Source: Mariprofundales bacterium (GTDB lineage: Bacteria; Pseudomonadota; Zetaproteobacteria; Mariprofundales; J009). From it: 64,000 nucleotides of DNA. The stretch spans positions 6,427 to 70,426 of the forward strand of contig JAUZRF010000052.1 of NCBI GenBank assembly GCA_030950645.1. Direction: 5' to 3'. The notes beneath the pieces are model-generated. The model made no database searches. It was given only the letters and a program-made list of their open reading frames with translations, and was not told the origin of the DNA. Numbering within the stretch: position 1 is the stretch's first letter; each line of letters opens with the position of its first letter. Below are positions 1 through 64,000 of this stretch, in pieces. The position numbers were made by a program, and so were the translations under genes.

Positions 1-1056
1 TGGCGCTCAATGCAGGAGTGGGTTGGTGGCATGGGAATCATTGTGTTGGCGGTGGCGGTGATGCCATTGTTGGGTATCGGGGGGATGCAGCTATTTCGTG
101 CTGAGGTTCCCGGACCGACGAAGGATAAGCTGACTGCGCGCGTAACTGAGACCGCCAAGGTGCTGTGGTATATCTACCTCGCGATGACGCTTTTTACGGC
201 GGTTTCTCTGTGGCTGGCGGGGATGGGTACCTTTGATGCGATCAATCACGCCATGACTACGGTGGCGATTGGTGGTTTTTCTACCCATGATGCAAGCATT
301 GGCTATTTCCATTCGCAAACGATTCAATATTTAATTATTCTGTTTATGTTGCTAGCGGGTATCAATTTTACGCTGCATTTTGCGGCAATGCGCAAGGGGT
401 TCTCTCCGAAGATCTATTGGCGAGACGACGAGTTTCGTGCCTACGGAAAGTGGCTTGCGCTCCTTCTGTTTTGCATTGCGCTGTTGATTTATAGGAATCC
501 GGATGTGGCGTGGAGTGATGAGCTGTTTAATGTGGTGTCAATTGCGACAACGACCGGCTTTGCGGTGAGTGATTATAGTTTATGGTCCCCTGGGGTGAGC
601 ATGTTGTTGTTGGTAGCGATGTTTATTGGTGGATGTGCGGGATCTACTGCCGGTGGCATGAAGGTGGTGCGGGTGCTGTTGTTGTTTCGTCAGGGGCTGC
701 GGGAGGTGCGCCGACTGATTCATCCTCACGGGGTGATTCATGTGAAGCTTGGGTCGTCAAGCCTTACTCCGTCTGTGATGCAGAGTTTATGGGGGTTTTT
801 CGTGTTGTACATGGTCTGCTTTGGCGTGGTGGCGATTTTGGTTGCTGCGACAGGGGTGGATATGGCAACCTCAATCTCTGCCGCCGCTGCTTGTATTACC
901 AATACCGGGCCCGGTTTTGGTCAGGTGGGGCCTGCGGATAACTATCTCATGCTCCCTGATGGAGCTAAAGCAGCGCTAATTTTTGCGATGATTTTAGGAA
1001 GGTTGGAAATTTTTACCTTTTTTGTACTACTGGTGCCTGAGTTTTGGCGCAAATAG
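1..1056 (+). CDS. trkH: Trk-type potassium uptake membrane subunit TrkH (5' end outside window)
   Basis: The reading frame is open from base 1. It is a multi-pass membrane protein with TrkH/KtrB-like pore-loop motifs (GMGIIVLAVAVMPLLGIGGMQLF, IATTTGF, CITNTGPGFG). The stop directly abuts the mutS ATG. Confidence 0.85.
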   Translation, partial: WRSMQEWVGGMGIIVLAVAVMPLLGIGGMQLFRAEVPGPTKDKLTARVTETAKVLWYIYLAMTLFTAVSLWLAGMGTFDAINHAMTTVAIGGFSTHDASIGYFHSQTIQYLIILFMLLAGINFTLHFAAMRKGFSPKIYWRDDEFRAYGKWLALLLFCIALLIYRNPDVAWSDELFNVVSIATTTGFAVSDYSLWSPGVSMLLLVAMFIGGCAGSTAGGMKVVRVLLLFRQGLREVRRLIHPHGVIHVKLGSSSLTPSVMQSLWGFFVLYMVCFGVVAILVAATGVDMATSISAAAACITNTGPGFGQVGPADNYLMLPDGAKAALIFAMILGRLEIFTFFVLLVPEFWRK

Positions 1057-3672
1057 ATGGCTAAACCAACCAAAGACAGTAGTGGTCAGACGCCGATGAT
1101 GCAGCAGTATCTGGCGATCAAGGCGGAGCATGCTGATTGCCTACTGTTTTATCGCATGGGTGATTTTTACGAGATGTTTTTTGAAGATGCAGTAATTGCC
1201 TCGAAGATCCTCGATATTGCGTTGACCAAGCGCGGCAAGAGCAACGGTGATGATATCCCAATGGCAGGTGTGCCGTGGCATCAGGCTGAAGGGTATTTGG
1301 CGCGACTGGTAGCGGCTGGGCAACGGGTAGCGATTTGTGATCAAATGGAGCCGGCGGGAGCGAGCAAGGGGCCGGTGCGACGGGAGGTAGTGCGCATTGT
1401 CACCCCAGGCACCATTACCGAGTCGGCGCTGCTTGATCAGTCAGCAACTGCGCCATTGGTTGCAGTGGCGTGCAAGGGTGATGATTGGGGCGCGGTGGCA
1501 GTGGATCTTTCCACCGGTGGTTGGCATCTGCAGACGGGGCATGGTGATGCGGCGTTGGAGGAGGCGTTGGTCGTGCTGCATCCTGCAGAGTTGCTGCTCT
1601 CAACCAAGTTGGAGCTGGCTTTCCGCGGTGAGGTGGTGCATCCTGGTGACTGGAGCTTTACGGCACAGGTGGCTGAGGAGTATCTGCAACGCAGCTTTGG
1701 TCTTATCGAGCTGGAGGCATTGGGGTTGGTTGATCAACCGTTATTGGCGGGGGCTGTTGGCGCGGTGCTGGTCTATTTGCAACAGACGCAAAAGCAGAAG
1801 CTGGCGCATCTGCAGCTGCCGGTGTTTCGTTCTGATACCTTCGGCTATATGCAGATTGATGCCGGTAGTCGTCGTAATCTAGAGTTGTACAGCACCCTTG
1901 GTGGCGCAAAGCATGGCAGTTTGATTGCGGTGCTGGATCAGACATCCACGCCAATGGGCGCGCGTCTATTGCGGAACTGGATTGATCGACCGTTGCTTAA
2001 TTTGGCGGAAATTCATTGCCGACAGGATGCGGTCTACAGTCTGGTTGCGGATGATACATCAAGAAACGAACTGATCGGTTTGCTTGGGGGTGTGCGGGAC
2101 ATGGAGCGCATATTGGCACGGATCGCCTTGGGTCGCGCCTATCCGCGTGATTATTGCGGCTTGGTGATGAGTCTGCTGCGGTTGCCTCAGCTTGCGTTGG
2201 TCGTTTCTGATCGTGGAGGGGTTTTTTCTGAGCTGCGTCAAAAGATGGCGGGATTGGAGGCGCTGGCTGAGCATCTGCTTGCTGCACTTGAAGATGAGCT
2301 GCCAGCACTGTTTCGCAATGGCGGAGTGATTCGTGACGGCTTTGATAGTGAACTCGATCGGCTGCGTGGTCTGGCACAGAATGCCAGCGATTGGCTAACC
2401 AATTACGAGGCGGAGCAGCGCGAGCGTACTGGTCTTGCCAACCTGCGGGTGAAGTACAACAAGGTGTTTGGCTATTTTATTGAGATATCCAAGGCTCAGG
2501 CTACCCAAGCCCCCGCGGACTATGTGCGCAAACAAACGCTGGTGAATGCTGAGCGCTTTACCACCGATGTGTTGCATAGCTTTGAGAGTGAAATTTTGGG
2601 CGCGCGCGATGCGGCGATGGCGCGCGAAGCGGTACTGGTTGAGGGTCTGCAGCGTGAGGTGTGTGGCTATGGCACGCCGATTCAGCAGGCGGCAAGTGCA
2701 GTGGCCACCCTTGATGTCCTCTGCTGCTTTGCTTACTTGGCACATGAGCACCACTACTGTCGTCCTATGCTACATGAGGGCAGTGAGCTGGAGATCGTCG
2801 CTGGCCGTCATCCGGTAGTCGAGCGTATGCTGGCGGCGGATACCGCGTTCGTGGCCAATGACTGTACCATGGATATGGCAAGCAAGCGGTTCATGCTGCT
2901 AACTGGCCCGAATATGGGCGGCAAGTCGACCTACATGCGCCAAGTGGCATGGACGGTATGGCTAGCACATGTTGGCTGCTTTGTGCCGGCAGATTCTGCA
3001 CGGGTGCCGTTGACAGAACGGCTGTTTACTCGGGTGGGGGCGGGCGATGATTTGGCTAGTGGGCGTTCCACCTTTATGGTCGAGATGGTGGAGACTGCGC
3101 GAATCCTGAACCAATTGCAGCCCCGCAGCCTGGTTATTGTTGATGAGATTGGCCGTGGTACTAGTACTTGGGATGGGTTGGCGATCGCGTGGGCGGTCGC
3201 GGATGCATTGGTGTCGAGTCACGGTGTGCTGACGCTGTTTGCGACCCACTACCATGAGTTGACCGAACTGGCACGCGATGAAGAGGTTGCGTTTAACGCC
3301 TCGGTGCTGGTGCGCGAGTGGCAAGATGAGGTGATTTTTTTGCATCGGGTTGAAGAGCGCGCTGCGGATCGTTCTTATGGTGTTGCGGTAGCGCAGCTGG
3401 CAGGTCTTCCGCCCCATGTGGTGGCGCAGGCCAAGGCACATCTACAACGACTGGAACGGCAGGGCGTTGTTGGTGGCAAGGGTGGCAAACCCAGTAATAT
3501 AAACGATCAAACCGATATTTTCGCATTGGCGGAGCAGCGCAAGCAGGAGCGTGAACTGCTGCAACTGCGGCGGCTTAGCGAGGCGGTCGCGGCCGCAGAT
3601 ACGGATCAGATGCGCCCGATTGAGGCACTTGCACTGCTTGATCGCCTCAAACACGAACAGGTAGCATTGTGA
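1057..3672 (+). CDS. mutS: DNA mismatch repair protein MutS
   Basis: 871-aa ORF. It has the N-terminal mismatch-binding signature [34 protein letters not shown], Walker [14 protein letters not shown], and the [12 protein letters not shown] and THYHEL motifs. Confidence 0.96.
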
Positions 3673-3697
3673 TATTTCGTATGTTTGTCAGTGGCAG

Positions 3698-4516
3698 ATG
3701 CGGGCGGCAGTAAAACAAACCATACGAGCGGTTTTGTTTGGATGGGGTGTTGCCTTGCTTCTGCTGGCAGGGCTCTCCCCATCCTATGCCGCCACCTGTA
3801 TGCCTTTTGCTGGTGAGCAGCTTACCTTTGCGGTGAATTGGGAGTTTATCAATGGTGGCAGCGCGGTCATCTCCTATCGGGATGGTGATACGGATGGTTA
3901 TCGCATGATTACCACGGCGCGCACCAACAAGCTTCTTGATATCTTTAAAAAAGTGCGCGATATAATCACCTCCGAAGCGGTCTGTATAAAAGGTCAGGCG
4001 CAGAGTGTGAGTTTTACCCTGGATCAGCATGAGCGGCACTACCGTGCCCACAAGGAGACCAAGTTTCGCTGGCGCGAAGGCAAGGTCGATTACACCCAGA
4101 ACCATAAGACCGATACCTATTCGGTTTCCGCTGGCCATTTGAGCGTGATGGATGCCTTCACTAGAGTGCGCCAGCTGCCACTGACACGCGGCAGCACCAT
4201 CCGCTTGCCGGTGTTTGATTCTCGCAAGAGCTATCTGGTCGTGGTCACCGTTGGCAAGAAGACTACGCGATTGAAGGCACCGTGGGGTGGGGTAGTCGAG
4301 TGTATCGCGGTGACACCACACCTGAAAACTGCGGGAATCTTTTCGAGTAGGGGGACGATGACCATCTGGATGACCAACGATGCGCGTCATATTCCGCTTA
4401 AGATGCGCGCCAAGATACGCATCGGCCACATTGTGGCCTATCTTACTGATTATACCCCTCCCGCGCCCGATGCGAAGGGCGTGATGCGAAGGAGCGTGCA
4501 TGACCAACAACAGTAG
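3698..4516 (+). CDS. DUF3108 domain protein (secreted or outer-membrane associated)
   Basis: 272 aa. An N-terminal signal-like segment (LLLLAGLSPSYAATC) is followed by the pattern typical of DUF3108 (LTFAVNWEFINGGSAVISY ...). It overlaps the next gene by 17 nt. Confidence 0.65.
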   Translation: MRAAVKQTIRAVLFGWGVALLLLAGLSPSYAATCMPFAGEQLTFAVNWEFINGGSAVISYRDGDTDGYRMITTARTNKLLDIFKKVRDIITSEAVCIKGQAQSVSFTLDQHERHYRAHKETKFRWREGKVDYTQNHKTDTYSVSAGHLSVMDAFTRVRQLPLTRGSTIRLPVFDSRKSYLVVVTVGKKTTRLKAPWGGVVECIAVTPHLKTAGIFSSRGTMTIWMTNDARHIPLKMRAKIRIGHIVAYLTDYTPPAPDAKGVMRRSVHDQQQ

Positions 4517-5093
4517 CGAGGGTGGCCTGTATGCCCGTATCGAGCTTTGGTGCAGCAGCCACCGGATCTGGGCGACGGCACCGGTGGTGGTGTTGCTGCT
4601 GTTGATGGCGCATCCCACTTGGTGGAGCCTGCTGTTTGGCGCGTTGGTGGTGTTGGCGGGTGAAGTTGGCCGCATTTGGGCAAGCGGGTATATTGATAAA
4701 AATGCCCGTTTGGCTACCGCTGGCCCCTACCGCTTTACCCGCAATCCGTTGTATCTATTTAATAGTGTGGTTTTTGTTGGTTTTTGTCTAATGGCAGCCA
4801 ACCCTTGGGCTGCGGTGGTCGGTCTGGCCGCCTTTACGGTGATTTATCGACCCACCCTGCGCGAAGAGGCCGCCTATATGCAGCAGCTGTTTGGTGAGGA
4901 GTTTACACGCTGGGCAGAGGAAGTGCCGCTGTTCTTGCCGAAGTGGACCCATTATCCGGCACAAGGGAGCTACGCGTGGTCACTGGTGAGGCAGCATCGC
5001 GAGCACAAAAATGCGTTGGCGATGGTGTTGGGAATCGCACTGTTTGTCGGCATCTATCTGTGGCAGGGGGGCTGCGCGCATTGCGTGCACTAG
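4500..5093 (+). CDS. Isoprenylcysteine carboxyl / phospholipid methyltransferase-family membrane protein
   Basis: 197 aa and multi-TM. It has ICMT/PEMT-family motifs YRFTRNPLYLFN and REEAAYMQQLFGEEFTRWAEEVP. Confidence 0.7.
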   Translation: MTNNSSEGGLYARIELWCSSHRIWATAPVVVLLLLMAHPTWWSLLFGALVVLAGEVGRIWASGYIDKNARLATAGPYRFTRNPLYLFNSVVFVGFCLMAANPWAAVVGLAAFTVIYRPTLREEAAYMQQLFGEEFTRWAEEVPLFLPKWTHYPAQGSYAWSLVRQHREHKNALAMVLGIALFVGIYLWQGGCAHCVH

Positions 5094-6172
5094 TTGTTGT
5101 CTGCCGCTACCTCGGTGATGTGTTGTTGGCGACCCCCTTGGCGAAATCGCTAGCGGAGGCAGGCTTTGCGGTCGAGTGGTTGGTTGCTCCGGGTACGGAA
5201 GCGATGCTGGAGAATCAACCCTTTGCCAGTCGGGTGCATACGCTATCCCCGTCGCTGCTTGGCCTGCGCGATAGTGTGCGCGCATTGCGGGCATCCTCGC
5301 GGGAAAAATTCGATCTGGCCTGTGTGCTGACCGGTTCCGATCGCCCGATTGTTGTAGCGCGATTGGTCGCAAAACGGGTCTACTCCTTGTTGCCGATGCG
5401 GGCGCAGGATGGTTGGAAGCGCCATTTGGTTACCGATTGGGTGACCAATGATGCCCCGAGCCACATGGTGAGTTACTGCGCCGATCTGGCGCGGCTGGCG
5501 GGTGTGGCCACACCCGAAAATCATCCGACGCCGTCCTTGCAATGGGATGCGGCCGATGCCGCAGTGGTGCGAGCGCAGCTTGGGTCGGATGGAGGCTGGG
5601 ATGCCGAGACACATTATGTGCATATTCACCCCTTTGCTCGCTGGCCTTATAAGCTGTGGCCGGATCGATCCTGGCAAGCACTGATGCGACGCATTGATGA
5701 AGCAGGGCTGCGTATCGTCATGACGGCAGGACCGGGTGAAGCGCAAGCCGCCCAAGCCTTGGCCGGTGGTGCAGGGATTGATGGCGCGCACTATCGGGTG
5801 CTGGCTGGCGTGCTGGCGTGGCCGCAATTGGCGGCACTCTCCGCAGGTGCCGCGCTCTATGTTGGGCTTGATACCGCCAACACCCATCTCGCCGCAGGCA
5901 GTGGTACTGGGGTGGTGGCGCTGTATGGTCCGACGGATCCTCGAATATGGGGGCCGTGGCCAGCGGATTACCCGTTGGGGCGTTCGCCGTACCGGTCATG
6001 GTTGGCTGGTGGGCGGCAATCCGCGGGCAATGTTACCTTGTTGCAAAGCAGCCTTGGCTGTGTGCCGTGTCAGAAAGAGGGGTGCGGCCACCAGCGTGCC
6101 AGTAGCAGCGATTGTTTGGAGCAAATGGGTGTGGATCAGGTGTGGCAAGCGTGTAAGGAGTGGCTGGCATGA
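5081..6172 (+). CDS. Glycosyltransferase family 9 (LPS heptosyltransferase-like)
   Basis: GT9-type N-terminus (M)RALVVVCRYLGDVLLATPLAKSL and C-terminal GLDTANTHLAAGSGTGVVALYGPT motif. I prefer a TTG start at 5081, with AGGGGG about 10 nt upstream, over the track ATG at 4943, which would overlap the previous gene by 150 nt. The start is uncertain (a GTG at 5060 is also possible). Confidence 0.75.
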   Translation: MRALVVVCRYLGDVLLATPLAKSLAEAGFAVEWLVAPGTEAMLENQPFASRVHTLSPSLLGLRDSVRALRASSREKFDLACVLTGSDRPIVVARLVAKRVYSLLPMRAQDGWKRHLVTDWVTNDAPSHMVSYCADLARLAGVATPENHPTPSLQWDAADAAVVRAQLGSDGGWDAETHYVHIHPFARWPYKLWPDRSWQALMRRIDEAGLRIVMTAGPGEAQAAQALAGGAGIDGAHYRVLAGVLAWPQLAALSAGAALYVGLDTANTHLAAGSGTGVVALYGPTDPRIWGPWPADYPLGRSPYRSWLAGGRQSAGNVTLLQSSLGCVPCQKEGCGHQRASSSDCLEQMGVDQVWQACKEWLA

Positions 6173-7878
6173 GTGCGATTTTGGGAATATATGGCTACGA
6201 CGCTCGCCGTCCGACGGTGGGGTGTCGGCACAATAGTGGTGCCGTGCTGTTGCAGGACGATGGCACGCTAAGTGTGGCCGTGGAGGAGGAGCGCCTCTCG
6301 CGGATCAAGAATGATCACCGTTACCCATTGCAGGCGGTGGAGTGTGTGCTGGCGCAGGGTGCTGCTGAGGTGGTGGCGGTCGCGGGTTGGCCGAGACATC
6401 GCTACTTGGGGCAGGCGCTCTCCAACTACCGGTTGTGGGCAAGCGAGGCGATTCATGGTCGTGCCGCGCGCCATTTTTGGAACCGTGCCTTTGATTTTCC
6501 CTTCCACGCTTTGGGTGCGGCCTATATGGGATTGCCCTCGGTTCCCGATAGTTTAGCAACCTTGCCGAAGCACACCGTGCGCCACCACGATGCCCATGCT
6601 GCCACGGCATATTATACCTGCCCGTGGCCAGATACGCCGGTGTTGGTCATCACCTTAGATGGTGCTGGGGATGCGGAGTCTGGTGGGGTCTGGTTGGGTG
6701 AAGCGGGGCATTTGACGCGGCTCTGTTCTATTCCGCATCCGCATTCGCTGGGTTTTATCTACTCGGCGATCACGGCGCATCTTGGTTTTACCCCCCATCG
6801 CCATGAGGGCAAGGTGCTGGGTCTGGCCGCCTTTGCGGATGGCGCACCATTGGGTGAGAAGCTGTTGCAGCACCTTCACTTTGCGGATGGCTACCCCCAG
6901 TTGGATCGACTATTGCTCAACATCGCTTATGGCCGTTTTGCTGAGCCAACCATTCTCGAATTGGTTGCGGGGCTGAGCAGGGAGGAGATTGCCGCAGGGG
7001 TGCAGTACTTTACTGAAGCGGCGGTATTGCCATTGGTTCAGCATTGGGTGGCGCAGACTGGAGCGCATCGATTGGCGCTGGCTGGTGGGGTATTTGCCAA
7101 TGTGAAGCTTAATCAGCGTGTGTTGCAGCTCGAGGTAGTGGAAAACATCTATATTTACCCCAATATGGGTGATGGTGGGTTGGCTGCGGGCGCCGCCCTT
7201 GCCACCTTGGCGAAGCAGCAGGGGAAATTGCGGCCACGCGCGATGGATTCGGTCTATTTGGGGCAAGATATATCCTCAGATGCGGCGGAAGCAGCGTTGG
7301 GGGCGGCGCAGGTGGCCTTCACCCAACCCAGTGATTTGGCTGGAGAAGTGGCGGAATTGTTGGCGCATGGCAAGGTGGTGGCGCGGGCAGCGGGTCGCAT
7401 GGAGTATGGCCCTCGGGCGCTGGGTAATCGCACCCTATTTGCCTCTTGTGGCGATCAGACGATCAACCAGTGGCTCAATGATAAGCTGCAACGCACTGAA
7501 TTTATGCCATTTGCTCCGATCATTATGGAGGAGTATGCGGCTGAGTATTTTCCGGAGTGGCGGCCAGAACAGGTGGCGGCGCGTTTTATGACCCTGACCT
7601 ACGATGCCTCTGATGTGGCCAAAGCGAAGATCCCGGCGGCGATTCATGTTGACGGCACCGCACGGCCACAAGTGCTGCGTCGGAAGGATAATCCGGCGGT
7701 TTATGCCATTCTTGAGGCATACCATGCCCGCACCGGTGTTCCGGCATTGATCAATACCAGCTTTAATATGCACGAGGAGCCGATTGTCTGCACCGCCTCC
7801 GATGCGGTGCGTGCCTTCCAGCTTGGCCATCTCGATGCGCTGATCTGCGCTGATCTATTGGCTGTGGCGCAGGGCTAG
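6169..7878 (+). CDS. NodU/CmcH-family carbamoyltransferase
   Basis: N-terminus MSAILGIYGY...HNSGAVLL...EEERLSRIKND and C-terminal INTSFNMHEEPIV are characteristic of carbamoyltransferases. ATG 6169 lies 8 nt after AAGGAG and forms an ATGA overlap with the GT9 stop. Confidence 0.85.
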   Translation: MSAILGIYGYDARRPTVGCRHNSGAVLLQDDGTLSVAVEEERLSRIKNDHRYPLQAVECVLAQGAAEVVAVAGWPRHRYLGQALSNYRLWASEAIHGRAARHFWNRAFDFPFHALGAAYMGLPSVPDSLATLPKHTVRHHDAHAATAYYTCPWPDTPVLVITLDGAGDAESGGVWLGEAGHLTRLCSIPHPHSLGFIYSAITAHLGFTPHRHEGKVLGLAAFADGAPLGEKLLQHLHFADGYPQLDRLLLNIAYGRFAEPTILELVAGLSREEIAAGVQYFTEAAVLPLVQHWVAQTGAHRLALAGGVFANVKLNQRVLQLEVVENIYIYPNMGDGGLAAGAALATLAKQQGKLRPRAMDSVYLGQDISSDAAEAALGAAQVAFTQPSDLAGEVAELLAHGKVVARAAGRMEYGPRALGNRTLFASCGDQTINQWLNDKLQRTEFMPFAPIIMEEYAAEYFPEWRPEQVAARFMTLTYDASDVAKAKIPAAIHVDGTARPQVLRRKDNPAVYAILEAYHARTGVPALINTSFNMHEEPIVCTASDAVRAFQLGHLDALICADLLAVAQG

Positions 7879-7880
7879 GA

Positions 7881-7916
7881 GATGCTTTTTCACCACGAAG
7901 GCACAACGGCACAAAG
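7881..7916 (+). repeat. Short repeat R (gatgctttttCACCACGAAGGCACAACGGCACAAAG), related to both arms of the inverted repeat at 20867-20961
   Basis: Aligned by eye to 20872-20892 (same orientation) and to the reverse complement of 20932-20961 (ccaccacaaaggcacaaaggcacagagg). Both loci start immediately after a stop codon. Confidence 0.5.
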
Positions 7917-7921
7917 ATTGG

Positions 7922-7972
7922 GTAATTACTCAGCACCCTGCCCAAAAATGGCTATAACTGCTGAGTAGTTAC
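7922..7972 (-). repeat. MITE-family remnant (copy A): long-form tail plus fused termini, with the palindromic core deleted
   Basis: GTAATTACTCAG-caccctgcccaaaaatggct-ATAACTGCTGAGTAGTTAC. The reverse complement matches the outer 12 bp plus the last about 39 bp of the 153-bp copy at 9056-9208, and about 98 internal bp are missing. Confidence 0.75.
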
Positions 7973-7973
7973 G

Positions 7974-9059
7974 ATGACGCTCCATATCCTTGAACCCACC
8001 CTGATCAACGATTCCGGCCACTGCTATACCGTGGCGCGGGCGTTGATTGATGTTGCCGTGGTTAGCGAGCCGGTCACGCCGATCCATCTATGGGCAGGCA
8101 GGCAGGCGGAGGCGCGGTTGATTGATCTACCAACGGTGCAACTCACGCCCTGCTTTTCGCGGAAATTGCGGCGCATTCAGCTTCATTTTCTGCTCAGACG
8201 GCTGTTGCGTGCTGGGGAGAGTGTGTTTGTGCTTACCGCTTCGCGGGCGGAGCTATTCTCCTATGCCATGATTCCAAAAGCTCTTCGTCAGCGTGGCAAT
8301 GCCGTCTTTTATGTTCATCAGATGCGGATGGATGCCAAGCGCCTTCGGCGTTTGCAGTGGATTGCCCGCCGAGCGCCGGAGATGCGTATTTTGACGACCA
8401 CCGAGGCGTTGGCGCAGTCGATTTCCCAAGCGGGGTTTGCGCAGGTGCGTTGTCAGCCTTATCCCCTTGCGCTGCCCGAGGCGCTGCCTGCGACACCGCC
8501 GTTTCGCCATCTGCTGTTTCCTGGGATGGCACGGATGGATAAAAACCTAGCTTTGGTGGCGGAGGTCATTGGGCGGATGCATCAGCGTGGGTGTACTATT
8601 CCGGTGCATCTGCAGGCGGCACCCAACCATCACGGTGAATTTGCGCCGGATGTGGCGGCATTGCTGCAAAAGATTCGTCATATCGGTTATCCCCATTTGA
8701 CGATGCCGGAGCAGGCGGTGGATGGTGCAGCGTACCTGGATCAGTTTCGTGGCGCGATCTGTTTGCAGCCCTTCCATCGTGACCAATATGCAGATAAAGT
8801 GAGTGGAATTACCCTTGATGCCTTAGGGCAAGCGTGTCCGGTGGTGGTGCGCTCCAGGATTTGGGCGGCTACCATGGTCACCCGTTATGATGCAGGAGCG
8901 GTGGTGGATGGTGACGATGCCAACATCTGGCTCGATGCCATTATCGCGGTGATCGCCGATTACCCCCGTTATCAGGCGAACTGTTGTCAGGCGTATGCAG
9001 AGCTTCGTCAACAGCACGATCCGGCACGCCTATTCGCCGCAATTATGGATACGGTGTAA
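7974..9059 (+). CDS. Uncharacterised protein, possibly a GT-B-fold glycosyltransferase
   Basis: 361-aa ORF in the LPS-type cluster. I recognise no strong family motif. The C-terminal segment (VSGITLDALGQACPVVV) weakly resembles the nucleotide-sugar binding region of GT-B enzymes. The stop codon TAA (9057-9059) lies inside the MITE terminus. Confidence 0.6.
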   Translation: MTLHILEPTLINDSGHCYTVARALIDVAVVSEPVTPIHLWAGRQAEARLIDLPTVQLTPCFSRKLRRIQLHFLLRRLLRAGESVFVLTASRAELFSYAMIPKALRQRGNAVFYVHQMRMDAKRLRRLQWIARRAPEMRILTTTEALAQSISQAGFAQVRCQPYPLALPEALPATPPFRHLLFPGMARMDKNLALVAEVIGRMHQRGCTIPVHLQAAPNHHGEFAPDVAALLQKIRHIGYPHLTMPEQAVDGAAYLDQFRGAICLQPFHRDQYADKVSGITLDALGQACPVVVRSRIWAATMVTRYDAGAVVDGDDANIWLDAIIAVIADYPRYQANCCQAYAELRQQHDPARLFAAIMDTV

Positions 9060-9208
9060 CTACTCAGCTCACTTCCGGTTTTCCCGATAGCGGCGTTGAA
9101 AAATGCTCATTTACAGTAGTAAACTCCGCTTTTTCGCCTTGCTATCAGGAAAACCGGAAGCAATCTGAGCAGTTACAGCCATTTTTGGGTAGGGTGCTGA
9201 GTAGTTAC
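9056..9208 (+). mobile_element. MITE-like palindromic element, long form (copy B, 153 bp) with 8-bp TSD GATACGGT
   Basis: The termini are GTAACTACTCAG and CTGAGTAGTTAC. Imperfect inverted arms of about 36 bp enclose a core that pairs almost to its centre. There is an extra 3' module (agccatttttgggtagggtg plus a third 12-mer). Identical GATACGGT is found at 9048-9055 and 9209-9216. Confidence 0.9.
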
Positions 9209-9228
9209 GATACGGTTAAGGAGCAGCG

Positions 9229-10014
9229 ATGAGTCGTCCACCAATTTCGGCCTATATCATGACATTCAATGAGGCGGAGAAGATTGTTGATGCCATCGCC
9301 AGTGTGCGCTGGGCGGATGAGGTGGTGGTGATCGACTCCTTTAGCACCGATGGCACCGATCGCATCGCAGAGGAGATGGGGGCGCGGGTGGAGTCGGTGC
9401 CGTTTCATACCTTTGGCCAGATTCGCAACACGGCGATGGATGCCTGCCGTCATGATTGGATCTTCAGCCTTGATGCCGATGAGCGTTGCACCCGGTCGGC
9501 AGCCGAGGAGATTCAACGCACGGTGGATCTGCCGGATGCTGTTGATGCCTACTTTATACCTCGCCGCAACTGGTATTTGGGGCGTTGGGTGATGCATTCG
9601 GGCTGGTACCCGGACTACCGTCAGCCGCAACTGTTTCGCCGTGGTGCGCTTGCATTCGACTCTCAGGCGGAGGTGCATGAGGAGTACACCATTCAGGGCA
9701 CGGTGGGGTATCTAACGCAGGATATTATTCAGTTTCCCTACATGAACATCGAGCAGATGGTGCACAAGATGCAGCGTTACTCGACGCTGGGGGCGGAGAA
9801 GTGTGACCGTCAGGGTAAGCAGGGCGGTATTGGTAAAGGGTTGCTGCATGGGCTATGGAGTTTTTTCCGCCATTATGTGATCAAACTGGGGTTTCTTGAT
9901 GGCCGTGCCGGGTTGATGATTGCCGTGGGCAACTTTGAGGGCACCTTCTACCGCTATGCCAAATTGGCTGCCAGACAACAAAACTGGCTGAAAAAACCCC
10001 CATCGCACCCATAA
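9229..10014 (+). CDS. Glycosyltransferase family 2
   Basis: N-terminal GT2 signature ISAYIMTFNEAEKIVDAIASVRWADEVVVIDSFSTDGT and a DAD motif (SLDADE). AAGGAG lies 7 nt upstream of the ATG. Confidence 0.85.
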   Translation: MSRPPISAYIMTFNEAEKIVDAIASVRWADEVVVIDSFSTDGTDRIAEEMGARVESVPFHTFGQIRNTAMDACRHDWIFSLDADERCTRSAAEEIQRTVDLPDAVDAYFIPRRNWYLGRWVMHSGWYPDYRQPQLFRRGALAFDSQAEVHEEYTIQGTVGYLTQDIIQFPYMNIEQMVHKMQRYSTLGAEKCDRQGKQGGIGKGLLHGLWSFFRHYVIKLGFLDGRAGLMIAVGNFEGTFYRYAKLAARQQNWLKKPPSHP

Positions 10015-10017
10015 ACA

Positions 10018-10908
10018 ATGCGCGAAACAAGCCCTGACCCCATCGCACCCGACCACATTGATTCACGGCAAGTTGCGCGTGCATTTGATCAGGCGGCTGG
10101 GGGCTATGAGCAATTTGCCGCATTGCAGCAGGAGGTGGCGGATCGTCTGGATGCGCACCTCAACTTCACCAAAATCACCCCCCATCGTATGCTCGATATC
10201 GGCTGTGGCACTGGTTTTTTGAGCGGGCGGCTGCGCCAGCGTTTTCCTAAGGCCGATCTGTTGGCGCTCGATGTGGCACCTGCTATGTGCGCGCTGTGCC
10301 AGCGCAGCTTGGGCAAGCGGAGGCTACCGTGGCAGCCGCGACGGATGGTGGTGGCTGGGGATGCGCGCTATCTGCCGATGGCATCGGGCAGTTGTGATCT
10401 GGTTGCCTCTAGCCTGACCATGCAGTGGCTGCCAGACCCAGTGGCGATGTTGCGGGAGATGCGTCGGGTGTTGGCTCCCGATGGTCTGCTGCTTTTTTCT
10501 ACCTTTGGTCGGCGCACCTTGGATATGCTGCGTCGCACCCTAGCTTCGATTGCACCGGAGCATGCGGGACGGGTGTTGCCATTCTCGGATGTGATGCGTT
10601 TAGGCGACGCCTTGCAGCGGCAGGCGGTGCAATTGCCAGTGACCGATAGCGATTTGATGACTCTGACCTATCCCGATATCACCGCATTGGTGCGTGAACT
10701 TAAGGGGATGGGAGCCTCCGCCAGTGCGATCCGCCATCGCCAGGGGGGGCTAGGTGGCCGCAAACTGTTGCGCCAGCTAGCGGAAGCCTATCCTATTGAT
10801 AGTGATGGCCGCATCCACGCCACCTTTGAGGTGCTTTACGGCCAGGCCTGGCATAAGCCTGCTGAGTACCAGCATGGCGCCGGGGTGATTCCGATACTGG
10901 AGGAGTAG
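10018..10908 (+). CDS. bioC: Malonyl-ACP O-methyltransferase BioC-like SAM methyltransferase
   Basis: It begins like BioC (VARAFDQAAGGYEQFAALQQEVADRL). It has SAM motif I LDIGCGTGFLS and LTMQWLPDPVAMLREMRRVLAPDGLLLFSTFG. No other bio genes are adjacent. Confidence 0.7.
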   Translation: MRETSPDPIAPDHIDSRQVARAFDQAAGGYEQFAALQQEVADRLDAHLNFTKITPHRMLDIGCGTGFLSGRLRQRFPKADLLALDVAPAMCALCQRSLGKRRLPWQPRRMVVAGDARYLPMASGSCDLVASSLTMQWLPDPVAMLREMRRVLAPDGLLLFSTFGRRTLDMLRRTLASIAPEHAGRVLPFSDVMRLGDALQRQAVQLPVTDSDLMTLTYPDITALVRELKGMGASASAIRHRQGGLGGRKLLRQLAEAYPIDSDGRIHATFEVLYGQAWHKPAEYQHGAGVIPILEE

Positions 10909-10920
10909 GGAACGATGGGG

Positions 10921-13572
10921 TCAGGTGGCGTCAATGATCTCGCGCACCATGTGGCTTAGTCCTGGTATTGAATAGGGCTTCGATAGTACGGTGTACTCCT
11001 CTGAGGGCATCTCCTCGCCCAGCGCATGATCCCGATCATAGCCACTGACAAACAGCACCTTGGCGTTGGGGTCAATGCGCTGAATGCGCTCGGTGGCCTG
11101 TACTCCGCCCAGCCGTGGCATCACAATATCCATCATGATCATGGCGATTTCATGTTGGTGATCGGTAAATATCTTCACCGCCTCTAAGCCATCACTGGCT
11201 TCCAGCACGCGGTAATTCAAGCTCTCTAGCACATTCTTGCCGACCTCACGCACATTGGCGTTGTCGTCGACCAATAGAATCAGCTCACCATCGCCACATA
11301 CGGTATTATCACCATTGGTTACAGCGGCCTTGACCGTCTGCTTCTCTTCGATCAATGGTAGATAGATGTGAAATGCGGTGCCTTTACTGGGGGCACTCTT
11401 CACCGTCAGTATGCCACCATGGCTCTGCACCGCGCCATAAGCCATTGATAGCCCGAGACCGGTTCCCAACCCCACCTCTTTGGTGGTGTAGAACGGCTCA
11501 AAGATATGCTTCTGATCCTCATCACTGATGCCGCAGCCGTTATCGGCCACCATGATACATGCGAAATGGCGTCCCTTGAGATTAGGATGCGATGCGCAAA
11601 ACGCAGCATCAGACTCATATTTGGTTAATCGCACCGACACCTCGGGTGCTACCACATCGGTTAGTGCATCACGGGCGTTATTCATCAGATTCATCAACAG
11701 CTGCTGAATTTGGGTGGCATCGCCACGCACCGTAAGTTCATCGCTGCAGATATCCTTCTTGAGGGAGATCCTCTCTGGCATGGTCGTTGAACAGAGCTTG
11801 CAGACCTCACGCATGAACGACGCTAGGCCAAACGGTCGCATCTCCACGGTGCTTTTGCGTGCAAATGCCATCAGGTGCTTGATCATATCGCTAGCTTTTA
11901 GGCTCAGTTGCTCTATCCGTTCCAGTTTTTCGACCACCTTCGGCAGTGCTGAAGCTTGGCGTTTGGCCAGGTAGATGTTGCCAGTAATTCCAGACAGCAT
12001 ATTATTGAAGTCATGGGCGATGCCGCCAACCAATGTACCTAGCGCCTCCATCTTTTGCGCTTGACGGAACCGCTCTTCCAGCTCCTCATGCGCCGTCATA
12101 TCCTGTTGGATAGCGACATAATGGGTGATATGATGGTTGTCATCCATAATCGGAGCAATCGAGTTGATTGCTGGGTATTGGGTGCCATCCTTCCTCTTGT
12201 CCACTATCGTACTATGCCACGGCTCGCCGTTGATAATGGTTTTCCACATCTGTTCATAGAACTCTGGTGGCTGATTGCCACTTTTAAGGATTCTTGGGTT
12301 CTTACCCAGCGCCTCTTCCGCACTGTAACCGGTAATGGTGGTGAAGGCGGGATTGACATACTCAATCGTTCCCGACTTGTCGGTGATCATGATCGACTCC
12401 CCCGCTTGATCAACTGCTTGGGAGAGTATGCGTACCTTCTCTTGTTTTTGGTGATCCTTGGTTATATTGAACATAAATCCGGATATCCCTATCGGATCAC
12501 CCCTGCCCATAGTGACAGATACCCGCTCTTGAACCCAAACCGTTTCGCCATTCACTACCATGCGATACTCAAATACATGGGGTTGACCAAGTGCGGTTTG
12601 GTCTTGGCAATAGCGAACGGCATGTTCCCGATCCTCGGGGTGTATCAGAGCCTCCCAATCCTCCATGGTACGCAACGCACTTTTGGAGAATCCCAGCACC
12701 TTCATTACCTGATCCCCGACATAAGTAAAGCGATTGCCCACTAGGTCAAATGACCAGGGAACAGCCTCAACCGATTGGGTAAGCAGTTGAAACTTTTCCT
12801 GTGATTGCTTTCTGGCCGTAATGTCAGAGGCGGTTGAAGCCCAGCGTGAAACCGCTCCTGTCGCATAGCGTATAGGAAAGCAGCGCAGCATGACCCAGCC
12901 GATACCACCGTCGGACCGAACGGTGCGGAATTCAGCCTCCATGCTCTCGCTATCACCACGGTAGTAGGCTTGTGTCAGCTGCGCTAACTGCGGCCGATCC
13001 TCTGGATGGACGCAATCCATCCATGCCAGTGGATTGTTGCGTAGGTCATCATCACATTGACCAAACAGTGGCTGGTAGCGGTCGTTGGTAAACAGCAACA
13101 CATCGTTGTCCGCGTTCATCAGCCAGAAGGCATCGGGGGAGGCATTGAATATCTGACGCAACCGGCGCTCACTGGCGCGTAGATCGTGGGCGGCTTGCCA
13201 CTGCGCAATCAGGTTGCGCACCCGATTGCGCAGCACTGCCCAGTGAATCGGCTTGTTGATGTAATCGCTAGCACCTGCCTGGTAGCATTGATCTACCATC
13301 GCGTCGCCCTCTTGCGCCGTCATCATGATCACCGGCACGGAGTTGCCGTTGTCACGCAATCTGCGACATACCTCCAGTCCGTCCATGTTGGGCATGGAGA
13401 GATCCATCAACACACAACTCGGTTGGCACTGTTTCACCAGCGCCAACCCAGACTCCCCATTGTCAGCCTGTGCTACCTGGTAGCCATTTTTGTCAAAGAA
13501 CTGCTCTAGCATTAGGCGGATTACGGGATCATCATCGACCACAAGTACTGTGATTTTTTCATCTGCATTCAT
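10921..13572 (-). CDS. Hybrid sensor histidine kinase / response regulator (REC-PAS-PAS-PAS-HisKA-HATPase-REC)
   Basis: N-terminal receiver (VLVVDDDPVIRLML...MDLSMPNMDG), PAS-like repeats, H-box GGIAHDFNNMLSGI, G-boxes (DNGCGI, GLGTGLGLSMAYG) and a C-terminal receiver (LLVDDNANVREV...MDIVMPRLGG). I prefer the ATG at 13572, which forms an ATGA overlap with the upstream kinase stop. The track start at 13593 is also possible. Confidence 0.85.
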   Translation of the reverse strand: MNADEKITVLVVDDDPVIRLMLEQFFDKNGYQVAQADNGESGLALVKQCQPSCVLMDLSMPNMDGLEVCRRLRDNGNSVPVIMMTAQEGDAMVDQCYQAGASDYINKPIHWAVLRNRVRNLIAQWQAAHDLRASERRLRQIFNASPDAFWLMNADNDVLLFTNDRYQPLFGQCDDDLRNNPLAWMDCVHPEDRPQLAQLTQAYYRGDSESMEAEFRTVRSDGGIGWVMLRCFPIRYATGAVSRWASTASDITARKQSQEKFQLLTQSVEAVPWSFDLVGNRFTYVGDQVMKVLGFSKSALRTMEDWEALIHPEDREHAVRYCQDQTALGQPHVFEYRMVVNGETVWVQERVSVTMGRGDPIGISGFMFNITKDHQKQEKVRILSQAVDQAGESIMITDKSGTIEYVNPAFTTITGYSAEEALGKNPRILKSGNQPPEFYEQMWKTIINGEPWHSTIVDKRKDGTQYPAINSIAPIMDDNHHITHYVAIQQDMTAHEELEERFRQAQKMEALGTLVGGIAHDFNNMLSGITGNIYLAKRQASALPKVVEKLERIEQLSLKASDMIKHLMAFARKSTVEMRPFGLASFMREVCKLCSTTMPERISLKKDICSDELTVRGDATQIQQLLMNLMNNARDALTDVVAPEVSVRLTKYESDAAFCASHPNLKGRHFACIMVADNGCGISDEDQKHIFEPFYTTKEVGLGTGLGLSMAYGAVQSHGGILTVKSAPSKGTAFHIYLPLIEEKQTVKAAVTNGDNTVCGDGELILLVDDNANVREVGKNVLESLNYRVLEASDGLEAVKIFTDHQHEIAMIMMDIVMPRLGGVQATERIQRIDPNAKVLFVSGYDRDHALGEEMPSEEYTVLSKPYSIPGLSHMVREIIDAT

Positions 13573-16500
13573 GTGCGCACCTCCTCCAGCCATGACTCAC
13601 TAAGTGATTGTAATAACAGCGTCTTTTCATTAGTCAGTGCCTGCGACCAGATGGCTGTATTCAGGCTTTCCATCGTCTCTGTTGCCACCTCCAGTTTGGC
13701 GCATTGCTCCCCTAGCGCCAGCGCGCCGATATTGCGGCTGGTGCCTTTGAGGCGGTGCGCGGCAGCCCGCAATGCGACACCATTACCCTGCTGCAATAGC
13801 CCAATGATGCTTTCAATTTGCTCAGGCAATTCACGGGCATACATATCGAGAATGGTACCGATGCCCCCTCCCATATCGACATGCAGGCGGCGCAGCACCT
13901 CGGCATCCAGGGTAGGAAGGTGATCTTCACGCGCTTGCGGAGGGGGTGCTGCCTCCTCCAGATCGAACGCGACATCAAGCGGAAGCCAAAGATTCAGCAC
14001 CTCGGCCAGTTTTTTGCCCGTTAGGGGCTTGGCCATCAGGTCATCCATCCCCATAGCTAGGCTTCGTGCCTTCTCCTCGGCAAAGACATGGGCGGTCAGG
14101 GCGATGATCGGCGTATGCACACCCCCCTTTTGCTCAAGCTCCATGGCGCGTATTCTCTGCACCGCCTCATAGCCATCCATCTTCGGCATCTGCAGATCCA
14201 TCAGCACCAATGCGTATTTTCCACAGGAAAAATGGTTCACCGCCTCGACACCATTGTTGGCGATATCTACCCGTGCAAAGCCCAGCTTCTTCAACATGCC
14301 GATGGCGACCTGTTGGTTCACATCCACATCCTCTGCCAGCAGAATCCTTGCACTGCGCTCAGAACTAGCACCTTCATCTGCGGTTGCCTTGATTGCGGAG
14401 AGGCTGTTGGGTGCCCCCATCACCGACAGAATCAGATTATAGAGTGCTGACTGATGGATCGGTTTGCGCAGGAAGGCATCCAGGCCATACTCTCCCTTCT
14501 TGCGGATATCATAGACATCATCGAGTGAGCTCAGCATGATCACCTTGAGGCTGGCGAATCTGGAATCCTGCTTGATGCGCTGTGCTAGCTCCATGCCATC
14601 CATCTCCGGCATCATGTGGTCGATCAGGGCGATGTGGTAGGGATCATCCCCGTCCACTTCGGCCTTAAGCCGTTCCAGCGCCAGCTGCCCGCCATCCACC
14701 GAGCCGTTGCGTATCCCCCAGGCGGACACCATGCGGTGTAACACTTCACGGTTGGTGGCGTTGTCATCCACCACCAGCACCCGCCACTGCCTAAATTGCT
14801 CGGCATGGAACATGGCGGCATCGGGCAGTGCTTCACCCAGCGGCAGGGTGATCTCAAACCAGAAACGGGAGCCTTTGCCCAGCTCACTCTCCACCATAAT
14901 CTCACCGTCCATCAGCGCCACCAGCTTGCGAGAGATCGACAGCCCCAGTCCGGTGCCGCCATACCTGCGGCTATGGGAGGCGTCCAGCTGGGAGAACTCG
15001 ATGAACAGCTTGTGCTGATCCTCCGTCCGAATGCCGATGCCACTATCCTGTACCGAAAAACGCAGCCGCATCCCCTCTGCCTCCTGATGGACGATCTCAA
15101 CCTGCAACAGCACCTCTCCATCTGCGGTGAACTTGATCGCATTGCTGAGCAGATTCATCAACACTTGACGCAGGCGGTCAGGATCCCCCACCACTTGACG
15201 CACCAGGGTGGGAATGGTGCTGCTGATCAGTTCGATCTCCTTACGGTGGGCCTCTTTGCTATAGAGTTTGGTGATCTGTTCCACCAGATCATTGGGCGAG
15301 AATTCGCACGCATTCAAGGAGAACTGTCCCGCCTCCATCTTGGAGAAATCGAGGATATCATTGAGGATGTTCAGCAGGGTCTCCCCTGAAGCATGAACCG
15401 TCTCTAGGGTATCGCGCTGTTGGGCGTTGAGCGGGGTATCCAGCACCAGCTCAGTCAGGCCGAGCACGCCGTTGAGTGGGGTGCGGATCTCATGGCTCAT
15501 GGTGGCGAGAAACTGGCTCTTGGCGACCGCAGCCTCTTGGGCTTGCACCAAGGCATCGGCAAGCTCCACATTCTGTTGCTCAAGATGGTGCTTGGTGATC
15601 TCCAGCTCAGTGGTGCGTTGGCTCACCTGCTGCTCCAGTATTATATTGGCGTGTAGCAACTCGGCTCTCGATGCGGTCAGTTTGTTCAGCATGTCGCGAA
15701 ATGCGGCACCAAGGGCGGTGATCTCATCATGCCCTTGCACGGGGATGTGGACATCATCAGCACCGGCACCGACCTGTTCGACCGCCCGCTGAAGATGGAT
15801 CAGCGGGCGCGTAACCCGGCGCACCACCACAAAGGTGGCCAGTGCCAGCAGTAGCGCCAATGCCAAGACAATCCACAGCAGCTGGTTGCGCAGGGCAAGC
15901 GATGTCTGGCGCAGTAAGGCCATCTGTTCCACGCCACCAATCATGAGATAGCGCTGGGGATGTTCGGGGTCAAAATGGATGTGGAACAGACTCAGGCCAA
16001 TCCTCTGCTGTGGTAGGTTGAAGGATTCCGGTCTGTTGGCGTCATTGGGAGCCATTTTCAGCAGCCAATTCTTGGCTAATCCGTGGAAGTCATCCTGAAC
16101 CCGCGCTTGCCGTTGATACTCAAAGGCCATCGCTTTTTTATCGTCAGGGTGAATCAGATAGTCGCCGCGTTCGTTGGCGATAAAGTAGAAGGTGCCCTCG
16201 GGCGCACGGCGCAGATTTGCCGTCATCGCCTTGAGGCTGACATTGATCACCAGCAAGGCAAACAGCTTGCCTTGGTGATCACGCAACGGGCTAACCACCC
16301 GCAGCATCGGGCGCGGCGGATCACTGATCTTGCCGTGTTCGCGGTTGAGGGTAATCTTGGAGAGGTAGACTTTGCCGGGGGCAAGTTTGATCCCCTGCTG
16401 AAAATAGGGCTGGTTCCCTTTCTGCTGCAACGCATGCTCCGGCGTTACCACAATCGAATGGCCGATGCGTGCAACACGGATCATCTCCCTGCCCCCATGA

Positions 16501-16886
16501 TCCAGACCGATGAGGCGTATCTGATAGTAGATATCACGCTGTTGCAGCACGGTAGCGAACAGGGAAGTTAGGCGTGACTTCCACGCTTCGATATCTTGCT
16601 GCTCATCAACGCCGCCATCGTTCAGCGCATGATCAATGCTTTGAATCGATGATGACGCGACGAGAAACTTCTCATCTACGCGGATGGTTCGCAGGGTATG
16701 TTTCAGCACGGCTGTTTCGCGCGCTACGCTCTCTGATAGTGAGTGTAGCGCCTCTTGTTGCAACACATCTTTGGAGTAATTGTAGGCAATCAAGGCCACG
16801 CCAACCACGCCAATCAGGGTCAGCACCAGTGAAAGGAGTGCGATCTTGACTGGCAGGGTGACATTCATGTTTGGGTTTCTATTCAA
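13569..16886 (-). CDS. Hybrid sensor histidine kinase (TM-periplasmic sensor-TM-HAMP-HisKA-HATPase-REC-REC-Hpt)
   Basis: 1105 aa. Two TM segments flank a sensor domain of about 300 aa. It has a HAMP-like linker, H-box MSHEIRTPLNGVLG, GTGLGLSISRKL, two receivers (VLVVDDNATNREV..DHMMPEMDG; ILLAEDVDVNQQV..MDLQMPKMDG) and a C-terminal Hpt motif AAHRLKGTSRNIGA. Confidence 0.88.
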   Translation of the reverse strand: MNRNPNMNVTLPVKIALLSLVLTLIGVVGVALIAYNYSKDVLQQEALHSLSESVARETAVLKHTLRTIRVDEKFLVASSSIQSIDHALNDGGVDEQQDIEAWKSRLTSLFATVLQQRDIYYQIRLIGLDHGGREMIRVARIGHSIVVTPEHALQQKGNQPYFQQGIKLAPGKVYLSKITLNREHGKISDPPRPMLRVVSPLRDHQGKLFALLVINVSLKAMTANLRRAPEGTFYFIANERGDYLIHPDDKKAMAFEYQRQARVQDDFHGLAKNWLLKMAPNDANRPESFNLPQQRIGLSLFHIHFDPEHPQRYLMIGGVEQMALLRQTSLALRNQLLWIVLALALLLALATFVVVRRVTRPLIHLQRAVEQVGAGADDVHIPVQGHDEITALGAAFRDMLNKLTASRAELLHANIILEQQVSQRTTELEITKHHLEQQNVELADALVQAQEAAVAKSQFLATMSHEIRTPLNGVLGLTELVLDTPLNAQQRDTLETVHASGETLLNILNDILDFSKMEAGQFSLNACEFSPNDLVEQITKLYSKEAHRKEIELISSTIPTLVRQVVGDPDRLRQVLMNLLSNAIKFTADGEVLLQVEIVHQEAEGMRLRFSVQDSGIGIRTEDQHKLFIEFSQLDASHSRRYGGTGLGLSISRKLVALMDGEIMVESELGKGSRFWFEITLPLGEALPDAAMFHAEQFRQWRVLVVDDNATNREVLHRMVSAWGIRNGSVDGGQLALERLKAEVDGDDPYHIALIDHMMPEMDGMELAQRIKQDSRFASLKVIMLSSLDDVYDIRKKGEYGLDAFLRKPIHQSALYNLILSVMGAPNSLSAIKATADEGASSERSARILLAEDVDVNQQVAIGMLKKLGFARVDIANNGVEAVNHFSCGKYALVLMDLQMPKMDGYEAVQRIRAMELEQKGGVHTPIIALTAHVFAEEKARSLAMGMDDLMAKPLTGKKLAEVLNLWLPLDVAFDLEEAAPPPQAREDHLPTLDAEVLRRLHVDMGGGIGTILDMYARELPEQIESIIGLLQQGNGVALRAAAHRLKGTSRNIGALALGEQCAKLEVATETMESLNTAIWSQALTNEKTLLLQSLSESWLEEVRT

Positions 16887-16918
16887 AATTGCCTCCCAGC
16901 AGTTGCCATTGATGTTCG

Positions 16919-16977
16919 GTAATTACGCAGCTCACGCCTTGCCATCAGCAAAACCGGAAGCGATCTGAGTAGTATAC
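16919..16977 (+). repeat. MITE-family remnant (copy G) with internal deletion
   Basis: gtaattacgcagctcac is joined directly to gccttgccatcagcaaaaccggaagcgatctgagtagtatac (left terminus plus right arm). The flanks gatgttcg and gatgtaac share GATGT. Confidence 0.7.
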
Positions 16978-17067
16978 GATGTAACCAAGGAGCGAACTCT
17001 TGCCACGGCATTGACACACCAACACTCCTGAGGGGCGCGCATCTGCACCTAGTAGGGCGCAGATGCG

Positions 17068-17256
17068 TCAGCGGTTGCAGGTGTTGGCGTGGCCGTGATA
17101 CTCTACGGGGAGGATCACGCCATTCAGTAAGATCAGTAGATCCACCTCCATGCCATCCTTGGTGCGCCAATAGTAGCGATCGACCCTGTTGCCAATATGG
17201 GTGAAGGCTTTTAGTGCTTGATATAAAGGGTGTTGGAGTGATCGTGGCAAGTACAT
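17068..17256 (-). pseudogene. C-terminal fragment of a DUF4143-type AAA ATPase gene
   Basis: The 62-aa ORF contains RYYWRTKDGMEVDLLI...LPVEY, which resembles the C-terminal DUF4143 region (YWRT..G.EVDF...IP.E) of ATPases of about 400 aa. The N-terminal about 85 percent is absent, and the ORF is flanked by degenerate repeats. Confidence 0.5.
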
Positions 17257-17261
17257 GCTGT

Positions 17262-17286
17262 AAAACTAAAATTGAATTTTAGTTTT
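17262..17286. repeat. Perfect AT-rich palindrome AAAACTAAAAT-tga-ATTTTAGTTTT
   Basis: Read directly from the sequence. It has 11-bp perfect inverted arms with a 3-nt spacer, directly upstream of the gene fragment on the minus strand. Confidence 0.8.
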
Positions 17287-17307
17287 GTCAATCCGGCTGC
17301 GAATGGC

Positions 17308-17390
17308 ACCACTTTTTCGCCTTGTTATCAGGATAATCATAATAACTCTAAGTAGTTGCACTCATTTTTTGGTAAAATGCTGAGTAATTA
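17308..17390 (+). repeat. MITE-family remnant (copy H): degenerate right half plus long-form tail
   Basis: actttttcgccttgttatcagg...taactctaagtagttgcactcattttttggtaaaatgctgagtaatta aligns with the right arm and tail of copy B. The element end overlaps the first ATG of the mfd ORF. Confidence 0.65.
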
Positions 17391-20300
17391 TGCTGCAAAT
17401 GCGGCTTGAATCTGTCTTTCCAGTGCCGATACCGCCTAAAACAGGCATGGTGCCGAGCTCGCTGCTAGGCTGTGCCGCCTCCATGAATAGTCATTCTTTA
17501 TCCGCCTTGGGCTGGCGCCTGTCTGAACTGGCACGGTGCAGGCCGAAGCGATTGCTGGTCTATATTACGCCGGATCTGCGCAGCTATCGTACCTTGGCTG
17601 AGGAGCTCTCATTTTTCCTGCCGCAAGCCGATCATCTATGGCGTTTCCCCGCCTGGGAGGTGCTGCCCTATGATCGCGTCAGCCCGCACCATGCTATTGT
17701 CGGGGAACGATTCGCTACCTTAAGTCGCCTGTTGCGTCAGCCCAATCCGAGCGGGGTGCTGATTACCGCCCTGCCAGCATGGCTACAACGCATCGCACCG
17801 CCATCATCGGTGACCGCCCATGTATGGCAGCTCAAGGTGGGCGATCAACTTGATCTTGGGGCACTCCAGCACCAATTGATCGAGGCGGGGATGCAACCGG
17901 TGGAGCGGGTGATGGATAGTGGCGAATTTGCCGTGCGTGGTGGCCTGTTCGATATCTGGCCCGCCACCTCCAATGCTCCGATCCGTATCGACCTATTTGG
18001 TGACGATATTGACTCGATCCACACCTTTGACATCGATAGCCAGCGCTCTGGTGCTGCTATTACCGCCTTTGTCTCGGTGCCGGTGCGCGAGGTGATTCTT
18101 GATCAACCTGGTCGGGAGACCTTTTGCGCCGCCTTTCGTGCCCGCTTCCCCCATCTGCGCGGCCACCCCATGCTCACCGCCGCAAAGGTGGGACGGCCGC
18201 ACCCTGGTATTGAGGCGCTGCTGCCGCTGGCCTATCACCAGACTGCACGCTTGCAAGATTACCTGCCATCCGATGCGGTAATCGTCAGTAGCAGCGATCT
18301 TCTGCCTCAGCGCGACCAGTTCGGTGCGCAACTGCGCTCCCATTTTGATCTGATGCGCCACACCGAGGATCCCGCGATCAGCCCGCAGGAGCTGTTTGCG
18401 GTCGAGAGCGATATTCGCGCGACGCTGATTACTCAGCAGGAGGCGCAACTGCATTTGCCGCCGGTTGGTGCCGCTCCGGCGTTATCCGATTTCAGCCAGC
18501 GCCAGGCTCCACTCCATGCCTTGCGTGATCGGTTGCGCCAACAGCTGAGTGATGGCTGGCGGCTGCTGCTGATTGCCCATGGCCCGGGTCAGGCCGAACG
18601 GATGCGGGAGGTTTGTGCGCCGCTGGAGTGTGCCTTTGCCGACTGTGCTGGGCTGCACGATCTGCCGGATGCACGCTCGGCTAGCGGCCCGACTATTTTC
18701 CAAACCTTGGGCTTTGTCGAACAGGGCTTCGTGCTGGAACACGACAAGCTGTTGGTGCTGACCGGACGCGAGCTGTTGGGGCAACGCATCAGTGGCAGCA
18801 GGCACCGCTCGATCTCGGCCATTCGCGCCAATGTGTTTCAGCAGTTACAGGAGCTGGTGCCCGGCAACATGGTGATCCATGAGGATCATGGTTTAGGGCG
18901 CTATTGTGGGCTTGAAACCATGGAGGTGGAGCCGGGGCAGCAGGCTGATTTCCTCCATATTGAATACGCTGGTGACGCCTCGATCTTTGTGCCGGTGGAG
19001 GAGCTTGCCCGTCTTCACCCCTATGTTGGCGACTCCAATCCGGCACTAAACAAGCTCGGTAGCGACAAATGGAAGAAGACGCGCCAGCGGGTAGAGACCG
19101 ACCTGCTGGTGATTGCCCATGAGCTGGTAGCGGTGGAGGCGCGGCGACGGCAGGTGCGTCACGAGGTGGTTGATCTTGCGGCGATTCGTGATGCGTACGA
19201 TGAGTTTTGCGCCCGTTTTCCATTTGAAGAGACCGAGGATCAGCAGCAGGCGATTGATCAGGTGTTGGCCGACATGCAGCAGCCACTGCCGATGGATCGG
19301 GTGGTGTGCGGTGATGTCGGTTTTGGCAAAACTGAGGTGGCGATGCGTGCCGCCTTTGTGGCCGCCGCAGATGGCCGCCAAGTGGCGATGCTGGCACCGA
19401 CCACGGTGCTGGCCAACCAGCACTACACCAGCTTGCGCGAACGCTTCGCTGGCACCGGCCTTGAGATTGCGCTGTTATCCCGCCTCCAGGGCAAAGCCGA
19501 GAGTGCGCGCATCATCACTGGGCTGCAATTGGGTACGGTGCAGATCATCGTCGGCACCCATCGGCTGCTCTCTGCTGCGATCAAGTTCTCCAATCTTGGG
19601 CTGGTGATTGTCGATGAGGAGCACCGCTTCGGCGTGAAGCATAAAGAGGCGATGAAAAAGCTCCATGCCTCGGTTGATTTGATGACCATGACCGCCACTC
19701 CGATCCCGCGTACCCTGCACCAGACCCTCTCTGGCCTGCGCAGTGTCTCCATTATCTCCACCCCGCCGAGCGAACGGGAGGCGATTCGTACCATCGTCTG
19801 TCAATTCGATCTTCACCTTGCTGCCGAGGCGATCCGGCGTGAGCTCTACCGTGGCGGGCAGGTCTATTATCTGCATAACCATGTCAAAAGTATTGACCGC
19901 GTGGCGCAAAGGCTGCGCGAACAGGTGCCGGAGGCGGAGATTGGCATTGCCCACGGTCAGATGGGGGCGGCGGTGCTCGATCGCGCCATGATGGCGTTTC
20001 ATGAGGGGCGGCTGCACATCTTGGTCTGCACCACCATTGTGGAATCGGGGCTCGATGTGCCCAACGCCAACACCATGATTGTTGAACGGGCTGATCTGCT
20101 AGGCTTAGCCCAGCTTCACCAGATTCGTGGTCGGGTGGGGCGTAGCCATCGCCAGGCATTTGCGTACCTCTTCACCCCCGATCCGCGTGCGATCACGCCC
20201 GATGCCCGGGAGCGGCTACACGCGATCGCTCAGCACAGTGAGTTGGGTGCGGGCTTCATGCTGGCGCGGCAGGACATGGAGATTCGTGGCGCCGGTAACC

Positions 20301-20866
20301 TGCTCGGTGCTGAACAGAGCGGAAAGATCAGTGCGATCGGGCTTGATCTCTATCTGGAGATGTTGGGCGCTGCGATCAGTGAGGCGCGCGATGAGCCGGT
20401 GGAGACTCGGGTGGTGCCGTGCGAGATTCACCACCCGTTTAATGCCATCTTGACGCCGGATTATATCCCGCAGATGGGTGAGCGGCTGGCACTCTATCGT
20501 CGCATCAGCCGCATCCACTTCGATGAGGAGGCCGATGGCCTGCTTGATGAGATTAGCGACCGCTTCGGCACGGCTCCGGCGCAGGTGCTGCTCTGCCTGA
20601 CGCTGGCCCGACTGCGCTGGCGTGCCACGGCGTTACGGATTCGTCGCATCGACATGGGGCCAAAACAGGTGGTGTTTTCTTTCACCATCGCGTCACCGAT
20701 TGATTCGAGGCAATTGATGCAGCAGGTGCAATCCAACCCGCGACGCTTCGCGCTGCGCCCCGATGGTGCGCTTACCCTGCGCTTTGATCGCGAAGACGCT
20801 GCCGCCCAACAAATTGCCGCCTGCGTTGATTTTCTCTCCCCGCTTCTGGAGCATCCCAGCGTATGA
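17390..20866 (+). CDS. mfd: Transcription-repair coupling factor Mfd
   Basis: 1158-aa ORF. It has a UvrB-homology N-terminal region, helicase motifs (CGDVGFGKTEVAMRAA, DEEHRFGV, TATPIPRT) and the TRG-type motif QLHQIRGRVGRS. The true start is uncertain: later in-frame Met codons occur up to about 17483. Confidence 0.9.
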   Translation: MLQMRLESVFPVPIPPKTGMVPSSLLGCAASMNSHSLSALGWRLSELARCRPKRLLVYITPDLRSYRTLAEELSFFLPQADHLWRFPAWEVLPYDRVSPHHAIVGERFATLSRLLRQPNPSGVLITALPAWLQRIAPPSSVTAHVWQLKVGDQLDLGALQHQLIEAGMQPVERVMDSGEFAVRGGLFDIWPATSNAPIRIDLFGDDIDSIHTFDIDSQRSGAAITAFVSVPVREVILDQPGRETFCAAFRARFPHLRGHPMLTAAKVGRPHPGIEALLPLAYHQTARLQDYLPSDAVIVSSSDLLPQRDQFGAQLRSHFDLMRHTEDPAISPQELFAVESDIRATLITQQEAQLHLPPVGAAPALSDFSQRQAPLHALRDRLRQQLSDGWRLLLIAHGPGQAERMREVCAPLECAFADCAGLHDLPDARSASGPTIFQTLGFVEQGFVLEHDKLLVLTGRELLGQRISGSRHRSISAIRANVFQQLQELVPGNMVIHEDHGLGRYCGLETMEVEPGQQADFLHIEYAGDASIFVPVEELARLHPYVGDSNPALNKLGSDKWKKTRQRVETDLLVIAHELVAVEARRRQVRHEVVDLAAIRDAYDEFCARFPFEETEDQQQAIDQVLADMQQPLPMDRVVCGDVGFGKTEVAMRAAFVAAADGRQVAMLAPTTVLANQHYTSLRERFAGTGLEIALLSRLQGKAESARIITGLQLGTVQIIVGTHRLLSAAIKFSNLGLVIVDEEHRFGVKHKEAMKKLHASVDLMTMTATPIPRTLHQTLSGLRSVSIISTPPSEREAIRTIVCQFDLHLAAEAIRRELYRGGQVYYLHNHVKSIDRVAQRLREQVPEAEIGIAHGQMGAAVLDRAMMAFHEGRLHILVCTTIVESGLDVPNANTMIVERADLLGLAQLHQIRGRVGRSHRQAFAYLFTPDPRAITPDARERLHAIAQHSELGAGFMLARQDMEIRGAGNLLGAEQSGKISAIGLDLYLEMLGAAISEARDEPVETRVVPCEIHHPFNAILTPDYIPQMGERLALYRRISRIHFDEEADGLLDEISDRFGTAPAQVLLCLTLARLRWRATALRIRRIDMGPKQVVFSFTIASPIDSRQLMQQVQSNPRRFALRPDGALTLRFDREDAAAQQIAACVDFLSPLLEHPSV

Positions 20867-20961
20867 AGATGTTCACCACAGCGGTACGGAGGTATCGACT
20901 TTTGGAGAAATTATTGTCTCTTCTCCGTGTTCCTCTGTGCCTTTGTGCCTTTGTGGTGGGG
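20867..20961. repeat. Inverted repeat of the short repeat R, enclosing an inner hairpin, directly after the mfd stop
   Basis: The left arm ttCACCACAgcGGTACGGAGG (20872-20892) and right arm CCTCTGTGCCtttgtgcctTTGTGGTGggg (20932-20961) are inverted. An inner ggagaa/ttctcc hairpin lies between them. There is no T-tract. Confidence 0.5.
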
Positions 20962-21017
20962 AAAATATCGGTGTTGATCAATCGGCAAGGGAACGGTCTG
21001 ATTTGTGGGCTCTTGAA

Positions 21018-21671
21018 ATGATATACCCCTCGCTTAGCCAGCCTGGATTATTGTTGATGGATATGGATTCTACCCTGATTCAGTGCGAGTGTATTGATGA
21101 GATCGCTGGGTTTCTTGGGATCAAGCCGAAGATCGCCGCCATTACCCGCCGCGCCATGGAGGGAGAGCTCGATTTCACCGCTTCGCTTACCCAGCGGGTG
21201 GCGCTGTTGGCGGGGCTGGATTCTCGCGTGCTGCAACAGGTGTATGATCGGTGCATTGTGCTTACCGATGGTGCTGAGGAGCTCATCTCCACCCTGCACC
21301 GCCACCAATGGCGGGTAGGGCTGGTCTCTGGTGGCTTTACCTATTTCACGGATCGCTTGCAGGTGCGGCTAGGGCTTGATTTTGTTGCCGCGAACCAGTT
21401 AGAGATTGTTGATGACAAGCTCACCGGACAGGTGCTGGGATCGGTTGTCGATGGTGCCGCCAAGCGGGATCACCTGTTGGCTCAAGCGCGGGCGTGGAAC
21501 ATTCCTATTACGCAAACCGTGGCGGTAGGTGATGGTGCCAACGATCTGCCCATGCTGCATGCGGCCGCGTTGGGGGTGGCATTTCATGCCAAGCCCGCAG
21601 TGCGCGCTGAGGCGGATGCTACCATTAACAGCGGAGGGCTGGCACAAATTTTATCGTTGCTCGATCAGTGA
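21018..21671 (+). CDS. serB: Phosphoserine phosphatase SerB (short form)
   Basis: HAD motif I LLLMDMDSTLIQCECIDE, then GELDFTASLTQRVALLAG, SGGF, and motif III VGDGANDLPMLHAAALGVAFHAKP. I prefer the ATG at 21018. The track ORF start at 20763 overlaps mfd and the intergenic repeat. Confidence 0.85.
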   Translation: MIYPSLSQPGLLLMDMDSTLIQCECIDEIAGFLGIKPKIAAITRRAMEGELDFTASLTQRVALLAGLDSRVLQQVYDRCIVLTDGAEELISTLHRHQWRVGLVSGGFTYFTDRLQVRLGLDFVAANQLEIVDDKLTGQVLGSVVDGAAKRDHLLAQARAWNIPITQTVAVGDGANDLPMLHAAALGVAFHAKPAVRAEADATINSGGLAQILSLLDQ

Positions 21672-22294
21672 GTTATTCGCTGACGCAACAACGCGCGCTG
21701 GCGCTGGCGGCATTGGTGCAACCGGTGTGGCTGGTGCATACCATTGCCCGCAGAGGTCAGTGTGATGCGGCCTGCTTTGCGCAGGCGGTGCAGATGCTGT
21801 TTGCCGATGGTCACGATGCTTTATCGCTTTATGGGAATGAAATCAGCCATCTTCACCGAGGACTATCTGTGCTGGAACAGTTGCTTGGTGGCGCGATGGT
21901 GGGGAGCGATGCCAAGCCGATGTTGATCTATGCTGCTAACCTGATTGGTCTGGAGAAACAGCTGCGCCATCATCCTGATATGATTAAATATTTAGCCGAT
22001 GGAATCGAGCGCACCCGCAAGCAGGCGGGCTACTTTGACAATACCCTGCATGACAATGTGATCGCATCGCTCGCCGGTATTTATGGTGAAACCATTAGCC
22101 ACCTCAAGCCCAAGGTGGTGGTGCGGGGCAAGCCAGAGTTTTTGCGCCAAACCGCCAACACCAACCGGATTCGGGTGTTGCTACTGGCCGCCCTACGAGG
22201 GGCGCACTATTGGCATCGGGCTGGAGGCAGCCATTGGCGACTTCTGCTCGGCCGCAGAGGGCTGCGAAAAGAGGTGACTGCGCTACTGCGCTAG
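21668..22294 (+). CDS. hflD: High frequency of lysogenization protein HflD homolog
   Basis: 208 aa. The N-terminus (LALAALVQPVWLVHTIARRGQCDAACF) parallels the E. coli HflD N-terminus ([27 protein letters not shown]). The GTG start overlaps the serB stop (GTGA). Confidence 0.8.
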   Translation: MSYSLTQQRALALAALVQPVWLVHTIARRGQCDAACFAQAVQMLFADGHDALSLYGNEISHLHRGLSVLEQLLGGAMVGSDAKPMLIYAANLIGLEKQLRHHPDMIKYLADGIERTRKQAGYFDNTLHDNVIASLAGIYGETISHLKPKVVVRGKPEFLRQTANTNRIRVLLLAALRGAHYWHRAGGSHWRLLLGRRGLRKEVTALLR

Positions 22295-22978
22295 GTGCGG
22301 TGCCAGCCAGTGCCACGCTTGGTCGGCATTTGCGACGGTTGCACTGGCACCGGCAGCGATCAGGGCATCGGCATCAAAGCCTCCGGTCATCCCCAACGGA
22401 AAGCTGCCGATTCGCACTGCGGCTTTCATGTCCGCCACGCCATCGCCGACCATGACGGCCTCATCAGGAGCGACATCCAAGGTATCGCAGGCGATCTGGA
22501 GCGTATGTGGGTCTGGTTTTTGCCGCCGCTGAGGTGTTAAGCCAACGATAACTGGCAGCAGTGTGGACCAGCCGAGATGGGCAATCTGTTGCTCTGCCCG
22601 CGCCTGCCCTTTGCTGGTGACCACCGCGACTGGGATGGCGGATTGCTGGAGCGTGGTGAGCAACGACTCGGCTCCGGGTAGTGCTGCGATATCAAACAGC
22701 CGCTCATCATGAAACTGCAAAAAACGCTGATGTGCCTGCTCGCGGTGGTCGCCAAACAGGGAGATCATGCTGCACTCGCCGCGACCGGTGTGGCGAATAA
22801 TCTCATCGCGCGTCATTTGTGGTAGGGAGAGCTCGGCGAGGGTGGCGTTGAGCGCATAAATAATGGGCTCAAATGCGTTGATCAGGGTGCCGTCGAGATC
22901 AAGCAACACGGCGCGAAAATTTATGCTAGGCTCCCCTGTGCGGAGCCTTGTGCAGAGAGCTGGGCCAAGCGTTTGCAC
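22283..22978 (-). CDS. HAD-IA hydrolase, phosphoglycolate phosphatase-like
   Basis: Motif I AVLLDLDGTLINAF, motif II VVTSK and motif III MVGDGVADMKAA. The start is uncertain. There is no ATG near the DxD motif. I place it at the GTG at 22978, which implies an overlap of about 58 nt with the upstream aminotransferase. Confidence 0.7.
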   Translation of the reverse strand: MQTLGPALCTRLRTGEPSINFRAVLLDLDGTLINAFEPIIYALNATLAELSLPQMTRDEIIRHTGRGECSMISLFGDHREQAHQRFLQFHDERLFDIAALPGAESLLTTLQQSAIPVAVVTSKGQARAEQQIAHLGWSTLLPVIVGLTPQRRQKPDPHTLQIACDTLDVAPDEAVMVGDGVADMKAAVRIGSFPLGMTGGFDADALIAAGASATVANADQAWHWLAPHLAQ

Positions 22979-23808
22979 ATCGCCGCCCGTAGCCGCATGG
23001 TGATCGTGCCGGGCACGCCATCCCCAATCGGCTTGCCATCGATCCGGCACACCGGAAGCACGGCATTGGTGGTGCTGGTGAGCATGCACTCGGTCAGGTT
23101 TTGCTCATTGAGTTTCCATGGTCGTTCGACCACGGTGATGGCCAATTCATCTGCCAGTTCCAGCGCCATGTGGCGGGTGATGCCGCCCAACACCTGATGA
23201 TCGAGCGGATGGGTCACCAGCTTGCCATCAATCACCGCCAGCAGGTTGGTGGCGCACCCTTCCAGAACATGACCCTCACGATCGAGCCAGAAGGCCTCAT
23301 CGGCGTCTCTTTGCATCGCTTCTTGCTTGCCAAGTACGCTGGCAAGCAAGGCGATTGATTTAATATCGCAGCGCTTCCAGCGAATATCATCTAGGGTGAT
23401 GCCAACTACGCCCTGTGCTAATTTAGCATCGGATGGGGCGGGGAGCCTGCGTGCAGTAAGCACCAAGGTTGGCGTCAAACCGGCGGTGATGAGGTGGGCG
23501 CGCGCGGCGACTCCACGGGTGATCTGCACATAGACCATGGCATCACGAAAGGGGTTGCGTTGATAGATCTGAACCAACAGTTCACGCAGCTCGGCATCGG
23601 CACAGGGGGCGGGAATCGCCACCGCATCCAGTGAACGCTGTAGGCGTGCTAGATGTTGATCCAGATCAAGGAAGTTGCCGCCAAAGCAGGCAATTACCTC
23701 ATAGATGCCGTCGGCAAATTGAAAGCCGCGATCCTCAATGTGCACCATCGCCTCGGCCATCGGCACAAAGTGGCCGTTGACATAGGCGGTTAAGGGCTCT
23801 GCATCCAT
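22921..23808 (-). CDS. Class IV aminotransferase (D-amino-acid aminotransferase-like)
   Basis: 295 aa. N-terminus YVNGHFVPMAEAMVHIEDRGFQFADGIYEVI and RLQRS are typical of the D-alanine / branched-chain class IV fold. Confidence 0.8.
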   Translation of the reverse strand: MDAEPLTAYVNGHFVPMAEAMVHIEDRGFQFADGIYEVIACFGGNFLDLDQHLARLQRSLDAVAIPAPCADAELRELLVQIYQRNPFRDAMVYVQITRGVAARAHLITAGLTPTLVLTARRLPAPSDAKLAQGVVGITLDDIRWKRCDIKSIALLASVLGKQEAMQRDADEAFWLDREGHVLEGCATNLLAVIDGKLVTHPLDHQVLGGITRHMALELADELAITVVERPWKLNEQNLTECMLTSTTNAVLPVCRIDGKPIGDGVPGTITMRLRAAMCKRLAQLSAQGSAQGSLA

Positions 23809-23812
23809 CCGG

Positions 23813-24988
23813 CTACTTTAGCCACAGTTTGATGTGGTCTGCGGTGCGGCCAAACCAACCCGCGCGTTTGACGGCGGCTGCGGTTACCACCGGAATGGAG
23901 GTGATGATCTCTTTTTTACCACGCTCACCGGTAATCACCCCTTGGAGGGTTCCCTGTATTTCTCCTTTGTCTAAGGGAGCTTTAAGCGGTGCGGGGTAGG
24001 TGAGCTCAAAATGAACCTGGTTGGCATACCCCTTGGGCACGGTAATCCATATCGGCCCTTTGGGTACCAGCCATACGGAGTCGGCCTTGCCTTCAAATAC
24101 ATCCACTTGCCGTCGCAGATCACGCGCCGCAGGTCGTATCGAGATAAAGTTGCGGAAGCCATATTTGAGTAGTGCCTTGGATAGGCTGGCGCGGTCATGA
24201 TCCGAGTGGGCGCCGAATATGGCGGAGACAAAGCGGGTGTCACCCTGCTGACGGGAGGAGACTAGACAATACCCCGCCTCACGGGTGTGGCCGGTTTTGA
24301 CCCCATCGGTACCCGGATAGGACCATAGAAGACGGTTGCGGTTGTATTGCCGACGACCTTTAAAGGTGAAGCTTTTCTCGGAGAACACCTTGTATTGCTT
24401 AGGGAAATCGCGCCATAATGCTGCGGCGAGCAGTGCCATATCGCGTGCCGTGCTGTAGTGCCCTTCGGCAGGGAATCCGGTGGCATTGACAAAGTGGCTG
24501 TGCTTCATGCCCAGCTCCGCTGCCTTCTGGTTCATGCGGTCGGCAAAGGCGTCCTGGGTTCCTGCCAAGTGCTCTGCCAGCGCGATGCAGGCATCGTTGC
24601 CGGAGTAGGTGGCAATGCCGTGAATCAATGTCGCCGCGCGTGGATGCATGCGCGGATCGAGGAACATGGTGCTACCACCAATTTTCCATGCAGCTTTGCT
24701 CACTGGGATGCGATCTTTGGGGTTGAGACGGCCTAATTTAATGTCTTCAAAGATCAGATAAAGGGTCATCATTTTGGTCAGGCTGGCCGGAGGAAGCTCC
24801 TCATCGGCATTGTGTTCGGAGATGAATTTACCGGAATGGACATCGAGCAGTACCCAAGCTTTGGCCGCGAGGTTGGGAGCCTTGGGCCAGATCACCGCCT
24901 GCGCCGATGGCATCCACGCCATGGTGGCCAATACCAGTGCCCCCAGGAAAATGAAAAAACAGCGTCCCTGTGCTAATCTGCTTGGCAT
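23813..24988 (-). CDS. D-alanyl-D-alanine carboxypeptidase (PBP5/6 family)
   Basis: Signal peptide (FIFLGALVLATMAWMPSAQA), active-site SLTKMMT (SxxK), YSGND (SxN) and KTGHT (KTG) motifs. I prefer the internal Met at 24988 that begins the signal peptide. Confidence 0.88.
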   Translation of the reverse strand: MPSRLAQGRCFFIFLGALVLATMAWMPSAQAVIWPKAPNLAAKAWVLLDVHSGKFISEHNADEELPPASLTKMMTLYLIFEDIKLGRLNPKDRIPVSKAAWKIGGSTMFLDPRMHPRAATLIHGIATYSGNDACIALAEHLAGTQDAFADRMNQKAAELGMKHSHFVNATGFPAEGHYSTARDMALLAAALWRDFPKQYKVFSEKSFTFKGRRQYNRNRLLWSYPGTDGVKTGHTREAGYCLVSSRQQGDTRFVSAIFGAHSDHDRASLSKALLKYGFRNFISIRPAARDLRRQVDVFEGKADSVWLVPKGPIWITVPKGYANQVHFELTYPAPLKAPLDKGEIQGTLQGVITGERGKKEIITSIPVVTAAAVKRAGWFGRTADHIKLWLK

Positions 24989-25205
24989 ATCTGGTCTCCG
25001 TAAATATGAAATGGTTTGTAAAATCAGTTGAATGGTAATGATTGCTTGCAGTGCATTCCTGAGCAATCATGCCTTGGGATGGCCTTTGAAGCGCGATAAG
25101 GGTGGAGCTCTACCCGTTAATCGGCTGCATATCCCCCGTTTTCAGCTCGCTACCCTGCGCCCTGAAGCGTCAGGGCGCCTTTGGCTGGGTGTACTCTGTA
25201 TGGAT

Positions 25206-25281
25206 TGGCTCCCCGGGCCGGACTCGAACCAGCGACAAGGTGATTAACAGTCACCCGCTCTACCAACTGAGCTACCGGGGA
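25206..25281 (-). tRNA. tRNA-Asn (anticodon GTT), CCA encoded
   Basis: The reverse complement TCCCCGGTAGCTCAGTTGGTAGAGCGGGTGACTGTTAATCACCTTGTCGCTGGTTCGAGTCCGGCCCGGGGAGCCA folds by hand into a cloverleaf. It has a 7-bp acceptor, GCTC/GAGC D stem, GGTGA/TCACC anticodon stem with loop CTGTTAA, and a GCTGG/CCGGC T stem with TTCGAGT loop. Confidence 0.92.
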
Positions 25282-25291
25282 AGATACGCGA

Positions 25292-25319
25292 ACGGTACAA
25301 TTGCGGTCTATACTGTCAA
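25292..25319 (-). promoter_or_regulatory. Candidate sigma-70 promoter of tRNA-Asn (TTGACA-N16-TACCGT)
   Basis: On the minus strand, TTGACA (25319-25314) and TACCGT (25297-25292) are separated by 16 nt. The -10 element ends about 10 nt before the mature tRNA 5' end. Confidence 0.4.
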
Positions 25320-25358
25320 TTGCGAGACTTCCCGCCAACGAATTTCTATGACCAAAAT

Positions 25359-25480
25359 GTAACTGCTCAGATTGCTTCTGCTTTTTCTGATAGCAAGGCG
25401 AAAAAGCGGAGTTTACTACTGTAAATGGGTATTTTTCAACGCCGCTATCGTGGAAAGCCGGAAGTGATCTGAGTAGTTAC
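25359..25480 (-). mobile_element. MITE-like palindromic element, short form (copy C, 122 bp) with 8-bp TSD ACCAAAAT
   Basis: GTAACTGCTCAG...CTGAGTAGTTAC. The core is the reverse complement of the copy B core. Identical ACCAAAAT is found at 25351-25358 and 25481-25488. Confidence 0.9.
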
Positions 25481-25506
25481 ACCAAAATGATCCCAGTGAG
25501 ATCCCA

Positions 25507-27117
25507 ATGACCCAACCCCATATTGAACTGTTCGATACCACTCTGCGCGATGGCGGCCAAACCGCTGGTATTCACTTCTCCTCCGGCGACAAGGTGCGTA
25601 TTGCCAACCGATTGGCGGCGTTTGGTATCGGCTGGATTGAAGGGGGATGGCCGGGTGCTAGCCCCAAGGATGATGCCTTTTTTGACCAGATGCGGGATCG
25701 GGTGTGGCCAACGGGCGCGCATTTGGTTGCTTTCGGCTCCACCGCCCGTCCCGGACACGATGTGGCAGAGGATGCGGGATTGGCCAAATTGTTGGCTAGC
25801 GGTGCCGATGCGGTTTGTATCTTTGGTAAGGCGTGGGTTCGGCATGTACGGGATGCACTTGGGATTGGGTTGGATGCGAATTTGCAGTTGATCGGTGATT
25901 CGGTGGCATTTTTGCGGCGGCAGGGGGGCGAGGTGGTGTTTGATGCCGAACATTTCTTTGATGGCTTCCATGATGACTCGGCCTATGCGTTATCTACCTT
26001 GCAGGCGGCATCGGATGCTGGAGCCGAGCGATTGGTGTTATGCGATACCAACGGCGGTTCGCTTCCCGATCAGATCGCCGCGATGACGGCCGTGGTGTGC
26101 GCGCGCTTTCCTGATCGCACGATTGGTGTGCATACCCACAACGATAGCGAGCTGGCGGTGGCCAATGCGCTGGCGGCGATCAATGCCGGTGCGCGCCATG
26201 TGCAGGGCACCATCAATGGCGTCGGGGAGCGTTGCGGCAATGCCAACCTGATTTCGCTGATTGCGATCATGGTGCTGAAAACAGATTACGACTGCGGGAT
26301 TGATGGCGCGCAACTGACCGAAATTGCCTCGCTGTCCCGTTTTGTCAACGAGATGGCCAATCGGCTGCCGTGGCAGCATCAGCCCTTTGTTGGGGATAAT
26401 GCCTTCGCCCATAAGGGCGGTATCCATGTCTCGGCGGTGCGCAAATCCTCAGATCTCTATGAGCATATTCAACCGGAGTTGGTGGGGAATCACCAGCGCA
26501 TTTTGGTCTCTGATCAGGCTGGAAGAAGCAATATCATCAGTAAACTGAAGTCATTAACGCTGGACACTGGGCTCTCCAGTGATGCCGAAGATGTGGGCGT
26601 GGTGGTCGATAAAATTAAGGAGATGGAGGCGAAGGGTTATGCGTACGAGGGGGCGGATGGCTCCTTTAAGCTGCTGCTGCTTAAAGCGGGCGGACGCTTT
26701 ATTAGCCACTTCGAGCTTGATGCCTTTCGCGTGATCGATCAGAAGCAGGAGCATGAGGGCTCATCGGAGGTCGAGGCGACGGTACGCATTCGGGTCGGGG
26801 CGCAACATGCCCATACCGCAGCCCTTGGTGTTGGCCCCATTCATGCGATCGATAACGCCTTGCGTTTGGCGTTGCGTAGCTTTTATCCTCAGCTGGAGAG
26901 CATGCGGCTGATCGATTTTAAGGTGCGGGCGCTCTCCACCCACGATGCCACCGAGGCTGGGGTTCGGGTGTTGATCGAATCGACCGATGGTGCGCAAAAG
27001 TGGGGCACGGTGGGGGTGGGAAATGATGTGATTGATGCTAGCTATCAGGCGTTGCGTGATGCCATCGAATACAAGCTGCACATCGATCAAGTGGCGTTGG
27101 CGATCGCACGGGTATGA
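25507..27117 (+). CDS. cimA: Citramalate synthase (LeuA-family, CimA-type)
   Basis: 536 aa. N-terminus ELFDTTLRDGGQTAGIHFSSGDKVRIANRL..GWIEGGWPGASPKDDAFF, the HTHND motif and a C-terminal LeuA-dimer-like regulatory domain match the citramalate synthase subgroup. Confidence 0.82.
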   Translation: MTQPHIELFDTTLRDGGQTAGIHFSSGDKVRIANRLAAFGIGWIEGGWPGASPKDDAFFDQMRDRVWPTGAHLVAFGSTARPGHDVAEDAGLAKLLASGADAVCIFGKAWVRHVRDALGIGLDANLQLIGDSVAFLRRQGGEVVFDAEHFFDGFHDDSAYALSTLQAASDAGAERLVLCDTNGGSLPDQIAAMTAVVCARFPDRTIGVHTHNDSELAVANALAAINAGARHVQGTINGVGERCGNANLISLIAIMVLKTDYDCGIDGAQLTEIASLSRFVNEMANRLPWQHQPFVGDNAFAHKGGIHVSAVRKSSDLYEHIQPELVGNHQRILVSDQAGRSNIISKLKSLTLDTGLSSDAEDVGVVVDKIKEMEAKGYAYEGADGSFKLLLLKAGGRFISHFELDAFRVIDQKQEHEGSSEVEATVRIRVGAQHAHTAALGVGPIHAIDNALRLALRSFYPQLESMRLIDFKVRALSTHDATEAGVRVLIESTDGAQKWGTVGVGNDVIDASYQALRDAIEYKLHIDQVALAIARV

Positions 27118-27677
27118 CGCCGGCGATCGGGCTTACGGGGCGCATTGGTAGTGGCAAGAGTAGCGCTGCGGCCTGTTTTGCTGAGCTGGGGGTGCCGGTG
27201 TTGGATCTCGATGAGGTTGGGCGCGGATTGTTGAGTGATGCGGCGATTGCCGACCAGCTATGCGCTGCCTTTGGTGATGAGGTGGTGGTGCAAGGTGCGG
27301 TGCAGCGGCAGATGTTGGCCGCGCATGCCTTTGCCGACCGTGCATCGTTGACCCGCTTGGAGGGGATTCTGCATCCGTCCATCTGGCAGCAGGCAATGAC
27401 ATGGTTGGGGCAACAGGCGGCGCATTATGCCATTATCGAAGCCAGCGCGCTGCGTCATCACTCCTCTTCGCTAGAGGGGATCATCGAGGTGGTGGTGGAT
27501 CGGGCGTTGCGCCGCCAGCGCGTGCTTGTCCGTGGTCGACAAAGCGATGCCGATTTTGTGCGTATTGACCGTTTGCAATCCCCCCCGCCAGCAGCGTACT
27601 CCCTCAATAATAATGGCGCACCCGCCGAGCTGCAACAGCAGGTCGCACAGCTACATTTACAACTTTTGTCCCGCTGA
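27114..27677 (+). CDS. coaE: Dephospho-CoA kinase
   Basis: P-loop IGLTGRIGSGKSSAA followed by DLDEVGR. It forms an ATGA overlap with the cimA stop. Confidence 0.85.
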   Translation: MTPAIGLTGRIGSGKSSAAACFAELGVPVLDLDEVGRGLLSDAAIADQLCAAFGDEVVVQGAVQRQMLAAHAFADRASLTRLEGILHPSIWQQAMTWLGQQAAHYAIIEASALRHHSSSLEGIIEVVVDRALRRQRVLVRGRQSDADFVRIDRLQSPPPAAYSLNNNGAPAELQQQVAQLHLQLLSR

Positions 27678-27776
27678 GTTGGCGTGGAAAGATAGGGTTT
27701 GGGGCATGGTTGGCTGGGTAGGTTTGCAGATGGGGGCAATGGCGGTCAAGATTGGGGAATGGAGCGTGATGATACG

Positions 27777-30443
27777 ATGAGGAAACCTAGCGCGGTGGGT
27801 TTCATGGTGTGGCCATTTGCAGTGCTGCTGCTTTTTCTCTGCTTGAGTCCGGGGGCTGGGTTGGCGGCCAATGCCAATATCGCGTTGCAACTGCGGTGGA
27901 CGCATGCCTTCCAGTTTGCGGGCTTTTATATGGCGCTGGAGAAGGGATATTACCGGGATGCAGGACTGAATGTGACGCTGCGTGAGGGTGGCCCCGGACG
28001 ATCCTCGGTTGCCTTTGTGTTGAAACACACTGGCAACTATGCAGTGGCGGACTCCGGAGCGCTGCTGGCGTTTGCGGCGGGTAAGCCGATTCGGGCATTG
28101 GGCGCTATTTTCCAGCACTCGCCGCTGGCATTGATGGTGCGTAAGGGTTCTGGTATCAAAAAACTCACGGATCTGCGCGGCAAGCGGATCATGTTGCAGG
28201 CAGGATACCAAGATGCGGAGCTGCTGGCACTACTGCGGCAGGCAGGCATCACGGAGCACGATTTTGTGCGGCAGGACAGCAGCTTCAATCTTGAAGATTT
28301 GATCTCCGGGAAAACCGATGCGTTTAGCGTCTATACTACGGAGCAACCCCACCAATTGAAGATGCGAGGCATCCCTTATCGGCTGTTTTACCCTGATGGT
28401 CGCGGCATAGATTTTTACGGGGATATTCTTATCACCTCGGCGCATGAAACGCGCTACCATCCTGAGCGGGCGCGTGCCTTTATGCAGGCTACGGCTCGGG
28501 GATGGAACGATGCACTCGATCATGTAGATGATGCGATTGACCTGATTTTATTGAAATACAATACCCAGCATTTCTCACGGGATCAGTTGCAATTTGAGGC
28601 CGCACAAACCGCTAAACTCATGATGCGAGGTATGGTGGCGGTAGGGTATATGAATCCATACCGGTGGCAGCGTATTGCCAATGGCTATGCTGCTCTGGGC
28701 TTGATGCCAGCAGGGTATCCCTTGGACAAGTTTGTCTACCATCCGCCATCGGGTCTGGTGGGGATGGTGTTGGAGCATTTGTGGCAATCTATGGTGGCGC
28801 TGTTGCTGCTGATGCTACTGTTCCTCATATTGAGCGTTGCGTTGTTGCGGCGGCAGGTACGGCGGAGGACGGCCACGCTAGCGGAGAGTCAGGATAACTA
28901 CCGTCGATTGGTTGAGCTGGTGGATATCGGTATTGTCGTCCATCAAAAGGGGAATGTTCTGTTTGCGAATCCCTATGCTGTGGCACGGATGGGACTGAAT
29001 TCTGAGGCATTGGATGGCGAGGTGTTCATGTCGCATATTCATCCGGATGATCGCTCGGAGGTGATGGCACGAATAGATGATATTTTGCAGAACAACACTA
29101 CCTTTTACCGTGCGGAAGTACGCTTTTTAAATGCCGAGAATGCGAGTTTCGATGCCGAGGTGTCATCGATGCAGCTTCAGTACGCCGGCGCACCCGCAGT
29201 GTTGGCCGTGGTGCTCGATGTCACCGAGCGCAAGCGGGTAGCCGAGGAGAAGGAGCGGATGCAGCACCAAGTGGAGCATACGCAGCGGCTGGAGTCGCTG
29301 GGCGTGCTGGCTGGCGGCATTGCGCATGACTTTAATAACCTGCTGGCCGCAATTATGGGGTATGCGGGCCTGGCCGCTAGCAAGGTGGATCCGGGCTCGG
29401 CGGTGGCGAATCACTTGGCGCGCATTACTCAGGCTAGCGAAAGTGCCGCCCTGTTGTGTACGCAGATGTTGGCCTACTCTGGGAGGGGGAGTATTGTTGT
29501 TGAGCAGGTTGATTTGGCGCACATATTGAGCACGATGACCCAGCTCTTGGAGGTGTCGATTGCTAAGGGGGTTGATCTCAGCTATCACCTTGAGGAGGGG
29601 CTGCCCCTGATTGAAGCCGATGTGGCGCAGCTGCAGCAGGTGATCATGAACCTGGTGATGAATGCCTCGGAAGCGATCGGGGACGAGCATGGAACGATGG
29701 CGGTGCGCGCTGGTGTGATGGATATGGATGTGGCATATCTGGACGACTGTGTTCAGGCAGCGATTACGGTGGGTCGTTTTGTCTATATTGAGGTGTCGGA
29801 TAGTGGTTGCGGTATGACTGCGGCAACGCAAGCGAAGATGTTCGAGCCTTTTTATACCACCAAGGTTACTGGGCGCGGGCTTGGGATGAGCGCGATGTTG
29901 GGCATTGTTCGCGGCCATCACGGCGCCATTCATCTAGAGACGGCGGAGGGGGAGGGGAGTACCATTCGGGTGCTGTTCCCCGCCCTGACGGAGATGGCGG
30001 GGCGTGGGGGTGTGGATGATGAAGCGGCTGTTGTGCCGGAGAGCAGGATGGGCGTTAGCAGTGGCACGGTGCTAGTGGTTGACGATGAGGAGGTGATTCG
30101 TGAGATGGCCTCCATGGTGGTAGAAGATGAGTTGGGGATGCGGGCAATCACCGCTAGCAATGGCCAGCAAGCACTCGAGCTCTATCGTCAGCATCAAGCT
30201 GAGATATCATTGGTGTTGTTGGATATGACCATGCCGGTGATGGATGGCGGGCAGACTTTTGCGGCGTTGTGTGAAATCGATCCTGCGGTACGGGTGGTGA
30301 TCTCATCGGGCTACAGCGAAGATGAGGTTCGTCAAGGTTTGCATGGTGGCGTGGTGGCTGGGTTTCTTCCCAAGCCTTACACCCCTGAAATGTTGATTCG
30401 GTTGATCGAGAACGAGTGCAAGGGTAGTGGGGTAGTGGGGTAG
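27777..30443 (+). CDS. Hybrid sensor histidine kinase with periplasmic NMT1/SsuA-like solute-binding domain (SBP-TM-PAS-HisKA-HATPase-REC)
   Basis: Signal/TM (FAVLLLFLCLSPGAGLAANA), then an SBP-like region of about 300 aa (FAGFYMALEKGYYRDAGLNVTLREG). Then come a TM segment, a PAS domain, H-box GGIAHDFNNLLAAI, DSGCGM, GRGLGMSAMLG and a receiver (VLVVDDEEVIREM...LDMTMPVMDG). I prefer the Met at 27777. Confidence 0.82.
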   Translation: MRKPSAVGFMVWPFAVLLLFLCLSPGAGLAANANIALQLRWTHAFQFAGFYMALEKGYYRDAGLNVTLREGGPGRSSVAFVLKHTGNYAVADSGALLAFAAGKPIRALGAIFQHSPLALMVRKGSGIKKLTDLRGKRIMLQAGYQDAELLALLRQAGITEHDFVRQDSSFNLEDLISGKTDAFSVYTTEQPHQLKMRGIPYRLFYPDGRGIDFYGDILITSAHETRYHPERARAFMQATARGWNDALDHVDDAIDLILLKYNTQHFSRDQLQFEAAQTAKLMMRGMVAVGYMNPYRWQRIANGYAALGLMPAGYPLDKFVYHPPSGLVGMVLEHLWQSMVALLLLMLLFLILSVALLRRQVRRRTATLAESQDNYRRLVELVDIGIVVHQKGNVLFANPYAVARMGLNSEALDGEVFMSHIHPDDRSEVMARIDDILQNNTTFYRAEVRFLNAENASFDAEVSSMQLQYAGAPAVLAVVLDVTERKRVAEEKERMQHQVEHTQRLESLGVLAGGIAHDFNNLLAAIMGYAGLAASKVDPGSAVANHLARITQASESAALLCTQMLAYSGRGSIVVEQVDLAHILSTMTQLLEVSIAKGVDLSYHLEEGLPLIEADVAQLQQVIMNLVMNASEAIGDEHGTMAVRAGVMDMDVAYLDDCVQAAITVGRFVYIEVSDSGCGMTAATQAKMFEPFYTTKVTGRGLGMSAMLGIVRGHHGAIHLETAEGEGSTIRVLFPALTEMAGRGGVDDEAAVVPESRMGVSSGTVLVVDDEEVIREMASMVVEDELGMRAITASNGQQALELYRQHQAEISLVLLDMTMPVMDGGQTFAALCEIDPAVRVVISSGYSEDEVRQGLHGGVVAGFLPKPYTPEMLIRLIENECKGSGVVG

Positions 30444-33233
30444 ATGATGCAACAGGATCTATTGGGTTCGGGCTCGGATTTTATCGAAGGGCTTTATGGC
30501 CAGTGGCAGCGCGATGCGGGCAGTGTGGCACCGGAGTGGGAGCGTTATTTTGCTGAGCTGGCAGAGGATGACCCCTCTGTTGGTGGCGGTCATCGTCGCC
30601 AGTTGGCGCAGATGGCACGCGTCTTTCGTAGCAGTGTTTGCCCGACGGTTACCGCAGCACCAGCCAACTTTGATATTGAATACCCTTCGCGCGCGCTCTA
30701 CCTCATCCACGCTTGGCGGGTGCATGGACACCTGCAAGCAGATCTGGAGCCGTTGCACCTGAATCCGCCGCTGCCTAGTCCGGAGTTGGAGTTGAGCTAC
30801 TATGGACTGAGCGCAGCGGATCTTGATGTCGAGTTTCCTACTGGCGATTTGCCAGGCCCATCGAGCCAACCGCTGCATGCCATTCTCGCCACTTTGGAGC
30901 GCACCTATAGCTGCCATATTGGCCCTGAATTCATGCATATCACCGATTCGGCGCGCAAGATGTGGCTGCAGCAGCGGTTGGAGTCGGTGCAGTCGACGCC
31001 TGCCTTTAGTGATGAAGCGCGGATGCGCGTCTACTCGCGGGTGATGCGTGCGGAAGGGTTCGAGCAGTTTTTACATACGCGCTATGTTGGCCAGAAACGG
31101 TTTTCGCTTGAGGGTGGAGAGTCGCTGATTCCAATGATTGACACCCTGATTGAGCACGCCTCGGCCAAGGGGGTGCAGGAGCTGATTCTGGGAATGGCGC
31201 ATCGCGGACGGCTCAATGTTTTAGCCAATATTCTGGGTAAAAACCTCTCCGAGGTGTTTGCGGAGTTTGAGGGTGTGGTGACAGCCGATGCCGCCCATGG
31301 CGCGGGTGATGTGAAGTACCATATGGGGTTTTCCTCTGATATTGAGACCTCGCATGGCCGGATGCATGTGTCGCTGGGCTTTAACCCGTCGCATTTGGAG
31401 ATTATTACCCCGGTGGTGTTGGGAAGTGTGCGGGCGCGTCAATGTCGGCGTGAGGATAAAGAGCGCCGTCAGGTGATGAGCGTGTTGGTGCATGGCGATG
31501 CGGCCTTTGCCGGTCAGGGGGTGGTGGCTGAGTCGCTCAACCTATCGAAACTGCGGGGCTTTCGTACTGGTGGCACCATCCATATCGTGGTCAATAATCA
31601 GATTGGTTTTACGGTTAATCCGTTCGATGCCCGTTCTACCACCTACTGCACCGACATCGCCAAGATGGTGCAGGCACCGATTCTGCATGTGAATGGTGAT
31701 GATCCTGAGGCGTGTTGTCTGGCGATGGAGACCGCGATGGATTACCGTCATCAGTTTCGCGAGGACATTGTGATCGATCTGATCTGTTATCGTCGCCATG
31801 GTCACAACGAGGCGGATGCCCCGGATGTGACGCAACCGTTGATGTATCGCCGTATTGCAACGCATCCGACGACCCACACCCTGTATCGTCAGCGCTTGAT
31901 CGCCGATGGCCTACTTGATGAAGCTGCGGCGCAGTCGATGTGGGATCACTACCGTCAGCGGCTTGATCGTATTCGTAAGGATAAGGATCGGCGGCCGGGG
32001 GAGAAGCTGAATACGCTGCATGGTCGCTGGGAGGGGTTTGTTACCGAAGGCGCGTCGGAGCCGGTAACGGTGGTGGAGCAGGGGGTGCTTCAGCGCTTGG
32101 CCGAGCATGCCCACAGCTTGCCATCTGGCTTTGCGCTCCATCCGCGAGTAGGCAAGATTTTTACGGCGCGTAAGGCGATGATGGCAGGCGAAACGCCGAT
32201 CGATTGGGGCTGTGCCGAGATTATGGCCTATGCCACCCTGCTTGATGCGGGTGGCTGGGTGCGACTTACGGGTCAGGACTCTGGACGCGGCACCTTTTTT
32301 CACCGCCACGCCATTGTTTATGATCAAAATACGGGCAAGCCATTTACTCCATTGCGCCGTTTGGCCAATGGCGATCTTTCGCGCTTTATTGTGGTTGATT
32401 CGATGCTCTCTGAGATGGCGGTGATGGCCTATGAGTATGGCTATTCGCTGGCCGAGCCACGGGCGCTGGTGATCTGGGAGGCGCAGTATGGGGATTTTGC
32501 CAACAATGCGCAGGTGGTGATTGATCAATTCATCGCTGCCGGGGAGTCCAAATGGAACCGCATGAGCGGGTTAGTGCTGTGGCTGCCGCACGGCTACGAG
32601 GGACAGGGGGCGGAGCACTCCTCCGCTAGGCTAGAGCGGTATTTGCAGCTCTGTGCGGAAGCAAACATGCAGGTGGTGGCACCGACCACACCGGCGCAAC
32701 TGTTTCATCTGCTGCGTCGGCAATTGATGATCACTACGCGCAAGCCGCTGGTGCTGATGGGGCCGAAGAGCCTGCTGCGCAACAAAGCATCATTTTCGAG
32801 CTTGACTGATCTGAGTAGTGGCGGATTTCAAGCGGTGATTGCCGAGCAGGATGCTGCCCATCGGCCCGAGGAATGTACCCGTCTATTGCTCTGTTCGGGC
32901 AAGGTCTATTACGACCTGTTGGCGGGGCGTGATGAGGCGCGAGTCGGCATTGTGCGGGTGGAGCGGCTCTTCCCTTTCCCCTCCGAAGAGCTAACGGCGA
33001 TCTGTGCGGCCTACCCTAAGGCCGATGCAGTGGTTTGGGTGCAAGAAGAGCCATTCAATCAAGGGGCATGGTTTGAGATCAATAGCAGTATTCGTCAGGT
33101 GTTGGAGCCGCATCAGCAATTGGAGTGTGTGGCAAGGCCGGCACTGGCCGCACCTGCGGTAGGTTCGGTCAAACGCCACAAAGAGGAGCAGGCGGAGCTG
33201 GTGCGTCAGGCGCTGCACGGCGACGCCGTATGA
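30444..33233 (+). CDS. sucA: 2-oxoglutarate dehydrogenase E1 component
   Basis: 929 aa. N-terminus GSGSDFIEGLYGQW, HRGRLNVLANILGK, the ThDP-binding GDAAFAGQGVV...NNQIGFT motif and the C-terminal transketolase-like domain are present. The start directly abuts the kinase stop (TAGATG). Confidence 0.93.
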   Translation: MMQQDLLGSGSDFIEGLYGQWQRDAGSVAPEWERYFAELAEDDPSVGGGHRRQLAQMARVFRSSVCPTVTAAPANFDIEYPSRALYLIHAWRVHGHLQADLEPLHLNPPLPSPELELSYYGLSAADLDVEFPTGDLPGPSSQPLHAILATLERTYSCHIGPEFMHITDSARKMWLQQRLESVQSTPAFSDEARMRVYSRVMRAEGFEQFLHTRYVGQKRFSLEGGESLIPMIDTLIEHASAKGVQELILGMAHRGRLNVLANILGKNLSEVFAEFEGVVTADAAHGAGDVKYHMGFSSDIETSHGRMHVSLGFNPSHLEIITPVVLGSVRARQCRREDKERRQVMSVLVHGDAAFAGQGVVAESLNLSKLRGFRTGGTIHIVVNNQIGFTVNPFDARSTTYCTDIAKMVQAPILHVNGDDPEACCLAMETAMDYRHQFREDIVIDLICYRRHGHNEADAPDVTQPLMYRRIATHPTTHTLYRQRLIADGLLDEAAAQSMWDHYRQRLDRIRKDKDRRPGEKLNTLHGRWEGFVTEGASEPVTVVEQGVLQRLAEHAHSLPSGFALHPRVGKIFTARKAMMAGETPIDWGCAEIMAYATLLDAGGWVRLTGQDSGRGTFFHRHAIVYDQNTGKPFTPLRRLANGDLSRFIVVDSMLSEMAVMAYEYGYSLAEPRALVIWEAQYGDFANNAQVVIDQFIAAGESKWNRMSGLVLWLPHGYEGQGAEHSSARLERYLQLCAEANMQVVAPTTPAQLFHLLRRQLMITTRKPLVLMGPKSLLRNKASFSSLTDLSSGGFQAVIAEQDAAHRPEECTRLLLCSGKVYYDLLAGRDEARVGIVRVERLFPFPSEELTAICAAYPKADAVVWVQEEPFNQGAWFEINSSIRQVLEPHQQLECVARPALAAPAVGSVKRHKEEQAELVRQALHGDAV

Positions 33234-33241
33234 TTGGGTGG

Positions 33242-33329
33242 GTAAACTCCGCTTTTTCGCCTTGCTATCAGTAAAAACCGGAAGCAATCTGAGCAGTTAC
33301 GGGATGTTTTCAATGGGTGCTGAGTAGTT
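33242..33329 (+). repeat. MITE-family half copy (copy D): right half of the palindrome plus a diverged long-form tail
   Basis: gtaaactccgctttttcgccttgctatcagtaaaaaccggaagcaatctgagcagttac + gggatgttttcaatgggtg + ctgagtagtt. It begins at the palindrome centre and ends at the start codon of the next gene. Confidence 0.8.
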
Positions 33330-33330
33330 G

Positions 33331-33987
33331 ATGCCATCACTACGCGTTCGTTATCAAACCTTGGAGTTTGGTCTGACGGATATTCATCTGCGAACGCTGA
33401 GAAACAACCAGGAGTTCTCGGATGATGAGGGTGTGGCCGAAAAGTTAGGGATCTCATCGGCGACATGGCCGCTGTTTGGCATCGTCTGGCCTTCGGGGCA
33501 GGTGCTCGCCCATCTCATGTTTGATTATGAGATTGCAGGCAAGCGTATTTTGGAGGTGGGTTGTGGCATTGCACTGTCGAGTCTAGTGCTGAACCACCGT
33601 CAAGCAGATATTACGGCGACAGATTACCACCCCGAGGCGGCAAATTTTCTTCGGGAGAATACCGCGCTCAATCACGATGCCGCCATCCCTTTTTTCCGCA
33701 CGGGCTGGGGCGATCCCGATGTTGGCCTCGGTAAATTTGATCTTATTATTGGTAGTGATCTGCTTTATGAGCGCGGACATGCGGAATTGCTATCGACTTT
33801 TATTGATAACCATACCAAGCCGCATTGCGAAGTGATTCTGATTGATCCAGGACGCGGCCACCATGCCCGCTTTAGCAAACGGATGGTGAGCCTGGGGTAT
33901 TTGCATCGCCAAACTCGGCCTGAAAACACCGACTATCTGGATAAGCCTCTGCCAAAAGGACAAGTGCTGCACTATCAGCGTTCGTAG
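33331..33987 (+). CDS. Class I SAM-dependent methyltransferase, Methyltransf_16 (putative protein-lysine methyltransferase)-like
   Basis: GIVWPSGQVLAHLM...AGKRILEVGCGIALSSLVL...ITATDYHPEA...GWGDP...FDLIIGSDLLYE matches the METTL21/FAM86-type pattern. I take ATG 33331 as the start. The track TTG at 33328 lies in the repeat terminus. Confidence 0.72.
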   Translation: MPSLRVRYQTLEFGLTDIHLRTLRNNQEFSDDEGVAEKLGISSATWPLFGIVWPSGQVLAHLMFDYEIAGKRILEVGCGIALSSLVLNHRQADITATDYHPEAANFLRENTALNHDAAIPFFRTGWGDPDVGLGKFDLIIGSDLLYERGHAELLSTFIDNHTKPHCEVILIDPGRGHHARFSKRMVSLGYLHRQTRPENTDYLDKPLPKGQVLHYQRS

Positions 33988-34012
33988 GGGAGCTATCATG
34001 TCGTACAGCCGG

Positions 34013-34165
34013 ATAACTACTCAGCTCACTCCTGACTTTCCTGATAGCGGCGTTGAAAAATGCGCATTTACAGTAGTAAACTCTGCTTTTTCGCCTTGCT
34101 ATCAGGAAAACCGTAAGTAATCTGAGTAGTTACAACCATTTTTGGGTAGGGTGCTGAGTCGTTAC
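34013..34165 (+). mobile_element. MITE-like palindromic element, long form (copy E), no intact TSD
   Basis: ATAACTACTCAG...CTGAGTAGTTAC-aaccatttttgggtagggtg-CTGAGTCGTTAC. It is collinear with copy B over its full length, with about a dozen substitutions by eye. The flanks acagccgg and tttttagg differ. Confidence 0.85.
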
Positions 34166-34293
34166 TTTTTAGGTTAGAATAAATTCGCCGTGTCAGCGCC
34201 CCCAGTCTACTCGACAGTGCACTCTGGGTTATTTCCTTTTCTTCACCAAGGCGACATAGCTATACGCCCCGTTACAGGGCTTGCATTGATCGT

Positions 34294-34312
34294 GATAACG
34301 ATTATCATTCGC
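34294..34312 (+). promoter_or_regulatory. Fur box overlapping a candidate promoter of the fur-like gene
   Basis: GATAACGATTATCATTCGC matches 15 of 19 positions of the GATAATGATAATCATTATC consensus by hand alignment. It overlaps a TTGCAT(34281)-N16-TATCAT(34303) promoter-like pair that ends 8 nt before the ATG. Confidence 0.6.
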
Positions 34313-34316
34313 ACCC

Positions 34317-34712
34317 ATGAAGCTTACCCAACAACGCACAGCGATCCTGCAACTGGTTACCAACTCCGATCACCACTGGGATGCCGAAGCCATTGTGGTC
34401 GCACTCAACAATCAGGGGCGAAAAATTGGTAACGCCACCGTCTATCGCGGCTTGCAAGCCCTCGAGCAGGCCGGAATGCTCACCTCACTACCAATCAATG
34501 GCCGCAAACATTACGAACTCGGCGGCAAACAGCATCACGACCACTTAATCTGCACTGCCTGCGGACAAATCAAAGAGTTCTGCCACCCAGAAATCGAACG
34601 ATTACAACTGGAGATGGCCGCGCAAAACGCGTTTGTGGTACATGACCACCAATTGGTGCTCTACGGTACCTGCCAAGCATGCACTGCCAAATCCAACCGA
34701 GCCCAAGCATGA
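34317..34712 (+). CDS. Fur-family metalloregulator
   Basis: 131 aa. It has a winged-helix N-terminal region (TQQRTAILQLV...ATVYRGLQALEQAGML) and a metal-site region HHDHLICTACGQIKEF...CQAC with two CxxC pairs. Confidence 0.85.
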   Translation: MKLTQQRTAILQLVTNSDHHWDAEAIVVALNNQGRKIGNATVYRGLQALEQAGMLTSLPINGRKHYELGGKQHHDHLICTACGQIKEFCHPEIERLQLEMAAQNAFVVHDHQLVLYGTCQACTAKSNRAQA

Positions 34713-35557
34713 TCTCCGCTATCCTTATCGTCTTCCGCGAAATGATCGAGATGGCGCTCGTGCTCGGCGTATTGCTCGCCGCCACCGATCAACTGCCCAA
34801 CTCTCGGCGTTGGATCGGTGCGGGTGCCGCATTGGGTGCCGTAGGAGCCTCCGTAGTCGCTTGGTTCATGGAGGCGATGGAGGGAAGCTTTGACGGCAAC
34901 GGGGAGTTTATGTTCAACGCTGCGGTACTGATCATGGCATCCCTATTGATCGGCTGGACCGTCATCTGGATGCAGCGCCACGGCAAGAACATCCAGACCC
35001 ATACCCGGCAGTTAAGCCAAGCGGTAGCAACGGGCGAAGCCCCAGTCACCGCACTGGCGATCATCGCGATGGCATCCGTCATGCGGGAGGGGTCTGAAGC
35101 GGTATTTTTCCTGCTTGGCGCCGTGCAAGCGACCGATCAAGATGGCTGGAGTATCGCCATTGGGGCAGGCGCTGGCATTGTACTCGGTGCCGTGGTGGCG
35201 TGGGGGATCTACAAGGGATTGCGCTATATTCCACTCAAACAGACCTTTCGAGTCATCAACACCCTGCTTATTCTGCTGGCTGCGGGCATGGCATCGCAGG
35301 CGGTGTGGAACCTGGTCGCCATCGAAAAGCTGCCACCGCTCATCGACCAACTATGGGATAGCTCATGGTTGCTCACACAGGACAGTCCCGTTGGCGAACT
35401 GCTCCATGCGCTGATTGGCTACGACCCACAGCCCAGTGCGATGCAAATCCTAGTCTTTGTCGCCACGCTCTTGATCTTGGCTTGGCTCACCACCAAAGGT
35501 TCGGCAACACAAGGCCAGAGCATCGACAAACAGACCATCAGCGCCCCGCATCTTTAG
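34709..35557 (+). CDS. FTR1-family high-affinity iron permease
   Basis: Multi-TM protein with two RExxE motifs (FREMIE near the N-terminus, MREGSE mid-protein). ATG 34709 forms an ATGA overlap with the fur-like stop. Confidence 0.85.
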   Translation: MISAILIVFREMIEMALVLGVLLAATDQLPNSRRWIGAGAALGAVGASVVAWFMEAMEGSFDGNGEFMFNAAVLIMASLLIGWTVIWMQRHGKNIQTHTRQLSQAVATGEAPVTALAIIAMASVMREGSEAVFFLLGAVQATDQDGWSIAIGAGAGIVLGAVVAWGIYKGLRYIPLKQTFRVINTLLILLAAGMASQAVWNLVAIEKLPPLIDQLWDSSWLLTQDSPVGELLHALIGYDPQPSAMQILVFVATLLILAWLTTKGSATQGQSIDKQTISAPHL

Positions 35558-35613
35558 AAGCGCGGCAGCGTTCCCGATTCTTTTTTGCTGTGCCCTCGCT
35601 AGGCTTCGCTGAT

Positions 35614-35862
35614 ATGATGCCCATTGATAGCCAACAGCTTGAACAATTGATTGCCAGCGCCATTCCCGATGCTGAGGTATCGGTGCGCTGCTTCTCCGGC
35701 GATGACCATTTTGAAGTTGAAGTGATCTCCCCCACCTTTGCCGGCAAAACCCGAGTCGCACAACACAAGATGGTCTATGCCGCACTTGGCGATCGTATGC
35801 GTCAGGCCATCCATGCCTTAGCTCTCACGACCCGTGCAGAGCGCACCACCAAAACCCACTAA
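35614..35862 (+). CDS. BolA-family protein
   Basis: 82 aa. DDHFEVEVISPTFAGKTRVAQHKMVYAALGDRMRQAIHALAL is a typical BolA pattern (F.G...v.rHr.Vy..l......iHAl). The longer track ORF from 35365 overlaps the permease. Confidence 0.8.
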   Translation: MMPIDSQQLEQLIASAIPDAEVSVRCFSGDDHFEVEVISPTFAGKTRVAQHKMVYAALGDRMRQAIHALALTTRAERTTKTH

Positions 35863-35887
35863 ACCTCAACAGGAGTACCCTTTATCC

Positions 35888-36193
35888 ATGACCATTCAGG
35901 AAAAAATCGACCGCGTAGTCAAAGACAATACTATTGTGCTATTTATGAAGGGCACCGCAGAGTTCCCGCAGTGCGGGTTTTCTCAGCAGGTAGTCGCCAT
36001 TCTCAACCAACTCGGCTGTGAATTCGCCACCTTCAATGTCCTGCTTGATGATGCGGTTCGCCAAGGCATCAAGGAGTATTCTGACTGGCCAACCATCCCA
36101 CAACTCTATGTGAAAGGTGAATTTGTCGGCGGTTGCGACATTGTGCGCGAGATGCACGATAGTGGAGAGCTACAAACCCTACTCGCCGCCTAA
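35888..36193 (+). CDS. grxD: Monothiol glutaredoxin (Grx4/GrxD family)
   Basis: VLFMKGTAEFPQCGFSQQVV (CGFS active site), DWPTIPQLYVKGEFVGGCDI. Confidence 0.92.
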   Translation: MTIQEKIDRVVKDNTIVLFMKGTAEFPQCGFSQQVVAILNQLGCEFATFNVLLDDAVRQGIKEYSDWPTIPQLYVKGEFVGGCDIVREMHDSGELQTLLAA

Positions 36194-36268
36194 TGGCTTG
36201 ACTTTTCGCACCACTCCTGTCACCTATCTGGAACGAATGTTTCACCTGTCTCCTCTTAGAGCGCGCTG

Positions 36269-37681
36269 ATGGCTGCGATGCAAACCTCAATCCAGCAAAA
36301 GCTTAGCCAACAACTTGCGTTAACGCCTCAGCTCACCCAAAGTCTGCGCCTGCTAGCGATGAACAACCTCGAACTTGATAGCTACCTCGATCAACTGCTA
36401 GAAAGCAACCCCCTACTGGAGATGGAGCAGCCGGAGTCTGATGACCATCCCCAAGAGACGGACACGACACAAACACAAAGCGATCAAGCTAGCGAAGATG
36501 CGTGGCGTGAAACGGGTGACGACCGTTGGGAGAGCATGTACCGCCAGTCAGGGCCGCTCGATGATGGGCGTGAGATGCAGTGGCAACGCGAACAAACCTT
36601 AGGCGAATCACTGCATGAGCAGATTGATCAACAGCCAATGGCGGGCAGCGAGCACGCCCTTGCCCATGCCATCATCAACTCACTCGATGACGATGGTTAC
36701 TTTCGTGACGATGCGGTGATCCTGGCCGAGCAGTTCACCACCACACCGGAACAGGTGCATCATCTGCTGGAGCATGTCATTCACCGCCTTGATCCCGCAG
36801 GTATCGGCGCGCGCGACCCGCTGGAGTGTCTGCTCCTGCAATTGGGCAACGAGGATGCCGATATTTGGGCACAGCGACTGCTATTGCAATACGCCGACCA
36901 CCTGACCGAATCCGATGCCGTATTGGCGGAGATGACGGGGATGGAGATCGCACAAATCGGTGCTGCCCGAGCACGCATGCAGCGCCTCGACCCATTCCCC
37001 GGTCACGGCCTGCATGGTCACAGCACGATTTACATCAAGCCCGAGCTCATCTTCCGCCTCACCAGCGACCACAACATTGAGGTGGAGGTGCCCAATGGCA
37101 GCTCCCGCATTGTCACCATCAATGACCAGTGGCAGGGGCATCAATGGAAAGGGAAAGAAAAAGCGTTCATGGATGCAGCCTCCACCGAGGCCAAGTGGTT
37201 GCTCTACGCCTTAGAACAGCGCAAAGAGAGTCTGCTCAAGGTAGGCACCGTGTTGGCACGGCGACAACGCGCCTTTCTTGAGCACGGAATGCTCGGCATC
37301 AAGCCACTAACGCTGCAAAATGTGGCGGACGAGGTAGAGTTGCACGAATCTACGGTATCGCGAGTTACTAGCGGTAAGTATGCGCAAACGCCGATCGGTC
37401 TGATTGAGATGCGTCGTTTCTTTTGCGCTGGCTTGCCGACGCGTGGCGGTGGATCCGTATCGGTCTACCGGGTGCTACAGCGCATCCGGGCATTGATCGA
37501 GTCGGAGCCACCAAGATTTCCCATCGCCGATCAGGCGATTGCAGACCGATTGCAGGCGGAGGGAATCGAGATTGCCCGCCGCACTATAGCCAAGTATCGG
37601 GAACAACTTGGACTGCTCACCAGCAGCCAGCGCAAAAAAGCGCACACAAGCTTAAAAAACCAAGCAAGGAGCATTAAATGA
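36269..37681 (+). CDS. rpoN: RNA polymerase sigma-54 factor
   Basis: Region I QQKLSQQLALTPQLTQSLRLL, an acidic region II, and the C-terminal HTH and RpoN box (ARRTIAKYREQLGL). The alternative ATG at 36278 gives the more typical MQTS.. N-terminus. Confidence 0.93.
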   Translation: MAAMQTSIQQKLSQQLALTPQLTQSLRLLAMNNLELDSYLDQLLESNPLLEMEQPESDDHPQETDTTQTQSDQASEDAWRETGDDRWESMYRQSGPLDDGREMQWQREQTLGESLHEQIDQQPMAGSEHALAHAIINSLDDDGYFRDDAVILAEQFTTTPEQVHHLLEHVIHRLDPAGIGARDPLECLLLQLGNEDADIWAQRLLLQYADHLTESDAVLAEMTGMEIAQIGAARARMQRLDPFPGHGLHGHSTIYIKPELIFRLTSDHNIEVEVPNGSSRIVTINDQWQGHQWKGKEKAFMDAASTEAKWLLYALEQRKESLLKVGTVLARRQRAFLEHGMLGIKPLTLQNVADEVELHESTVSRVTSGKYAQTPIGLIEMRRFFCAGLPTRGGGSVSVYRVLQRIRALIESEPPRFPIADQAIADRLQAEGIEIARRTIAKYREQLGLLTSSQRKKAHTSLKNQARSIK

Positions 37682-38244
37682 ATATATCCATCACCGGACG
37701 CAAGGTAGACCTTACCGAGCCACTCAAGGCCTATGTGCATGAAAAATTAGGCCATCTAAAGCATTCGTTTGATTATGTAGTGGATGTCAAGGTGACCTTA
37801 ACGGTGGACAAATTCCGCCACCATTGCGAAATCACCATCCAAGCTCACAGCATTGTGATCAATGGTAGCAAAGAGACCGAGGATATGTACGCTTCAATTG
37901 ATGGTGCAATCGACAAAATCAACCGCCAGCTCAAGCGCTACCGTGCCAAGCTACGCAAACATCAAGGGAGGGAGCAGACCCGCGAAGGTAAGCGCTTTGC
38001 GCTCGAACAACGCGTACTACGCTCCGACTACCAGGATGAACTCGCCGAAGATCATCAGCCCGAGACCATTGAGCACGAAACCATCCATGCAGACCCCATG
38101 ACGATTGATGAAGCCGTGATGCGCTTGGAGTTGGGCGAGCAGAACCATCTGCTAATATTCAGCAATGCCGATACTGAGCGACTCAACATCCTCTACCGCC
38201 GCGATGATGGCTCGATCTGCTGTCTGGATCCGGAGACCAACTAG
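37678..38244 (+). CDS. hpf: Ribosome hibernation promoting factor (long HPF)
   Basis: MNISITGRKVDLTEPLKAYVHEKL...VKVTL...HHCEITI, plus a C-terminal dimerisation-type extension (188 aa). It forms an ATGA overlap with rpoN. Confidence 0.9.
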   Translation: MNISITGRKVDLTEPLKAYVHEKLGHLKHSFDYVVDVKVTLTVDKFRHHCEITIQAHSIVINGSKETEDMYASIDGAIDKINRQLKRYRAKLRKHQGREQTREGKRFALEQRVLRSDYQDELAEDHQPETIEHETIHADPMTIDEAVMRLELGEQNHLLIFSNADTERLNILYRRDDGSICCLDPETN

Positions 38245-38274
38245 AGCAATCCTAATCAACTGCGAGACGAATAG

Positions 38275-38697
38275 ATGATCTCCCCCGATAATATCGTGTT
38301 GGAATCTGAGACCAGCAGCAAGCGCGCCGCCTTGAACCAACTGGCTGAGCGCCTGACATCACTCGACCCAGATCAAATCATGAATCTGGTGATGGCGCGT
38401 GAAAGACTAGGAAGCACTGGCATCGGCCACGGCGTTGCACTACCGCATGGCCGCATGCCAGGGCTCTCTGAACCCATCATCGCGCTCCTACGCCACCACC
38501 AGGGTGTGGACTTTGATGCCATTGACGGTCAGCCGGTACATATTGTTATCCTATTGTTGGTTCCTGATGACGATGACAAAGGGCACTTGGAGTTGCTAGC
38601 GCAATTGGCGCGCCGATTACAAAGCGACGCACTACGCCAACAGGTGATGGATGCCGCGGATGAAGAGGCGATCAGTGCGCTTTTCTGCCGTTCCTAG
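38275..38697 (+). CDS. ptsN: PTS IIA-Ntr (nitrogen regulatory EIIA)
   Basis: RERLGSTGIGHGVALPHGRM contains the phosphorylatable His motif of EIIA(Ntr/Fru). It sits in the rpoN-hpf-ptsN context. Confidence 0.85.
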   Translation: MISPDNIVLESETSSKRAALNQLAERLTSLDPDQIMNLVMARERLGSTGIGHGVALPHGRMPGLSEPIIALLRHHQGVDFDAIDGQPVHIVILLLVPDDDDKGHLELLAQLARRLQSDALRQQVMDAADEEAISALFCRS

Positions 38698-38757
38698 CCC
38701 CACCATGAACGCTCCCGCAATCCAGCATATTCCAACCAACGCCTAGCCGGAGTTCCG

Positions 38758-39714
38758 ATGCATACCCCGCGTATTACCATGGAACAGATACTCCGACTAG
38801 AGAGAAACACCATGGGGCTGCGCTTGGTGTGTGGCGAGAAGGGGCTGTACCGCTACATCGACCATCCTCGCATTCAAAAGCCATCACTTGCGTTTGCTGG
38901 CTTTCTTAAACACCTTCACGATTACCGACTCCAGGTCATTGGCCAAACCGAGCTCGACTACCTCGACACTCTGCCCGAAGCACGCCAACACGAAGTAGTC
39001 AATGCCGCCTTTTCGCTGCGACTAGCTGGGGTAGTCATCACCAATGGCACCGAGCCACCACCGGTCATCCGACTCGCCGCTGAAGCGACGGACATTCCAC
39101 TCATGGTCACGACAATGGACTCGGACTCCTTCATGACCAATATGTCACTCTTTCTCGCCCACCAACTGGCACCCTCAACCTACCAGCATGGTGTCTACCT
39201 CGACATCTTCGGGCTTGGTGTACTTCTGCTCGGAGAGAGCGGCATCGGCAAAAGCGAGATCGGCCTAGAGCTGTTGGCGCGTGGTCACCGTCTGATCGCC
39301 GACGACATGGTGGAGCTAGTGCACGAAGGCGCAGATATTCTGGTCGGGCGCAGTCCCGAAGCACTCCGTGACCACATGGAAATTCGCGGCATGGGCATTC
39401 TCAATGTACGCCTCCTGTTCGGAGCTGCCTCACTCACCCGCACCAAGCGCCTCAGTTTGGTGGTTGAGTTGATCCCTTGGGATGCTATCAGCGAGGAAGA
39501 TCGGCTACTAAGCCATGACGATCAAATTATGCTTCATGGCATCGAGTTGCCACGCACTCGGCTCCCCATCCGACCCGGCCGATCCATGGCTATTTTAGTT
39601 GAGGTTGCCACACGCAACCAGCTACTGAAACTCAATGGAATGAATAGCAACGAGATGTTCGCGGAGCAACTGCAACAGCGTATTCAAGCGCAAACAAAAG
39701 ACGAAGAACAATGA
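38758..39714 (+). CDS. hprK: HPr kinase/phosphorylase
   Basis: 318 aa. P-loop GESGIGKSEIGLELLARGHRLIADD and the signature MEIRGMGILNV. Confidence 0.9.
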   Translation: MHTPRITMEQILRLERNTMGLRLVCGEKGLYRYIDHPRIQKPSLAFAGFLKHLHDYRLQVIGQTELDYLDTLPEARQHEVVNAAFSLRLAGVVITNGTEPPPVIRLAAEATDIPLMVTTMDSDSFMTNMSLFLAHQLAPSTYQHGVYLDIFGLGVLLLGESGIGKSEIGLELLARGHRLIADDMVELVHEGADILVGRSPEALRDHMEIRGMGILNVRLLFGAASLTRTKRLSLVVELIPWDAISEEDRLLSHDDQIMLHGIELPRTRLPIRPGRSMAILVEVATRNQLLKLNGMNSNEMFAEQLQQRIQAQTKDEEQ

Positions 39715-40601
39715 TTATTGTGAGCGGATTATCAGGATCGGGCAAGAGTACCGCGCTGCACACCTTGGAAGACTTGGGCTGTTTTTGCACCGACAATCTG
39801 CCACCAGAACTACTCTCCGACTGGGCCGCGCAAGCCTTACGCAATCACCAATATGCTGCCGTCTGCGTCGATGCCCGCAGTGCCGAGTCCCCGCAACTGC
39901 TGGCACAAGATCTCCAGCGCCGCATGGAACAAAACCATCGCTGGAAATTGCTCTTTATCGACAGCACTGACCGCGCCCTACAGCGCCGTTTCTCCACCGT
40001 ACGCCGCAGACACCCCTTTGCCCCGAACACCAACATCCCCGAGGCCATTACCCGTGAGCGGAAGGCTTTAGCACCGCTCCGCGAACAGGCGGATAGGGTG
40101 CTCGATAGCAGCGAGCTCAACCCATACGAGCTTGCTGACCTAGTCGAACAGTTTTGGATGGCACACGAACAGACGGAACACAAAAGCCAACAACTGTTTA
40201 CCAGTCTGGTCTCATTCAGTTACCAACGAGGACTCCCGGAGAGTGCCGATATGGTGATTGATATTCGTTTTCTGCCCAACCCCCATTATGAGACCGACAT
40301 GGCGCAATTAACCGGCCAAGATGCCGAAGTCGCCACATTTCTCCACGGATTCAGTCAAACCAACACCGCATTAGAACAGATACAACAGTGGCTCACCACC
40401 GTGCGCCCGCAAATGGTTACCGAGCGCAAACACCATTTCACCTTGGCAATCGGATGCAGTGGAGGACGCCACCGCTCGGTCTATATGGTAGAGCAACTGG
40501 CCCAATGGATGCGCCAGCAATCCGAATGGCTGCCACTCAATGTGCGCCATCGTGAACTCGGCCTACAACGCACCATGACAACTACGAATAACGAGGGGTA
40601 A
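39711..40601 (+). CDS. rapZ: RNase adapter protein RapZ (YhbJ family)
   Basis: MIIVSGLSGSGKSTALHTLEDLGCFCTDNLP and C-terminal IGCSGGRHRSV. It forms an ATGA overlap with hprK. Confidence 0.9.
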   Translation: MIIVSGLSGSGKSTALHTLEDLGCFCTDNLPPELLSDWAAQALRNHQYAAVCVDARSAESPQLLAQDLQRRMEQNHRWKLLFIDSTDRALQRRFSTVRRRHPFAPNTNIPEAITRERKALAPLREQADRVLDSSELNPYELADLVEQFWMAHEQTEHKSQQLFTSLVSFSYQRGLPESADMVIDIRFLPNPHYETDMAQLTGQDAEVATFLHGFSQTNTALEQIQQWLTTVRPQMVTERKHHFTLAIGCSGGRHRSVYMVEQLAQWMRQQSEWLPLNVRHRELGLQRTMTTTNNEG

Positions 40602-40604
40602 GGC

Positions 40605-41012
40605 ATGGTAGGCATCATTATCATCGCCCATGGCGATCTGGCACAAGCACTACACCACGCGGTCGAACATGTGTTAGGTAAGCAGCGTCAGATGGAATTT
40701 ATCAATGTGGCAGCAGATAGCGATCCAGTCGCATTGCAACACCAACTTGATCGTTGCATTGATCAGTGTGACGGCGGCAATGGCGTGATTCTTTGCGCCG
40801 ATATGTTTGGTGGCACGCCATGCAATGTTGCTCTCGGCAGACTGGATCCAGAGAAGATCGATATTCTCTCCGGCATCTCACTGCCCAGTTTAATCACCAT
40901 CGCCAGCGAACGCAGCCAAATCGCTGACCCTACCGCGTTGGCGCGCAAAGGAGCCGCCAGCGGCCGTCGCTATCTGTGCATGGCCTCCACCATGCTGAAA
41001 CCCGGGGCATGA
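40605..41012 (+). CDS. PTS EIIA component, mannose/fructose family
   Basis: MVGIIIIAHGDLAQAL (His in the AHG motif), DMFGGTPCN. Confidence 0.8.
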   Translation: MVGIIIIAHGDLAQALHHAVEHVLGKQRQMEFINVAADSDPVALQHQLDRCIDQCDGGNGVILCADMFGGTPCNVALGRLDPEKIDILSGISLPSLITIASERSQIADPTALARKGAASGRRYLCMASTMLKPGA

Positions 41013-41308
41013 CAAATGATGCGGACAAACCCAATCAGCACCAAAAAATCACCCTTACTATTTGCAATAAACTCGGCCTCCATGCCCGCGCTTCCGCCAA
41101 ATTGGCGGCTTGCACCAGCGCCTTTGATTGTGATATCAGCTTGGACAAAGAGGGGGTGGCAATCAATGGCAAAAGCATTCTCGGCATTATGATGCTGGCT
41201 GCAGCCAAGGGTACGGAACTCACCATTACGGTAGATGGCCACGATGCTGCCGCCGCCCTAAATGCCATCCAACAACTGGTTGAGAACCGTTTCGGGGAAG
41301 ATGAATGA
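41009..41308 (+). CDS. HPr-family phosphocarrier protein
   Basis: NKLGLHARASAKL (His-15 equivalent) and NGKSILGIMML (Ser-46 equivalent, the HprK target). ATG 41009 forms an ATGA overlap with the EIIA stop. Confidence 0.88.
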   Translation: MTNDADKPNQHQKITLTICNKLGLHARASAKLAACTSAFDCDISLDKEGVAINGKSILGIMMLAAAKGTELTITVDGHDAAAALNAIQQLVENRFGEDE

Positions 41309-43008
41309 ACCAGCCGGAGCGCAGACAAGTGCTACGCCAACACGGCACCGCCGCATCAGCAAGCAGTGGTGTCGCCATCGGTCAGGTGCAACGCCTCTCC
41401 AGCCTGATGCCACATGTGCCGCATCACCACATCTCGAATTCCATGGTAGAATTGGAGCTTGACCGTTTCCGCCATGCCCGCCAAGCCGCCATCACACGGG
41501 CACAAAAAGAGTTAGAATCACTCGCGCGGATGGAGGATAGCAACCCCGCACTCCTTATCAAAGCACACTTGATGCTGCTCAACGACCCCAATTTCATCAA
41601 TGCCATTATCGTCCATATCCGCGACGGACTCCACAACTGTGGCTGGAGTATACAACTGGGCGTGAGCTCCATGCTAGGGAAATTTAACACTACCGAAGAC
41701 ACATACCTGCACGAAATGCGCAATCAGATTATGCATGCAGGTCATCGCATTACCAGTCACCTAACCGAAACCGACACCTCTCCCCTTGATAGCAACCACG
41801 ACACCATCATCCTTGCCGACGACATCCCCCTGCCCGAAGTGGTTCGCTACTGGCAGCGTGGAGCCGCAGGGCTGATCACCTTCCAAGGTGGCGCAAATAG
41901 CCACATGATTGTGATGAGCCGTGGCATCGGTATCCCGGCACTGGCGGGAATTGAGCAAACCACACTCCATCATGCTCGTGACGGGGACACCATCATTCTC
42001 GATGCTGAGCGCCAACGCTGGATCCTCAACCCAAATCCGGAAGATATCGCCCACTATCAGCGATTTACCTCCGCCATGCAACAGGCCAATGCCGAACTGC
42101 AAAACTTTGCGAACCAAGCGTCAGTTACCCTCGATGGGGTGGTAGTCGAGCTACTTTGCAATGTTGAATTTCCACAAGAACTTGAGCAGGTACTCCGTAG
42201 TGGTGTCAATGGTATTGGACTACTTCGCACGGAATTTCTCTTTCTCACCGCCGATCACCAGCCCGATGAGGAGGAGCAGTTCCAATTTTACCGGCCATTT
42301 GTCAATGCGATGGGCGATCGGCCCACCACCATTCGTCTGCTCGACATCGGTGCAGACAAATCGCTTGCCTTCGATCTATTGAAAAACAACAACTATAGCG
42401 GTGAAAACCCTGCGCTTGGCATGCGTGGAATTCGATTATTGCTCCACGCTCCCGAGCTACTACGGGCACAAATTCGCGCCCTTCTCCGGCTATCTGAACA
42501 TGGCTCGATAAAAATATTGGTGCCGATGATCACCCATCGCGATCAGATGGAACAGGTGCGTACTATCATCCGCAACGAGGCGATGGATCTCGGCATTGCC
42601 GCCGATACGGTGCCACTCGGCGCCATGATCGAGGTTCCCGCCGCCGCCATCATCGCAGATGAACTCGCCGAGGTCAGTGACTTCTTCTCGATTGGCAGCA
42701 ATGACCTGATCCAATACACCTTAGCAGCAGACCGCTGCGACGAGAATGTGTTTGGCTGCCGGCGCGATATTGCCGCACATCCGGCAATTCTCCAGCTCAT
42801 CTCAATGGCCGCAGCCAGCGCTCACGCCGCAGATATCCCCATCTCGTTATGTGGCGAACTCGCTGCCGATCCGGCGTGGATCAAACCCCTGATTCAAGCA
42901 GGCATCACTACCTTTTCAATGCACTGCAACAAAATTTTGCCGCAACGCCGCCATATTCGCCACCTGATGGTGGGCAATCAGAACAGCAGTGCAGCCACCT
43001 CGGGATAG
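41305..43008 (+). CDS. ptsI: Phosphoenolpyruvate-protein phosphotransferase (PTS Enzyme I)
   Basis: 567 aa with no GAF domain. It has GGANSHMIVMSRGIGIPA (active His), GIGLLRTEFLF and SIGSNDLIQYTLA motifs. It forms an ATGA overlap with the HPr stop. Confidence 0.88.
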   Translation: MNQPERRQVLRQHGTAASASSGVAIGQVQRLSSLMPHVPHHHISNSMVELELDRFRHARQAAITRAQKELESLARMEDSNPALLIKAHLMLLNDPNFINAIIVHIRDGLHNCGWSIQLGVSSMLGKFNTTEDTYLHEMRNQIMHAGHRITSHLTETDTSPLDSNHDTIILADDIPLPEVVRYWQRGAAGLITFQGGANSHMIVMSRGIGIPALAGIEQTTLHHARDGDTIILDAERQRWILNPNPEDIAHYQRFTSAMQQANAELQNFANQASVTLDGVVVELLCNVEFPQELEQVLRSGVNGIGLLRTEFLFLTADHQPDEEEQFQFYRPFVNAMGDRPTTIRLLDIGADKSLAFDLLKNNNYSGENPALGMRGIRLLLHAPELLRAQIRALLRLSEHGSIKILVPMITHRDQMEQVRTIIRNEAMDLGIAADTVPLGAMIEVPAAAIIADELAEVSDFFSIGSNDLIQYTLAADRCDENVFGCRRDIAAHPAILQLISMAAASAHAADIPISLCGELAADPAWIKPLIQAGITTFSMHCNKILPQRRHIRHLMVGNQNSSAATSG

Positions 43009-45539
43009 CTATGGACGAAATGAAGGCTAAGGCCATCGGCCACCGAGGCCGGTAGCTCATCCACATCCACCCGATTCATTTCCGGCAGAATCACTTCATG
43101 AAGCCCCAACCGTTTGACCGCCAATAGCTTCTCACGCACCCCACCAATCGCCAGCACCTCGCCCGTCAGGGTCAATTCGCCGGTCATCGCCATTGGCTTC
43201 GCCGCCTGATTGCAGGCCAGAGAGAGCAGTGCAGTCGCTAGCGTAATCCCAGCCGATGGGCCATCTTTGGGCACCGCCCCCTCCGGCACATGAATATGTA
43301 CCCAAGACTTATCAAAAAAACCTTTCTCCCCACCCAATGTCTTAAGATGGGACTCCACATAAGAGAACGCGATCTCTGCCGACTCCTGCATCACCTTGCC
43401 CAGCTGTCCAGTCACCTTAAGTCCACGACGATCCTGATGAATCACTGCCGCCTCCAGCGATAGCGTCACCCCGCCCATCGCAGTCCAAGCCAAGCCGGTA
43501 GCTAGGCCAATCCCGCAACGCAACGGCTCGGGCTGATAACGCGGCTGGCCAATAAAATTGGCAAGATTGCCCACCCCAATCGTCACAGGAGCCTCTAGTT
43601 TACCCATCGCCATCTGATGCACTACCTTGCGCAGCCCCTTCTTCAACAACCGCTCGAGATGACGCACCCCCGGCTCACGGGCATAAAACTCCACCATCTG
43701 ATGGATCGCAGCGGGTGTGAAACGCAGCTCTTCACGGGCCAGCCCATGCGTCTCCAACTGCCGAGGTAACAAGTGTTTGCGCGCGATCTCCTCTTTTTCC
43801 GATCCCATATAACCCGGCAAACGGATAATCTCCGCACGATCCCGTAACGCAGGAGGAATGGTATCAAGCTGGTTGGCAGTAAGCAGGAATAGCACCTGAG
43901 AAAGATCAAATCGCACATCAAGGTAGTGATCCAAAAAATCACTATTCTGCTCCGGATCAAGCGCCTCGAGCAACGCACTGGCCGGATCGCCTCGGGCATC
44001 CGCACCGATCTTGTCCACCTCATCAATCATGATCACCGGATTGCTCACCTTCACCTGCTTAAAGGCCTGAATGAACTTGCCTGGCATCGCTCCAATATAG
44101 GTACGACGATGTCCCTTGATCTCTGCCTCATCGTGCATTCCCCCCACTGAGAAACGGAAGAATGGCCGATTCACCGCATCGGCGATCGCCTTTCCGAGGC
44201 TGGTTTTCCCCACCCCCGGCGCGCCAACAAATAGCAAAATCGAGCCGCCAAGCTCCTCCTTGCGCGCACCAACGGCAATAAATTCCAGAATACGATCCTT
44301 AATATCCTCCAGTCCCGAGTGGTGACGATTAAGTGCCCTAGCCGCCCGCTTCAGGTCGTACCGATCGCGCGCACGCTTACCCCAAGGCAGCGCCACCAGC
44401 CAATCCAAATAGTTACGCGTCACCGCATGGTCCGGCATTGAGGGGTCAAGTGATTCGAGTTTGGATAGTTCCTCGTTAAACACCTCGGCTGCTTCTTCGC
44501 TGAATTTCAGACCTTTGGCTTTGGCCTTAAACTTTTTGATCAGATCATTTTGGGGGTCTCTCTCCAGACCCAGCTCCCGCTTGATCTCGCGTAACTGCTC
44601 ATTCAAAAAGAACTTACGCTGTTGCTCAGAGACGCGTTGATCAATATTCTCACGAATCTTATGCTGAACCTTGCTCACGCTAAGCTCACGGTTAAGTAGC
44701 GTCATCACCAGCTTCATGCGTTCAAATATTGGTAATGTTTCCAGAACCTTCTGCAACTCGCTGCGATCTGCCGTCGTTAAACCTGCGGCAAAGTCAGCCA
44801 ATTTCCCCGGGTCATCCACCGTAAAACGCGTGGCGAAAAGGCGCAGCTCCTCTTCATACATCGGATTGTGTTTAAGCAGATCTTTGATGGTGTTGATGAT
44901 TGCCACCGTATAGGCGCGCAATTGAATGTTGTCGCTGTAATCTGTTGCCAGATGGTAGCTGACCCGTGCACGAATGGTAGCCATCGCGTCCGATCCCTCA
45001 GCATCGGATTTTTCAGTCTCAACATCCTCAATCTCCGCATCCTTCGCCCCAATCCACTCCTGTATTCGGCAGCGCTCCAAACACTCCACCACCAAATGAA
45101 GGCCATGATCTTCGATTTCAATCGCCTTCATAATCTTAGCAACCACACCAACATCACACAGATTATCCGGCGTGAATGGCGCTTCCTCATCACGCACCAT
45201 GATTAAGCCCACCATATTATTGCCGGAGTTCGCCAAACTGCGAATTTGATCCATCAACGCATCGCTTTCATAGACCAGTGGGACAATCAAACCGGGAAAG
45301 AGCGGCCGATTAGAGAGCGGCAAGATCTGCAATTGCTCCGGAAGGATCTCACTCCTCGGGATCAAATTTACATTTTCTGTTGCTCCTTCAGCGGGCGCGT
45401 CATCCGCATCATCATCGATGGCCTCAGCGGTAGTAGCGTCATTCACGGTGGATTCATCCAGCTCAGCAAGGGTTTCCGGGTTGTCAGTCTCTTCATGGTT
45501 CATGGGTAGCTTTGTAGAGGCTGAAGCACCATTTTTCAA
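42978..45539 (-). CDS. lon: ATP-dependent Lon protease
   Basis: 853 aa. Lon N-domain (LPLSNRPLFPG), Walker A GAPGVGKTSLGKAIA, Walker B MIDEVDK and the protease site PKDGPSAGITLATAL. An acidic extension of about 60 aa precedes the N-domain. Confidence 0.93.
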   Translation of the reverse strand: MKNGASASTKLPMNHEETDNPETLAELDESTVNDATTAEAIDDDADDAPAEGATENVNLIPRSEILPEQLQILPLSNRPLFPGLIVPLVYESDALMDQIRSLANSGNNMVGLIMVRDEEAPFTPDNLCDVGVVAKIMKAIEIEDHGLHLVVECLERCRIQEWIGAKDAEIEDVETEKSDAEGSDAMATIRARVSYHLATDYSDNIQLRAYTVAIINTIKDLLKHNPMYEEELRLFATRFTVDDPGKLADFAAGLTTADRSELQKVLETLPIFERMKLVMTLLNRELSVSKVQHKIRENIDQRVSEQQRKFFLNEQLREIKRELGLERDPQNDLIKKFKAKAKGLKFSEEAAEVFNEELSKLESLDPSMPDHAVTRNYLDWLVALPWGKRARDRYDLKRAARALNRHHSGLEDIKDRILEFIAVGARKEELGGSILLFVGAPGVGKTSLGKAIADAVNRPFFRFSVGGMHDEAEIKGHRRTYIGAMPGKFIQAFKQVKVSNPVIMIDEVDKIGADARGDPASALLEALDPEQNSDFLDHYLDVRFDLSQVLFLLTANQLDTIPPALRDRAEIIRLPGYMGSEKEEIARKHLLPRQLETHGLAREELRFTPAAIHQMVEFYAREPGVRHLERLLKKGLRKVVHQMAMGKLEAPVTIGVGNLANFIGQPRYQPEPLRCGIGLATGLAWTAMGGVTLSLEAAVIHQDRRGLKVTGQLGKVMQESAEIAFSYVESHLKTLGGEKGFFDKSWVHIHVPEGAVPKDGPSAGITLATALLSLACNQAAKPMAMTGELTLTGEVLAIGGVREKLLAVKRLGLHEVILPEMNRVDVDELPASVADGLSLHFVHSYPEVAALLF

Positions 45540-45559
45540 GTTAGGATGGCGCGGTCGTG

Positions 45560-45588
45560 GTTGTATTCACCCGCCCGCAACCCCATAT
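45560..45588 (+). promoter_or_regulatory. Sigma-32-like heat-shock promoter candidate upstream of htpX
   Basis: GTTGTAT-N14-CCCCATAT. The -10 half matches the CCCCATnT consensus fully. The -35 half matches CTTGAAA only partially. Confidence 0.35.
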
Positions 45589-45634
45589 TGATCGGAAGAG
45601 ACCGACCCACTTATGTTACTCGGAGGTACCAACC

Positions 45635-46534
45635 ATGCGTTCATTCAAAGGCATTTTTCTACTCATCATCGCGAACCTGCTGATCTTTACCACACTATCG
45701 ATCAGCGGCACTATTCTCATCAACTTCGTATTGCCATCCTTCGGTATTGATCTGCGTGGATCCGTGGGTGGTATGGATTTCGCCTGGGCGATGGTGTTCG
45801 GCTTCGGAGGTGCCTTCATCTCACTGTGGATATCGAAGCCCATGATCAAACGCAGTATGCAGATGCAACAGATCACCAGCCCGACCACCGCAAAAGAGAA
45901 GGTGGTTTACAACACGGTACAACAGTTGGCACAACGCGAAGGGCTCAAGATGCCTGAGGTCTGGGTCTATTGGGATGACACTCCCAACGCTTTCGCTACC
46001 GGGCCAACCCGCAACTCAGCGATGGTCGCGGTCTCATCCGGTCTGGCATCAAACCTGAGTGACGATGAGCTACGGGCCGTCCTTGCGCATGAAATGGGTC
46101 ATGTGGTCAATGGCGACATGTTGGCCACCACCCTACTGCAAGGACTCATGAACACCTTTGTCTACTTCTTTGCCCGCATCATCTCCCGCCCCATTGAAGA
46201 GCGTAGCGCCGTTGCAGGCTTTCTGGTCTACATGCTACTACAAGTCGCCTTTTCGATCCTGGCCATGATCCCCATCAGCTGGTTTTCACGACATCGTGAG
46301 TTTGGCGCCGACGCCTACGCCGCACGCGCCTTCGGAGGAGAGCCCATGATCCGCGCACTACAGAAAATTGATTACCTTGCCAGTCATCAGATCCAAGATA
46401 AATCAGCGATGGCTGAGGACACCTTAGCAACGATGAAAATCTACAACACCGCCACCATCGCCCACCTCTTTGCCACCCACCCTCCCATTGAGGCGCGCAT
46501 TGCCGCCATTCGCCGCGTGGCACACAACAGCTAG
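45635..46534 (+). CDS. htpX: Zinc metalloprotease HtpX
   Basis: N-terminal TM helices, PNAFATG, and the HEMGHVVNGD (HExxH) motif. ATG 45635 is preceded by GGAGG. The track start at 45557 adds an unlikely 26 aa. Confidence 0.88.
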   Translation: MRSFKGIFLLIIANLLIFTTLSISGTILINFVLPSFGIDLRGSVGGMDFAWAMVFGFGGAFISLWISKPMIKRSMQMQQITSPTTAKEKVVYNTVQQLAQREGLKMPEVWVYWDDTPNAFATGPTRNSAMVAVSSGLASNLSDDELRAVLAHEMGHVVNGDMLATTLLQGLMNTFVYFFARIISRPIEERSAVAGFLVYMLLQVAFSILAMIPISWFSRHREFGADAYAARAFGGEPMIRALQKIDYLASHQIQDKSAMAEDTLATMKIYNTATIAHLFATHPPIEARIAAIRRVAHNS

Positions 46535-46538
46535 TGCG

Positions 46539-47345
46539 CTACAACACGACCTGCCATAACATACTCAAGGATAAAACAAGAAGCAGTAGCGCAAAGGCGC
46601 GCCGTAGCTGCGTTGCCGGTAGACGGTGTGACCAATGTGCGCCGAAGGGTGCCGTAGCGACACTGCCCAACGCAATCGCGGCTACACCGGGTAGATAGAT
46701 GGTGCCGACCACGAGCAACGAGGTGTCTGGTGAGGTGCCTCCCGCCAGATACCCCAAGCTTCCCACCATCGCGATCAGCACCCCCACCGCAGCAGAGGTG
46801 CCAATCGCATCCTTAAGCGGCACCTGACATCGAAGCAAAAAAGGAACCGTCATCGCGCCACCGCCAATAGAAACCAATGCGGACACGAGGCCTATCCCAG
46901 TGCCAACACCATGCAATAAAACTGGGGTCGGCGTGATTACGGCCGATTCGGAACTGGCCGGAATCCACATCTTCCATGCTAGCAGTGCAATAAATCCAAC
47001 AAAAAAGAGTGCCAACGCTGTGCTACCCAAATGCGGCACCAGCACCGTTCCCAACCATGTACCAATCACCACACCTAGCGCCATTCGCCGCCATAACGAC
47101 CATCGCACATCGCCCAGTCGGTGGTGCGACCACGCGCTAGCCACCGCTGTAAAGACAATCGATGCCATAGCTGTACCTAAAGCAAGCGGGAAAACAACCT
47201 CATCAGGCAGCCCTCGTGCGCCAAAGAGCAATACCAGAGATGGCACCAACACCGTGCCACCACCAATGCCAAACAGACCCGCTAGTACCCCAACCACCGC
47301 ACCCAACAGCAACAGAAGCAGCCACCACTCCATGCCCATCATCAT
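46539..47345 (-). CDS. TauE/SafE-family sulfite/anion exporter
   Basis: Polytopic membrane protein with the duplicated GIGGG-type motif (LFGIGGGTVLVP and VSIGGGAMTVPFLL). The start is ambiguous among clustered Met codons (47345-47333). The track start at 47366 runs into the rpsI terminator. Confidence 0.78.
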   Translation of the reverse strand: MMMGMEWWLLLLLLGAVVGVLAGLFGIGGGTVLVPSLVLLFGARGLPDEVVFPLALGTAMASIVFTAVASAWSHHRLGDVRWSLWRRMALGVVIGTWLGTVLVPHLGSTALALFFVGFIALLAWKMWIPASSESAVITPTPVLLHGVGTGIGLVSALVSIGGGAMTVPFLLRCQVPLKDAIGTSAAVGVLIAMVGSLGYLAGGTSPDTSLLVVGTIYLPGVAAIALGSVATAPFGAHWSHRLPATQLRRAFALLLLVLSLSMLWQVVL

Positions 47346-47363
47346 ACAATCTTGGCCTTCAAC

Positions 47364-47400
47364 CAAAAAGGCCTCCCGATTTGCACCGAGAGGCCTTTTG
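47364..47400 (-). terminator. Rho-independent terminator after rpsI
   Basis: The minus strand reads AAAAGGCCTC-tcggtgcaaatcgg-GAGGCCTTTTTGG. It has a GC-rich stem of about 10 bp followed by a T-run, about 20 nt after the rpsI stop. Confidence 0.7.
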
Positions 47401-47420
47401 AAATAAGGAAAAGCTGAGAA

Positions 47421-47816
47421 TCAGCGCTTAGAGAACTGTGGAGCCTTACGCGCCTTCTTCAGACCATACTTCTTGCGTTCCACGACACGGGAGTCACGGG
47501 TAAGAAAGCCACGCTTCTTCAATGCTGGGCGTAGACCTGAATCGTAACTCAGCAACGCGCGAGAAATACCTAAGCGAATCGCACCCGCTTGACCGCTTAC
47601 GCCACCACCGTGCACATTCACCTTGATATCAACGCTACCCGAAACCTGCGCTTCACCCAACGGCTTAAGCGCCTCTTGACGGACGATTTCAATCGGAAAA
47701 TAATCCTCAATCGTGCGGCCATTCACCGTTACCACGCCATTCCCAGGAAGCAGTATCACGCGTGCGGTGCTGGCTTTGCGGCGTCCAGTGCCACGATGCA
47801 TGTTGTCGTCAGACAT
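47421..47816 (-). CDS. rpsI: 30S ribosomal protein S9
   Basis: 131 aa, ending in the invariant ...[24 protein letters not shown] is near the N-terminus. Confidence 0.96.
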
Positions 47817-47856
47817 ATTTTTTCTCTCGCCTCTTCTTAATTTTTTATAAATACAT

Positions 47857-47979
47857 GTAACTGCTCAGATTGCTTCTGATTTTTTCTCGATAGCAAGGGG
47901 AAAAAGCGGAGTTTACTACTGTAAATGTGCATTTTTCAATATAGCTATCGGAAAAACCGAGAGTGAGCTGAGTAGTTAC
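47857..47979 (-). mobile_element. MITE-like palindromic element, short form (copy F) inside the rplM-rpsI intergenic spacer
   Basis: GTAACTGCTCAG...CTGAGTAGTTAC is collinear with copy C. The flanks aaatacat and agatgatt are not identical. The element ends 6 nt from the rplM stop codon. Confidence 0.85.
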
Positions 47980-47985
47980 AGATGA

Positions 47986-48414
47986 TTATAGCTTCAGTGC
48001 TACCGGCTTCTGCGCGGCATGAGGATGATCCTCACCCACATAAACCTTGAGTTTTTTCAACATATCACGACCCAACGGGTTTTTGGGCATCATCCCCTTC
48101 ACCGCTCCAGCGATAATTCGCTCGGGGTGGCGTTCACGCTGATCGGCCAAAGAGATGGTTTTCAAGCCACCTGGGTGACCGGTATGATGATGATAGAGTT
48201 TATCGGTTTCCTTGCGGCCGGTGACCCGAATCTTTTCTGCATTGATCACCACGACATTGTCGCCACAATCTATATGTGGGGTATACGCTGGGCGGTGTTT
48301 GCCTTTTAAAATCGATGCGATCTTCGAGGCCAAACGACCCAACACCATATCACGGGCATCAACCACAAACCACTCTTTTTCCGCATCACCCGGACGGGGC
48401 ATCCATGTGCTCAT
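47986..48414 (-). CDS. rplM: 50S ribosomal protein L13
   Basis: 142 aa. [29 protein letters not shown] and [12 protein letters not shown] are typical of L13. Confidence 0.96.
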
Positions 48415-48740
48415 AATTTTAAATTGTCACCTCATATTAGAAAATCATATTAGCTCCAGCCTATATGTAAGTAACGCAGCAGAGCCAATACCTGAGACCA
48501 AACAGATCATCCATCAAGTCTCAAACGGGCGGCGCATGTTAGGGTAGCATATCTACCTGTCAACGCTCAAGTGGCAACAGTCCTGAAAATATGGTCGCAC
48601 CTTTTTTCAACTATTGACAACACCCCATCAAGACGAAAAAGTCTCGCCCCAACTTGGAGTGCCCTCATCAAGGTTTACACATAGATGTGCACCCAGTTTC
48701 TACATCAAATAATATAGAGCGGAGGGGCGGTTCTGACACT

Positions 48741-49106
48741 GTGGGATATCTAGCCAACGAATACGCGCCAATCTTTATATTTATTGTGATAGCACTAGCT
48801 ATGGGTGCAATGCCGTTGATGTTAAGCCTGCTCCTAGCCGAGCAGAAACCCGATGCGGAAAAGCTCTCCGCCTATGAGTGCGGCTTTGAACCCTTTGAAG
48901 ATGCACGCATCCACTTCGATGTTCGCTTCTACTTGGTCGCCATACTGTTTGTGCTATTCGATCTGGAAAGTGCATTCATGTTCCCTTGGGCAATCGTATT
49001 AAACAAAATCGGTATATTTGGTCTGATTGAGATGCTGATGTTTTTACTCATCCTCGTGGTCGGCTTGGTCTACGCTTGGAAAAAAGGGGCGCTGCAATGG
49101 GAATAG
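48741..49106 (+). CDS. nuoA: NADH-quinone oxidoreductase subunit A
   Basis: 3-TM protein of about 121 aa with YECGFEPF. The GTG at 48741 is preceded by GGAGGGG. The track ATG at 48654 adds a non-hydrophobic 29-aa leader. Confidence 0.85.
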
Positions 49107-49573
49107 AGGGGCTGCTTGAGCAGGGCTTTGTCACCACCACTGCGGACAAGGTGATCAATTGGGCGCGCACTGGCTCGTTGTGGCCAATGACCTTCGGGCT
49201 CGCTTGCTGTGCGGTAGAGATGATGCATGCTGGCGCAGCGCGTTATGATCTCGACCGTTTTGGCATCGTGTTTCGCCCCAGTCCGCGCCAGTCGGATGTG
49301 ATGGTCGTAGCAGGCACCCTAATCAATAAAATGGCGCCGGCGCTACGCAAGGTCTATGACCAAATGAGCGAGCCAAGATGGGTGATTTCAATGGGCTCCT
49401 GTGCCAATGGCGGTGGCTATTACCACTACTCATACTCGGTGGTGCGCGGCTGCGACCGCATTGTGCCCGTCGATATCTATGTCCCTGGATGCCCGCCAAC
49501 CGCAGAGGCTCTGCTTTATGGCTTTATTCAGCTGCAAGAAAAAATTAAACGCACCAACACGATCGCCAGATGA
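49097..49573 (+). CDS. nuoB: NADH-quinone oxidoreductase subunit B
   Basis: [25 protein letters not shown] and PGCPP cysteine motifs (cluster N2). Confidence 0.93.
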
Positions 49574-50160
49574 ACCCCACCAGCCCCTATTCGTCGGGAG
49601 ATCTCGCTGCGCTACAGGAAAAGTTTGGCAGCCAAATCCTATCAACCACCGAAGGCATCGATTGCTCCGAGGTCTGCATTGCGCGCGAATCCATTGCCGA
49701 GGCCAGTCACTTCCTGCGTGGCCAGCTGGCCTATGATCAGCTGATTGACCTCTGCGGCATGGATCTGTCTGAATATCCCAACCACGCAGACGATGCGCCA
49801 CGCTTTGAGGTAGTCTATCACCTACTGTCAGTGGCAGATAACAAACGCATTCGCATCAAAGTGGGCGTGAACGCGCGCGAATTGGTTGATTCCGTGACCG
49901 AGGTGTGGCCTGTCGCCAACTGGTATGAGCGCGAGGCCTTCGATATGTACGGCATCATCTTCAACCACCACCCGGATCTGCGCCGTCTGCTCACCGATTA
50001 TGGCTTCGAAGGGCATCCGTTGCGAAAAGACTTCCCTGTCACCGGCCGAGTCGAGATGTTCTTCGACGAGAGCCAATGGCGCTGCGTCTATCGCCCCAAC
50101 AGCCTTGAAAATCGCGTTTTGGTTCCCAAGACATGGCCAGAGGAGCAATCCAATGGCTGA
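49570..50160 (+). CDS. nuoC: NADH-quinone oxidoreductase subunit C
   Basis: [26 protein letters not shown] is the 30-kDa subunit signature. It forms an ATGA overlap with nuoB. Confidence 0.92.
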
Positions 50161-51328
50161 GATCAAAAACTACACCCTCAACTTCGGCCCCCAGCATCCA
50201 TCTGCCCATGGCGTGCTGCGCCTAGTACTGGAATTGGATGGCGAGGTGGTTGAACGCGCAGAACCCCACATCGGCCTGCTCCATCGCGGTACCGAAAAGC
50301 TGTTCGAACAGAAAACCTACCTGCAAAACCTCCCCTATTTTGACCGCTTCGACTATGTGTCGATGATGTGCAATGAGCATCCATACGCGCTAGCAATTGA
50401 AAAGCTGCTCGGCATCGAGCCTCCCAAGCGCGCGCAGTATATTCGGGTAATGTTTGCAGAACTAACTCGCATCCTCAACCACTGCTTGTGGTTAGGCGCC
50501 CATGCCCTCGATATCGGTGCTATGACAGTATTCCTTTACTGTTTTCGTGAACGCGAGGACATCATGGATTACTACGAAGAGGTGAGCGGCGCTCGGATGC
50601 ACGCCTCCTACTTCCGTCCTGGCGGTGTGGCCCAGGATCTACCCAATGGCCTACTAGAGAAAATCTGGGGCTTTACTGAGCGCTTCCCCGGTTATGTCGA
50701 TGAGTATGAAACGCTGCTAACCGAGAACCGCATCTGGAAACAGCGTACCGTAGATATCGGCGTAGTAGATCGCGATGCCGCGCTAGCTTGGGGCTTTAGC
50801 GGCCCAATGCTTCGTGGATCCGGTATTGCATGGGATTTGAGGAAAACCCAACCTTATGAAGTGTATAGTGAGCTCAACTTTGAGATCCCCGTCGGAGCTA
50901 CCGGAGACTCTTATGACCGCTACCTAGTTCGGGTGGAGGAGATGCGGCAATCCAACGAGATTATCCGCCAATGCATCCTGTGGCTGAAAAAGCATGATGG
51001 CCCCATCAAAATCGATAACTACAAACTGACCAATCCTCCACGCGCAATGATTGACGAGGATATGGAAGCACTTATTCACCACTTCAAGTTCTTCTCCGAG
51101 GGATACCCCGTGAAAGGTGAAGTCTATATGCCAACCGAGCATCCGAAAGGTGAACTTGGGGTCTATATCAAGGCGGACGGCTCCAATAAGCCCTACCGCA
51201 TGAAGGTGCGCGCGCCGGGCTTTGCCCATCTGCATGCACTCGACTACATGTGTCGTGGCCACATGATCGCCGATGTAGTCACCATTCTCGGCACCCAGGA
51301 TATTGTGTTTGGGGAGGTGGATCGATGA
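50153..51328 (+). CDS. nuoD: NADH-quinone oxidoreductase subunit D
   Basis: [23 protein letters not shown] at the N-terminus and DIVFGEVDR at the C-terminus. ATG 50153 gives a protein of typical length. Confidence 0.94.
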
Positions 51329-51852
51329 GTGATGCATTGACCTTCAGCTCCGAGCAACTGGCAACCATTCAAGCGCTGATCAAGCGTTACCCCACCCCCC
51401 GCTCCGCACTGCTCCCTACCCTCCACTTGGCGCAAGCGACCTTTGGCCATCTATCAATGGAGGCACAACAACTGGTAGCCGACACCCTTGGCATCCGGCT
51501 GATGGCGGTGCGCGAAGTCGTCACCTTTTACACCATGTTCCGCGAACAACCTTGCGGAACATTCCGTCTTGAGGTCTGCACCAATATTGGTTGCTGCTTG
51601 AATGGCGCCAATGAGCTGGTACACCACCTATGTGACTACTTGGGAATCAAAGTAGGGGAGACCACTGATGACGGCCTATTTACCGTCACTGAAGTGGAGT
51701 GCGCTGGCGCCTGTGGTGGTGCGCCTGTGGTACAAATTAACAATCTCTACCACGAGAATGTCACCTGCGAGCAAATCGAAACCATGGTGGAGAGCATGCG
51801 CCAAGAAGCCACCCCAGAACCAAGCCAACATTCAGAGGAGACCACCGCGTGA
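51325..51852 (+). CDS. nuoE: NADH-quinone oxidoreductase subunit E
   Basis: 24-kDa 2Fe-2S motifs [11 protein letters not shown] and [15 protein letters not shown]. It forms an ATGA overlap with nuoD. Confidence 0.92.
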
Positions 51853-53126
51853 TCTCGTCCGACCCATCCAAGGTTACCACCCACTGCTTCGACCGCATCC
51901 ACATCCATCATCAGCGGCAACTTAAGGTAGCGCGCGCCAATGGCGCCTATCAGTTTCTTCCCCATGTGCTCAATGAGTTGGACACCGACACCATCATCAC
52001 CGAAATCAAAACCTCCGGCATCCGCGGCCGTGGCGGCGCTGGTTTTCCGACCGGACTAAAATGGTCATTTGTTCCACGCAACACCGGCAAGCCTACCTAC
52101 CTGCTATGCAATGCTGACGAGGGCGAACCCGGCACATTCAAAGATCGCGATATCATGCGTTTCGACCCCCATCTGCTGATTGAAGGGATGATCATGGCCG
52201 GATTCGCGCTGAATGTTCATGATGCCTACATCTATATCCGCGGCGAGTTTGTGCACGAAGCGATGGTGCTAAACCAAGCCATCGCTGAAGCCTACGCTGC
52301 CAACCTGCTGGGAGAGAGCATCCTTGGCACCAGCTTCAGCATGAACCTCACGGTTCATCGCGGCGCCGGAGCCTATATCTGTGGCGAAGAGACCGCGCTC
52401 ATCGAGTCGCTGGAGGGGCGGCCTGGTCGTCCTCGCTTTAAGCCGCCGTTTCCTGCGGTAGAAGGCTTTTACCAATGCCCAACCGTGGTCAACAATGTCG
52501 AAACGCTCGCCAGTATTCCTGCCATTCTACGCCTAGGTGGTGCTTGGCATGCCGCGATTGGCACACCCAACAACACCGGCATGAAAATATTTTCCGTCTC
52601 CGGCCATGTGAACCGGCCCGGTAATTATGAGGTGCCGCTAGGTACTCCGCTCAAAACCCTGATTGAGCATCACTGTGGCGGGCTCAAACATGGCACCATC
52701 CCCAAAGCAATCATTCCTGGAGGGTCATCCTCCATGTGGTTAATGGCCGACCATTATGAGGTTCCTCTTACCTTTGATGACATCATGAAGGCCGGATCAA
52801 TGCTCGGTTCAGGAGCAATCATCGTGATGGATGAAACCGCCAATGTGGTGCAGGTTGCTACCCGATTGGCACACTTCTACGCCCACGAATCCTGTGGCCA
52901 GTGCACCCCGTGCCGCGAAGGTACCGGTTGGTTGGCGCGCGTGCTGCAACGCATCGAACACGGTCAAGGCACTGAGGATGATCTCCCCGTTTTGGAGCAG
53001 GCCTCTGTTCACATGGCGGGTCGCACCATCTGTGCATTGGCTGATGGTGCCGTAGCCCCTGTGCTCTCGCTCATTCGCAATTTTCCCGATGAGGTGCGCA
53101 GCCGTATGATGGAGAAAGCCGCATGA
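51849..53126 (+). CDS. nuoF: NADH-quinone oxidoreductase subunit F
   Basis: GRGGAGFPTGLKW, CNADEGEPGTFKDR and ESCGQCTPCREG motifs. Confidence 0.95.
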   Translation: MISSDPSKVTTHCFDRIHIHHQRQLKVARANGAYQFLPHVLNELDTDTIITEIKTSGIRGRGGAGFPTGLKWSFVPRNTGKPTYLLCNADEGEPGTFKDRDIMRFDPHLLIEGMIMAGFALNVHDAYIYIRGEFVHEAMVLNQAIAEAYAANLLGESILGTSFSMNLTVHRGAGAYICGEETALIESLEGRPGRPRFKPPFPAVEGFYQCPTVVNNVETLASIPAILRLGGAWHAAIGTPNNTGMKIFSVSGHVNRPGNYEVPLGTPLKTLIEHHCGGLKHGTIPKAIIPGGSSSMWLMADHYEVPLTFDDIMKAGSMLGSGAIIVMDETANVVQVATRLAHFYAHESCGQCTPCREGTGWLARVLQRIEHGQGTEDDLPVLEQASVHMAGRTICALADGAVAPVLSLIRNFPDEVRSRMMEKAA

Positions 53127-55489
53127 CACTGCTCTATATCGACGGCAACGAGGTGCAGGTAACGCCCGGTACCAGCGTATTGGAAGCATGCCGCAAACAG
53201 GGTGCTGAAGTACCATTCTTCTGTTACCATCCAGAGTTGTCAGTGGCCGCAAATTGCCGCATGTGTTTGGTAGAGATTGAGGGAATGAACAAGCCCGCAG
53301 CCTCCTGCTGCACACCGGTACAAGAGGGGATGAAGGTCACCACCCAGTCGAACACACTGGCCACCGACCGTAAAATGGTGATGGAGTATCTGCTCATCAA
53401 CCATCCACTCGATTGCCCAGTATGCGATGAGGGCGGCGACTGCAAACTACAGGATTACTCCATGACCTATGGCGCCTCCAAAGGCCGTTATAGTGAAAGC
53501 AAACGCAGCGCAATCAACTACGATCTCGGCCCCTTTGTGAACACCTGTATGACCCGCTGCATCCACTGCACCCGTTGCGTCCGCTTTGCCGATGAGATTG
53601 CTGGTACCGGCGATATTGGCATGCTGGGGCGTGGTGATCGCATGCATATCATCGGTATTGTCGAGGAGTGCCTGGAGTCAGAACTCTCCGGCAACCTTCC
53701 CGATATTTGCCCAGTAGGCGCACTGCTGGATGGCCCATCGAATGATCTCTCCCGCCCATGGGAGCTAACCCACCATCAAAGCACCTGCACCCAATGCCCG
53801 CAAGGGTGCGATATCAGCATCGAAACACGCGGCAAAGAGGTGGTGCGCATCAAGCCGCAAGTGGACGGCATTGAGCCTTGGATCTGTGATCGCGGCCGTT
53901 ATGTCTATGATGCTTTCACATCGGATGCACGAATCACACAGCCAAAAATCGGCGAGCCTGGTGCGCTCCAGGTCGCGAGTTGGGATGACGCTACTGATGC
54001 TGCGGTGCAACTCTTGCGCGGGAAAAAGGTGGGCATCATCTGCTCCTCTGATTGGAGTCTTGAGGGGCTAACCGCCATTCGCCTGATGCGCGATGCTGCA
54101 TTCCCAAATGCCAAAGTTGGCTACAGCCTGCATCGGCGCGACGCCCGTCCTTTCGCCTTTGAAGAGGGGTTCGCCATGACCAGTGATCAACTGGAAACGG
54201 TCGATCAGGTGGTGGTACTTGGCTCGGATCTTCGCCAACGCTTACCTCTGGTGATGCAGCGGCTGCGCAAACGCATCAACCACGGAAAACCGGTAGTACG
54301 GATTGGTGCCATGCACTATCGTACCGACTGCAAATTAAGTGCTGACCTGCTGGTGCGACCACGCGATTGGCACGGAGTGATTGCCCGCGCCATGGAACAG
54401 ATGAGCAGCGCGGGAAAGACCGCCGCAGGAATGCAGCAATGGTTGGATGCAGTGGATGAACGCCATGAAGCAGGGAAAGTGTTGGCTGACGCATTGATTA
54501 GCGACTCCTGTGCTCTACTGGTAGGTGAGGAGCTGCGTTCGCATGTCGATGCGGCGGCACTGATCTATGGGCTTGACCTGTTGATGCGCGCTTGCGGTCA
54601 TGCAGAGGCGGACAATGATGGCCGCAACCTGATTCCAGAAGGGATGAATGCGCAAGCATTAACCACCCTATTTGGCGATATCAGCACCAGCGTCGGCACC
54701 CTGCTCGACCAGGCCGCAGATGGTACTCTGGATGCACTATTGCTGATTGGCAGTGACCCCTTGGGGAACGGCCTGTTTCCACAACAATGCAACAACGCCG
54801 TTGCCAGCAGCACCCTGATACAGATTGGAGCCATCGCCGGAGAGATCAGTCGCTACGCCAAGGTACAACTCCCCGTATTGGGGTATGCCGAGGTTGATGG
54901 ATCTTTCATCAACATGGCAGGCCGACTGCGCAAATCAGAGCTTCCTCTCACCCCACCCGAAGAACAAGCGCGCCCATTGTGGAAGGTGATGATGCGGCTA
55001 ACCCAAGCCATGGGGATAGAGGTTCCCGCCATTACGCTTGAGGAGATCCGCACCCATTGCAGCGCAAAATTTCCAGGCTTGGAGCAGGCATGGCAAAGCA
55101 ACATCCGCGACAGTTGGCTCATGCCGACCGCACGGAACAAGAATGCCAAGTCGCTGCCTCGCCCGCATAAGCCATCCAAACAGATGGATATTGTCAGCCG
55201 TTACTCCATGTACCGTGAAGGAGCATGGGTACAGGCTTCGCCACTTCTCGTGGACGCTGCCAAGCTACATGCGCTCGCCGATCTCTTGGTACACCCAGCC
55301 ACACTCCGTGAGATCGGCGCCGCACCTGGCGATGCCGTAACCATCTCCACCTATAGTGGAGAGCATACCTTTCATATCAGTGTGCGTGATGATGTGTCCC
55401 AAGGTGTTCTTTTCGTTGCTAAACGAGGCGTGGCCGGTGGTCTGTCTAGCGAAAGCGAAGCCGATCTTCGCGGTGAGGCTCCCCTCTGA
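53123..55489 (+). CDS. nuoG: NADH-quinone oxidoreductase subunit G
   Basis: N-terminal Fe-S cysteine clusters ([38 protein letters not shown]), followed by a molybdopterin-oxidoreductase-like domain. Confidence 0.93.
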
Positions 55490-56553
55490 TGAGCCTGTTA
55501 GATATGGCGATTCAGGCCGGCATCTGGGCACTAGAGATCCTCGCTATTACCATTCCCGTTGCGCTATCCGTCGCATATATCACCTACCTCGAACGGCGCG
55601 TGATCGGCTGGATGCAGATCCGTAAAGGGTGCAACCGCGTGGGCTGGGCTGGATTGCTGCAACCCATTGCCGATGGCCTCAAGCTGTTCCTCAAGGAATC
55701 GATCATTCCCACCCACGCCAATAAAGCGCTCTTTGTGGCTGCGCCCGTGTTGGCACTACTGCCGGCACTGGTGGCCTTTGCTGTGATTCCCTTTGGTGAA
55801 ACCGATCTGTTCGGCATCTGGAAAAGTCCTCATCTGATGGCCATTGCCAACCTGAATATCGGTATTCTCTATGTCATGGCGGTGGGTTCGCTGGCAATCT
55901 ATGGCATTCTACTCGCTGGCTGGGCATCCAACTCCAAATACGCCTTGATTGGCGCCGTGCGCTCCACCTGCCAAATGGTCTCCTACGAGGTCTCAATGGG
56001 CTTTGCTATTGTCTGCGTACTCATGCTAGCTGGCTCGATGAATTTGGGGGATATCGTCAACGCGCAGGCCGGAGGGTTCTGGCACTGGTATATCATTCCG
56101 CTATTTCCGATGTTCCTAGTCTATTTCATCTCAGGATGTGCCGAGACCAACCGCTCGCCATTCGACCTTCCTGAAGGGGAGTCTGAGATTGTCGCTGGAT
56201 TCTTTGTGGAGTACTCCGGCATGTGGTTTGCCACCTTCTCCCTAGCGGAATACGCCGCCATGATTCTGATCAGCCTGATGACCAGCATCATGTTTATGGG
56301 CGGATGGCACGCGCCAATCCCCGCACTCGATTTCATCCCCGGCACCCTATGGCTGTTGGGGAAAACGCTGTTCTTTATTTTCCTCTTCATCTGGTTCCGC
56401 GCCACCTTTCCGCGCTACCGGTACGATCAGCTGATGCGCTTAGGCTGGAAGGTGTTCCTACCCTGCACTCTGGTCTGGATTGCGGTACTCGGAATTGCCA
56501 CCTATACCCCAGGTCTTTCCACCATTATCGGGTTCTGGCAGCCGTGGAGGTGA
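55489..56553 (+). CDS. nuoH: NADH-quinone oxidoreductase subunit H
   Basis: ND1-like polytopic protein with [23 protein letters not shown]. Confidence 0.94.
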
Positions 56554-56558
56554 TGTAA

Positions 56559-57047
56559 GTGTCTCTAGTCCAACGAGGAATAAAAACTTGGCTCCTTACC
56601 GAGCTGCTACGCGGCCTCATGCTTACTGGCAAGTACATGTTCAAAAAGAAGATTACGGTGGAGTATCCCGAAGAGCGCACCCCGCTATCACCCCGTTTCC
56701 GTGGCCTGCACGCACTGCGTCGCTATGATGATGGGGAAGAGCGTTGCATTGCTTGTAAGCTCTGCGAGGTGGTATGCCCGGCACTGGCGATTCTCATCGA
56801 GTCTGAAGAACGGGACGATGGTAGTCGCCGCACGACCCGCTACGACATTGACCTGACCAAATGTATCTTCTGCGGCTTCTGTCAGGAGGCGTGTCCGGTA
56901 GATGCGATCGTGGAGACGCAGGAATTTGAGTATGCCACAGAAAATCGCGCCAACCTCTACTACACCAAAGAGATGTTGCTTGAAGTAGGCGAACGCTACA
57001 AATCACAAATCAGCGCCAATATTGCTGCTGATGCCAAATACCGGTAA
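56559..57047 (+). CDS. nuoI: NADH-quinone oxidoreductase subunit I
   Basis: Two 4Fe-4S ferredoxin motifs, [12 protein letters not shown] and [12 protein letters not shown]. It has a GTG start. Confidence 0.94.
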
Positions 57048-57053
57048 CGCCTG

Positions 57054-57638
57054 ATGCTAGAATCCATCTTCTTCTATCTTTTCGGCGGACTGGCCACCAT
57101 CGGCGCCTTGCTGGTGGTGCTATCACGCAATCCGATGCACTCGGTAATGTGGCTGATTTTCTGCTTTTTCAATGCTGCGGGTCTGTTTTTCCTGCTTGAT
57201 GCTGAATTTATCGGTATCATCACCATTCTGATTTATGTCGGAGCGGTGATGGTGCTGTTCATCTTTGTCATCATCATGCTAGAGGTCAATGTTGCCCGTA
57301 TGCGCGAAGGCTTTCTGCACCACCTTCCCCTCGGTGGCATGATCGCAATGCTGGTATTCATCGAAATGGCCAGCGCCGGCTTTAGCGGCGTATTTAGCGC
57401 TGAACAGATGGGGACGGCGGTTCATCTTGGGCAAGAGGTCAATAACACGGCCGAGATTGGCAAAGAGCTCTACACCCATTATCTGCTTGGATTTGAGCTG
57501 GCGGCAATTATTCTGCTAGCGGCACTGGTAGGCTCGGTGGTACTCACTATACGAAGCCGTAAAGATGCCAAATATCAGAATATTCCTGCCCAAATTGCCG
57601 TGAAGAAAAGCGATCGTTTGCGCAAAGTGAGGATGTAA
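57054..57638 (+). CDS. nuoJ: NADH-quinone oxidoreductase subunit J
   Basis: ND6-like membrane protein at the expected operon position. It contains the conserved [16 protein letters not shown] segment. Confidence 0.9.
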
Positions 57639-57642
57639 ACTG

Positions 57643-57948
57643 ATGGTTCCACTCTCCCACTACCTGCTCATTGGTGCCGCACTCTTTTCGATTGGCATCG
57701 TCGGCCTGTTTCTCAACCGCAAAAATGTGATTACCATCCTGATGTGCATCGAGTTGATCCTACTGGCGGTCAATATCAATTTCGTGGCCTTTTCTCACTT
57801 TTTAAACGATCTGGGTGGACAGATATTTGTCTTCTTCGTTCTCACCATTGCCGCCAGTGAAGTAGCGGTAGGGTTAGCCATACTGATGGCATTCTACCGA
57901 CTGCGCCGTTCAATCAATGTTGAAGACCTCAACACACTACAGGGATAA
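57643..57948 (+). CDS. nuoK: NADH-quinone oxidoreductase subunit K
   Basis: 101-aa 3-TM ND4L-like protein ([23 protein letters not shown]). Confidence 0.93.
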
Positions 57949-57954
57949 CAGCGA

Positions 57955-59946
57955 ATGGTGACCACACATGCAACCTTGAGCAGCGTCGAATTGCTTGCCA
58001 TTCCCCTGCTGCCGCTGCTCGCTGCGCTGGTGGTCGGCCTTGGCGGCAAGGTGCTCAAAGAGCAGCTATCGCACTGGATCTGCTGTGTCGGGGTGATTTT
58101 GTCGGCGCTGTTATCGATCCATATCTTCTCACAGGTAGCAGATGGCGCCAGTTTTTATGGTAATTTCTGGACATGGATCGTCTCCGGAAAACTGATCATT
58201 CCCGTCGGCATGATGATCGACCAATTGACTGCCGTCATGATGATTACGGTCACCATTGTCGCCGCGTGTGTCCATGTCTACACCATTGGCTACATGCATG
58301 GCGATCCCGGTTACACCCGTTTCTTCGCCTACATCTCCGCCTTCACCTTCGCCATGCTGGTGCTGATCATGGGCAATAACTTTTTCACCCTCTTCTTCGG
58401 CTGGGAGGGTGTTGGACTGATCTCCTACCTGCTGATCGGTTTTTGGTTCAAGCGCGAGCGCGCCAATGTGGCGGCGATGAAGGCGTTTATCGTTAATCGT
58501 ATCGGCGATTTTGGTTTTATTATCGGGATGATTGCCATCTGGCACTACTTTGGCACCCTTGATTATCATGAAGTATTTGCCGCCATGCCCGTCTTTCTAG
58601 CACACCATTACGCACTGAACCTAGGCAGTTGGGAAGTCTCTGCCATCACCTTTATCTGTGTCGCACTATTTATTGGTGCCATGGGAAAAAGTGCCCAGGT
58701 TCCCCTGCATGTCTGGCTCCCCGACTCCATGGAGGGGCCGACACCAATCTCCGCCCTGATCCATGCCGCCACCATGGTTACTGCAGGTATTTTCATGGTG
58801 GCGCGCCTGTCGCCGCTATTTGAGTTCTCCGATACGGCACTCGCATTTGTCACCATTACGGGCGCACTCACCGCTTGGATCTGTGCTACCATCGGTCTGG
58901 TGCAAAACGATATCAAACGCGTCATCGCCTACTCCACCTGTTCGCAATTGGGCTATATGTTTGTCGCCTGTGGGGTATCCGCATACGGGGCAGGGATCTT
59001 CCACCTCATGACCCATGCCTGGTTCAAAGGACTGCTCTTTCTAGCTGCTGGTTCAGTGATCCACGGCGTAATGGCTGATCAGGATATCCGCCGCATGGGG
59101 CAACTGCGTAAGTACATGCCGATCACCTACATCACCATGTTGATCGGCGCGCTGGCGCTATCCGGCATTCCCCCCTTCGCCGGCTTCTGGTCCAAGGACT
59201 TAATCATTGAGGCCACCTCGGTACGACATATGGGATGGGTCAGTGAATTTGCCTATTGGGCTCTGCTCAGCGGCGTATTCTTCACCGCATTCTACACCTT
59301 CCGCATGTTCTTTCTTACCTTCCACAACTCAGATCGCGTACCGCAGAAAACCAAGCCTCACCTTCATGAATCCCCCAAGGTCATCACCATACCCTTGATG
59401 ATTCTCGCCGCTGGTGCAGCGCTCACTGGTTGGTGGGGTGCGAAGGTGCTCAACCTGCCTGGAGAGGGGGGCGAAAGCTTTTTCGGTCATAGCATCTTCG
59501 TGCTGCCGCAACACAATCCGATGATCACACTGGAGGTAATGGAGCAGAGCCATACTACCGGTCTCTGGCTAGAATCGGGAGCGGTAATTTTCGCATTGAC
59601 TGGGATTGCACTGGCTTGGATTATGTATTTCAAGCCCTCCACCATACCCGCCAAAATGGCCAAAAGCTTCCCTGCATTGCACCAGTTCTTGCTCGATAAA
59701 TGGCGCTTTGATGAGCTCTATTGGAGCATCTTCGTCATGCCTGCACGCAACATCGGCACTTGGCTGTGGCAACAGGCCGATTTGGCCGCTATCGACAAAG
59801 GCATCATTCATGGTGGCATCATTAATGGCATTACTGTCGCTGCCCGCAAGTTGCGAGAGATGCAGACCGGCATGGTCTACCACTACGCATACGCCATGGT
59901 CATCGGTCTGTTCGGCCTCCTTACCTGGCTGGCTCTGGGGAACTAA
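57955..59946 (+). CDS. nuoL: NADH-quinone oxidoreductase subunit L
   Basis: 663-aa ND5-like antiporter subunit (FGWEGVGLISYLLIGFW, GKSAQVPLHVWLPDSMEGPTPISALIHAATMVTAG). Confidence 0.95.
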   Translation: MVTTHATLSSVELLAIPLLPLLAALVVGLGGKVLKEQLSHWICCVGVILSALLSIHIFSQVADGASFYGNFWTWIVSGKLIIPVGMMIDQLTAVMMITVTIVAACVHVYTIGYMHGDPGYTRFFAYISAFTFAMLVLIMGNNFFTLFFGWEGVGLISYLLIGFWFKRERANVAAMKAFIVNRIGDFGFIIGMIAIWHYFGTLDYHEVFAAMPVFLAHHYALNLGSWEVSAITFICVALFIGAMGKSAQVPLHVWLPDSMEGPTPISALIHAATMVTAGIFMVARLSPLFEFSDTALAFVTITGALTAWICATIGLVQNDIKRVIAYSTCSQLGYMFVACGVSAYGAGIFHLMTHAWFKGLLFLAAGSVIHGVMADQDIRRMGQLRKYMPITYITMLIGALALSGIPPFAGFWSKDLIIEATSVRHMGWVSEFAYWALLSGVFFTAFYTFRMFFLTFHNSDRVPQKTKPHLHESPKVITIPLMILAAGAALTGWWGAKVLNLPGEGGESFFGHSIFVLPQHNPMITLEVMEQSHTTGLWLESGAVIFALTGIALAWIMYFKPSTIPAKMAKSFPALHQFLLDKWRFDELYWSIFVMPARNIGTWLWQQADLAAIDKGIIHGGIINGITVAARKLREMQTGMVYHYAYAMVIGLFGLLTWLALGN

Positions 59947-61527
59947 ATGGCACTGCACAATGTTTTAGGTATGCCCATTCTTAGCGCAAGTATCTTCTTG
60001 CCTACCATTGGTGCCATCGCCATCTGGCTATTGGCCCGTAACGACAATCAGGTGCGGTGGAGCGCACTGGCAGTCTCCATTGCCACCTTCCTGCTCACCT
60101 TGCCTTTGGCATTCTCCTTCGACACCTCAACGGCACATATGCAGTTTGAAGAGATGCACCCCTGGATTGCTAGTTTCCATGTCAATTACCACCTCGGTGT
60201 TGATGGCATCTCAATGCCATTCATCCTGCTAACCAGCCTGCTGACCATTATCTGCATCGTCTCTGCTTGGAAATGCATTCAGAAACGGGTGCGCGAGTAC
60301 ATGATCGCATTCCTCATCCTAGAGACCACCCTGATCGGTGTCTTTGCCTCCCTTGATGCCATCCTGTTTTACTTCTTCTGGGAAGCCATGCTGGTGCCGA
60401 TGTTCCTCATTATCGGCATCTGGGGCGGGAAAAACCGGGTCTATGCCACCCTCAAGTTTTTCCTCTACACCTTCGCCGGTTCCGTGCTCATGCTGGTTGC
60501 CCTGCTCGCCATGTATTTCAAGGCAGGACATACCTTTGAAATACTTGATTTCATGAAGTATCCTTTTGATTTCACTTGGCAGATTTGGATATGGATCGGT
60601 TTCTTCGTGGCGTTTGCCGTGAAGGTGCCGATGTGGCCAGTACATACTTGGCTACCTGATGCCCATACCGAAGCACCTACAGCTGGCTCGGTGATCCTAG
60701 CAGGTATTCTGCTTAAAATGGGCGCATACGGCTTCCTGCGCTTCTCGCTACCTATCTGTCCAGATGCGTCACAATACTTTGTGCCACTGATGGTAGGCTT
60801 AAGTCTCATTGCCATTATCTACATCTCGCTGGTCGCGATGATGCAACAGGATATGAAGCGACTGATCGCCTACTCCTCGATTGCCCACATGGGGTTCATC
60901 ACCTTGGGAATCTTTATGTTTACCCAACAGGCAGTTGAAGGCGCGGTGATCAACATGATCAGCCACGGTTTTGTTGCAGGCGCACTCTTCCTCTGCGTCG
61001 GTGTAATGTATGATCGCATGCACACCCGCGAGATTGCTGCCTACGGTGGCATCGCCAATGTCATGCCGAAATTCGCCTTGGTGATGATGCTATTCGTGAT
61101 GGCCAATGTCGCTCTGCCTGGTGCCTCCTCTTTTATTGGTGAGGTGATGGTATTGATCGGCACCTTCAATGCGGATCCAACCTATCTTGGCTTCTCTCCC
61201 AAGTGGATCGCCATTGCCGCAGCAGTCAGCGTCGTGCTATCCGCCTGCTACACCCTATGGATGTACAAACGGGTGGTCTTCGGCACCATCACCAATGATG
61301 CCGTGAAAGCCATGCCCGATATGAGTATGCGTGAGATTGGCTACTTCCTGCCACTCATTGGTTTGGTGCTCTGGATGGGGCTCTACCCGATACCGGTGCT
61401 GGATCTGCTGCATACCACCGTCTCCCACTTGGTCGCTCAGGCCACCAGTAGCAAATTGCCTGCGGCAGAGATCATTGCTCAGGTTCAAGCCGCCGTGAGC
61501 GTCTTACACCATCCGATCGGGATGTGA
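59947..61527 (+). CDS. nuoM: NADH-quinone oxidoreductase subunit M
   Basis: ND4-like (FAVKVPMWPVHTWLPDAHTEAPTAGSVILAGILLKMG). Confidence 0.95.
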   Translation: MALHNVLGMPILSASIFLPTIGAIAIWLLARNDNQVRWSALAVSIATFLLTLPLAFSFDTSTAHMQFEEMHPWIASFHVNYHLGVDGISMPFILLTSLLTIICIVSAWKCIQKRVREYMIAFLILETTLIGVFASLDAILFYFFWEAMLVPMFLIIGIWGGKNRVYATLKFFLYTFAGSVLMLVALLAMYFKAGHTFEILDFMKYPFDFTWQIWIWIGFFVAFAVKVPMWPVHTWLPDAHTEAPTAGSVILAGILLKMGAYGFLRFSLPICPDASQYFVPLMVGLSLIAIIYISLVAMMQQDMKRLIAYSSIAHMGFITLGIFMFTQQAVEGAVINMISHGFVAGALFLCVGVMYDRMHTREIAAYGGIANVMPKFALVMMLFVMANVALPGASSFIGEVMVLIGTFNADPTYLGFSPKWIAIAAAVSVVLSACYTLWMYKRVVFGTITNDAVKAMPDMSMREIGYFLPLIGLVLWMGLYPIPVLDLLHTTVSHLVAQATSSKLPAAEIIAQVQAAVSVLHHPIGM

Positions 61528-61535
61528 GGTAACCA

Positions 61536-63002
61536 TTGTCCAAGATCTCTTTCCCATACCCATTTCCTGAGCACCTATCCATCATCGTGCCGGAGATGTT
61601 TATCGCCGTCATGGCGATGACCGTACTGCTATGGTCGCTTTTTTTACCCAAAGAAAAAAATTACATCGCCGCCTGGATGGCTGCCTCTGCCTGCGCTGCT
61701 GCCATTCCGCTCCTGTTGTCGCAAGCGGGTGCGATTGGCCTCACCACCTTCTATGGCTTCTTTATTTTGGATGCGTTTGCCGTCTATGCCAAGCTCATTC
61801 TGCTGCTCACCAGCATCTTTGCCATCGTGATGTCGATCGATTTTATGAAAAAAGAGGCCAATGCTGGCGAATATTATGCGATGATTCTCTTTGCGGTGCT
61901 GGGGATGATGTTCATGATCTCCGCCGCCAATCTGGTAATGATGTACCTCAGCATGGAGTTAATGGCACTGAGCGTCTATGTGCTGGTCGCCTATCAGCGC
62001 GAAGTCGTTCGCTCATCCGAGGCCGCACTGAAATACTTCATCCTCGGCTCACTTGCCTCAGGCATCATGCTCTACGGCATGAGTTTTCTCTACGGCGTCA
62101 CTGGCCAATTTGATTTCCAGGCGATCGGCATCGCCCTCCAAGGTGTGGGTCACAACGGCCATTTGGCAGTGATGGTGGGCATGCTGTTTGTGATTGTCGG
62201 TCTGGCCTTCAAGCTTTCAGCCGCCCCCTTTCATATGTGGACCCCAGATGCCTATGAAGGCGCCCCTACCCCGGTAACCGCCTTTATGTCGGTGGCACCA
62301 AAAATCGCTGCCTTTGCCCTATTTATCCGTTTTCTTGTCGAGGCATTGCCTGCGGTACAGCATGAGTACATCCCTATATTAACTGGTCTAGCACTGTTGA
62401 CCATGGCAGTGGGAAATATCGCCGCCATCGCCCAACGCAACATCAAACGCATGCTGGCCTACTCCACCATTGGCCATGTCGGTTTCGCCCTGCTCGGACT
62501 GATCGCAGCCAATGCCGATGGCTATGCCGGTGTATTGACCTACCTCACCATCTACCTGTTCATGAACATGGGTATTTTTGCCATCATCATTCTCATGCGC
62601 GGCAAGGACGGCTTTAAAGGCGAGCTGATTGATGACTACGCCGGCATGTCCCAAAAGCGGCCAATCTATGCACTGGCCATGGCTCTGCTCCTGCTGTCGC
62701 TGGCAGGCATCCCGTTCCTCGGCGGCTTCTGGGCTAAGTATGCAGTGTTTATTGCCGCAATAGAGGCGGGCCATGTGGTGTTGGCTCTGATTGCACTGCT
62801 CTTCTCGGTGGTGGGCGCGTTCTACTACCTGAGAATTATCAAATATATCTACTTTGATCAACCCCGAGGGGAGTTCGAAATCTCAGACAACAGTACCATG
62901 CAGGTCATTGTCACTGTATGCACCATCATGGTAGTGGTGCTCGGCCTATTCCCCGGCCCGCTAATGGAGTTGTGCCACCAAGCCTTAATCGGCTTGGTAT
63001 AA
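61536..63002 (+). CDS. nuoN: NADH-quinone oxidoreductase subunit N
   Basis: ND2-like (FKLSAAPFHMWTPDAYEGAPTPVTAFM). It is the last gene of the operon. Confidence 0.94.
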   Translation: MSKISFPYPFPEHLSIIVPEMFIAVMAMTVLLWSLFLPKEKNYIAAWMAASACAAAIPLLLSQAGAIGLTTFYGFFILDAFAVYAKLILLLTSIFAIVMSIDFMKKEANAGEYYAMILFAVLGMMFMISAANLVMMYLSMELMALSVYVLVAYQREVVRSSEAALKYFILGSLASGIMLYGMSFLYGVTGQFDFQAIGIALQGVGHNGHLAVMVGMLFVIVGLAFKLSAAPFHMWTPDAYEGAPTPVTAFMSVAPKIAAFALFIRFLVEALPAVQHEYIPILTGLALLTMAVGNIAAIAQRNIKRMLAYSTIGHVGFALLGLIAANADGYAGVLTYLTIYLFMNMGIFAIIILMRGKDGFKGELIDDYAGMSQKRPIYALAMALLLLSLAGIPFLGGFWAKYAVFIAAIEAGHVVLALIALLFSVVGAFYYLRIIKYIYFDQPRGEFEISDNSTMQVIVTVCTIMVVVLGLFPGPLMELCHQALIGLV

Positions 63003-63050
63003 GCTCAATCCATTTGGCTCAATTGATTTGCCGCGCTCGCCTCTGCTCGC

Positions 63051-64000
63051 CTAATCAGGCTTCCCGAACAGCCGCCGCAACCGCTCGGCAATCCCATCCG
63101 CATCCAGCCCTAAATCTCGCAAGATCTCCGTCTGAGTTCCGTGCTCGGGGAAACGGTCGGGTATAGCCAAATGGGCAAAGGCTCCCTGCCAGCCATGCGA
63201 CAAAGCCAATGCTGCAATCTGCTCGCCAACGCCACCCTGACGACTCCCCTCCTCAACCACCATTAGCGGCCTCCCTGGGGTCAGATGCTCAAGAATACCT
63301 ACCTCATCCAAGGGCTTCACAAAGCGCAAGTTGAGCACGGTACAAGCCCTCCCCACCTGATCAATCGCGGTCAGCACATCCGCACATCGGGTACCAACGC
63401 TAATCACCAGTGCATCTTCACCCTGACGCAACAACTCGACCTTGCCTTGCGCAATCGGCGCCGCACCGCCATCCGCTTCATCACAGATAGACCCGCGCGG
63501 ATAACGAATTGCCGTTGGCCCTTCAATGGCAAAGGCATGTGCAAGCATCAGCTCCAACTCGCCCCCACTGCGCGGAGCCATGATCGTGATGCCGGGCAGA
63601 CAGCGCAAAAATGCGATATCAAAGGTTCCACTATGGGTAGCGCCATCTGCCCCTACCACTCCGGCACGATCCATACACAGCACCACCGGCAAGCCCTGAA
63701 TGCAGATATCGTGAATGATTTGGTCATACGCGCGCTGCATAAAAGTCGAGTAGATCGCCACTACCGGCCGCATCCCCGCTGCCGCCAACCCCGCTGCAAA
63801 GGTGGTCGCATGTTGCTCGGCAATACCAACATCAAAACAGCGCTCGGGATGGTGTTTGGCAAATAGGCTTAGTCCTGTTCCCCCCGGCATCGCCGCAGTG
63901 ATCGCCACAATGCGCGGGTCGGTGTCCGCCAGTTTGGTTAGCGCACCAGCAAACACCTTGGTGTAGCTCATCACCCCGCTACTACGAATCGGCTCGCCGG
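63051..64000 (-). CDS. dxs: 1-deoxy-D-xylulose-5-phosphate synthase (3' portion; 5' end outside window)
   Basis: It aligns by eye with the C-terminal half of E. coli Dxs (FDVGIAEQHATTFAAGLA, IYSTFMQRAYDQIIHD, DRAGVVGADGATHSG, RFVKPLD). The frame stays open through base 64000. Confidence 0.92.
   Translation of the reverse strand, partial: GEPIRSSGVMSYTKVFAGALTKLADTDPRIVAITAAMPGGTGLSLFAKHHPERCFDVGIAEQHATTFAAGLAAAGMRPVVAIYSTFMQRAYDQIIHDICIQGLPVVLCMDRAGVVGADGATHSGTFDIAFLRCLPGITIMAPRSGGELELMLAHAFAIEGPTAIRYPRGSICDEADGGAAPIAQGKVELLRQGEDALVISVGTRCADVLTAIDQVGRACTVLNLRFVKPLDEVGILEHLTPGRPLMVVEEGSRQGGVGEQIAALALSHGWQGAFAHLAIPDRFPEHGTQTEILRDLGLDADGIAERLRRLFGKPD

Follow-up and report, generated by a model that had tools for sequence, protein, structure and literature searches.

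A family of palindromic elements between housekeeping genes

Within a 64-kb stretch of DNA from a Mariprofundales bacterium (Zetaproteobacteria), hereafter called the window, similar palindromic sequences recur between housekeeping genes, as eight copies or remnants. This raises the question of what kind of element they are and what has moved them. We counted 14 occurrences of the 12-mer GTAACTRCTCAG (at most one mismatch) in the window, where 0.29 would be expected; 0 of 100 shuffles reached this count. Thirteen of these matches fall within the eight sites. The other one, at 44591, lies inside an ORF and is probably a chance match. A first-pass annotation made from the sequence had proposed one family at eight intergenic sites, and this is borne out by the 12-mer count and by a repeat search and MAFFT alignment in the window; nhmmer recovered sites B, G, E, H, F and C. 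Sites B, E, G and H are full copies, while A, C, D and F are deletion remnants, and all eight are intergenic. Overall, the element measures 121–153 bp, is non-coding and lacks a family ORF.

The annotation had also described the full copies as near-perfect palindromes of about 122 bp and had suggested that they be folded. The hairpin unit indeed measures 121–123 bp (9056–9176, 34013–34133, 25359–25480 and 47857–47979). It is bounded by 12-bp termini that are perfect or near-perfect in B, E and H, with pairing that extends inward. Folded as single strands, the full copies each form one long hairpin (-25 to -33 kcal/mol, z -6.2 to -8.4), and none of their shuffles folds as well. The extra ~31 bp reported for two copies, including a third 12-mer, were also found: in this long form (9056–9208 and 34013–34165), the hairpin unit is followed by a 20-bp spacer and a third 12-mer.

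Copy B (9056–9208, plus strand, 153 bp) is a long form recognized by its sequence, 12-mer matches, fold and 8-bp duplication. Its left terminus L (GTAACTACTCAG, 9056–9067) leads into the hairpin body, followed by the inner right terminus R1 (CTGAGCAGTTAC, 9165–9176), the spacer (9177–9196) and the outer right terminus R2 (CTGAGTAGTTAC, 9197–9208); the 9056–9176 unit folds at -33.2 kcal/mol (z -8.4). The second long form, copy G (34013–34165, plus strand, 153 bp), is 92% identical to B, lies upstream of fur and has degenerate termini (ATAACT... and ...CTGAGTCGTTAC). The two short forms are copy E (25359–25480, minus strand, 122 bp), between tRNA-Asn (25206–25281, minus strand) and a leuA/cimA-like gene, and copy H (47857–47979, minus strand, 123 bp), which occupies the rplM-rpsI spacer and thus sits within that operon.

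Remnant A (7922–7972, minus strand, 51 bp) starts with L, which is joined to the final 7 nt of R1 and followed by the spacer of 20 bp and R2; it stops 1 nt short of the ATG at 7974. It is a long form that lost its hairpin, probably through deletion between CTCAG of L and CTGAG of R1. Of remnant C (16919–16977, plus strand; nhmmer E 3.8e-4), just the right half is left; its R1 end is degenerate and the extension is missing. Remnant D (17308–17390, plus strand) comprises the right half, spacer and R2, is 77% identical to B at 9126–9207, and adjoins the ATG of mfd (17390). Remnant F (33242–33329, plus strand) is a right half running from the hairpin apex (GTAAACTCCGC...) to R1 (33289–33300), the spacer and a degenerate R2, with the sucA stop on one side and the start of a methyltransferase gene on the other.

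Target-site duplications and an empty site

Reading the flanks directly, we observed perfect 8-bp duplications in the window around B (GATACGGT, 9048–9055 and 9209–9216) and E (ACCAAAAT, 25351–25358 and 25481–25488), the number of copies for which they had been claimed, and none around G or H. The duplicated sequences differ between copies, as they do among 64 further elements elsewhere, which rules out the concern that they are part of the repeat consensus. Among 113 two-terminus elements of other genomes, the 8-bp duplication is perfect in 64 and has one mismatch in 15; the same test returned none at 6, 9 or 10 bp and two at 7 bp.

The orthologous B junction is empty in two related Mariprofundales contigs. 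In L207, the orthologues of 7974–9059 and 9229–10014 overlap by ATGA, and in L206 the same two orthologues are 11 bp apart, in both cases without an element. The reconstructed pre-insertion B sequence (...ATGGATACGGTTAAGGAGCAGCGATGA) restores the stop/start ATGA overlap, as in L207. In the window, the TAA stop (9057–9059) of ORF 7974–9059 comes from the first bases of copy B, and the right duplication is followed by an AAGGAG ribosome-binding site and the ATG at 9229 of the downstream gene. Gene ends are remodelled by insertion, with copy B providing a stop codon and uncoupling two formerly overlapping genes. Because the proteins of the two relatives are 64–73% identical, the comparison of filled and empty B sites is one between species, not strains. 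The elements are small and non-coding, with inverted termini, a duplication of fixed length and varying sequence, many copies, and filled and empty sites, and can be classed as MITEs. The earlier proposal of transposition rather than REP-type spread is borne out by the duplications and the empty B site.

Termini in common with ISBst12-group insertion sequences

The surroundings of annotated IS66-family transposase genes were searched, without bias, for inverted termini with 8-bp duplications. From annotated copies on plasmids, this search returned the ends GTAACTGCTCAGCA (Deinococcus), GTAACTACTCAGG (Leptolyngbya) and GTAACTATTCAGCCC (Geobacillus). The first is found at both ends of a 1454-bp IS of Deinococcus wulumuqiensis and the second at both ends of a 1575-bp IS of Leptolyngbya boryana, and the window termini are identical to these IS ends at 12 of 12 positions. 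A 1635-bp element of pHTA426, which encodes a 485-aa transposase (Pfam DDE_Tnp_IS66 1.9e-64, zf-IS66), has the ends GTATCTATTCAGCCC / GTAACTATTCAGCCC and the duplication GACGAGTT. Variant ends were seen in Bradyrhizobium and in ISKpn15 and ISAs1-type (ISAs21) copies. ISDge4, an IS66-family element of the ISBst12 group whose transposition has been observed, has a 449-aa transposase, TIRs GTGACTACTCAGCA / GTAACTGCTCAGCA and the 8-bp DR CCTCGATG (PMC12898284).

Among 80 metagenomic loci of transposase relatives, the 12-mer is present upstream in 69, downstream in 73 and at both ends in 64. The metagenomic ISs have the consensus GTAACT[A/G]CTCAG, with conservation ending at position 14, and a median length of 1560 bp. 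A perfect 8-bp duplication was seen in only 6 of 58 full-length copies, a low count that we attribute to putatively chimeric sequence beside repeats, the metagenome contigs being short. Single-ORF IS66-family elements, the ISBst12 group, have the 12-mer as their conserved terminus. The first-pass annotation had guessed at IS66-type ends from GTAA and the 8-bp duplications, and this assignment is supported and narrowed to the ISBst12 group. It had suggested looking for an IS with the same ~36-bp ends, but only ~12–14 bp are common to IS and MITE.

Searches were made for a parent element and its transposase. No transposase was found in the window by tblastn with six ISBst12-type transposases (best E 0.1), nor in 112 MITE loci. 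The window elements are therefore non-autonomous, in agreement with the first reading. None of the best 120 of at least 6290 transposase relatives carries a Zetaproteobacteria label. With an nhmmer profile of the MITE, nothing beyond the termini was detected in 90 IS loci, which weakens the view that the elements are deletion derivatives of these ISs, not that they are mobilized by them. An origin by internal deletion from a specific parent IS is accordingly not supported, since only the 12–14 bp ends are common. A full-length parent was also sought in the MITE loci, but none of their 12-mer pairs spaced 260–6000 bp apart has a transposase in between. Two candidate parents were discarded: L063 5827–6834 (1008 bp, with the perfect duplication GTATTTTT) has no credible ORF, and L036 1400–3728 has housekeeping genes inside. 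IS fragments of Marinobacter and Polaromonas contain variant 12-mers and no MITE body.

Distribution and anatomy of the elements

The first-pass annotation had made its reading depend on further copies. When 185,579 genomes were scanned for the two termini, more than 112 loci were retrieved, spread over many phyla. The interiors of the scanned elements are unrelated and mostly palindromic, with ~43 unrelated interior clusters among 115 elements. Dozens of unrelated bodies have only 12 bp per end in common and still show clean 8-bp duplications, which suggests that nothing is required in cis beyond these 12 bp and perhaps palindromy.

The order of the long form is conserved: L and the hairpin come first, then R1, the spacer and finally R2. 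In seven of nine gamma/zeta-proteobacterial long forms, L and R2 are flanked by perfect 8-bp duplications. Thus, the long form transposes as one unit with its outer ends in use, and is a conserved architecture rather than an oddity of two copies. In this lineage, one left end is combined with two alternative right ends. R1 and L pair at the base of a ~55-bp imperfect hairpin, while R2 is an exact inverted copy of L located 8–20 bp outside R1. The pair of ends in use can be L/R2, as in the long form, or L/R1, as in the short form. An origin of R1 and R2 from an internal second 12-mer of the ISs was considered and rejected, as no second 12-mer is present near the end of the sampled ISs.

Proposed mechanism and alternative explanations

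We consider it highly probable that the elements are non-autonomous DNA transposons and that an ISBst12-group DDE transposase, with its gene in another part of the genome, moves them in trans. To our knowledge, the transposition mechanism of the IS66 family, notably of its single-ORF ISBst12 group, is essentially uncharacterized. In the scheme that we infer for this host, an ISBst12-group transposase would recognize the 12-bp termini GTAACT[A/G]CTCAG and join them to a target whose strands are cut 8 bp apart; repair of this stagger would generate the 8-bp duplication. Targets tend to have an A+T-rich interior. Following insertion, point mutation and the loss of the hairpin or one arm by deletion would give rise to remnants A, C, D and F, and the hairpin itself may have a role.

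Mobilization by another family that generates 8-bp duplications (IS1595, ISL3, IS256, IS6 or IS1), with a coincidental match to ISBst12, could be entertained because no transposase of any kind lies in the window and the driver in this host is thus unobserved. However, the match to ISBst12-group ends extends over 12 of 12 positions in several phyla and recurs at both ends of most transposase loci, whereas the estimated chance of the 12-mer with at most two mismatches within 400 bp is ~0.03 per locus. As far as we know from the ISfinder family table, GTAAC...CTCAG ends are absent from those other families, and we regard a different driver as very improbable. Intergenic palindromes, and genes that each have two flanking copies (7974–9059 and 33328–33987), might also recall REP/BIME palindromes spread by RAYT (an IS200/IS605-like tyrosine transposase) or integron attC-like cassette sites. 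According to PMC3733652, REPs are 20–40 bp long, with GTAG or CGTC heads and no target duplication, whereas the window elements are 121–153 bp long with GTAAC ends and 8-bp duplications. Cassettes are at odds with the absence of an integrase, with the housekeeping function of the flanked genes, whose orthologues keep this order in a relative, and with copy B, whose own duplication makes it an independent insertion. Neither reading is compatible with the duplications and the empty site, and we give both practically no credence. No dif site was found at the GC-skew switch.

The elements could instead serve mainly as structured RNAs or as regulatory modules (transcript-stabilizing or terminating hairpins, or outward promoters), conserved for a host-level function and only secondarily spread. 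Covariation is strong among 20 gamma/zeta-proteobacterial copies (95.1% of cells paired, 16 of 32 pairs changed on both sides), a level reached by 0 of 500 shuffles, with slid controls at 25–47%. A sigma-70-like site (TTGAAA-18-TAAACT) is present at the hairpin apex, and all four full copies in the window are co-oriented with the downstream gene. However, proliferation of well-paired master copies alone should likewise lead to covariation, and an orientation bias was rejected over 21 copies (11–13 co-directional vs 5 opposed, not significant). The -10-like hexamer is lost in the Mariprofundaceae copies L083 and L020, although their apical stem is kept via compensatory changes. Rfam returned no family at threshold for the element. 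All hits were to generic miRNA models of long hairpins and fell far short of the gathering scores, the best being 35.6 bits vs 110 for a plant miRNA precursor; the only match above threshold in the window is tRNA-Asn. The terminal repeats, 8-bp duplications and empty site require transposition regardless, and a primarily regulatory element thus seems improbable. A boxA-like antiterminator reading of TGCTCATTTACA was also tried. Copy B matches at 10 of 13 positions what we take to be the E. coli rrn boxA, but the reading was rejected because the GCTC part varies among copies.

Returning to mobilization by an ISBst12-group transposase, a broader and rather doubtful proposal is that 12-bp ISBst12-type ends define a pan-bacterial MITE superfamily with interchangeable palindromic bodies, in which a hairpin or cruciform is required or strongly favoured for mobilization and the apex core is possibly an independent module. 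If so, the hairpin or cruciform would bring together the two ends of an element whose shortness prevents bending, and R2 would exist because the hairpin sequesters L with R1. The apex core of ~35 bp (AAAATGCTCATTTAC...GTAAACTCCGCTTTTT; pattern AAAATGCTCATTTA-N(5-9)-TAAACTCCGCTTTTT) is likewise found at the tip of palindromic elements of Halomonas and Haliscomenobacter whose termini are quite different, and in the 16S-23S spacer of Staphylococcus aureus. It could be an independent functional module picked up by different transposons.

Comparison with known mobile elements

The window elements were compared with other bacterial MITEs: Correia/NEMIS of Neisseria, ERIC/IRU of enterobacteria, RUP, Nezha of Anabaena/Nostoc, MITEPsy1 and MITEPye1. 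Known MITEs are 100–250 bp, intergenic elements with IS-type terminal inverted repeats, target direct repeats and a stable predicted hairpin; they often lie within operons and are mobilized in trans (PMC3184786, PMC3189936, PMC11578231). The window elements resemble them in size, location, terminal repeats, hairpin and operon sites. In contrast, the parents of known MITEs differ, being IS5 or IS1182 where the family is stated, while Nezha is partnered by ISNpu3, whose family is not stated in those papers (PMC3184786, PMC3189936, PMC11578231). The duplication of MITEPsy1 is 4 bp long, compared with 8 bp for the window elements. Correia elements have IS30-like ends and a TA duplication, and RUP has an IS630 parent. 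We found no described MITE tied to IS66/ISBst12, with Nezha, through ISNpu3, a possible exception; IS66 does not appear in a 2024 review on the MITEs of prokaryotes. Thus, this is an ordinary kind of element whose link to the ISBst12 group we have not found described, and it explains a class of intergenic repeats in Zetaproteobacteria, sulfur-oxidizing and methanotrophic Gammaproteobacteria, Chloroflexota and Cyanobacteriota.

Canonical three-ORF IS66 elements (IS66, IS679, ISEc8 and ISSfl3) have the DDE_Tnp_IS66 domain in common with the ISBst12 group, and they too have GTAA-type ends and 8-bp duplications. However, they are 2–3 kb long, encode accessory tnpA and tnpB, and have GTAAGCG-type ends, not GTAACTRCTCAG; their transposases are only 22–23% identical to the ISBst12-type transposase. 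The ISs of the ISBst12 group (ISBst12, ISDge4, ISKpn15, ISAs21 and the pHTA426 copy) are like the MITE in their 12-bp GTAACT[A/G]CTCAG termini, 8-bp target duplication and wide spread among phyla. The MITE interior is absent from all sampled ISBst12-type ISs by nhmmer, and the long form has two right ends whereas these ISs lack a second 12-mer near the end. The ISs are 1.4–2.0 kb long and encode one DDE transposase of 450–500 aa, whereas the window elements are non-coding and no longer than 153 bp.

Element copies in the window and their genomic setting

At up to one mismatch, the window (64 kb) contains 14 matches to the terminal 12-mer GTAACTRCTCAG, against 0.29 expected, and none of 100 shuffles came near this number. 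Thirteen of the matches fall within eight sites (A to H), which the first-pass annotation had described as a single sequence family. Repeat finding and MAFFT alignment bear this out, and a profile made from the full copies recovered B, G, E, H, F and C. The full copies comprise two long forms, B (9056-9208) and G (34013-34165), and two short forms, E (25359-25480) and H (47857-47979). Inspection of the flanks also upheld the two perfect 8-bp duplications noted at first reading, GATACGGT on either side of B and ACCAAAAT on either side of E, while neither G nor H is flanked by one.

None of the eight sites falls inside a gene, and the surrounding region is one of housekeeping genes. Site A separates a carbamoyltransferase gene from an uncharacterised one (ORF 7974-9059), and copy B lies between this ORF and a family-2 glycosyltransferase (GT2) gene; D is found upstream of mfd, E beside tRNA-Asn, F after sucA, G upstream of fur and H in the rplM-rpsI spacer. 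The ORF 7974-9059 product is 100% identical to the NCBI hypothetical protein Q9M26_03665 of a Mariprofundales bacterium MAG, which assigns the window to a zetaproteobacterial MAG. It has no Pfam hit, and some homologues are annotated as glycosyltransferase family 1. Copy H enlarges the rplM-rpsI spacer (47817-47985) to 169 bp within a ribosomal-protein operon, where its long hairpin is evidently tolerated, and its promoter-like apex is directed toward rpsI. The outer right 12-mer of three remnants (A, D and F) stops 0-2 nt before the called start codon of the next gene (junctions 7961-7976, start 7974; 17379-17392, mfd start 17390; 33320-33333, start 33328/33331). In all three genes the translation-initiation region is now made up by the element.

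A Fur-box-like gataacgattatcatt at 34293-34308, just upstream of fur (34317-34712), suggests autoregulation. Over the first ~34 kb of the window GC skew is positive, and from there to 64 kb it is negative, with the cumulative maximum at copies F/G and fur. The switch near 34000 either resembles a replication-terminus sign change or marks an inversion breakpoint; a search there for a dif site of the E. coli type gave none.

Termini and duplications of the ISBst12 group

A full-text literature search for the 12-mer gave one relevant result, ISDge4 of Deinococcus geothermalis. This IS66-family element of the ISBst12 group (single-ORF insertion sequences, ISs) encodes a single 449-aa transposase, has terminal inverted repeats GTGACTACTCAGCA and GTAACTGCTCAGCA and an 8-bp direct repeat CCTCGATG, and has been observed to transpose (PMC12898284). 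Plasmid pHTA426 of Geobacillus kaustophilus is reported to carry one ISBst12-group element (PMC8024623). We found this element to be 1635 bp long, with ends GTATCTATTCAGCCC and GTAACTATTCAGCCC, duplication GACGAGTT and a 485-aa transposase containing DDE_Tnp_IS66 (Pfam, 1.9e-64) and zf-IS66. The transposase matched 408 plasmid records by tblastn, and eight plasmid copies were examined for inverted termini of 12 nt, whatever their sequence (10/12 or better), flanked by a perfect 8-bp duplication. ISs of Deinococcus wulumuqiensis (1454 bp) and Leptolyngbya boryana (1575 bp) carry GTAACTGCTCAGCA and GTAACTACTCAGG, respectively, at both ends, a Bradyrhizobium IS (1547 bp) has termini GTAACTGCCCAGGT, and ISKpn15 (Aeromonas, 1534 bp) and ISAs21 (Citrobacter, 1530 bp) have variants ending TTCACC.

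A profile built from six of these transposases retrieved 80 metagenomic loci. The 12-mer (up to two mismatches, within 400 bp of the transposase) was present upstream in 69 loci, downstream in 73 and on both sides in 64, at a median distance of 1560 bp. The consensus of these ends is GTAACT[A/G]CTCAG on both sides, with no conservation beyond position 14. The first-pass annotation was therefore right to point to IS66-family ends, and the parent family narrows from IS66 to the single-ORF ISBst12 group.

A driving transposase was not found in the host: as previously claimed, none is present in the window (tblastn with six ISBst12-type transposases, best E 0.1), and none labelled Zetaproteobacteria was among the best 120 of at least 6290 relatives. 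Comparison of the MITE profile with 90 IS loci (nhmmer) revealed no IS sharing more than termini with the MITE.

The same ends in other genomes

We scanned 185,579 genomes (one per species) for GTAACTRCTCAG followed, after 85-115 nt, by CTGAGYAGTTAC, a two-terminus pattern that by our own estimate is expected well under once by chance. At least 112 loci were found, and those listed are from Chloroflexota, Cyanobacteriota, Acidobacteriota, Elusimicrobia, Armatimonadota, Nitrospinota, Methylomirabilis, Firmicutes and the Delta-, Beta-, Gamma- and Zetaproteobacteria. Perfect 8-bp duplications flank 64 of the 113 listed elements with enough flank, and 15 more have one mismatch. Since the same 113 elements show none at 6, 9 or 10 bp and only two at 7 bp, the stagger is exactly 8 bp. 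Inside the duplicated targets, A+T prevails. Interiors of the listed elements form about 43 unrelated clusters, yet most interiors are strongly self-complementary even without the termini (median folding z -6.4; 80% below -3).

Among full-length metagenomic ISBst12-type copies that have both ends (L126-L205), only 6 of 58 have a perfect 8-bp duplication, compared with 64 of 113 MITEs; the low figure is probably due to chimeric repeat flanks, as the metagenome contigs are short. In a cyanobacterial subfamily (L021 4728-4864), interior positions 34-124 are found in many cyanobacterial plasmids, where BLAST matches stop short of the 12-bp termini, and other elements may have this interior as a shared repeat.

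Two right ends and variant forms

The long form consists of a left terminus L (GTAACTACTCAG), the hairpin body, an inner right terminus R1 (CTGAGCAGTTAC), a spacer and an outer right terminus R2 (CTGAGTAGTTAC); R2 is an exact inverted copy of L, and R1 is the G variant. This layout recurs, with spacers of 8-20 bp, in a Pseudomonadales MAG (two copies), Sedimenticola, a Thiotrichales MAG, Mariprofundaceae and two other gammaproteobacterial MAGs, and the Mariprofundaceae spacer AGCCATGGTTGGGTGGGGTG is homologous to that in the window. In seven of nine long forms a perfect 8-bp duplication surrounds L and R2, not L and R1, indicating that the long form is the unit that moved. Short copy E, with its own duplication, shows that the L/R1 pair is usable too. 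No second 12-mer was found near either end of full-length ISs, and thus the two-right-end layout belongs to the MITE.

Site A (51 bp) retains L, the last 7 nt of R1, the spacer and R2, consistent with deletion between CTCAG of L and CTGAG of R1 that would have removed the whole hairpin. C, D and F keep the right half only, with different breakpoints. An element of a Clostridiaceae MAG has at its left end (L052 798-827) a minimal 30-bp unit, GTAACTACTCAG-CAGGTG-CTGAGCAGTTAC, with termini 6 bp apart, so that versions almost devoid of a body seem to exist. In a gammaproteobacterial MAG, an element of 1008 bp (L063 5827-6834) has the same 12-mers at its ends, a perfect 8-bp duplication GTATTTTT, internal inverted repeats, a partial MITE at its right end and no credible ORF; it looks like a larger non-autonomous relative.

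Empty sites in relatives

The closest homologues of ORF 7974-9059 are from other Mariprofundales. Contig JAWPNG010000075.1 (L207) has the same gene order (heptosyltransferase, carbamoyltransferase, ORF, GT2, methyltransferase); its ORF and GT2 gene overlap by ATGA, and no element is present at the B junction. Site A is also absent. A JGI contig (L206) likewise has no element, the two genes being 11 bp apart. If B and one GATACGGT are taken out of the window sequence, ...ATGGATACGGTTAAGGAGCAGCGATGA results, with the same stop/start overlap as in L207. At least one insertion is demonstrably derived in this lineage. Bases G-TAA of copy B provide the stop of the upstream gene, which is shorter by four residues, and thanks to the duplication the downstream gene still has its complete AAGGAG ribosome-binding site. 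The L207 stretch has the family 12-mer GTCACTACTCAG close to its edge (8-19, minus strand), and this genome probably also hosts the family.

Hairpin conservation and a possible promoter

As a single strand, the 121-123 bp core of B, E, G and H folds into one long imperfect hairpin (-25 to -33 kcal/mol; z -6.2 to -8.4), more stable than any of the shuffles. Across 20 aligned gamma- and zetaproteobacterial copies, 95.1% of cells in the consensus hairpin are paired and both sides have changed in 16 of 32 pairs; none of 500 shuffles did as well, and sliding the pairing by 1-3 columns lowers it to 25-47%. Window copies E and H, by contrast, carry uncompensated transitions in their arms. Such a pattern would arise if proliferation were limited to well-paired master copies, or if the arms were homogenised. 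Covariation alone is no demonstration of an RNA function, and a search of Rfam gave nothing at threshold.

The apex contains a sigma-70-like TTGAAA-18-TAAACT site reading from L to R, and all four full window copies are oriented with the downstream gene. Against a promoter, across 21 copies 11-13 are so oriented and 5 are opposed, and Mariprofundaceae copies have the -10-like hexamer replaced with the stem kept; because of these two observations we regard the promoter as unproven.

The ~35-bp apex core AAAATGCTCATTTAC...GTAAACTCCGCTTTTT (9100-9135) also occupies the apex of palindromic elements that end quite differently, in Halomonas sp. PA16-9 (GGCTTTGTACGAAAA...) and Haliscomenobacter hydrossis (GAGTGTGTTTGGGATTC...), and has a 32/33 match in a Staphylococcus aureus 16S-23S spacer (sites L114 2925-3085, L208 2940-3105 and L113 3001-3033).

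Comparison with described elements

The family is a non-autonomous MITE with the ends and target duplication of ISBst12-group IS66-family elements. The original MITE interpretation was essentially correct. In the searchable literature we found no described IS66- or ISBst12-related MITE (IS66 and MITE terms gave only unrelated elements), and IS66 is absent from a 2024 review of prokaryotic MITEs; the cyanobacterial MITE Nezha, which is paired with ISNpu3, could be a described member. The element is ordinary in kind, but the link to the ISBst12 group, its spread through many phyla with exchanged palindromic bodies and the architecture with two right ends appear to be new, and they make the cis requirements of IS66-family transposition accessible to testing.

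Follow-up and report, generated by a model that had tools for sequence, protein, structure and literature searches.

A probable MITE insertion supplies the stop codon of a GT1-like gene and separates it from a GT2 gene in a Mariprofundales genome

A miniature inverted-repeat element (MITE) of an abundant family has probably inserted in the last four codons of a GT1-like gene, supplying the stop codon with which that gene now ends and breaking an ATGA overlap with the GT2-family glycosyltransferase gene downstream. The host is an uncultured iron-oxidising bacterium of the Mariprofundales (Zetaproteobacteria), represented by a metagenome-assembled genome (MAG), and the window, meaning the whole stretch of DNA that was analysed, is 64 kb long. 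That a MITE had remodelled this gene's 3' end was first proposed in an earlier note on the DNA; support now comes from the eight copies that the family has in the window, from a target-site duplication (TSD) at another of these copies, from orthologous loci free of the element, and from a stop/start overlap in six of seven such loci. The locus is a textbook-quality MITE edit of a gene end, with an ancestral allele that can be restored base by base.

The gene pair and its setting

The 361-aa product of the upstream gene is 100% identical to the NCBI MAG protein Q9M26_03665 from Mariprofundales bacterium; 31 homologues were found, and the nearest relative other than its own MAG protein has 73% identity. 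A Pfam search of the 361-aa ORF itself gave no match, and its designation as a glycosyltransferase ("GT1-like") follows the names and Pfam matches of distant homologues, which are annotated as GT family 1 or carry PF00534/PF13692. Many columns are invariant in the homologue alignment of this protein. The start of the GT2 gene at 9229 is confirmed by the N-terminus M-S/T/A-R-P-x-I-S-A-Y-I-M-T-F-N-E, which is conserved in orthologues in the junction alignment. As the gene order GT9, carbamoyltransferase, GT1-like, GT2, methyltransferase is conserved in two orthologous loci (L003 and L005), the flanks of the element are considered native. Coordinates are collected in Table 1.

Table 1. Features of the gene pair, the inserted element and its family copies (window coordinates)
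Feature	Position	Strand	Remarks
Copy 1, 51-bp, hairpin-deleted, inverted orientation	7922..7972	-	ends 1 nt before GT1-like ATG; no TSD
GT1-like gene, 361 aa	7974..9059	+	from ORF list; ends ...MDTV, then TAA at 9057-9059
TSD, left copy GATACGGT	9048..9055	.	within coding sequence, codons D-T-V
MITE copy 2, 153 bp	9056..9208	+	TIRs, TSD, family copies, hairpin
Copy 2 left terminus	9056-9068
Copy 2 hairpin arms	9055-9091 and 9141-9177
Hairpin tip ("apex module") GAAAAATGCTCATTTACAGTAGTAAACTCCGCTTTTTCGCC	9098..9138	+	cross-phylum element comparison
Copy 2 inner right terminus	9164-9176
Copy 2 tail, 32 bp	9177-9208		ends in outer right terminus 9196-9208
TSD, right copy GATACGGT	9209..9216	.	non-coding now
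AAGGAG Shine-Dalgarno of GT2 gene	9218-9223	+	5 nt before ATG
GT2-family glycosyltransferase gene, 261 aa	9229..10014	+	Pfam PF00535, E = 2.3e-16
Copy 3, 57-bp, internally deleted	16919..16975	+
Copy 4, 3' partial	17309..17391	+	terminus overlaps first ATG of mfd ORF
Copy 5, 122-bp core only	25359-25480	-	TSD ACCAAAAT at 25351-25358 and 25481-25488
Copy 6, 3' partial	33242..33331	+	starts 9 nt after 2-oxoglutarate dehydrogenase E1 stop
Copy 7, 153 bp, 92% identical to copy 2	34013..34165	+	between methyltransferase gene and fur; no recognisable TSD
Copy 8, 123-bp core	47857..47979	-	rplM-rpsI spacer; orientation relative to transcription as copy 2

The element and the reconstructed junction

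Copy 2 begins with GTAACTACTCAGC and ends with GCTGAGTAGTTAC, which form perfect terminal inverted repeats (TIRs; 13/13 bp), and its inverted arms (21-37 nt) show 86% complementarity. Both 8-bp copies of GATACGGT directly abut the element, as read from the sequence and as also listed by a repeat search; the coordinates and the perfect TIRs thereby confirm the earlier claim that this octamer exactly brackets a 153-bp element. For bases flanking TIR-defined ends, an 8/8 match has a chance probability of ~1.5e-5 per copy. The 121-nt core is predicted to fold into a hairpin of -55 kcal/mol, the hairpin fold of copy 2 having a z-score of -4.15 against shuffles, and it lies in the gap of 169 nt (9060-9228) that now separates the GT1-like stop from the GT2 start, in agreement with the earlier description of two genes held apart by a long hairpin. 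The sole frame open through the element belongs to an 82-codon ORF (8984..9232) that overlaps the GT1-like 3' end.

The present TAA stop consists of bases 2-4 of the element (G-TAA-C end) and so falls inside it, and the last Val codon, GTG, straddles the boundary, its GT lying in the duplication and its final G in the element. In-silico excision of the element and one GATACGGT produces a 365-aa ORF ending in ...AIMDTVKEQR*, whose junction reads CGA TGA G, with the TGA overlapping the GT2 ATG (ATGA). This reconstructed allele contains GCAATTATGGATACGGTTAAGGAGCAGCGATGAGTCG, the predicted empty site GATACGGTTAAGGAGCAGCGATGA has no in-frame TAA, and AAGGAG forms codons K-E of the reconstructed ORF. 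The earlier note had held that the element terminus supplies the TAA after MDTV, that excision gives MDTVKEQR* with an ATGA overlap, and that AAGGAG was embedded in the upstream coding end before insertion, all of which the computed allele reproduces. The translationally coupled layout, a 4-nt NTGA overlap, is present in the reconstructed allele and absent from the present sequence. Reading the codons across the junction makes it plain that V361 would have passed from GTT to GTG, Val either way, and that only KEQR would have been lost. This tail is found in none of the 13 aligned homologues, all of which end at the V361 column, 4 residues shorter; the present protein, minus KEQR, shares their end point.

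A transposase acting in trans would have made 8-bp staggered cuts at GATACGGT, the 153-bp element would have been joined to the cut ends, and gap repair would have duplicated the 8 bp. The gene before insertion would have ended in the longer form, its TGA overlapping the GT2 ATG and AAGGAG lying inside its own last codons, an arrangement that would permit termination-reinitiation coupling. The G-TAA-C terminus landed in the matching frame, so that the ORF now ends at V361, followed by the element's TAA. With the stop thereby placed 169 nt upstream and the hairpin between, GT2 would have to initiate on its own at the AAGGAG-5 nt-ATG that was left in place, and an uncoupling of translation would follow from the gene layout. 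In this way a conserved pair of an LPS/glycan cluster, translationally coupled before, would have become two genes that each initiate separately, and thanks to its G-TAA-C terminus the element would have entered a reading frame while leaving the protein almost intact. Co-transcription of the pair probably persists, given that copy 8, in the same orientation, sits between the essential genes rplM and rpsI, and the net effect of the insertion is probably near neutral.

The repeat family in the window

Eight full or partial copies of the family are present in the window, all of them intergenic (~1 copy per 8 kb), and the terminal 13-mer, allowing <=2 mismatches, occurs 17 times where 0.54 occurrences are expected; 0/100 shuffles reach 17. 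The copies measure 51-153 bp and differ by 7-14%. A perfect 8-bp TSD flanks two of the six copies having both ends (copy 2, GATACGGT; copy 5, ACCAAAAT), while in the remaining four the flanks match at only 1-4 of 8 positions, the TSD being either absent or decayed. No autonomous partner turned up: no transposase was found among the tested window ORFs, and the TIR plus subterminal pattern had 0 matches in metagenome contigs. The four full window copies show neither covariation nor compensatory changes, and there is therefore no evidence of selection on structure within the family; a selfish repeat that amplified recently would be expected to look like this.

The assignment to MITEs is based on small size without transposase coding, TIRs, the 8-bp TSD, dispersed copies and absence at orthologous sites. 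Other identities were considered and rejected. An integron attC site does not fit, as the ends ..GTGTAAC and GTTACGA depart from RYYYAAC ... GTTRRRY cores, nor does an integron cassette array, the neighbours being housekeeping and LPS genes. A composite transposon, with the inverted copies at 7922-7972 and 9056-9208 bracketing the gene, is contradicted by outer flanks that share no duplication and by the native gene order. Rfam matches to MIR7526 (37 bits vs a gathering score of 110) and MIR7533, which are plant microRNA precursors, are far sub-threshold and are attributed to generic long hairpins. A high-density MITE family is hereby documented in Zetaproteobacteria; a full-text literature search returned no paper mentioning both Zetaproteobacteria and miniature inverted-repeat elements. 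The locus also carries a warning for annotation, namely that gene ends beside such repeats are element-derived.

The hairpin tip and its possible function

The tip of the copy 2 hairpin has the layout A-TGCTCATTTAC-loop-GTAAACTCCGC-T (~40 nt) and is nearly invariant, unpaired bases included, across 21 palindromic elements of distant phyla, the arms of which are covarying or unrelated. These elements have different termini and target duplications and are distributed over Zetaproteobacteria, Gammaproteobacteria and Bacteroidota; the tip is also present in the S. aureus 16S-23S spacer. It is absent from E. coli genomes, and its matches in cultured phages are at chance level only. Neither the element nor the tip matches a family in Rfam, and a literature search on the motif string returned unrelated primer sequences only. 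The gammaproteobacterial relatives of the tip are not MITEPsy1 or MITEPsy2, as the TIRs differ, and a plasmid search for their parent IS found none. Tentatively, this pattern may reflect a functional nucleic-acid module, a "cargo" or recognition structure common to mobile elements with differing termini; it could serve, for example, as a host-factor or transposition-cofactor site or as a regulatory hairpin, and would fall outside described RNA and repeat families. If so, copy 2 would have brought the function of the tip into the glycosyltransferase operon. The cross-phylum conservation of the tip is the one feature of the locus that could lead to something new.

A related reading accepts the insertion as real and holds that it is not neutral, the tip acting as an outward promoter, an RNA processing or stability signal or an attenuator, and thereby setting the GT1-like/GT2 expression ratio. 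The near invariance of the tip beside covarying or unrelated arms is consistent with this, as is the finding that full window copies between co-directional genes share one orientation (3/3); however, the orientation to neighbouring genes is opposite in three other tip-bearing loci (L013, L015 and L016) and in the S. aureus spacer. A promoter-like TTGAAA-18-TAAACT at 9096-9125 faces GT2, but it is a consensus match only, at 9/12 positions, and one such site was found in the region where 1.1 are expected by chance. The lack of an Rfam family also counts against this reading. A regulatory effect of this kind is considered unlikely, and an insertion of nearly neutral effect is preferred.

Orthologous loci and alternative accounts of the junction

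The comparison set consists of seven distinct orthologous loci from related Zetaproteobacteria MAGs and metagenomes, with 57-73% protein identity; a single scan of genome contigs gave only one orthologue. The element is absent from all seven junctions, and nhmmer with the family profile found 0 matches in ~85 kb of related Zetaproteobacterial loci. Six of the seven have the 4-nt NTGA stop/start overlap between GT1-like and GT2, as GTGA or ATGA (L001, L003, L004, L005/6, L007/8 and L009/10), and the junction of L004, CGATGAG, is the same as that of the reconstructed allele. Judged from these sequences, the NTGA overlap is what this gene pair normally shows in Zetaproteobacteria, and since six of seven loci have it, the overlap in the pre-insertion allele would conform to the family norm. 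The orthologue comparison proposed in the earlier note is thus borne out as regards the missing element and the overlap, whereas, as no close relative exists (nearest 73%), the search did not turn up the exact unoccupied site, in which GATACGGT would stand once: the predicted-junction 24-mer had 0 matches in JGI metagenome contigs.

The seventh locus, L002, is the closest orthologue (73%) and has an 11-nt spacer in place of the overlap, with its own TAA followed by AAGGAG. This TAA is in frame at the codon right after the V361 column, where the element's TAA now sits; L002 reads GCA TAA AAGGAG TTTCC ATG vs GTT AAGGAG CAGCG ATG in the excised window, a difference of exactly one codon, the stop, and AAGGAG has the same 5-nt spacing to the GT2 ATG in both. 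This raises the alternative that the gene had a native TAA right after V361 before insertion, that the element inserted one codon ahead of this stop, and that a 3-nt deletion afterwards removed the stop from the right flank, which no longer coded for protein. No ATGA overlap would then have been broken, the genes would already have been ~9-11 nt apart, and the protein would never have carried KEQR. The ending of 13/13 homologues at the V361 column and the single-codon difference from L002 are in keeping with this history, and the divergence among family copies would have left time enough for flank mutations. However, it needs an extra, precise 3-nt deletion after insertion, with no difference arising between the two 8-bp TSD copies, the overlap is found in six of seven orthologous loci, and the excised frame runs uninterrupted to CGATGAG, a junction as in L004. 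In light of the TAA of L002 at the same codon, a native stop lost later stays a minority alternative, and a rather improbable one.

It is very improbable that the hairpin arose without transposition, as an intergenic structure native to the locus (a terminator, or a repeat of REP type dispersed via recombination or a RAYT), and that the 8-bp repeat is coincidental. The four two-ended copies lacking a TSD would suit such an origin, as would the intergenic position and stable hairpins of all copies, which are like those of REP and BIME elements. Nevertheless, two independent perfect 8-bp duplications lie at TIR ends, orthologous junctions with a 4-nt overlap or an 11-nt spacer leave no room for a hairpin, and a terminator scan did not call it. 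An identity as REP/REPIN is likewise rejected, as elements of 121-153 bp with 13-bp TIRs, two copies of which have an 8-bp TSD, are unlike GC-rich palindromes of 20-40 bp that make no duplication. An assembly artefact, a repeat misjoined into a chimeric junction, is barely credible: the window is a metagenome-assembled genome and repeats are classic misassembly sites, but both flanks are syntenic neighbours in other Zetaproteobacteria, removal of the element and one TSD copy joins them into an unbroken homologous junction, and a misjoin would create no target duplication. Insertion of a MITE with its own stop codon thus remains the preferred account of this gene end.

Comparison with known systems

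The ends and the 8-bp duplication of the element resemble those of the IS66 family, in which the terminal inverted repeat starts with GTAAGCG and 8-bp direct repeats are formed (PMC11946415), one IS66-family inverted repeat starting with GTAACC (PMC12888890). The likeness covers the duplication length and terminal inverted repeats starting GTAA, but end similarity is limited to the first 5 bases, GTAAC, after which the element diverges from both GTAAGCG and GTAACCG. The tested window ORFs and the searches yielded neither an IS66 transposase nor a full-length element bearing these ends.

Small palindromic repeats between genes are also exemplified by Correia elements in Neisseria and by ERIC/IRU elements in enterobacteria, which are multicopy, 100-160 bp long, located between operon genes and co-transcribed with them. 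Through their hairpins at the RNA level they influence how mRNA is processed and how stable it is, and some Correia copies have outward promoters. These families occur in different hosts and duplicate TA, unlike the 8 bp here, and on this ground an identity with either is rejected; the element is not known to have sequence similarity to them, Rfam has no family that matches it, and no IHF-site match was seen in it by eye.

MITEs with TIRs and TSDs that are experimentally mobile are known as MITEAba12 in Acinetobacter and MITEPsy1 in Pseudomonas syringae (PMC6382973, PMC3189936). MITEAba12, which has stop codons in all six frames, fuses to a gene 3' end to give a stop, but there a large truncation results in a pseudogene, vs the loss of only 4 residues here (PMC6382973). 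MITEPsy1 has inserted in the 3' end of avrPphE to create a new allele, and differs in its 4-nt TSD and its derivation from IS5 (PMC3189936); neither element has ends related to GTAACTACTCAGC.

A further likeness is with QMITE1 and QMITE2 of Coxiella burnetii, for which the available part of the published account describes small TIR/hairpin repeats that overlap functional gene 3' ends by 1-50 bp and substitute for the final residues or the stop codon with little change in protein length; according to its authors, the affected functional genes are all hit at the 3' end (PMC5896051). The sequences and host are unrelated to those here, QMITE2 has a unique direct repeat per copy, and a broken operon stop/start overlap is not described in that part of the account (PMC5896051). 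Overlap of MITEs with gene 3' ends is already documented, and the present case is a clean but ordinary example of this known effect.

Insertion site and gene junction

The glycan/LPS-type cluster holds, in order, genes for a GT9 heptosyltransferase, a carbamoyltransferase, a GT1-like protein, a family-2 glycosyltransferase (GT2; PF00535, E = 2.3e-16) and a methyltransferase, and a miniature inverted-repeat element (MITE) lies at the junction of the GT1-like and GT2 genes. A direct-repeat search and a reading of the sequence from 8900 to 9400 found GATACGGT twice, the two copies enclosing exactly 153 bp that begin with GTAACTACTCAGC and end with GCTGAGTAGTTAC. The 361-aa GT1-like ORF terminates in MDTV; its final codon, GTG, is composed of GT from the duplication and G from the element, and its TAA stop is element bases 2-4. 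As read from the sequence, insertion of the element duplicated 8 bp and supplied today's stop codon, the stop and the GT2 start now stand 169 nt apart in place of a former overlap, and the GT2 initiation region (AAGGAG, 5 nt, ATG) was kept in the right flank. After in silico excision of 9056-9216, the ORF runs to 365 aa, ends in AIMDTVKEQR and overlaps the GT2 ATG through CGA-TGA. The repeats, the 153-bp element, its TAA, the 169-nt spacer and the reconstructed ATGA overlap had all been described correctly in the earlier note.

Features of the GT1-like/GT2 junction and of the repeat family
Feature	Position	Strand or orientation	Remarks
GT1-like ORF	7974..9059	+	361 aa
Target-site duplication, left	9048-9055		GATACGGT
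Stop codon of GT1-like ORF	9057-9059		TAA
Spacer, GT1-like stop to GT2 start	9060-9228		169 nt
Hairpin arms in spacer	9055-9091 / 9141-9177		37 nt, 86% complementary
Promoter-like sequence	9096-9125	towards GT2	TTGAAA-18-TAAACT
Target-site duplication, right	9209-9216		GATACGGT
AAGGAG	9218-9223		ahead of GT2 ATG
GT2 ORF	9229..10014	+	ATG at 9229
Copy 1	7922-7972	inverted	51 bp, hairpin deleted between CTCAGC / CTGAGC microrepeats
Copy 2	9056-9208		153 bp
Copy 3	16919-16975		57-bp deletion derivative
Copy 4	17309-17391		3' part
Copy 5	25359-25480	inverted	122-bp core
Copy 6	33242-33331		3' part
Copy 7	34013-34165		153 bp, 92% identity to copy 2
Copy 8	47857-47979	inverted	123-bp core
GGT beside left terminus	9053-9055; 25481-25483		copies 2 and 5
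62-aa ORF	17068-17256	-	between copies 3 and 4
Copy 4 terminus	17379-17392		GCTGAGTAATTAT followed by G
First in-frame ATG of mfd ORF	17390		
rplM-rpsI spacer	47817-47985		169 nt
Hairpin tip, copy 2	9098-9138		element positions 44-84
Hairpin tip, copy 7	34055-34095		
Hairpin tip, copy 5	25400-25440	-	
Hairpin tip, copy 8	47897-47937	-	

Orthologous loci and the pre-insertion allele

The 361-aa protein matches hypothetical protein Q9M26_03665 of a Mariprofundales bacterium MAG at 100% identity, and the next relative stands at 73%. A Pfam search of the ORF itself gave no match; its distant homologues either bear a family-1 glycosyltransferase annotation or contain PF00534/PF13692. Junctions were compared at seven distinct orthologous loci from related MAGs and metagenomes, two of which (L003 and L005) have an identical cluster gene order. 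The element is absent from all seven, and nhmmer found no family member in their ~85 kb of DNA. The 4-nt stop/start overlap that had been predicted for orthologues free of the element is present at six of the seven: GTGA in L001 (ATG CCG TGA), L005/L006 (GCG TGA), L007/L008 (TTG TGA) and L009/L010 (TCG TGA), and ATGA in L003 (ATG CCA TGA) and L004 (ATG CGA TGA). These overlaps indicate that such an arrangement is the normal state of the gene pair, and the reconstructed CGATGAG is identical to the L004 junction. The closest orthologue, L002 (73%), reads GCA TAA AAGGAGTTTCC ATG and has no overlap. The overlap architecture expected of an empty site was recovered in orthologues, whereas the exact allele with a single GATACGGT was not; the predicted junction 24-mer had 0 matches in JGI metagenome contigs, and the protein database contains no close relative.

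By target-duplication logic, the pre-insertion allele read ATG GAT ACG GTT AAG GAG CAG CGA TGA. All proteins in an alignment of 13 homologues stop at the column now occupied by V361; a KEQR tail would be peculiar to the window lineage. The earlier scenario of a broken ATGA overlap, for which this lineage would have lost its TAA stop before the insertion, is probably correct, and it requires zero post-insertion events. It is much less probable that the MITE entered one codon ahead of a native TAA and that this stop was later deleted from the now non-coding flank. That history would suit the shared end of the 13 homologues, as well as the one-codon difference by which L002 has TAA exactly where the excised window has nothing, both continuing with AAGGAG, 5 nt and ATG; however, it calls for one more, exact deletion that left both duplication copies intact, and stop/start overlap is the family norm. 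Under either history today's stop codon comes from the element and the protein has its family-typical length. Subject to the caveats of the KEQR tail and the L002 TAA, the original interpretation of a MITE insertion that broke an ATGA overlap is supported.

The repeat family in the window

With up to 2 mismatches allowed, the terminal 13-mer is present at 17 places in the window, where 0.54 would be expected; 0 of 100 shuffles gave as many as 17. By blastn, nhmmer and alignment, eight family copies were delimited. All are intergenic in the window, and none of the window ORFs tested was a transposase. The family is modular, with a 121-123-bp core that runs from a left to an inner right terminus, and an optional 32-bp tail ending in a third terminus. 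The 8-bp duplication of copy 5, ACCAAAAT, is also perfect and adjoins the inner terminus, while that of copy 2 adjoins the outer one, which argues that core-only and tailed forms each moved as a unit. Two perfect 8/8 matches at ends defined by the terminal inverted repeats are not chance (probability ~1.5e-5 each); in the remaining four two-ended copies only 1-4 of 8 flanking positions match. In both perfect duplications GGT lies directly beside the left terminus (GATACGGT and ATTTTGGT, each followed by GTAAC on the element strand), and this may reflect a target preference (n = 2). The four full copies show zero compensatory changes and their differences disrupt pairs, a pattern expected of a selfish palindrome that was amplified recently and not of an RNA under selection.

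Copy 1 ends 1 nt ahead of the GT1-like ATG, and the gene is thus bracketed by inverted family copies; a composite transposon was rejected, as the outer flanks share no common duplication and gene order is native. In L003, which comes from another Mariprofundales MAG, the corresponding carbamoyltransferase/GT1-like spacer (2890-2925) has a short tandem repeat (cacagagg x3) in place of a MITE. In the divergent hybrid histidine kinase-mfd region, the terminus of copy 4 extends into the first in-frame ATG of mfd. The 62-aa ORF between partial copies there is probably a gene remnant; its similarity to DUF4143 is confined to the C-terminal end of that domain and, at E = 6.6e-6, falls just short of the Pfam cut-off.

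Consequences for the gene pair

The insertion would have been made by a DDE transposase acting in trans. From the layout, termination-reinitiation coupling would have been lost, making GT2 dependent on independent initiation, and the mRNA would now bear a very stable hairpin (-55 kcal/mol for the 121-nt core; z-score -4.15 against shuffles). Transcription probably still reads through the element, since the terminator scan did not call the hairpin and copy 8 lies between rplM and rpsI, where rpsI expression is required. In well-studied bacteria these two belong to one operon; their spacer equals the GT1-like/GT2 spacer in length and copy 8 has the orientation of copy 2 relative to transcription, which suggests that the element is tolerated within an essential operon. 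The promoter-like sequence inside the element does not exceed regional chance expectation.

The hairpin tip

When the element was compared with plasmids by blastn, only its centre, the tip of the hairpin, was matched, with hits in Halomonas, Pseudomonas, Ca. Fukatsuia, Haliscomenobacter and an S. aureus 16S-23S spacer; a pattern scan of IMG/VR contigs added ten stretches. In nearly all cases (loci L011-L027) the motif sits at the apex of a ~150-bp palindromic element, and such MITE-like elements occur in Gammaproteobacteria and Bacteroidota as well as in the IMG/VR contigs. Their outer arms and termini are unrelated to those of the window family, and their apparent target duplications differ too; the gamma-proteobacterial type begins GGCTCTGTACG and has YTAG on its flanks. 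Across 21 distinct sequences some 29 nt hardly vary (A-TGCTCATTTAC-loop of 4-7 nt-GTAAACTCCGC-T), including unpaired internal-loop bases, while the adjoining stem covaries (both partners altered in 14 of 22 pairs; score 0.239 vs 0.135 in shuffles). Tip orientation relative to flanking genes varies between taxa. No Rfam family matches the motif, which is absent from the E. coli genomes searched and matched cultured phages at chance level only. Rfam hits to the plant microRNA precursors MIR7526 and MIR7533 (window 9051-9182; L015 1448-1591) fell far below threshold and are ascribed to the long perfect hairpin, not homology. That the tip is a functional nucleic-acid module common to mobile elements with different termini is a tentative idea drawn from sequence comparison, and we consider it rather unlikely.

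Comparison with known elements

The element agrees with descriptions of the IS66 family in its 8-bp duplication and GTAA ends (PMC11946415, PMC12888890), but the likeness of the ends runs out after five bases. A partner IS was not found, and the possible IS66 relation is a lead, not an assignment. The full-text literature search returned no paper that mentions miniature inverted-repeat elements together with Zetaproteobacteria. Among repeats that lie inside operons, Correia and ERIC elements are functional analogues. In Coxiella, ubiB, kdgK, recN, ruvB and other genes share 1-50 bp at their ends with QMITE1 or QMITE2, and the size of the proteins changes little (PMC5896051); MITEAba12 is fused to a gene end and supplies the stop (PMC6382973); and avrPphE acquired a new allele through MITEPsy1 in its 3' end (PMC3189936). 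MITEs that overlap or replace gene 3' ends are therefore already documented, and the present case is a clean and instructive example of an ordinary kind of event.

Follow-up and report, generated by a model that had tools for sequence, protein, structure and literature searches.

The rplM-rpsI locus and its spacer

The window, that is, the whole 64-kb stretch of DNA analyzed, which comes from an iron-oxidizing bacterium of marine habitat (Mariprofundales), carries the genes of ribosomal proteins L13 and S9 on its minus strand (Table 1). The product of rplM is 100% identical to the NCBI protein "50S ribosomal protein L13 [Mariprofundales bacterium]" (Pfam PF00572), the record of which starts one codon farther upstream than the ORF listed here. 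The rpsI gene was assigned by tblastn to the S9 genes located immediately 3' of rplM in 79 genomes, and its start codon and first codons are conserved with the relative L201. The gene order nuoCBA / rplM-rpsI is the same in L201 (86% L13 identity) and in a second relative, L202 (77%). The operon is closed by a canonical intrinsic terminator, the region of which (47351-47425, minus strand) folds with -34 kcal/mol.

Table 1. Features of the rplM-rpsI locus and copies of the repeat family in the window
Feature	Position	Strand	Basis or remark
rplM (uL13), promoter-proximal gene	47986..48414	-	ORF listing; stop TAA 47986-47988
rpsI (uS9), distal gene	47421..47816	-	ORF listing and tblastn to S9 genes
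rplM-rpsI intercistronic spacer, 169 nt	47817..47985	-	ORF listing
rpsI Shine-Dalgarno region AGAGGCGAGAG, -18 to -8	47824..47834	-	ancestral, retained
Candidate operon promoter TTGACA-N16-TAACAT, 10/12	48536..48563	-	best promoter-like site upstream of rplM (consensus scan)
Canonical intrinsic terminator after rpsI	47363..47401	-	GC-rich stem GGCCUCUCGG/UCGGGAGGCC, then UUUUU
Copy F of the MITE, 123 bp	47857..47979	-	blastn; covariance model 122 bits (-), 58.6 bits (+); folds
Terminal inverted repeat GTAACTGCTCAG	47857..47868	+	pattern search
Terminal inverted repeat CTGAGTAGTTAC	47968..47979	+	in mRNA begins 6 nt past rplM stop
Decayed target-site duplication, rpsI side AAATACAT	47849..47856	.	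sequence
Decayed target-site duplication, rplM side AGATGATT	47980..47987	.	sequence; overlaps 2 bases of rplM stop
Palindrome apex (core) AAGGGGAAAAAGCGGAGTTTACTACTGTAAATGTGCATTTTTCAA	47895..47939	+	best conserved internal part (alignment of copies)
Promoter-like motif TTGAAA-N18-TAAACT, 9/12, toward rpsI	47910..47939	-	consensus scan
Internal-deletion derivative, 51 bp (termini and 20-bp module)	7922..7972	+	pattern search
Composite copy, 153 bp (122-bp body, 20-bp module, third terminal repeat)	9056..9208	+	body 9056-9176, 88.6% identity
Internal-deletion derivative upstream of mfd	16919..16977	+	blastn
Degenerate half copy with module, directly upstream of mfd	17310..17391	+	blastn
122-bp copy between tRNA gene (25209-25281, -) and leuA-like gene	25359..25480	+	87% identity
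Half copy with module, between sucA and methyltransferase gene	33242..33331	+	blastn
Composite copy between methyltransferase gene and fur	34013..34165	+	body 34013-34133, 83% identity

A first-pass annotation had placed a 123-bp repeat, referred to as copy F, within a 169-bp L13-S9 spacer, and the ORF listing and blastn agree on both lengths. The 8-bp target of copy F overlapped the rplM stop codon, and the element now follows this codon at a distance of 6 nt, whereas the ancestral rpsI leader with its Shine-Dalgarno sequence is untouched, 40 nt downstream of the element. The flanking 8-mers AAATACAT and AGATGATT are identical at 4 of 8 positions, in keeping with the earlier remark that no intact target duplication remains.

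Both nearest relatives have empty rplM-rpsI sites, with spacers of 29 nt (L201) and 34 nt (L202). The L201 site reads TAA-TT-TTATAAGAAGAAGAGGCGAGAG and aligns to both sides of copy F, and its Shine-Dalgarno sequence, GAAGAGGCGAGAG, is identical to that of rpsI here. The spacer is 13-29 nt long in 17 Zetaproteobacteria and does not exceed 80 nt in 78 of 79 other genomes; a 278-nt spacer in L063 folds unremarkably (z = +0.5) and is probably a start-codon call problem of our script. The proposal that this spacer is normally short thus holds in the length comparison. By sequence comparison, the insertion of copy F is genuine and specific to this lineage. It had been considered an older one; copy F departs from the other copies' consensus at 16 positions (plus a 2-nt insertion), its duplication has decayed, and it is absent from a relative with 86% identity, all of which agrees with this.

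That a repeat copy was misplaced into the spacer during assembly is extremely improbable. The source is a metagenome-assembled genome (MAG), copy F is known from this single assembly, and two or more of its other contigs end within a copy of the repeat. Nonetheless, both flanks of copy F are collinear with the empty sites of the relatives, and its 16 private differences with the 2-nt insertion distinguish it from a collapsed consensus copy, so that reads spanning it would be unique.

A family of non-autonomous elements

At least eight copies or fragments of the element (4 full, 4 partial) were located in the window by blastn and a covariance model. The 12-nt termini GTAACTGCTCAG/CTGAGTAGTTAC have 14 matches with up to one mismatch, with 0.29 expected, and GTAACTRCTCAG is present at both ends of every full copy. 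The elements are 122-153 bp long, have a G+C content of 39-45%, and contain no transposase gene, only short incidental ORFs. An element-encoded small peptide was considered and rejected: the short ORFs occur in both senses, and among relatives they vary in length and have no conserved Shine-Dalgarno sequence.

The copy at 9056 is flanked by a perfect 8-bp duplication, GATACGGT (9048-9055/9209-9216), and the 122-bp copy at 25359 by another, ACCAAAAT (25351-25358/25481-25488). Because these two copies have perfect target duplications, the family is a true MITE; along with the duplications, the terminal repeats, dispersed copies, and empty orthologous sites characterize it as such. The first-pass identification of the spacer insert as a MITE copy is therefore supported by its termini, the dispersed copies, and the target duplications of its sister copies. 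The GTAAC terminus of the copy at 9056 provides the stop codon of ORF 7974-9059; this insertion removed 4 codons from the ORF and disrupted an ancestral ATGA overlap. Co-directional gene junctions are also occupied by the copies at 9056, 33242, and 34013, and a copy of the family lies in the 23S-5S rRNA spacer of the relative L011. The earlier view that the tolerance of such an insertion is unusual is accordingly correct for the rplM-rpsI operon in general, whereas for this family such positions are typical.

The family is a previously undescribed non-autonomous transposable element with 122-bp and 153-bp forms and GTAAC...GTTAC termini, and it is abundant in this genome of Zetaproteobacteria, a group known almost entirely from metagenomes. 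Two further copies are found at the ends of other contigs in this MAG, which visibly break in copies of the repeat. Neither the window nor approximately 380 kb of related loci nor a plasmid collection yielded an autonomous partner IS that has these termini, and a search of the plasmid collection for a parent IS with a 42-nt end of the element gave only chance matches (E >= 2). Among 120 loci from a metagenome scan with the loose pattern GTAACTRCTCAGNNNNNYTTCYG, a related terminus was present only in L150, and the match in L120 was a chance one within a coding region. In Rfam, only a tRNA reached the gathering threshold in the whole window, and the matches of the spacer were at chance level (MIR530, 22.6 bits with 85 needed; RyhB, 14 with 55 needed). 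A literature search returned no paper on repeats of Zetaproteobacteria.

The ends and the 8-bp duplication recall the IS66 family, which also generates 8-bp target duplications (PMC11946415) and is a possible transposase source. The IS66 ends (GTAAGCG...) have only GTAA in common with those of the element (GTAACTG...), and no IS66-type or other transposase with matching ends was detected in the window, the related loci, or the plasmid collection.

ERIC, a MITE of approximately 127 bp from Enterobacteriaceae and Vibrionaceae, is similar in size and is likewise an imperfect palindrome over its whole length. It is also intergenic and usually co-transcribed, often right after a stop codon or between cistrons; its two strands fold differently, so that the consequences depend on orientation, and by eye the apex layout GAG-YTTAC-N4-GTAAR-TGA is common to both. 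In contrast, ERIC is flanked by TA (PMC3184786), not by 8-bp duplications, and its termini (TATACTC...) differ from GTAACTGCTCAG. Membership in ERIC was rejected, since alignment to a real E. coli ERIC scored no better than shuffled sequences (209-254 of 1000). The covariance model had no match at E <= 1 on an E. coli ERIC copy, and blastn of the element against 5,426 E. coli genomes returned nothing.

The Correia elements of Neisseria (CREE/NEMIS) are comparable as abundant MITEs of approximately 100-160 bp with short and long forms, located in transcribed regions, forming mRNA hairpins, and carrying promoter-like motifs. They are restricted to Neisseria, have a TA target and 26-bp termini of unrelated sequence (PMC10969869, PMC3184786), as opposed to the 8-bp duplication and 12-nt termini found here, and only 11-12 bp of the termini are paired in our element, the helix of which is interrupted. 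The duplication of 8 bp rather than TA and the different termini exclude membership; the Correia analogy drawn in the annotation bears on how the element may work, and not on its identity. REP/BIME sequences of E. coli operons (e.g., malE-malF) are also co-transcribed intercistronic palindromes that can alter the expression of flanking cistrons, and are mobilized by RAYT transposases without target duplication (PMC3733652). These 20-40-bp GC-rich palindromes with a GTAG/CGTC head differ from the AT-rich, 122-153-bp element with its terminal inverted repeats, and REP/BIME membership is ruled out by a length of 122 bp, a G+C content of 39-45%, and 8-bp duplications.

Copy F in the predicted operon transcript

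The minus-strand mRNA reads copy F in the R sense, the less stable hairpin strand. The first-pass annotation had proposed a hairpin in the bicistronic mRNA; co-transcription of the element must follow if the operon is a single unit, but the predicted stem is shorter than the roughly 55 bp suggested, as the mRNA-sense fold contains 42 pairs interrupted by several internal loops, with no uninterrupted run above 7. In the mRNA sense, copy F is predicted to fold with -35.3 kcal/mol; for the spacer as a whole the value is -37.7 (z = -3.1 relative to shuffles). A scheme of 45 pairs is kept across the copies, with 6 compensated pairs. In 5 of 5 copies the opposite strand is more stable, by 9-20 kcal/mol, so that the rplM-rpsI mRNA has the weaker strand. 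Where a copy lies downstream of a co-directional gene, its transcript likewise has the weaker strand (six of six copies; two-sided p ~0.03). This orientation fits selective filtering; a promoter or RNA signal that is of use in this sense could explain it equally well.

The decay of the copy F hairpin matches neutral drift in a simulation in which 16 random changes gave -32.4 +/- 6.7 kcal/mol, with 31% of the outcomes at least as stable as copy F. Selection for or against this hairpin was accordingly rejected as indistinguishable from random decay. A sequestration of the rpsI Shine-Dalgarno sequence by the 5' arm of the element is not supported: this pairing appears in the minimum-energy fold of a 230-nt context, which represents only approximately 10% of the ensemble, and ~1.3 pairs are expected in the ensemble. 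The mean probability of the Shine-Dalgarno region being unpaired is 0.62 in the ensemble fold with copy F, vs. 0.65-0.68 with other copies placed there.

We consider it somewhat probable that copy F is, as a whole explanation, a tolerated, co-transcribed passenger with a net effect close to neutral. Under this explanation, copy F would be transcribed within the rplM-rpsI mRNA from a promoter upstream of rplM, would form the interrupted 42-bp hairpin of the weaker strand predicted above, and would be read through without an effect on termination, whereas ribosomes would initiate independently on rpsI, the ribosome-binding site of which is preserved and mostly unpaired. The copy would have survived owing to a position and an orientation that do the least harm, and would have drifted since. 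Tight rplM-to-rpsI translational coupling may have been lost, nuclease entry sites may have been created, and a ribosome terminating 6 nt before the hairpin may be hindered. In 2015, Liang, Rudd and Deutscher reportedly found that termination on the upstream cistron can be hindered by a hairpin no more than approximately 15 nt from its stop codon.

If this explanation is true, the locus is a natural example of the tolerance of a mobile hairpin in an essential, stoichiometrically constrained ribosomal-protein operon, where an insertion survives solely in the single position and orientation by which the ribosome-binding site downstream is spared. The insertion would likewise serve as a natural experiment for studying translational coupling and the autogenous control by L13, to which both cistrons are subject in E. 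coli (PMC10931766).

A processing or stability determinant, with the mRNA cut by RNase III or by RNase E at an exposed site, as for ERIC in Yersinia, is unlikely as the explanation, although RNase III cleavage of transcribed copy F is plausible. The mRNA would be split into rplM and rpsI halves of unequal stability, and the L13:S9 ratio would change. The better-than-shuffled fold of the spacer and the 45-pair scheme with its 6 compensated pairs favor this possibility, as does the sister copy in a 23S-5S rRNA spacer, a transcript heavily processed anyway. Precedents are Correia elements, co-transcribed MITE hairpins that are cleaved by RNase III at their paired termini, and ERIC, which acts on mRNA decay via RNase E in an orientation-dependent manner (PMC10969869, PMC3184786). 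On the other hand, the mRNA has the weaker strand with its short helical runs, the structure of copy F has decayed as drift predicts, and L13 and S9 are needed 1:1, which would make a differential effect a cost rather than a benefit.

The annotation was also right about a promoter-like motif pointing toward rpsI, although the motif is weak and diverged relatives lack its -35 part. Such an element-borne promoter in the apex might drive an extra, rpsI-only transcript that compensates for polarity caused by the insertion, and without the 5' arm of the hairpin its leader would be free; judged from the sequence, we regard this as quite unlikely. The motif is invariant in all four full copies of the window, each of which has, in the direction of the motif, a gene downstream (rpsI, the glycosyltransferase gene at 9229, fur at 34317, and the tRNA gene at 25281), and functional promoters are carried by Correia elements (PMC3184786). 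The match is nevertheless only 9/12 with an 18-nt spacer, 1.4 kb of shuffled sequence contains 2.0 +/- 1.5 equally good matches, and the -35 part and the spacing are lost in the diverged copies L010 and L011 and in the distant core relatives. Moreover, a motif situated in the palindrome apex may be conserved for another reason.

It is very unlikely that copy F works as a partial terminator or attenuator, in which the long hairpin followed by AUGUAUUUAU would reduce read-through into rpsI. Five U residues do occur among the 8 nt directly 3' of the hairpin, but the empty site of L201 has this U-rich stretch too, which marks it as ancestral, and the basal stem GUAACU/AGUUAC is AU-rich, unlike the real terminator after rpsI with its GC-rich stem and U5. 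A terminator scan found none inside the element, and its identity as an intrinsic terminator was rejected on this ground and that of the basal stem. In addition, an essential gene lies downstream, without a strong promoter of its own.

A palindrome apex shared across phyla

Against copy F being a pure passenger stands the core of the element, which is invariant in the window copies and common to several phyla; at the sequence level, this conservation beyond the need of a passenger hints at a sequence-specific function. In the rplM-rpsI mRNA sense, the apex reads A5-TGCTCATTTAC-N4-GTAAACTCCGC-T5 and spans approximately 40 nt.

This apex is common to palindromic repeats, unrelated in other respects, of distant phyla: Zetaproteobacteria, several Gammaproteobacteria, and a Bacteroidota plasmid. 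The form G(C)GAAAAAGCGSAGTTTAC-N4/5-GTAAATGAGCATTTT (~40-55 nt) was found in palindromes of Pseudoalteromonas, Halomonas, Pseudomonas veronii, Ca. Fukatsuia, and Haliscomenobacter, all of them unannotated. Searches of the plasmid collection with the apex gave blastn E-values from 5e-6 to 9e-3, whereas a shuffled control produced nothing better than E = 5, and the covariance model matches the distant relatives with 20-38 bits. A Pseudoalteromonas chromid repeat (~167 bp; 3-19 copies per chromid) also has the inner arms (GATAGC...) in common with our element, although the outer arms and termini of this and the similar palindromes are unrelated to GTAACTGCTCAG. Scans of viral contigs with core patterns returned two matches, of which that in a phage gene was due to chance and that in L206 was a real core match, and the matches in a phage collection were at chance level. 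No name, description, or paper for the apex-sharing repeats or the core sequence was found in the literature.

The apex may be a functional module carried by different mobile elements, namely, a protein-binding, promoter, boxA-like, or processing signal. The uniform orientation of the six copies would then mean that those in operons of the translation apparatus (rplM-rpsI here and 23S-5S in the relative) were co-opted for expression control. We regard this reading as distinctly unlikely, and the cross-phylum apex as the one lead that could exceed a catalogue entry. A boxA-like signal is considered within this reading only; the sequence TGCTCATTTACAG is identical at 10 of 13 positions to the E. 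coli rrn boxA, a match with a chance probability of approximately 0.03 per element before correction for the many motifs considered.

Insertion of a MITE copy between rplM and rpsI

The spacer between rplM and rpsI is 169 nt long by ORF coordinates, and 123 bp of it (47857-47979) belong to a MITE copy, copy F, bounded by GTAACTGCTCAG and CTGAGTAGTTAC, as the first-pass annotation had proposed. Its statement that the two genes are normally closely spaced also holds, with gaps of 80 nt or less in 78 of the 79 genomes surveyed, of 13-29 nt in 17 Zetaproteobacteria, and of 29 and 34 nt in the closest available relative (L201, 86% L13 identity) and the next one (L202, 77%), respectively. The sole survey outlier, genome L063, probably reflects a start-codon call problem in the survey script. 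L201 and L202 share the neighborhood of the window, nuoCBA being divergent from rplM-rpsI, and the nearest L13 and S9 genes all belong to Mariprofundaceae. The window comes from a metagenome-assembled genome (MAG) of the Mariprofundales (Zetaproteobacteria), and its L13 protein matches an NCBI entry named for Mariprofundales bacterium at 100% identity. At the rplM start (window 48412-48417), the NCBI protein (MMSTW...) exceeds the ORF that begins with ATG by one residue; the added codon is ATT, so that the annotated start is non-canonical, picked to fit homologue length.

The empty site of L201 reads ...GCTATAA-TT-TTATAAGAAGAAGAGGCGAGAGAGACT-ATG, and the filled site of the window reads ...GCTATAA-TCATCT-[element]-ATGTATTTATAAAAAATTAAGAAGAGGCGAGAGAAAAAAT-ATG. 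As judged from this alignment, the insertion is lineage-specific, and its target overlapped the final two nucleotides of the rplM stop. Copy F now begins 6 nt past that codon, and downstream of it the ancestral rpsI leader and Shine-Dalgarno region are unchanged relative to L201. The flanking 8-mers are identical at only 4 of 8 positions, and copy F shows 16 differences from the consensus of the remaining copies; both facts fit the old insertion without an intact duplication that had been suggested.

Coordinates of genes, MITE copies, regions of the 20-bp module and third terminal repeat, and apex matches (L204-L209, loci from other bacteria or contigs)
Feature	Position	Strand	Remark
rpsI	47421-47816	-	ORF listing
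rplM	47986-48414	-	ORF listing
Full copy	9056-9176		83-89% identity to copy F (range over three full copies)
Full copy	25359-25480		83-89% identity to copy F (range over three full copies)
Full copy	34013-34133		83-89% identity to copy F (range over three full copies)
Deleted or half copy	7922-7972
Deleted or half copy	16919-16977
Deleted or half copy	17310-17391
Deleted or half copy	33242-33331
20-bp module	9177-9208
20-bp module	34134-34165
20-bp module	33301-33331
20-bp module	17352-17391
20-bp module	7934-7953
Apex match	L205:1501-1540		Unannotated
Apex match	L207:2501-2541		Unannotated
Apex match	L208:2501-2540		Unannotated
Apex match	L209:2473-2588		Unannotated
Apex match	L206:5899-5936		Unannotated
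Apex match	L204:1461-1574		Unannotated

The MITE family and its copies at gene junctions

The terminal 12-mer, with one mismatch allowed, occurs 14 times in the window vs. 0.29 expected. Further copies, named here by start coordinate, were found by blastn and by a covariance model derived from the copies. Two of them carry perfect 8-bp direct repeats on their flanks (GATACGGT at 9056-9208 and ACCAAAAT at 25359-25480); as the chance of an exact 8/8 match at one junction is 1 in 65,536, these are target-site duplications of a family that transposed as a DNA element. The family has two forms, a 122-bp body and a 153-bp composite of body, 20-bp module (AGCCATTTTTGGGTAGGGTG) and third terminal repeat, the latter two being attached at one end of most copies. 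The composite transposes as a unit, because the target duplication encloses all of it; element 7922, of 51 bp, is a composite with the body deleted. Other contigs of the same MAG (locus tags Q9M26_*) end in two more composite copies, which were noticed because gene callers translated through them, the partial "hypothetical proteins" P0121 and P0122 of its NCBI annotation being mere translations of these copies. In copy 9056 (+ strand, frame 1), one frame is open through the entire element in the transcript sense (40 codons). Such contig ends are typical of an assembly broken by a high-copy repeat; that copy F, which sits between an rplM stop codon and an rpsI leader both recognizable in L201, is itself an assembly artefact is extremely improbable. 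Two further Zetaproteobacterial MAGs contain diverged copies, which score 108 bits (locus L010) and 66 bits (locus L011) with the covariance model.

This MITE family of Mariprofundales is new. Functionally, the closest families are ERIC and Correia, co-transcribed palindromic MITEs with orientation-dependent mRNA effects (PMC10969869, PMC3184786); both, however, use a TA target, whereas the window MITE makes 8-bp duplications, and their termini are unrelated to its own. Membership in Correia was rejected on these two features, and membership in REP/BIME was rejected as well. As for ERIC, a real E. coli copy aligned no better than shuffles and was not matched by the covariance model, and no similar sequence was found in E. 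coli genomes. No transposase with matching ends was found among the genes of the window and related loci or in the plasmid collection. Termini starting with GTAA and an 8-bp duplication are hallmarks of IS66 (PMC11946415) and are shared by the MITE, an IS66 origin being a lead only. On a metagenome contig (L150:3945-4115, WNFX01005332.1), a GC-rich palindromic element of ~170 bp resembles the MITE end in its termini (GGTAACTGCTCAGATGTCCTTCTGA; 92% identity over 24 nt) and has a wholly different interior; it may be mobilized by a related transposase.

Insertion into operon junctions is normal for the family. Copy 9056 cut off the last four codons of ORF 7974-9059, which now stops at the TAA within the GTAAC terminus; the ancestral junction, read from the duplicated target, was ...GTTAAGGAGCAGCGATGA, which reached into the start of the following family-2 glycosyltransferase gene. 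The original ORF ran to a TGA overlapping the ATG of that gene (ATGA junction), and the insertion (region 9048-9240 of the window) thus disrupted an overlap of the translational-coupling kind within a gene cluster of polysaccharide type. Other window copies lie at the junction of sucA with a methyltransferase gene and at that of the same methyltransferase gene with fur, upstream of mfd and adjoining a tRNA gene. At L010, the upstream ORF (12727-13011) also ends in the MITE terminal TAA. In the Zetaproteobacteria-like MAG of L011, copy 17406-17527 (- strand) lies inside the 215-nt spacer between the 23S (17548-17871) and 5S (17218-17332) genes, oriented to transcription in the way copy F is; it has another apex sequence (GCATAC...GTATGC), with pairing retained. 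Given the junction habit and this rRNA-spacer copy, toleration in highly expressed translation-apparatus operons is a family property and not particular to this locus. The initial view that such an insertion is unusual holds for the rplM-rpsI operon in general.

Folding of the spacer and expression of rpsI

In the mRNA sense, copy F is predicted to form a 42-pair hairpin of -35.3 kcal/mol with runs of 6, 5, 3, 7, 1, 7, 6, 2, and 5 pairs, short of the ~55-bp stem originally claimed; the whole spacer is predicted to fold at -37.7 kcal/mol (z = -3.1 vs. shuffles). A 45-pair scheme is common to all copies, with six compensated pairs, mostly in the diverged L010 copy. In each of the five copies whose two strands were compared (9056, 25359, 34013, and 47857, i.e., copy F; L010:13008-13131), the opposite strand is the more stable by 9-20 kcal/mol, because its G-U pairs become C-A mismatches on the mRNA strand. 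It is thus the weaker strand that is present in the rplM-rpsI mRNA, and this is also true of every one of the six copies that follow a co-directional gene (window 9056, 33242, 34013, and 47857; L010; L011; two-sided p ~0.03 in this small sample). Comparison with simulations of 16 random changes to the consensus (-32.4 +/- 6.7; 31% at least as stable as copy F) gave no sign of selection to keep or weaken the copy F hairpin, the decay of which is drift-like. Correia elements combine RNase III cleavage with promoters (PMC10969869, PMC3184786); for the interrupted, drifting hairpin of copy F, processing of the co-transcript by RNase III or RNase E is conceivable and rather doubtful.

The promoter-like motif reported to point toward rpsI is present (TTGAAA-N18-TAAACT, 47939->47910) and invariant in the four full window copies, but it reaches only 9/12, a quality found about twice per shuffled 1.4 kb, and L010, L011 and the distant relatives have lost its -35 part. 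An element-borne promoter driving rpsI is accordingly unlikely; upstream of rplM, the consensus scan placed a good promoter-like site (TTGACA-N16-TAACAT, 10/12, 48563->48536).

A terminator scan found none inside the element, the basal stem of which is AU-rich and is followed by an ancestral U-rich stretch; a canonical terminator, a GC-rich stem followed by U5, lies after rpsI (~47363-47401). The rpsI Shine-Dalgarno region is predicted to be mostly unpaired (0.62, much as the 0.65-0.68 with other copies modelled there). That the hairpin, placed between the two cistrons, serves as an attenuator of rpsI is quite improbable.

With somewhat better than even confidence, we regard copy F as a tolerated, co-transcribed passenger. 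The element would be transcribed from the rplM promoter without terminating transcription, the weaker hairpin would form once the ribosome has terminated at rplM, and rpsI would be translated through independent initiation at its preserved site, with a presumably near-neutral net effect. By analogy, a ribosome stopping 6 nt before the hairpin would have to melt its base; for REP elements, Liang et al. reportedly found in 2015 that a hairpin close after the stop lowers upstream expression. The uL13 protein of E. coli acts from the 5' UTR to repress translation of both rplM and rpsI (PMC10931766), and on this analogy a 169-nt structured spacer should loosen any uL13-type coupling of the two genes.

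A private change in copy F (CTTCCGG -> CTCTCGG, 47951-47963) gives the 5' arm of the transcribed element complementarity to the rpsI Shine-Dalgarno region at 47824-47836 (CUCUCG / CGAGAG); within a 230-nt context, the minimum-energy fold has this pairing, but it accounts for only ~10% of the ensemble. Rfam recognized no family in the spacer.

The apex shared with distant bacteria

Read opposite to the mRNA, the central ~40 nt of the element (47895-47939) are GGCGAAAAAGCGGAGTTTAC-N4-GTAAATGAGCATTTTTCAACGCC. In the transcript itself, the apex (47921-47933, - strand; same place in other copies) is TGCTCATTTACAG, and TGCACATTTACAG in copy F; this stretch matches 10 of 13 positions of the E. coli rrn boxA, TGCTCTTTAACAA, a likeness that is probably due to chance (~0.03 per element, uncorrected for the large number of motifs considered).

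Significant blastn matches to the apex in the plasmid collection came from Halomonas (E = 6e-5), a record labelled S. aureus plasmid (5e-6, located in a 16S-23S spacer), Haliscomenobacter (2e-3), Pseudomonas veronii (9e-3), Ca. Fukatsuia (3e-2), and Pseudoalteromonas, whereas a shuffled control query gave nothing better than E = 5 in this collection. Across the matches, the apex reads GCGAAAAAGCGGAGTTTAC-N4/5-GTAAATGAGCATTTT. Several of the loci L204-L209, which represent Halomonas, P. veronii, Ca. Fukatsuia, Pseudoalteromonas, Haliscomenobacter and an IMG/VR contig, are clear palindromes, and in Halomonas, P. veronii and Pseudoalteromonas at least, the motif sits at the apex of a longer palindrome with outer arms unrelated to the MITE. 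By sequence comparison, the apex, unpaired bases included, is conserved across phyla while the termini differ. It could for this reason be a functional module carried by different mobile elements, with copies in translation-apparatus operons co-opted for expression control, a reading to which we give little weight. No description of the apex or of repeats of the Pseudoalteromonas type was found in the literature; the Pseudoalteromonas element is a repeat of ~167 bp with 3-19 copies per chromid, and it scores 38 bits against the full-length model.
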